IMG/VR virus record: IMGVR_UViG_3300045988_005187
Span: 1 to 5,467 of that record
Source of the DNA: a virus
Reading direction: 5' to 3' (one strand)
Length of the DNA: 5,467 nt
The translations under genes and the position numbers were made by a program. Positions within the stretch are counted from its first letter, which is position 1. Every line of letters starts with the position of its first letter. The notes under the pieces were generated by a model. The model was not told where the DNA came from, ran no database searches, and saw only the letters and a list, made by a program, of their open reading frames with translations. Of the stretch, positions 1-5,467 are shown piece by piece.

Positions 1-42
1 GTTTACAACCTGGAAGAGGAAAAAAAGCATGAAAATCTTTAA
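1..42 (+). CDS. Duplicated 3' end of the VP5-like gene (same sequence as 5369..5410). It is partial only because the circle was linearised here.
   Basis: Frame 1 reads VYNLEEEKKHENL then a stop, identical to the C-terminus of the 5165..5410 product. Confidence 0.85.
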   Translation, partial: VYNLEEEKKHENL

Positions 43-99
43 ACCCTACGAGGACGAAAAACCGGAAAGCAGACCGAACGACGCCGGGAACATCATGGA
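1..99. repeat. Terminal direct repeat, copy 1. It is identical to 5369..5467 and is the assembly overlap of a circular genome with a 5368-nt unit.
   Basis: Base-by-base reading shows gtttacaacctggaagaggaaaaaaagcatgaaaatc...catcatgga at 1..99 and again at 5369..5467. Reading frames continue across the junction. Confidence 0.95.
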
Positions 100-526
100 G
101 CCGCAGTATAAGGAACGCTACGACGAAAACGGCAAAGCATACCTGGAAAAAGTGGGCGAAGTAAACACTTATGAAAAAATCCAGAGCTACAGGGACGAAT
201 GCGACGTCATGAGCATTCTGAGCAGATACGCAGCTGGCGACCAGACCGCACTCGCACGACCTGGCTACTACATCGACACCAGCAAACTCCCGCAAACGTA
301 CACAGAGTGGCTAAACCTGATGAACGAAAAACGAGATCAGTTCGACGCGCTGCCGCTGGAAGTCAAAAAGGCATTTGACATGAGCTTTGAAACCTGGGCA
401 GCAAACGCAGGCGAAGAAGAGTGGCTCAAAAAAATGGGCATTATGACGAAAAATGATGCTGCAGCACAACAGCCTGATACAGCAGTATCACCAAAGGAGG
501 AAGAAAAGCATGAACCGAAACAGTGA
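29..526 (+). CDS. VP3: Internal scaffolding protein VP3 (Gokushovirinae/Chlamydia-phage scaffold family), 165 aa
   Basis: SD GAGGA at 16..20 lies 8 nt before the ATG. The product is acidic with the conserved-looking core ...MSILSRYAAGDQTAL...YIDTSKLPQTYTEWLN...FDALPLEVKKAF, typical of gokushovirus VP3. It sits immediately upstream of the capsid gene and overlaps it. The ATG overlaps the stop of the upstream VP5 gene on the circle. Confidence 0.8.
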   Translation: MKIFKPYEDEKPESRPNDAGNIMEPQYKERYDENGKAYLEKVGEVNTYEKIQSYRDECDVMSILSRYAAGDQTALARPGYYIDTSKLPQTYTEWLNLMNEKRDQFDALPLEVKKAFDMSFETWAANAGEEEWLKKMGIMTKNDAAAQQPDTAVSPKEEEKHEPKQ

Positions 527-2150
527 ACAGCATTACAGTCAGGTTCCACACGCAGAAATCAGGCGCAGCAGCTTTAAGAGAGACTTCGGCCTGTTGACCA
601 CGATGAACGAAGGCGACTTGGTACCGATCTACTGCGACGAAGTACTTCCGGCAGATACATTCAAGATCAATGTTAACGGCCTGATCAGAATGGCGACTCC
701 GCTTTATCCGGTCATGGATAACGCGTATGTCGACTTCTACTTTTTCTTCGTGCCGGCACGCCTGCTCTGGAAGCACTTCGAAAACCTCATGGGCCAGAAC
801 GACAGCACCTTCTGGGCAGAAACGGTAGACTATACAACGCCGCAGACCAAAGCACCAACAGGTGGCTGGAAGGTAGGCACCATCGCGGACTACTTCGGGA
901 TCCCGACAGGCGTAGCAAACCTGAGTGTCAACAGCATGCCACTCCGCGCATATGCGAAGATCTGGAACGAATGGTTTAGGGACGAAAACCTGCAACAGCC
1001 GGTGACCATGAGCCAGGACGACGCAACCACGCAAGGCAGCAACACCGGCACGGCGCTGACCGACGCAGAAGCCGGAGGGCTGCCACTCAAAGTGGCAAAA
1101 TACAAAGACTACTTTACAAGCTGCCTCCCATCGCCACAAAAAGGCGAAGCAATAACCATCAGCCTGACAGGTAACGCACCTGTAGAACTCTTTACGGACA
1201 ACAACTTAACAAATCAGCTCACAGAAAGAATTTACCTGGGAAACGGCAGCGCGTCAACAGCAAACAAGCAGAATACTTATATCGGCAGATCATTCTCAAA
1301 CGACAAAGCGGTAACTGTAAGCGGCACATCAACAGCAACAGGAACAACCATCAATAACGGTGTACTGGGAGCAAACTTGCAAGACATCGCAGCAACAACC
1401 ATCAACGAATTGCGGAACGCGATCGCAGTACAGCACATTCTGGAACGAGACGCAAGGACCGGCACCCGGTACAAGGAAATCTTGCAGGGAGCATGGGGCG
1501 TAACCAGTCCGGATGCACGACTTGACCGAAGCGAGTATATCGGCGGGTACAGAATGCCGATCAACATCAATCAGGTGGTGCAGACGTCGAGCACCGACAG
1601 CACGAGCCCGCAGGGCAACACCGGCGCATATAGCTTGACGACCCTAAGTCGCAAAATGTGCACCTACTCGGCAACAGAACATGGCTACGTAATCGGACTG
1701 GCAGCAATCAGGGTAGATCACAGCTATCAGCAAGGTCTGAGCCGGATGTGGACACGCAGCACACGGTTTAGCTACTACGACCCGATGCTGGCCAACCTTG
1801 GCGAACAAGCGGTGCTGAATCAGGAAATCTATGCACAAGGCAACGCCAAAGACACGGAGGTCTTTGGCTATCAGGAAGCCTGGGCAGACTACAGGTATCG
1901 CACCAACATGATCACAAGCGAGATGCGCAGCACATACGCTCAGACACTCGACGCGTGGCACTACGGCGACAAATATACGAGCCTGCCGACGCTATCAAAC
2001 AACTGGATCAAAGAGGGCACGGAAAACATCGACCGCACGCTGGCAGTTCAAAGCAGCAACACGCACCAGTTTATTGCGAACCTCTACTTCGACCAGACAT
2101 GGACAAGACCCATGCCGATCTACAGCGTGCCTGGACTGGAAACGATCTAA
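510..2150 (+). CDS. VP1: Major capsid protein VP1 (Microviridae F-protein family), 546 aa from the ATG at 510
   Basis: It lies within the 453..2150 ORF. SD AAGGAGG at 494..500 lies 9 nt before ATG 510, whereas ATG 453 has no SD. N-terminus MNRNSEQHYSQVPHAEIRRSSFKRDFGLLTTMNEGDLVPIYCDEVLPADTF. Further conserved blocks are YFGIP, MPLRAYAKIWNEWFRDENLQ, CLPSPQKG, TINELRNAIAVQHILERDARTGTRYKEILQGAWGV and SPDARLDRSEYIGG, matching the gokushovirus VP1 pattern as I recall it. Confidence 0.95.
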   Translation: MNRNSEQHYSQVPHAEIRRSSFKRDFGLLTTMNEGDLVPIYCDEVLPADTFKINVNGLIRMATPLYPVMDNAYVDFYFFFVPARLLWKHFENLMGQNDSTFWAETVDYTTPQTKAPTGGWKVGTIADYFGIPTGVANLSVNSMPLRAYAKIWNEWFRDENLQQPVTMSQDDATTQGSNTGTALTDAEAGGLPLKVAKYKDYFTSCLPSPQKGEAITISLTGNAPVELFTDNNLTNQLTERIYLGNGSASTANKQNTYIGRSFSNDKAVTVSGTSTATGTTINNGVLGANLQDIAATTINELRNAIAVQHILERDARTGTRYKEILQGAWGVTSPDARLDRSEYIGGYRMPININQVVQTSSTDSTSPQGNTGAYSLTTLSRKMCTYSATEHGYVIGLAAIRVDHSYQQGLSRMWTRSTRFSYYDPMLANLGEQAVLNQEIYAQGNAKDTEVFGYQEAWADYRYRTNMITSEMRSTYAQTLDAWHYGDKYTSLPTLSNNWIKEGTENIDRTLAVQSSNTHQFIANLYFDQTWTRPMPIYSVPGLETI

Positions 2151-2162
2151 AGAGGTAAGGGC

Positions 2163-3110
2163 ATGGCAGTACTTGAAACACTTGCAGGACTTTTGCCGAT
2201 CATAACCGGAGGTGTGAGCCTCGCTGGACAGCTAGGAAAAACCATAAAAGACCTGACCAGCAGCACAACCAGCAGCGGCAACACAAGCAGCGGCATGGGG
2301 CAGATGGGCATGAACACGAGCTTCGGAAACACCGCAAGCAGCGGAAGCATGACCAGCAACACAACAACCAGCGGAAGCAACTGGCAGCAAGGCAGCATAT
2401 CAGGAATCGCAAGCATACTCAACAGCGCTCTGGGGACACCAACAGGAAACAACGCGACAGGGGCAGCAAACTGGAACGCAGGACAAGCAACCACAGCAAA
2501 CAATTTGCAAACAGGAATGTGGTCACTTGGAAACCTGATGAACCTGGGCAGCAATCTGGCAGCAAACGCAATGAATGCGGCAAGCCAAAGCAGCGCAATG
2601 CGCTATAATAGCGCAGAAGCGCAAAAACAAAGAGACTGGACAGAACGCATGAGCAATACGAGCTACCAACGAGGCGTCGCAGATCTCAAAGCAGCAGGGC
2701 TAAACCCAGTGCTGGCAGCATACAACGGCTACGGAGCAAACACAGGAGGCGGAGCAGAAGCGAGCCTGGGAGCACAAAGCTACAGCCACACACAGGCAAA
2801 CAGCATTCCAGCGGCAAAAATGGCCGAAATGCAAACAATGTACGACTACGGAAACAATACATCACAATTTTTACAACAAGCACAAGCAGCCATCAACGCA
2901 GCGCGGCAAATGGGTGGCCACAATGAAGAAACAGCATTCCGGCAGATCACAAGAGACATCGTAAGCAGCAGCGCAAAAGATGTCAGCGCACTGGCGAAAA
3001 CGGAACAGAGCGCAACAAGCGGAAACACCAGCACGACCGGCCACGGAACAGAAAAAAATTACGCGCTATCCGGAAAAGGGCAGCTGGAATACCAGAGCAA
3101 AAAAAAGTAA
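2163..3110 (+). CDS. VP2: Minor capsid / DNA pilot protein VP2 (H-protein analogue), 315 aa
   Basis: SD GAGGT at 2152..2156. The N-terminus [22 protein letters not shown] is hydrophobic and is followed by a long S/T/N/G/Q low-complexity region. The conserved core [36 protein letters not shown] (about 2613..2717) is characteristic of microvirus VP2. The gene sits directly after VP1. Confidence 0.87.
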
Positions 3111-3141
3111 TTGACAAAAAAGGAAAGAGGGTGTATATAAT
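3111..3141 (+). promoter_or_regulatory. Sigma70-type promoter candidate for the RHH gene, and possibly for rep by read-through
   Basis: A perfect -35 TTGACA lies at 3111..3116. TATATA at 3134..3139 gives a 17-nt spacer, and it overlaps TATAAT at 3136..3141 (19-nt spacer), with TG at 3132..3133. It lies immediately after the VP2 stop and about 40 nt before the RHH start. Confidence 0.6.
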
Positions 3142-3179
3142 GAGTGTACCAATCGCACACTTAAAGTAGGAGGACAACA

Positions 3180-3374
3180 ATGAAAAACGTGACTAAAAGA
3201 ATCAACATCAATTTAACCGACCGTGAACAAACGGCACTTGAAGCACTCCAACACGAAATGACAACCCGAGGGTGGAACATGAACCAAAGTGACATCATCA
3301 GGGAAGCAATCGTATCATACTGTCACAAGATGACAGGTTACACGTTCGCAAATGAATGGCAAATGAAACAATAA
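3180..3374 (+). CDS. Small ribbon-helix-helix (CopG/Arc/MetJ-like) DNA-binding protein, 64 aa. Putative transcriptional regulator.
   Basis: Strong SD AGGAGG at 3168..3173 lies 6 nt before the ATG. The sequence fits the RHH pattern: beta strand KRININL, helix 1 TDREQTALEALQHEM, loop, helix 2 NQSDIIREAIVSY. It aligns by eye to pMV158 CopG (KKRLTITLSESVLENLEKMAREMGLSKSAMISVALENY). The fold call is pattern-based only. Confidence 0.6.
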   Translation: MKNVTKRININLTDREQTALEALQHEMTTRGWNMNQSDIIREAIVSYCHKMTGYTFANEWQMKQ

Positions 3375-3410
3375 TGCATATAATTGACAGTACGGTCAAG
3401 AAAATTGTGT

Positions 3411-3452
3411 CAGTGGGCCCATATACATCAAGAAGGGTATATGGGCCCACTG
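3411..3452. repeat. Perfect inverted repeat (hairpin/cruciform) with 16-bp arms and a 10-nt loop
   Basis: CAGTGGGCCCATATAC at 3411..3426 is the exact reverse complement of GTATATGGGCCCACTG at 3437..3452. The loop is ATCAAGAAGG. Each arm contains the palindrome GGGCCC. It lies between the RHH stop (3374) and the rep SD/ATG (3459/3474). No T-tract follows on the + strand. Confidence 0.9.
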
Positions 3453-3473
3453 AGGTAAGAGGGTGAATAATCC

Positions 3474-4577
3474 ATGGGATGCACACAACCGCTAATACGA
3501 TTTAAAGATGGACGAATAACAAGCCTCAAAAAATACTTGTACTGCGACGGACTGGCAAAGCGGGACGGCATCATAATCGACGGTATCAGCGTAACCAGCA
3601 ACGAAACAGAACTTAAAAATGCAATAAGGCTAGAAGAAGCAACACTTATACCGTGCGGGAGCTGCACCGGCTGCAAACTGGCAGCATCAAGCAGCTGGGC
3701 GAACAGAATGGAAATGGAACTGCCATACCACGAACAAGCATGGTTTTTGACACTGACCTACAACGAAGAAACAGTACCGTACAGAATGACATGGGACAAC
3801 CTGACAGGAGAAGTGCTCACAGAAAACTTGAGCCTATGCTATCAGGACATGCAAAAATTCTGGAAGAGGCTGAGAAGATACTTAGAATACCACAACAAAG
3901 CAACAGAAAATTTGATGTACTTCCAAGCCGGTGAATACGGAGGAAAAACACACAGACCACACTATCACGCAATAGTGTACGGACTAAACATCCAAAAAAA
4001 CGAGCTAAAGACATACAAGCAAAAAAACGGCTACACATACTATAACTGCGAATGGCTGGAAAAAATATGGGGTCTTGGGTATGTAGTACTGGCACCAGCA
4101 GAATGGCGAAACATGGCATACACAGCAAGATATACCACAAAAAAAATATACGGCAAAGAAGGAAAAGAATACTACAGCGAACTAGGAATAGAGCCAGAAC
4201 GCTGCATGATGAGCAAAAACCCAGCCATTGGAATGCAATACTACTTTGAGCACAAAGAAGAAATCTATCCGAAAGACAGCATACAGCTAAAAAGCGGAAG
4301 AGAAGTAAAACCACCAAGATACTTTGATAAGCTCTTTGATCTGGAACACTCAAAGAGCAAACCGCTATCCGAGGCAGAAAGTGAAGATATTGAAAACACA
4401 ATAGAAAAAGCCGAATCCGAAGAGCTGCAAGCCATCAAACGTGAACGGCGAAGAATCGCGAATGACGCACTTTTTGCAAAGCTCAGACAGACCGGCTTGA
4501 CCATGCAAGAATATTATGAACTACAAAACCAGAAAATGCAAGACAAAATGAAAAAATTGATAAGAGAGGAAGTATAA
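3474..4577 (+). CDS. VP4: Replication initiation protein VP4 (HUH rolling-circle endonuclease, phiX174 gene A family), 367 aa
   Basis: SD GAGGG lies at 3459..3463. Motif I is FLTLTY (3744..3761). The HUH motif is HYHAIVY (3960..3980). The two-tyrosine motif III YTARYTTKK (4119..4145) parallels phiX174 A protein YVAKYVNKK. A cysteine cluster PCGSCTGC lies near the N-terminus, as in gokushovirus VP4. Confidence 0.94.
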   Translation: MGCTQPLIRFKDGRITSLKKYLYCDGLAKRDGIIIDGISVTSNETELKNAIRLEEATLIPCGSCTGCKLAASSSWANRMEMELPYHEQAWFLTLTYNEETVPYRMTWDNLTGEVLTENLSLCYQDMQKFWKRLRRYLEYHNKATENLMYFQAGEYGGKTHRPHYHAIVYGLNIQKNELKTYKQKNGYTYYNCEWLEKIWGLGYVVLAPAEWRNMAYTARYTTKKIYGKEGKEYYSELGIEPERCMMSKNPAIGMQYYFEHKEEIYPKDSIQLKSGREVKPPRYFDKLFDLEHSKSKPLSEAESEDIENTIEKAESEELQAIKRERRRIANDALFAKLRQTGLTMQEYYELQNQKMQDKMKKLIREEV

Positions 4578-4656
4578 AGAACGGCTAAATAAGGGCACTA
4601 CATACAGCAAGCGGAAAACAGGCGCGCAGCGCTGAACCTGCTTTATGATTTAAATG

Positions 4657-4691
4657 GACCGGGACGGAGCATAGCTCCGCTCCGGTCTTTT
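4657..4691 (+). terminator. Candidate intrinsic terminator downstream of rep
   Basis: GACCGGGACGGAGC / GCTCCGCTCCGGTC forms 6 bp, then one mismatch and one G-U wobble, then 6 bp, around an ATA loop. TTTT follows at 4688..4691. It lies 80 nt after the rep stop. Confidence 0.5.
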
Positions 4692-4761
4692 AAGGTGCGC
4701 AGGGCTCCGCGCTGCCGATTACAGAAAAAGCTCCCATTATCGGAAAAAACATGAAAATCAG

Positions 4762-4799
4762 CAATGGCACGGAAAACGCCATTGTTTTTTTTTTTTTTT
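4762..4799 (+). terminator. Candidate intrinsic terminator with a 15-nt T-tract
   Basis: CAATGGC (4762..4768) pairs with GCCATTG (4778..4784) around a 9-nt loop. It is followed immediately by T15 (4785..4799). Confidence 0.55.
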
Positions 4800-4807
4800 G
4801 GTAAAAT
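4799..4807 (+). promoter_or_regulatory. Extended -10 promoter candidate (TGnTAAAAT) for the small basic protein / RHH2 / VP5 / VP3 / VP1 gene block
   Basis: TGGTAAAAT lies at 4799..4807, directly after the T15 tract, which may act as an A/T-rich UP-like element. There is no good -35. SD AAAGGAG at 4821..4827 and ATG 4835 follow. Confidence 0.4.
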
Positions 4808-4834
4808 TAGAGAAAAATAGAAAGGAGAAAAAAA

Positions 4835-4954
4835 ATGGCATACCGGAAAACCGTAAAACCGAAAATCGACAAGAAAGTCTTCACCAACACGGCGAAAAAA
4901 ACGAAGAAGATCAACGTCAACCCGAAACCGAGCCGAGGGGGCATCAGACTGTGA
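4835..4954 (+). CDS. Small highly basic DNA-binding/packaging protein (gokushovirus ORF8/VP8, analogue of phiX174 J), 39 aa
   Basis: It is absent from the supplied ORF track because it is too short. SD AAAGGAG at 4821..4827 lies 7 nt before the ATG. I translate it as MAYRKTVKPKIDKKVFTNTAKKTKKINVNPKPSRGGIRL then a stop. The F-x-x-TA ... RGGIRL C-terminus matches the Chlamydia-phage ORF8-type peptide (...LFSRTA...MRGGIRF) as I recall it. Confidence 0.78.
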   Translation: MAYRKTVKPKIDKKVFTNTAKKTKKINVNPKPSRGGIRL

Positions 4955-4986
4955 TTGGACGAGCACGACCAGGCGAAAACAAAGGC

Positions 4987-5175
4987 ATGACAAGTCTAAC
5001 CATCTACCTGACACCGGAGGACTTCGAGGAAATCCAAGACTGGCGGGAAGAATTTGTAACAACCTATAGTGACATTGCACGAAAGTGCATCAGAATCGGC
5101 CTGAAGCACAAAAACGAACTCTTTAAAGCGCTGGACAATGACCAGCAGAAAAGGAAGGAAAAATATGGAGTTTGA
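4987..5175 (+). CDS. Second small ribbon-helix-helix-like protein, 62 aa from ATG 4987. An alternative GTG start at 4951 would give 74 aa.
   Basis: This is the C-terminal part of the 4798..5175 ORF. MTSLTIYLTPEDFEEIQDWREEFVTTYSDIARKCIRIGLKHK fits the RHH pattern: strand LTIYL, helix 1 TPEDFEEIQDWREEF, helix 2 YSDIARKCIRIGL. ATG 4987 has only a weak SD. In-frame GTG 4951 overlaps the TGA of the upstream basic-protein gene (CTGTGA) and has GAGGGGG at 4935..4941, 9 nt upstream. The stop overlaps the VP5 start by 11 nt. Confidence 0.5.
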   Translation: MTSLTIYLTPEDFEEIQDWREEFVTTYSDIARKCIRIGLKHKNELFKALDNDQQKRKEKYGV

Positions 5176-5410
5176 AATTTACGCAATCAAAGACGAGCTG
5201 GCGGGAACCTTCGGGAACCTGATGATCGTGAACGCGAAAGTAGCCCAGAGAACCTTTAAGTGGCTGATGAAAGAGACCGAAAAGGCCGACTGCGACGACA
5301 AGCGCATTTACCTGATGGGTACCTACGACAACGAGACCGGCCAGATCACGCCGATCACACCGAAGCTGGTTTACAACCTGGAAGAGGAAAAAAAGCATGA
5401 AAATCTTTAA
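5165..5410 (+). CDS. VP5: VP5-like small non-structural protein of Gokushovirinae, 81 aa. It runs into the terminal repeat.
   Basis: SD GGAAGGA at 5153..5159 lies 5 nt before ATG 5165. MEFEIYAIKDELAGTFGNLMIVNAKVAQRTFKWL...IYLMGTYDNETGQITPITPKLV resembles Chlamydia-phage ORF5 (MKVFTVFDIKTEIYQQPFF...AIRAF...YILYEIGSYDDSNGTFIPLEVPK) from memory. The stop at 5408..5410 overlaps the VP3 ATG. Confidence 0.7.
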   Translation: MEFEIYAIKDELAGTFGNLMIVNAKVAQRTFKWLMKETEKADCDDKRIYLMGTYDNETGQITPITPKLVYNLEEEKKHENL

Positions 5411-5467
5411 ACCCTACGAGGACGAAAAACCGGAAAGCAGACCGAACGACGCCGGGAACATCATGGA
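5369..5467. repeat. Terminal direct repeat, copy 2 (identical to 1..99)
   Basis: See copy 1. It contains the VP5 3' end and the first 71 nt of VP3 (ATG at 5397). Confidence 0.95.
5397..5467 (+). CDS. VP3: Duplicated 5' fragment of VP3 (same sequence as 29..99), truncated by the window end
   Basis: ATGAAAATCTTTAAACCCTACGAG... is identical to 29 onward. Confidence 0.85.
   Translation, partial: MKIFKPYEDEKPESRPNDAGNIM

Follow-up and report, generated by a model that had tools for sequence, protein, structure and literature searches.

The gut microvirus genome studied here carries, directly upstream of its replication initiator (Rep), a conserved 64-aa gene that most likely encodes a ribbon-helix-helix (RHH) protein. 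We read the region as a gokushovirus replication module in which this gene and Rep would form an autoregulated operon, with a stem-loop between them that is inverted relative to the genes and probably serves as an origin element, and in which the packaged strand may be the complement of the mRNAs. We give this model as a whole a probability of roughly 0.5.

The window, by which we mean the whole 5,467-nt stretch of DNA that was analysed, is a circular genome of 5368 nt with a 99-nt terminal repeat. It belongs to the Gokushovirinae (Microviridae): the circular genome, in the ~ 4.5-6 kb range of that subfamily, encodes the core set of VP1-VP5 plus the small basic protein. The core genes match Phage_F (4e-166), Chlamy_scaf (6e-33), Phage_ORF5 (1e-10) and Rep (4e-15), the pilot protein matches phrog_18604, and there is a further match to phrog_10695. 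VP4, on the plus strand at 3474..4577, is the HUH rolling-circle Rep. The motifs FLTLTY, HYHAIVY and YTARYTTKK that the earlier note picked out are all present in its translation, with a readable Y-x-x-x-Y motif, and it belongs to the microvirus Rep families PF23343 REP_ORF2-G2P (4e-15) and phrog_942 (1e-96). Two terminator-like sites downstream, between 4665 and 4799 on the plus strand, probably mark the end of the transcription unit. The first, found by a sequence scan and by reading, is a hairpin at 4665-4684 followed by TCTTTT; the second, read from the sequence, is a stem (4762-4768/4778-4784) followed by T15 (4785-4799).

The 64-aa gene (3180..3374, plus strand) is genuine and evolves under purifying selection, with an intact ORF in 36/36 genomes and a dN/dS of 0.07-0.25 against relatives; its frame is the only one free of stops. 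A homologue search, one of the checks proposed in the earlier note, found the family in related microviruses: the order VP2, small ORF, VP4 holds in 55 of the 56 related genomes whose context could be read (35/35 and 20/21 loci), and all 42 homologue clusters come from contigs of ≤ 5.9 kb. Members have modular C-terminal tails that each subclade conserves, TGYTFANEW being that of the window’s subclade, and in several subclades they end in EEEDLPF or DDLPF. Family members occur in 59 of 74 genomes with an A-rich coding strand vs none of 45 T-rich genomes. When 5.8 billion proteins were searched with the family profile for a bridge to annotated RHH proteins, the best 120 matches were all unannotated members of the family itself. 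We define the family here as a clade-wide, previously unannotated, regulator-type gene in a putative operon with Rep.

The protein is most likely of the RHH class, with all profile matches sub-threshold. Its parts follow RHH topology: a strand of alternating polar and hydrophobic residues (KRININLT), helix A (14-29), a turn, and a helix B (36-52) that opens with S/T, here followed by the conserved tail. In the strand, K6-R-I-N-I-N-L-T13, the residues R7, N9, L12 and T13 are invariant and N11 is nearly so; helix B starts with S37-D-I-I-R, part of an S-D-I-I-R-x-A-I motif seen across the family. RHH_1 (PF01402) is the commonest match (29/43 and 16/34 family members, best E 1e-4, sub-threshold), and the window’s own protein scores 12.1 bits against a curated cut-off of 20.5 (E 0.21). 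Other sub-threshold matches are to CcdA, 56B_RHH, RHH_3, DUF6290, ORF56, aCcr1, NikR and ParD, and TTHA0139 is likewise weakly matched by the family. Compared with CopG by hhalign, the family profile aligns in register from the strand through both helices, A and B (39 columns, 31% identity), with an E of 3e-4 and a probability of 39% that are below significance. The AF2 monomer model has an extended N-terminus and helices at 14-29 and 36-52 (pLDDT 80.6), and we infer an RHH dimer fold. Searches of PDB sequences with the single protein and with two profiles returned nothing significant, as did Foldseek against PDB and BFVD, where the query was a monomer of an obligate dimer and the result is undiagnostic. 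Of the RHH pattern that had been called convincing, the strand and helix topology and the weak RHH-clan matches stand, and no profile match reaches its curated threshold. A natural tandem-repeat member (P0051) was considered as a single-chain dimer and set aside; its second repeat is modeled as helical and at low confidence, with no ribbon.

The gene is preceded by a strong predicted early promoter at 3111..3139 on the plus strand that matches the sigma-70 consensus at 11/12 positions, with TTGACA (3111-3116) and TATATA (3134-3139) separated by a 17-nt spacer. Of the two -10 elements first offered for this TTGACA, TATATA has that spacing and TATAAT (3136-3141) would require a spacer of 19 nt. 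An automated promoter scan passed over the site, as it demands T at position 6 of the -10. A promoter with 10-12 of 12 consensus positions lies 67-73 nt 5’ of the ORF’s ATG in 34/36 related genomes. The AGGAGG Shine-Dalgarno sequence described earlier is confirmed at 3168..3173, 6 nt before the ATG on the plus strand, and relatives keep AGGAG or AAGGGG. Column conservation is 0.85 in this intergenic region (IG1) vs 0.64-0.71 in the flanking coding DNA, and the promoter with the adjacent block of GTGTA repeats is the most conserved DNA of the region (block peak 0.94).

These repeats form a candidate operator at 3131..3160: GTGTAT (3131-3136), which overlaps the -10, GTGTAC (3144-3149) and an inverted copy, GCACAC (3155-3160). 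A spacing of 13 bp separates the direct copies, and the inverted pair lies 11 bp centre to centre, spanning the transcription start site, which is predicted near 3146. The block GGTGTATA-n-(T/A)ATG-n-GTGTA-nn-AATC-nn-ACAC is invariant across 53 unique sequences. Its strict pattern occurs in 42 of 59 RHH-bearing genomes and in 0 of 60 RHH-less genomes; the other 17 RHH-bearing genomes are without it, and one distant RHH-bearing relative has an analogous inverted repeat between a -10-like element and the Shine-Dalgarno sequence. GTGTAY shows no genome-wide enrichment in the window and is informative by its local arrangement and conservation only. As a separate observation, the IG1 inverted repeat could also be drawn as an RNA hairpin with a 5-6-bp stem whose left arm would contain the predicted start site; the tally of arm partners (A-T 25, G-C 12, G-T 13, A-C 0) is suggestive and confounded by phylogeny.

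The arrangement the earlier note described, a small gene behind a promoter, co-directional with and directly upstream of the HUH Rep, is borne out by the gene order and the conserved promoter, and the sequence features listed there are all present and clearly exceed chance. Because an RHH-type gene, an upstream promoter, a downstream Rep and gene-linked operator-like repeats are conserved together, a CopG-like autoregulated operon is plausible. Transcription from 3111-3139 would cover the RHH gene and read through the stem-loop into VP4. The RHH protein would most likely sit as paired dimers on the GTGTA repeats, over its own promoter’s -10 and start site, and the predicted repression would be a negative feedback on both itself and Rep, following the logic of CopG and RepB. 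A weak promoter-like site within the ORF (3289-3318, 10/12) could give Rep some independent transcription; the spacer between the RHH gene and VP4 holds no conserved consensus promoter in the related genomes scanned.

A different role for the protein, as an immunity or exclusion factor that blocks related phages, or as an antitoxin-like protein that neutralises a partner, could draw on the weak matches to RHH phage proteins (Arc, Mnt) and antitoxins (ParD, CcdA), and the conserved tail could bind such a partner. We regard it as improbable. Across the whole clade there is hardly any variation in the DNA-reading residues or in the promoter block, the opposite of the diversification expected of immunity specificities, and the adjacent downstream gene, where the cognate toxin of a type II antitoxin would lie, is Rep; no ORF matches a toxin family.

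Between the RHH gene and Rep lies an origin-like stem-loop, on the minus strand at 3405..3453, with arms of 17 nt at 3410-3426 and 3437-3453, a 10-nt loop at 3427-3436 and the flank TTGTGTCA at 3405-3412. The palindrome noted earlier is thus present, with 17-nt rather than 16-nt arms that are 100% complementary. The minus strand reads stem-[CCTTCTTGAT]-stem-TGACACAA, and the fold of -41.5 kcal/mol lies at z = -6.0 relative to shuffles. The stem covaries: 96% of cells are paired, compensatory double changes occur in 14 of 19 pairs, none of 500 shuffles is as good, and G-U intermediates occupy only 2 of 448 cells. The loop carries TCTTGAT, of which the CTTGAT core is invariant. CTTGAT, too, is not enriched genome-wide in the window, and its value lies in local arrangement and conservation only. 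The stem-loop sits ~ 50 nt upstream of Rep in 53/60 A-type genomes. A scan of viral contigs with TTGTGTCA-N(12-22)-ATCAAGA was unspecific and returned mainly chance matches in large contigs.

The same stem-loop, with the TCTTGAT loop and a TGACAC flank, is found in gokushoviruses that have no RHH gene, including Chp2. Judged by this distribution, it is older than the RHH gene and is found across gokushoviruses. In the RHH-less T-rich gokushoviruses and Chp2 it sits on the coding strand, and Chp2 and SpV4 have the canonical orientation. In 97 of 98 genomes the T-rich strand is the one that carries the CTTGAT loop: in 38 T-rich genomes it is on the coding strand, in 59 A-rich genomes on the non-coding strand, and there is one exception. 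Because the palindrome occurs in RHH-less genomes and is oriented by the T-rich strand and not by the mRNA, it is no control element, and its proposed place within a CopG-like circuit is not upheld. The 17-bp-arm stem-loop would stand outside the feedback circuit. It is likely the gokushovirus origin, and the TCTTGAT loop is probably the Rep nick site or part of another strand-specific origin element. The minimal origin of pC194 (TTCTTATCTTGATAATAAGG) has the same TCTTGAT core, which also matches the phiX174 origin, CAACTTG/ATATTAATAAC. The window differs from both in that the core lies in the loop of a 14-19-bp stem and, in its clade, on the strand complementary to the genes. We found no published experimental proof of gokushovirus nicking, of a nick position or of the hairpin as origin and, to our knowledge, the stem-loop has never been mapped experimentally.

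The relatives also suggest how the module arose. A second copy of TAATTGACA at 3381..3389 on the plus strand repeats 3108-3116 directly, and in a basal RHH-less relative (L222) TAATTGACA-N17-TATAGT directly precedes the hairpin on its 5’ side. Judged from this genome and two others (L213 and L210), the copy at 3381-3389 is a remnant of an ancestral promoter that directly preceded the hairpin, and the RHH gene was inserted between the pre-existing promoter and the hairpin.

The neighborhood of the hairpin also bears on whether the RHH protein acts as a replication accessory factor instead of, or besides, a repressor, binding by the hairpin, bending DNA and recruiting Rep or host proteins. Partnerships of RHH and HUH proteins are established for relaxosomes (PMC6514445); in those of TraY, NikA and PcfF, as here, an RHH gene lies beside an HUH nuclease and its hairpin or nick site. 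The RHH gene of the window adjoins the hairpin, and the modular C-terminal tails of the family would suit the recruitment of a partner. The EEEDLPF/DDLPF ending resembles the C-terminal tip of SSB, which docks replication proteins. However, no RHH-specific repeats were seen beside the hairpin, whose flanks (TTGTGTCA) and loop predate the RHH gene and are present in genomes that are without it, and the one DNA block found together with the gene is the repeat block at the promoter. We consider an accessory role quite unlikely.

Repression of the shared promoter, our preferred reading, invites comparison with CopG-RepB of pMV158, in which a small RHH-type gene likewise lies immediately upstream of, and co-directional with, an HUH initiator behind one strong sigma-70 promoter; the promoter repeats in the window suggest comparable autoregulation. 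The differences are several. The Rep of the window is of the phiX174-A/VP4 type and lies outside the RepB (Rep_2) family, so the analogy does not extend to a pMV158-type initiator. The 64-aa protein has a conserved C-terminal tail, no antisense promoter is conserved, and the origin-like hairpin separates the two genes, whereas pMV158 has its origin upstream of the promoter. A second analogue is the CopG-like ORF56 of the Sulfolobus plasmid pRN1, a small RHH copy-control protein that is likewise encoded upstream of a replication gene. As an archaeal plasmid, pRN1 has a replication protein of another kind; the match to its family (NCBIfam NF041793; best E 1e-4, 4/34 members) is far under the curated cut-off.

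The earlier note went further and envisaged full pMV158-like copy control, with the palindrome and an antisense RNA as additional layers and a low-copy carrier state. The gene order and promoter are those of a copy-control unit, the likeness to CopG, weak as it is, is in register, and the window has two minus-strand promoter-like sites, at 3558..3530 and 3399..3371. Yet such sites are absent from 28 of 36 relatives, and with no conserved minus-strand promoter the antisense-RNA layer is unsupported; an Rfam scan of the window gave no match. The stem-loop, as set out above, follows the T-rich DNA strand rather than the transcript, with few G-U pairs. Nothing indicates a plasmid-like carrier state or a temperate one: Pfam and phrog family searches of the window’s ORFs found no integrase, partition or toxin gene. 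The sole long contig with a homologue (P0105, 48 kb), where the phage genes stand beside bacterial mobile-element genes as if integrated, was rejected as an assembly chimera; its phage part is short by 92 nt and has no att duplication, and the contig ends in an Illumina adapter (AGATCGGAAGAGCACACGT). We therefore hold full copy control of this kind to be very improbable.

A literature search gave no paper in which RHH proteins, negative-sense polarity or an origin stem-loop are linked to Microviridae or gokushoviruses, and a single related item, Microvirus AZ-2020 (ON111452; Smith et al. 2022, PMC9584320). In this gokushovirus, the genome announcement describes a putative DNA-binding ORF of ~ 68 aa directly upstream of Rep, a predicted transcription regulator according to HHpred and ColabFold (PMC9584320), which qualifies the earlier statement that the canonical gokushovirus gene set includes no transcription factor. 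The AZ-2020 ORF is not homologous to the family described here (hhalign probability 0.1%) and lacks the N-terminal KR.N.NLT strand. Like the window, AZ-2020 has an A-rich coding strand (skew +0.79) and a flipped hairpin; unlike in the window, the hairpin lies upstream of the promoter region of the ORF and not between the ORF and Rep. It is probably an independent lineage in which the flip and A-richness are combined.

In the clade of the window, the hairpin is inverted relative to the genes and the coding strand is A-rich. Four-fold degenerate sites are.43 A and.07 T in the window genome, vs.61 T and.08 A in the outgroup. Recent substitutions at four-fold sites mirror each other in the same way. 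In A-type genomes, 45 G>A changes stand against 8 C>T, and 23 C>A against 3 G>T; in T-type genomes, 30 C>T stand against 2 G>A, and 14 G>T against 4 C>A (Fisher p 2e-13 and 2e-5). All clusters have the same direction. The preference of ssDNA phages for NNT codons has been attributed to C>T changes on ssDNA (PMC3278643). Together, the flips of hairpin and skew suggest antisense-strand packaging in the window’s lineage.

Since the hairpin is inverted relative to the genes, nicking, displacement and packaging would probably all concern the strand complementary to the mRNAs. That the window’s clade and, independently, AZ-2020 have an inverted rolling-circle origin and encapsidate this strand, and so are negative-sense in a family defined as positive-sense, is a reading toward which the balance tilts slightly. 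The competing explanation is that skew and flip are unrelated to packaging polarity, the skew arising from mRNA or codon selection or from host effects, and an orientation-independent hairpin having been inverted once by chance. The strongly A-rich gut genomes are essentially one clade in a VP1 NJ tree, which leaves about two events behind the link between flip and skew, and moderate A-richness occurs without a flipped hairpin in L232 (+0.30), where the hairpin is canonical, and in phiMH2K (+0.31), where a search for the hairpin found none. Against this, transitions and transversions are both mirrored at four-fold sites in every cluster, which codon selection poorly predicts, AZ-2020 repeats the combination in a separate lineage, and the flipped orientation is found in 0 of 38 T-rich genomes with a detectable CTTGAT-loop hairpin. 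We consider a skew and flip without bearing on polarity rather unlikely.

Microviruses rank with the most abundant phages of the gut, and the usual account gives them a fixed, minimal set of genes without regulators and a positive-sense genome. The RHH-Rep gene family offers a concrete, testable way into the question of how a 5-kb ssDNA phage sets the dose of its initiator. That the hairpin element, base composition and the spectrum of ongoing mutation are inverted together suggests that members of the Microviridae can switch their packaging polarity. If the inverted origin is true, rolling-circle forks would meet all transcription head-on, and the small DNA-binding genes next to Rep, present only in flipped lineages, may time or silence the origin-facing early promoter. 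Confirmation would change genome orientation and annotation, the reading of strand-specific viromics data and the interpretation of mutation bias and codon usage in ssDNA phages, and would provide a natural experiment on head-on vs co-directional conflict between replication and transcription.

The window is a circular gokushovirus genome with a unit length of 5368 nt, because a 99-nt terminal repeat lies within its 5467 bases, and the closest deposited genomes match it at 75% identity over only ~21% of its sequence. Every gene is on the + strand: VP3 (29-526; Chlamy_scaf, 6e-33), VP1 (510-2150; Phage_F, 4e-166), VP2 (2163-3110; pilot-protein PHROGs), a 64-aa ORF (3180-3374), VP4/Rep (3474-4577; PF23343, 4e-15, and phrog_942, 1e-96), a 39-aa basic protein (4835-4954), a 62-aa ORF (4987-5175, possibly from GTG 4951) and VP5 (5165-5410). 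A stem, CAATGGC/GCCATTG (4762-4784), with 15 consecutive T after it (4785-4799), looks like a strong + strand terminator. Directly after it, ahead of the basic-protein/VP5/VP3/VP1/VP2 block, TGgTAAAAT (4799-4807) reads as the extended -10 promoter of that block, so that the genome appears to comprise two transcription units. A near-consensus TTGACA/TATAAT-type promoter and a strong AGGAGG Shine-Dalgarno sequence point to a candidate host with sigma-70 and SD-dependent expression (e.g. Firmicutes or Proteobacteria), not Bacteroidota.

The 64-aa ORF, whose ATG is separated by 6 nt from AGGAGG at 3168-3173, is a real, clade-wide gene. Among 5.8 billion proteins searched, 42 homologue clusters were recovered; they are confined to contigs of ≤5.9 kb and lack any name or Pfam domain. 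Only 33 clusters passed E ≤ 0.001 when a profile was run exhaustively against 1.84 billion representatives, so the family is narrow; it is present but unannotated in four deposited gokushovirus genomes. The order VP2, ORF, VP4 is kept with an intact reading frame at 35/35 loci fetched via the ORF and at 20 of 21 further loci fetched via VP4. Across 35 homologues this frame alone of the six is stop-free, and dN/dS is 0.07-0.25 against the window’s relatives (median 0.38 across all pairs). VP4 identity reaches 60-80% in only 5 of 2700 VP4-matching records of an annotated phage collection, so the genomes that carry the gene form a discrete lineage. Variants include two paralogues in tandem (L035, 4173-4557), a 125-aa homologue in which two repeats are fused (P0051), and an additional 61-aa ORF between promoter and gene (L175, MG945373, 3769-3954).

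The encoded protein is probably a ribbon-helix-helix (RHH) protein. The family signature, M-K-x-Q-x-x-K-R-I-N-I-N-L-T ... S-D-I-I-R-D-A-I-x-x-Y, has the predicted alternating polar/hydrophobic strand and S/T-capped second helix expected of RHH proteins; R7, N9, L12 and T13 are invariant, and N11, R41, A43 and I44 nearly so. AlphaFold2, given the family alignment, predicts an extended N-terminus and helices at 14-29 and 36-52 (mean pLDDT 80.6). The ribbon was not seen in the model of a natural two-repeat family member, and structure searches with the monomer were uninformative. Profile matches are sub-threshold throughout, yet consistently converge on this fold: RHH_1 ranks first in 29/43 and 16/34 members (best E 1e-4), and weak hits also fall on CcdA, 56B_RHH, RHH_3, DUF6290, ORF56 plasmid copy-control, aCcr1, NikR, ParD and TTHA0139. 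With hhalign, the family and CopG (sequence confirmed against PDB entries 1b01/2cpg) align with the strand, helix A and helix B in register (E 3e-4, probability 39%). The 62-aa ORF product (MTSLTIYLTPEDFEEIQDW...SDIARKCIRIGLKHK), encoded between the basic protein and VP5, looks RHH-like too. It aligns in register with the 64-aa family (hhalign probability 45%, E 2e-4) and weakly with the PHROG ‘Arc-like repressor’ (E 0.11). Its distribution is sporadic, with three close clusters, homologues of 31-43% in L005, L006, L012 and L025, and a 97% copy in L052.

All elements of the CopG-RepB-like cassette listed in an earlier note, from promoter to HUH Rep, were found in the window sequence. The promoter consists of TTGACA (3111-3116), a 17-nt spacer and TATATA (3134-3139), and a promoter scan misses it only because the scan demands T at the last -10 position. 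Of 36 genomes, 34 have a sigma-70 match of 10-12/12 at a distance of 67-73 nt before the ATG. Between VP2 and the ORF, the non-coding DNA has a column conservation of 0.85, with a peak of 0.94 at 3131-3150, above that of the VP2 3' end (0.64), the ORF (0.68) and the VP4 5' end (0.71). Here the block GGTGTATA-n-(T/A)ATG-n-GTGTA-nn-AATC-nn-ACAC is invariant among 53 unique sequences. Within it, GTGTA occurs twice in direct orientation, at a distance of 13 bp and with copy one overlapping the -10, and once inverted. The inverted copy and the second direct one are separated by 11 bp, centre to centre, and this pair spans the predicted start site. The block occurs in 42 of 59 RHH-bearing genomes vs 0 of 60 that lack the gene, and a distant RHH-bearing relative (L176) has an analogous inverted repeat, TGTGC-N8-GCACA, at the same place. 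Taken together, the conserved DNA-reading residues and conserved promoter-proximal repeats make an autoregulated RHH-Rep operon the most economical reading. To this extent the earlier interpretation stands, with autoregulation likely; its palindrome, antisense-RNA and carrier-state parts were not borne out. Inside the ORF, a promoter-like site (3289-3318, GTGACA-18-TATCAT, 10/12) recurs at the same position (about +112) in many relatives at 9-10/12; because it overlaps the SDIIREAI codons, which are highly conserved, the match could be incidental, but it could also serve Rep as a weak internal promoter.

The main rival to autoregulation is a relaxosome-type role, with the RHH protein acting as an accessory factor for the HUH enzyme. 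The modular C-terminal tails lend it some support: several end in EEEDLPF or DDLPF and so resemble the C-terminal tip of bacterial SSB (DDDIPF/DDDLPF), which docks replication and repair proteins. Acidic tails (...EEEDLPF, ...DDLPF or ...DELPF) occur in several subclades (L001, L002, L014-L016, L020-L023, the second paralogue of L035, and proteins P0060, P0064, P0065 and P0067); the window’s subclade has a conserved TGYTFANEW(K/Q) tail in their place. The cassette resembles CopG/RepB and ORF56/ORF904 in its presumed logic, yet belongs to neither: the initiator family differs, the similarity to CopG is below significance, and an antisense RNA has no support. For that proposed second layer of control, no minus-strand promoter is conserved across the compared relatives, and Rfam has no match in the window. 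A public metagenome contig (L057, ERZ27281030 k141_41694, 48 kb) that joins a near-complete microvirus to bacterial mobile-element genes could be mistaken for a prophage; it ends in an Illumina adapter and was rejected as a chimeric assembly.

The palindrome (3410-3453), which had been assigned to CopG-like control, turns out to be an older element. Its 17-nt arms (3410-3426 / 3437-3453) are 100% complementary around a 10-nt loop (-41.5 kcal/mol, z = -6.0). Pairing in the stem reaches 96% over 25 distinct sequences, with compensatory double changes at 14/19 pairs and G-U-type intermediates in only 2 of 448 cells; none of 500 shuffles matches this, and the signal collapses in slid controls. Neither the loop TCAAGA nor the 5' flank TTGTGTCA varies. 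RHH-less gokushoviruses (L177-L179; VP4 identity ~33-36%) carry the same element between VP2 and VP4, but there it is reverse-complemented with respect to the genes and reads CACTCAG-stem-[yTTCTTGATG]-stem-CTGAGTGACACC; common to both groups on the CTTGAT strand is stem-[yCTCTTGAT]-stem-(A)GTGACAC. In cultured Chp2, a 14-bp stem upstream of Rep presents loop TCTACTTGAT on the coding strand; the SpV4 version, oriented likewise, carries CTTGTT. The element is thus older than the RHH gene. The phiX174 origin has the same TCTTGAT core, cleaved by the initiator at CTTG/AT. This core is shared by the minimal origin of pC194 as well (PMC7072734). In the basal relative L222, TAATTGACA-N17-TATAGT is followed directly by the hairpin and then VP4, and L213 and L210 likewise have the hairpin and lack the RHH gene. 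The window has a second TAATTGACA (3381-3389) and a second AGGnAAGAGGGTGnATA (3453-3469), consistent with the gene having entered between the hairpin and a promoter that was already there. In many relatives (L001-L003, L009, L014-L016, L020-L024 etc.), the RHH-VP4 spacer contains in its first half, after the RHH stop codon and ahead of the origin-like hairpin, a further GC-rich hairpin, GCCGGGGAGACCCGGC, and a T-run, GGTTTTTTT; the window’s spacer, only 99 nt, lacks both.

This putative origin hairpin is the more remarkable object, as its inversion coincides with a mirrored mutational skew. We oriented 119 gokushovirus genomes by their genes and defined the hairpin as a stem of ≥9 bp with CTTGAT in the loop. 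The loop is on the coding strand in 38 genomes, where that strand is T-rich at four-fold sites (T-type), and on the non-coding strand in 59, where the coding strand is A-rich (A-type). The single exception is L232 (skew +0.30), moderately A-rich with a canonical hairpin, and no T-rich genome among the 119 has a flipped one. Four-fold sites are A.43, C.25, G.25, T.07 in the window and A.08, C.17, G.14, T.61 in the outgroup L178. An NNT codon preference, the published signature of ssDNA phages, is attributed to C>T changes in their single-stranded genomes (PMC3278643). Among polarised singletons at four-fold VP1 sites in clusters of close relatives, four A-type clusters show G>A 45 vs C>T 8 and C>A 23 vs G>T 3, and three T-type clusters show C>T 30 vs G>A 2 and G>T 14 vs C>A 4 (Fisher tests, p = 2e-13 and 2e-5), with the same direction in all clusters. 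Canonical genomes thus bear the ssDNA damage signature on the coding strand, and the window’s clade bears it on the complementary one; we estimate a probability of roughly 0.55 for antisense-strand packaging in this clade. In a crude VP1 neighbour-joining tree the strongly A-rich gut genomes are essentially one clade, so the association of flip and skew is close to a single event. Microvirus AZ-2020, with a flipped hairpin, a skew of +0.79 and a different gene order, is a probable second flip event; its nearest VP1 neighbours in the crude tree are Chp2, L230 and L232 (canonical) and phiMH2K. In phiMH2K, a cultured Bdellovibrio phage (L237, AF306496), no CTTGAT-type hairpin was found, and the coding strand is moderately A-rich and G-poor (four-fold sites A.45, C.24, G.07, T.24; skew +0.31). 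Neither phiMH2K nor L232 fits a simple two-state picture.

The largest microvirus survey lists no regulators among accessory genes (PMC9239249), and the only related report found is the AZ-2020 genome announcement (PMC9584320). Outside subscription journals, we found no report of the RHH family or of reversed polarity in Microviridae, nor of the gokushovirus hairpin as an origin. The RHH family occurs in 59/74 A-rich vs 0/45 T-rich genomes. Since basal A-type branches are without it, its acquisition followed the flip. An unrelated small putative regulator is encoded upstream of Rep in AZ-2020, the other lineage with a flipped hairpin. If the origin is indeed inverted, rolling-circle forks would run head-on against all transcription, and an RHH repressor of a strong promoter firing toward that origin would, speculatively, make sense.

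Follow-up and report, generated by a model that had tools for sequence, protein, structure and literature searches.

Does a single-stranded DNA phage with a genome of little more than 5 kb encode its own DNA-binding regulators? Microviruses count as minimal phages that add hardly any accessory genes to a fixed core, and their model member phiX174 is considered to rely on promoters and terminators alone for regulating its expression. To our knowledge, no transcription factors have been described in this phage family. The question is raised by a small reading frame between the genes of a J-like basic peptide and VP5 in the window, i.e., the whole stretch of 5,467 nucleotides analyzed here, which is a circular gokushovirus genome with a unit of 5368 nt and a 99-nt terminal repeat. 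In a preliminary description, this frame (RHH2) was proposed to be a second ribbon-helix-helix (RHH) gene in addition to RHH1 (64 aa, 3180..3374), which lies shortly before the replication gene VP4. All features discussed below are on the + strand. The literature searched contained no link between Microviridae and RHH proteins, and a large survey of microvirus diversity reported no regulators and left small proteins of ~65 aa unassigned (PMC9239249).

The RHH2 gene and its start codon

The open reading frame 4798..5175 has MTSLTIYLTPEDFEEIQDWREEFVTTYSDIARKCIRIGLKHK as its 3' part. It includes an in-frame GTG codon at 4951-4953, which runs into the TGA (4952-4954) that ends the 39-aa J-like gene (4835..4954). 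This upstream operon partner matches phrog_10695 (E 4.8e-9) and is 80-97% identical across relatives. Counted from the GTG, RHH2 comprises 74 codons and a stop (4951..5175) and ends with a TGA at 5173-5175, which is 11 nt inside the downstream partner VP5 (81 aa, 5165..5410; Pfam Phage_ORF5, E 1.3e-10; phrog_1670, E 2.9e-13), with its ATG at 5165. The 11-nt overlap (5165..5175, ATGGAGTTTGA) is also found in relatives carrying a gene of type B, and in type C the stop lies 2-3 nt before the VP5 ATG, leaving a short gap and no overlap. The coordinates given earlier for the frame, the GTG and both overlaps were all correct.

The GTGA junction of the J-like gene and RHH2 (4951..4954) has a layout typical of translational coupling. 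A GTGA or ATGA junction was present in every relative with a gene in this slot, including all slot types and the distant relatives, and the J gene of L008, a genome without RHH2, ends with TAA. Reading the sequence further upstream, we noted a Shine-Dalgarno-like GAGGGGG (4935..4941), 9 nt ahead of the GTG, which is made by conserved R-G-G codons within the J-like gene; in relatives of types A and C, GAGGGGG or GAGGAGG is found at the equivalent position.

The N-terminal tail IGRARPGENKG (residues 2-12, 4954..4986) forms a basic arm before the predicted strand. Within this tail, the RARPGEN codons of the window and of L026 differ by four synonymous and no non-synonymous changes. L026 and type B lack a methionine where the window has the internal ATG 4987, and no internal Met precedes the strand in type B, L024 or P0123. 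Because the junction is kept, some relatives lack the internal Met and RARPGEN is maintained through synonymous changes, the comparison of sequences identifies the product as a 74-aa protein starting at GTG 4951, the proposed start and the conserved one among the relatives, and we rejected a 62-aa protein from ATG 4987 as the main product. A 125-aa reading from TTG 4798 was discarded as well, as it passes through the J-like gene in another frame, lacks a ribosome-binding site and begins within the promoter.

Purifying selection on the RHH2 frame

Orthologues of the window gene are found between J and VP5 in L001-L007 and L026. Among five close orthologues, dN/dS was 0.02-0.32 in the RHH2 frame; in the two shifted frames it was mostly >1, with a range of 0.37-4.8. 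Third codon positions accounted for 33 of the 52 variable columns in this set. A sixth orthologue (L026, 58% identity) is saturated at synonymous sites, with a pS of 0.71 and a pN of 0.27. Frameshifts or stops in relatives had been named as evidence that would speak against a gene; the frame stays open in six orthologues. Judged by these substitution patterns, 4951..5175 is a real gene under purifying selection. The closest type A genomes share an invariant stretch of 25 nt at codons 3-10. We considered a cis element at this site and rejected it, since L026 has synonymous changes there, which indicates that the constraint acts on the protein.

Evidence for a ribbon-helix-helix fold

Residues 15-21 (SLTIYLT, 4993..5013) show hydrophobic/polar alternation and are predicted to form a beta-strand, which was aligned to the strands of RHH1 (RININLT) and ORF56 (KLGVYIP). 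The profile of the A family matched ORF56 of pRN1, a solved RHH structure, with a score of 23.9 (P 1.5e-4, above 100 of 100 shuffles) in an alignment that was gapless across strand, helix A and helix B, and ArtA with a P of 0.012. Both ORF56 and ArtA have been described as RHH proteins (PMC6619245, PMC2777438). The best match of the A-family profile was the RHH1 family (score 26.1, P 1.3e-4), and type B and type C were matched with scores of 23.3 and 23.2, respectively. Each of these three scores exceeded 200 of 200 column shuffles, and all three alignments were colinear. The idea of a second RHH-like gene that can be aligned with the first is therefore supported by matches to both the RHH1 family and a solved RHH protein above all shuffles.

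Searches of the PDB with a pooled profile of types A, B and C resulted in only two matches at E<=10, both to RHH proteins (ORF56, 0.0029; ArtA, 0.2), and the top ten matches of a both-slot profile were all RHH proteins (CopG, NikR, ORF56). The A-family profile alone yielded nothing relevant in the PDB. For type D, the sole Pfam match was RHH_5 over the full length, which with an E of 0.015 did not reach the 26-bit cut-off. Weak matches (E 0.08-0.16; 0.11 for the window protein) were obtained to the Arc-like repressor family of PHROGs. On its own, the window protein reached no curated family threshold in Pfam, PHROGs, NCBIfam or PADLOC: Pfam returned matches to DUFs at ~0.1 and none to an RHH family, and NCBIfam and PADLOC gave no match. 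A HMMER scan of 1.84 billion representatives recovered only its own family and two long repeat proteins (P0004, P0005), which were discarded as spurious low-complexity matches.

An AlphaFold model based on alignment A7 (57 sequences; pLDDT 79.6, pTM 0.61) contains helix A (residues 22-35, 5014..5055, pLDDT ~88-90), a V-T-T loop at residues 36-38, helix B (residues 39-49, 5065..5097) and an extra C-terminal helix (residues 54-72, 5110..5166). S40 is positioned near the N-terminal end of helix B, and types A-C share R44, G50 and L51 without exception. The predicted strand appears as extended coil in the monomer model. The order strand, helix A, short loop, helix B is found in the A7 model and in the ORF56 alignment, whereas a model made from only the four sequences of the family itself shows an unbroken helix from 22 to 52 in place of helices A and B, without an RHH layout, so that the RHH-like model depends on the addition of types B and C to the alignment. 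The C-terminal helix is present in both models and possibly serves as an oligomerization or partner-binding element. Foldseek searches of the PDB with the A7 model had ParG (TM 0.45) and the PutA RHH domain (TM 0.40/0.58) as top matches at E 4.9-6.3, and many matches in the viral library were named CopG or RHH; all Foldseek E-values were >0.8. The same applies to a NikA-named protein, a mycobacterial MazEF complex chain and a viral DUF1778 protein among the weak neighbors. As the four-sequence model is one long unbroken helix in this region and gave nothing meaningful in Foldseek, we did not base the fold assignment on the structure models. On the profile evidence, RHH2 most likely adopts a ribbon-helix-helix fold.

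Relation of RHH2 to RHH1

A protein of the pattern MKSQVxKRININLT...SDIIREAI, corresponding to RHH1, was found in every sublineage relative with a VP2-VP4 interval examined (19 loci), and RHH1 itself has weak matches to RHH_1 and aCcr1. The two proteins are encoded in the same genome and are similar in size and architecture. They differ in that RHH1 is universal among the relatives examined and has an invariant strand, whereas RHH2 is accessory and its strand varies (SLTIYLT, GVSVKLG and RYAINIE, depending on the type). RHH1 and RHH2 share an identity of only ~29% over 35 aligned columns, which argues that RHH2 is not a recent duplicate of RHH1 and bears out the divergence noted previously. 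The suggestion that the two proteins are heterodimer partners fared less well, since the types of RHH1 and RHH2 assort independently, which speaks against obligate pairing. Due to this lack of co-variation, we rejected a link of RHH2 to RHH1 by either heterodimer formation or heteroimmunity.

An accessory slot between J and VP5

A survey of gokushoviruses for a frame between the J-like gene and VP5 had been proposed. Among the relatives compared here, this slot holds a set of small genes, types A-D, within the sublineage of the window. A gene of type A, B or C was present in 16 of the 17 readable close loci and absent from the remaining one (L008). Farther out, the slot is empty or contains an M15 peptidase (E 4e-25), a lysis enzyme found in one relative, or other small ORFs; L041, L031 and L039 have no RHH gene and keep J, VP5 and VP4. 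No co-variation was seen between the RHH2 type and VP4 or VP5: L006 carries type A, for instance, yet its VP5 is only 66% identical to that of the window, and L003 and L007 are both of type A with VP4 identities of 96% and 57%. Altogether, RHH2 is an exchangeable accessory gene from an interchangeable set of small RHH-type genes (A-D) in one gokushovirus sublineage.

RHH2 does not belong to the Gokushovirinae core, as it is absent from L008 and the distant relatives and replaced in the slot, and the six-gene gokushovirus core described in PMC7062461, where genomes of enterobacterial gokushoviruses were synthesized, includes no RHH2-like gene. The extreme size constraint invoked in the preliminary description as an argument for function does not make RHH2 essential, since the gene is accessory and missing in L008. 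Neither GenBank records nor protein databases currently carry an annotation for the slot proteins. Some database entries of 111-114 aa resemble gene-caller extensions like the TTG 4798 reading. Distant relatives of the sublineage (~50% VP1 identity) occur in Clostridia assemblies, several of them on long contigs, and the sublineage probably infects Clostridia. Genomes of Oscillibacter and Muriventricola are among those in which relatives were found.

Position in the late operon

Upstream of the J-like gene, we identified a terminator hairpin (CAATGGC/GCCATTG, 4762-4784) followed by a T15 run (4785-4799) and, directly after it, an extended -10 element (TGgTAAAAT, 4799-4807). As read from the sequence, the element 4762..4807 likely marks the start of a J-RHH2-VP5-VP3-VP1-VP2 transcript. 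The type A and C relatives that were examined likewise have a hairpin, a T-run and [GT][GT]TAAAAT ahead of J, with stems of differing sequence; the type B genome L010 has GATAAAAT, and L026 has TGTACAAT after the T-run. A search for operators, using k-mers that all genomes of a given type share and the other types lack, gave no convincing candidate outside the gene. The type-specific k-mers found there consist of one or two bases beside the -10 element and are not kept in L006 or L026, and repeats near the promoter are mostly the T-run and an A-run.

Possible functions of RHH2

On balance, we regard it as reasonably probable that 4951..5175 encodes a 74-aa protein of the RHH fold that acts as a repressor-type binder of double-stranded DNA, and is an interchangeable accessory and second cistron of the late operon. 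RHH2 would be the second cistron of this structural operon and would be translated from the GTG overlapping the J stop to its end 11 nt inside VP5; given these two overlaps, it would be made together with both neighbors. Following the basic N-terminal arm, the SLTIYLT strands of two copies would make up a DNA-reading ribbon, and the extra C-terminal helix may join dimers or bind a partner. We infer that RHH2 would recognize double-stranded replicative-form DNA in a sequence-specific manner as a repressor-type regulator and that types A-D may each have a different DNA specificity. An extension of this idea, in which the J-VP5 slot would be an exchangeable specificity cassette of RHH repressors A-D that together with RHH1 places the phage under transcription-factor control, appears rather unlikely to us. 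If true, related phages might be excluded in a heteroimmunity-like manner, or a carrier or lysogenic state might be controlled in this way; we know of no description of either in Microviridae.

Other functions have to be weighed against a repressor-type regulator. RHH accessory proteins such as TraY, TrwA and NikA assist HUH relaxases, and VP4 matches the Rep_ORF2-G2P replication-initiation family, which we take to be HUH-type. RHH2 might similarly sit near the origin or packaging site and help VP4 and VP5 to switch to single-strand synthesis, and its place between the DNA-binding J-like peptide and VP5, with translational ties to both, as well as the NikA-named structural neighbor fit such a replication or packaging factor. 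We consider it unlikely, because the gene is dispensable in L008 and missing from the three more distant genomes that keep J, VP5 and VP4, its type follows neither VP4 nor VP5, and one relative has a lysis enzyme in its place. These patterns of presence and absence, with discrete and rapidly exchanged types among similar co-occurring phages, are typical of host-interaction genes. RHH2 could accordingly be directed at the host, either as an antitoxin mimic whose C-terminal helix neutralizes an abortive-infection toxin or as a repressor of host genes. With its predicted C-terminal helix, RHH2 is built similarly to RHH antitoxins, and the MazEF toxin-antitoxin chain and the DUF1778 protein are among the weak structural neighbors; on the other hand, no PADLOC model is matched, the phage has no toxin partner, and the conserved basic arm together with the polar face of the strand points to DNA binding, so that we judge this function to be quite unlikely.

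A small RHH gene overlapping a small downstream gene is also the classic layout of a type II toxin-antitoxin pair, with RHH2 as antitoxin and the 81-aa VP5 as toxin. This interpretation, already rated as unlikely before, is close to refuted: the downstream gene is an ordinary VP5 and thus a core gene, it is present without any RHH gene in L008, L031, L039 and L041, RHH type and VP5 type are unlinked, and neither protein has a PADLOC match. Finally, RHH2 might be a small helical protein without DNA binding, e.g., an assembly or scaffolding helper, in which the RHH resemblance results from convergent patterning of amphipathic helices. The two-helix hairpin predicted from the family's own alignment, unbroken at residues 36-38, and the lack of a significant family or structure match for the protein alone are in line with this. 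It is made quite unlikely by four independent RHH-type families or structures that are matched colinearly, in the same register and above all shuffles, and by pooled-profile PDB matches that are almost exclusively to RHH proteins.

Comparison with known RHH systems

Among known systems, ORF56 of the Sulfolobus plasmid pRN1 (PDB 2k9i/3ft7) and CopG of pMV158 are small RHH repressors in plasmid copy control, which share with RHH2 a size of ~45-75 aa and a small replicon with a rolling-circle or plasmid-type initiator. In contrast to RHH2, their genes immediately precede the rep gene under their control, a position held here by RHH1. RHH2 is found downstream of VP4, past the terminator and promoter and upstream of VP5, which is not the arrangement of a CopG/RepB-type copy-control cassette. 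It is part of the structural operon, its similarity remains below curated family thresholds, and it carries an N-terminal arm of 14 residues as well as a further helix at the C-terminus. The immI region of P22 likewise encodes two small RHH repressors; in Arc, the strand is preceded by an N-terminal arm, and Mnt has an additional C-terminal helix for tetramerization. However, P22 is a temperate phage with 42 kb of double-stranded DNA, and Arc and Mnt control an antirepressor gene without counterpart in the gokushovirus; there was no significant sequence match to them and no operator was found. Type II RHH antitoxins (ParD, CcdA, FitA, DUF1778) similarly combine an N-terminal RHH domain with a C-terminal extension and overlap with the next small gene. 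Here, the next gene is the core gene VP5, neither a known toxin nor co-inherited, and has no PADLOC match.

Together, RHH1 and RHH2 (195 and 225 nt) occupy 7.8% of the 5368-nt unit genome. That ~8% of so small a genome encodes two proteins of the RHH type, one universal beside the replication gene and the other modular and exchangeable, suggests that these gokushoviruses use their own DNA-binding regulators. They may thereby offer a small, synthesizable system for the control of carriage, superinfection immunity or timing in single-stranded DNA phages.

Gene content and evidence for RHH2 as a gene

Nucleotides 1-99 of the window are identical to 5369-5467, an assembly overlap that leaves a circular unit of 5368 nt and places the VP3 start at both ends; the window is a complete, circular gokushovirus genome. 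All genes are located on the + strand: VP3 scaffold (29..526; Chlamy_scaf, E 6e-33), VP1 capsid (453..2150; Phage_F, E 5e-166), VP2 pilot (2163..3110), the small 64-aa protein RHH1 (3180..3374), the replication initiator VP4 (3474..4577; REP_ORF2-G2P, E 4e-15), the 39-aa J-like basic peptide (J, 4835..4954; phrog_10695, E 4.8e-9), the ORF in question, RHH2 (4951..5175), and VP5 (5165..5410; Phage_ORF5, E 1.3e-10). Mosaicism among relatives (loci labelled L) is strong: L007 is 98% identical to the window in VP1 and VP2 and only 57% in VP4, and L003, in a comparison that also took in L002, reaches 96% in VP4 and 83-85% in VP1 with a different RHH1 variant.

The ORF 4798..5175 of the preliminary description is present, its 3' part reading MTSLTIYLTPEDFEEIQDWREEFVTTYSDIARKCIRIGLKHK, and both overlaps described there were confirmed in the sequence: an in-frame GTG (4951-4953) overlaps the TGA of J (4952-4954), and the TGA of RHH2 (5173-5175) lies 11 nt beyond the VP5 ATG at 5165. 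The interval 4951..5175 is a gene, since orthologues occupy the same J-to-VP5 slot and dN/dS follows its reading frame. A search of 5.8 billion proteins yielded three close clusters (84-95% identity), all in this slot on 5.4-5.6-kb gokushovirus contigs; a further orthologue came from IMG/VR (L007), and a later profile search added the 58% identical protein P0123, encoded on L026. Among five close orthologues, 33 of the 52 variable columns were third codon positions and pairwise dN/dS was 0.02-0.32 in the RHH2 frame, whereas shifting the frame either way gave values mostly above 1 (range 0.37-4.8). In the window-L026 comparison, synonymous change has reached saturation (pS 0.71), with pN at 0.27.

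The J-to-VP5 slot across relatives

The survey of gokushovirus genomes suggested in the preliminary description covered 18 IMG/VR relatives found through VP5. An ORF of 67-74 aa was present in 16 of the 17 loci with a readable J-to-VP5 interval, in three sequence types, A (window, ...SLTIYLTPEDFEEIQDWREEFVTTYSDIARKCIRIGL...), B (...FGVSVKLGYKEMMLVDGLQELIEEETGESISAGKILRALIKEGL...) and C (...KIRYAINIENNMLEEIEDVSQTLELPRSKVTRALLRYGL...), which BLAST did not connect; the slot of L008 holds a 15-nt spacer only. A profile search for slot proteins returned 149 proteins. The 120 listed all come from contigs no longer than 7.7 kb (5-6 kb in most cases), and none of them has a functional name or a Pfam match, the sole source label being the JGI 'hypothetical protein'. 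Two microviruses from pig faeces in GenBank carry, without annotation, a fourth type, D (61 aa; 34% identity to type A; tblastn E 8e-5).

Among remoter relatives, with VP1 identity of about 50%, the slot is empty in L031, L039 and L041, contains other small ORFs in L029 and L032, and carries a Peptidase_M15 gene (E 4e-25) in L035 (6885-7268, Oscillibacter sp. PC13 contig NZ_FOXE01000003.1), which is linked to J by the same ATGA overlap. These varied contents make the junction an accessory-gene hot spot, and RHH2 of the window is accessory and not core.

L035 itself is a gokushovirus-like region in a 177-kb contig of an isolate genome. L041 (Muriventricola aceti), L031, L032, L033 and L037, also at about 50% VP1 identity, lie within long Clostridia contigs, and in L041 (6578-11474) the structural genes stand between the two pieces of a split VP4, the C-terminal one upstream and the N-terminal one downstream, as expected for integration within VP4. 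These findings suggest Clostridia as hosts and lysogeny within the wider clade. Some relatives have a second accessory slot between the late promoter and J, empty in the window, with a hydrophobic membrane-type peptide in L003 (3963-4154) and L002 (~3330-3460) (IETLAIIGITIAMIGMTVATAALVILTL...) and a Cys-rich 55-aa ORF in L006 (1383-1550).

Translation start and expression context

Four lines of evidence place the start of RHH2 translation at GTG 4951, as proposed in the preliminary description, giving a 74-aa protein. Start and stop overlap in the same junction (ctGTGA; ctATGA in L013, L024 and L026) in every genome with a gene in the slot, regardless of sequence type and even where the unrelated peptidase fills it; in L008, the one close relative lacking RHH2, J ends in TAA instead; type B, L024 and P0123 have no Met from the junction start to the predicted strand; and the RARPGEN tail motif is kept between the window and L026 with four synonymous and no non-synonymous changes. 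A Shine-Dalgarno-like GAGGGGG (4935-4941), made by conserved Arg-Gly-Gly codons of J, is located 9 nt 5' of the GTG.

A 125-aa product beginning at TTG 4798 is implausible: it crosses the J alternative frame, starts within the promoter and has no ribosome-binding site. Database entries of 111-114 aa seem to be gene-caller artefacts of this kind. Many relatives have an open alternative frame across J (window 4798-4950; proteins P0012, P0013, P0019, P0021, P0023, P0054), so that gene callers yield 111-125-aa 'fusions' with the slot protein, which are probably a side effect of the Lys/Arg-rich codons in J and no real product.

A terminator hairpin (4762-4784, +) is directly followed by a T15 run (4785-4799) and a -10 element, TGgTAAAAT (4799-4807, +), with a strong ribosome-binding site and the J start further 3'. 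Hairpin, T-run (14-17 nt) and TAAAAT-type -10 recur in relatives (L002, L003, L006, L007, L010, L013, L016, L019, L024), where the stems vary in sequence with pairing kept. The -10 is [GT][GT]TAAAAT in the type A and C loci examined; the corresponding region reads GATAAAAT in the type B locus L010 and TGTACAAT in L026. This recurrence indicates a real terminator followed by the putative promoter of a structural operon, J-RHH2-VP5-VP3-VP1-VP2. RHH2 is thus its second cistron and is coupled in translation.

Two other features were noted. A second GC-rich hairpin in the long VP4-to-J intergenic region (4657-4687; 14-nt arms, 86% complementary, 3-nt loop) is followed by TCTTTT. The motif CGNAAAAC occurs eight times in the window, always on the + strand (1.6 expected; 0 of 200 shuffles reach 8), at 4612, 4770, 4844, 4852, 55/5423, 325 and 2020; the first four cluster near the terminator, promoter and J start, and the excess may merely reflect A-rich coding bias.

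Evidence for a ribbon-helix-helix fold

The RHH2 protein alone gave no significant family match (best: a PHROG Arc-like repressor, E 0.11, and Pfam DUF matches, ~0.1), and NCBIfam returned none at all. Profile searches of the PDB that used only the A family had no relevant match, and a full HMMER pass over 1.84 billion representatives recovered the family itself and two spurious repeat proteins only. We then used an A-family profile (alignment A11: type A, P0123 and type D). It aligned with type C (score 23.2), type B (23.3) and the RHH1 family (26.1) colinearly and in a single consistent register, each score exceeding all 200 column shuffles (mean ~10, sd 2.3, max ~17). Against the solved ORF56 of plasmid pRN1 it aligned without gaps over 35 columns, TSLTIYLTPEDFEEIQDWREEFVTTYSDIARKCIR with IKLGVYIPQEWHDRLMEIAKEKNLTLSDVCRLAIK (score 23.9, P 1.5e-4, above 100/100 shuffles), and against ArtA of pSK41 with P 0.012; both are ribbon-helix-helix (RHH) proteins (PMC6619245, PMC2777438). 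A pooled A+B+C profile had exactly two PDB matches at E <=10, ORF56 (0.0029) and ArtA (0.2), and a profile pooling both slots had a PDB top ten made up of CopG, NikR and ORF56, with YiiF lower. The sole Pfam match of type D is RHH_5 (full-length, E 0.015).

The AlphaFold prediction depended on alignment depth. A four-sequence family alignment produced one helix at 22-52 and another at 54-72 (pLDDT 74.7) in place of the RHH layout, and Foldseek found nothing for this model. With 57 sequences of types A-C, helices were predicted at 22-35, 39-49 and 54-72 (pLDDT 79.6, pTM 0.61), an RHH layout in the model with an extra C-terminal helix; Foldseek then ranked ParG and the PutA RHH domain on top, with many viral CopG/RHH-named entries, all at non-significant E-values. 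For the fold, these predictions weigh less than the profile comparisons. Mainly on the latter, an RHH fold is very likely for RHH2, in line with the preliminary description of a second RHH-like gene between J and VP5, and a helical protein of another fold is improbable.

RHH1 and the linkage of RHH2 to other genes

A small protein between VP2 and VP4 was present in 19/19 loci of the sublineage examined (including L002-L024). In the RHH1 family the strand KRININLT is invariant and the second-helix start SDIIREAI conserved, the first helix and C-terminus are highly variable, and matches are weak only (RHH_1, E 0.21; aCcr1 family, E 0.0085). Its position just 5' of the replication gene resembles the CopG/RepB arrangement.

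Several DNA elements surround RHH1. A near-consensus promoter (3108-3141; TTGACA 3111, TATAAT 3136, 19-nt spacer) precedes it, and TAATTGACA and TG[T/C]ATATAAT are repeated in reversed order at its end ahead of VP4 (3375-3389). Between RHH1 and the VP4 start lies a perfect 17-nt inverted repeat (3410-3453; TCAGTGGGCCCATATAC, 10 nt, GTATATGGGCCCACTGA), for which the roles of operator, attenuator or hairpin of a complementary-strand origin are conceivable; its conservation is hinted at by ORFs in the alternative frame of L008 and L020.

RHH2 types assort independently of RHH1, VP4 and VP5. Type A and a 96% identical VP4 are common to the window and L003, whose RHH1 variants differ; L008, which lacks RHH2, has an RHH1 92% identical to that of the window; VP4 of type A genomes is 57-96% identical to that of the window; and L006 combines type A with a VP5 of only 66% identity. 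This pattern fits a self-contained RHH2 module and argues against a specific VP5 partnership and against obligate RHH1-RHH2 heterodimers, heterodimer partnership having been one option in the preliminary description.

Possible function and significance

The comparisons establish that RHH2 encodes a 74-aa product under selection, which is made together with J and VP5, has RHH-type sequence architecture and is accessory and type-variable in its distribution. As a homodimer, it would read the major groove with its paired strands, helped by a basic arm, and the C-terminal helix may join dimers or bind a partner. RHH2 would act as a repressor-type regulator that binds the replicative form, which is double-stranded DNA, with a specificity varying by type. 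A search for its target was negative: among type-specific k-mers outside the gene, none held across all type A genomes.

Other roles were weighed against this one. A replication or packaging accessory factor is disfavoured, as RHH2 is dispensable and unlinked to VP4 or VP5. The same lack of linkage between RHH2 type and VP5 essentially excludes a toxin-antitoxin pair of the two, a reading already rated unlikely in the preliminary description because the downstream gene looks like ordinary VP5. A host-directed or antitoxin-mimic factor is possible: the accessory pattern and the C-terminal helix speak for it, and the absence of a PADLOC match against it. Proteins of this kind are already known, since phages and plasmids very commonly carry RHH regulators.

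In its host genome, a gokushovirus, RHH2 is unexpected. Our literature search found no paper linking Microviridae with RHH proteins. In the main survey of microvirus diversity, the accessory functions reported are limited to methyltransferases and lysis genes, and small proteins stay unassigned (PMC9239249); no such gene is part of the six-gene core described for gokushoviruses of enterobacteria (PMC7062461). More broadly, one sublineage of gokushoviruses carries two RHH-type genes, of which one is fixed and the other exchangeable.
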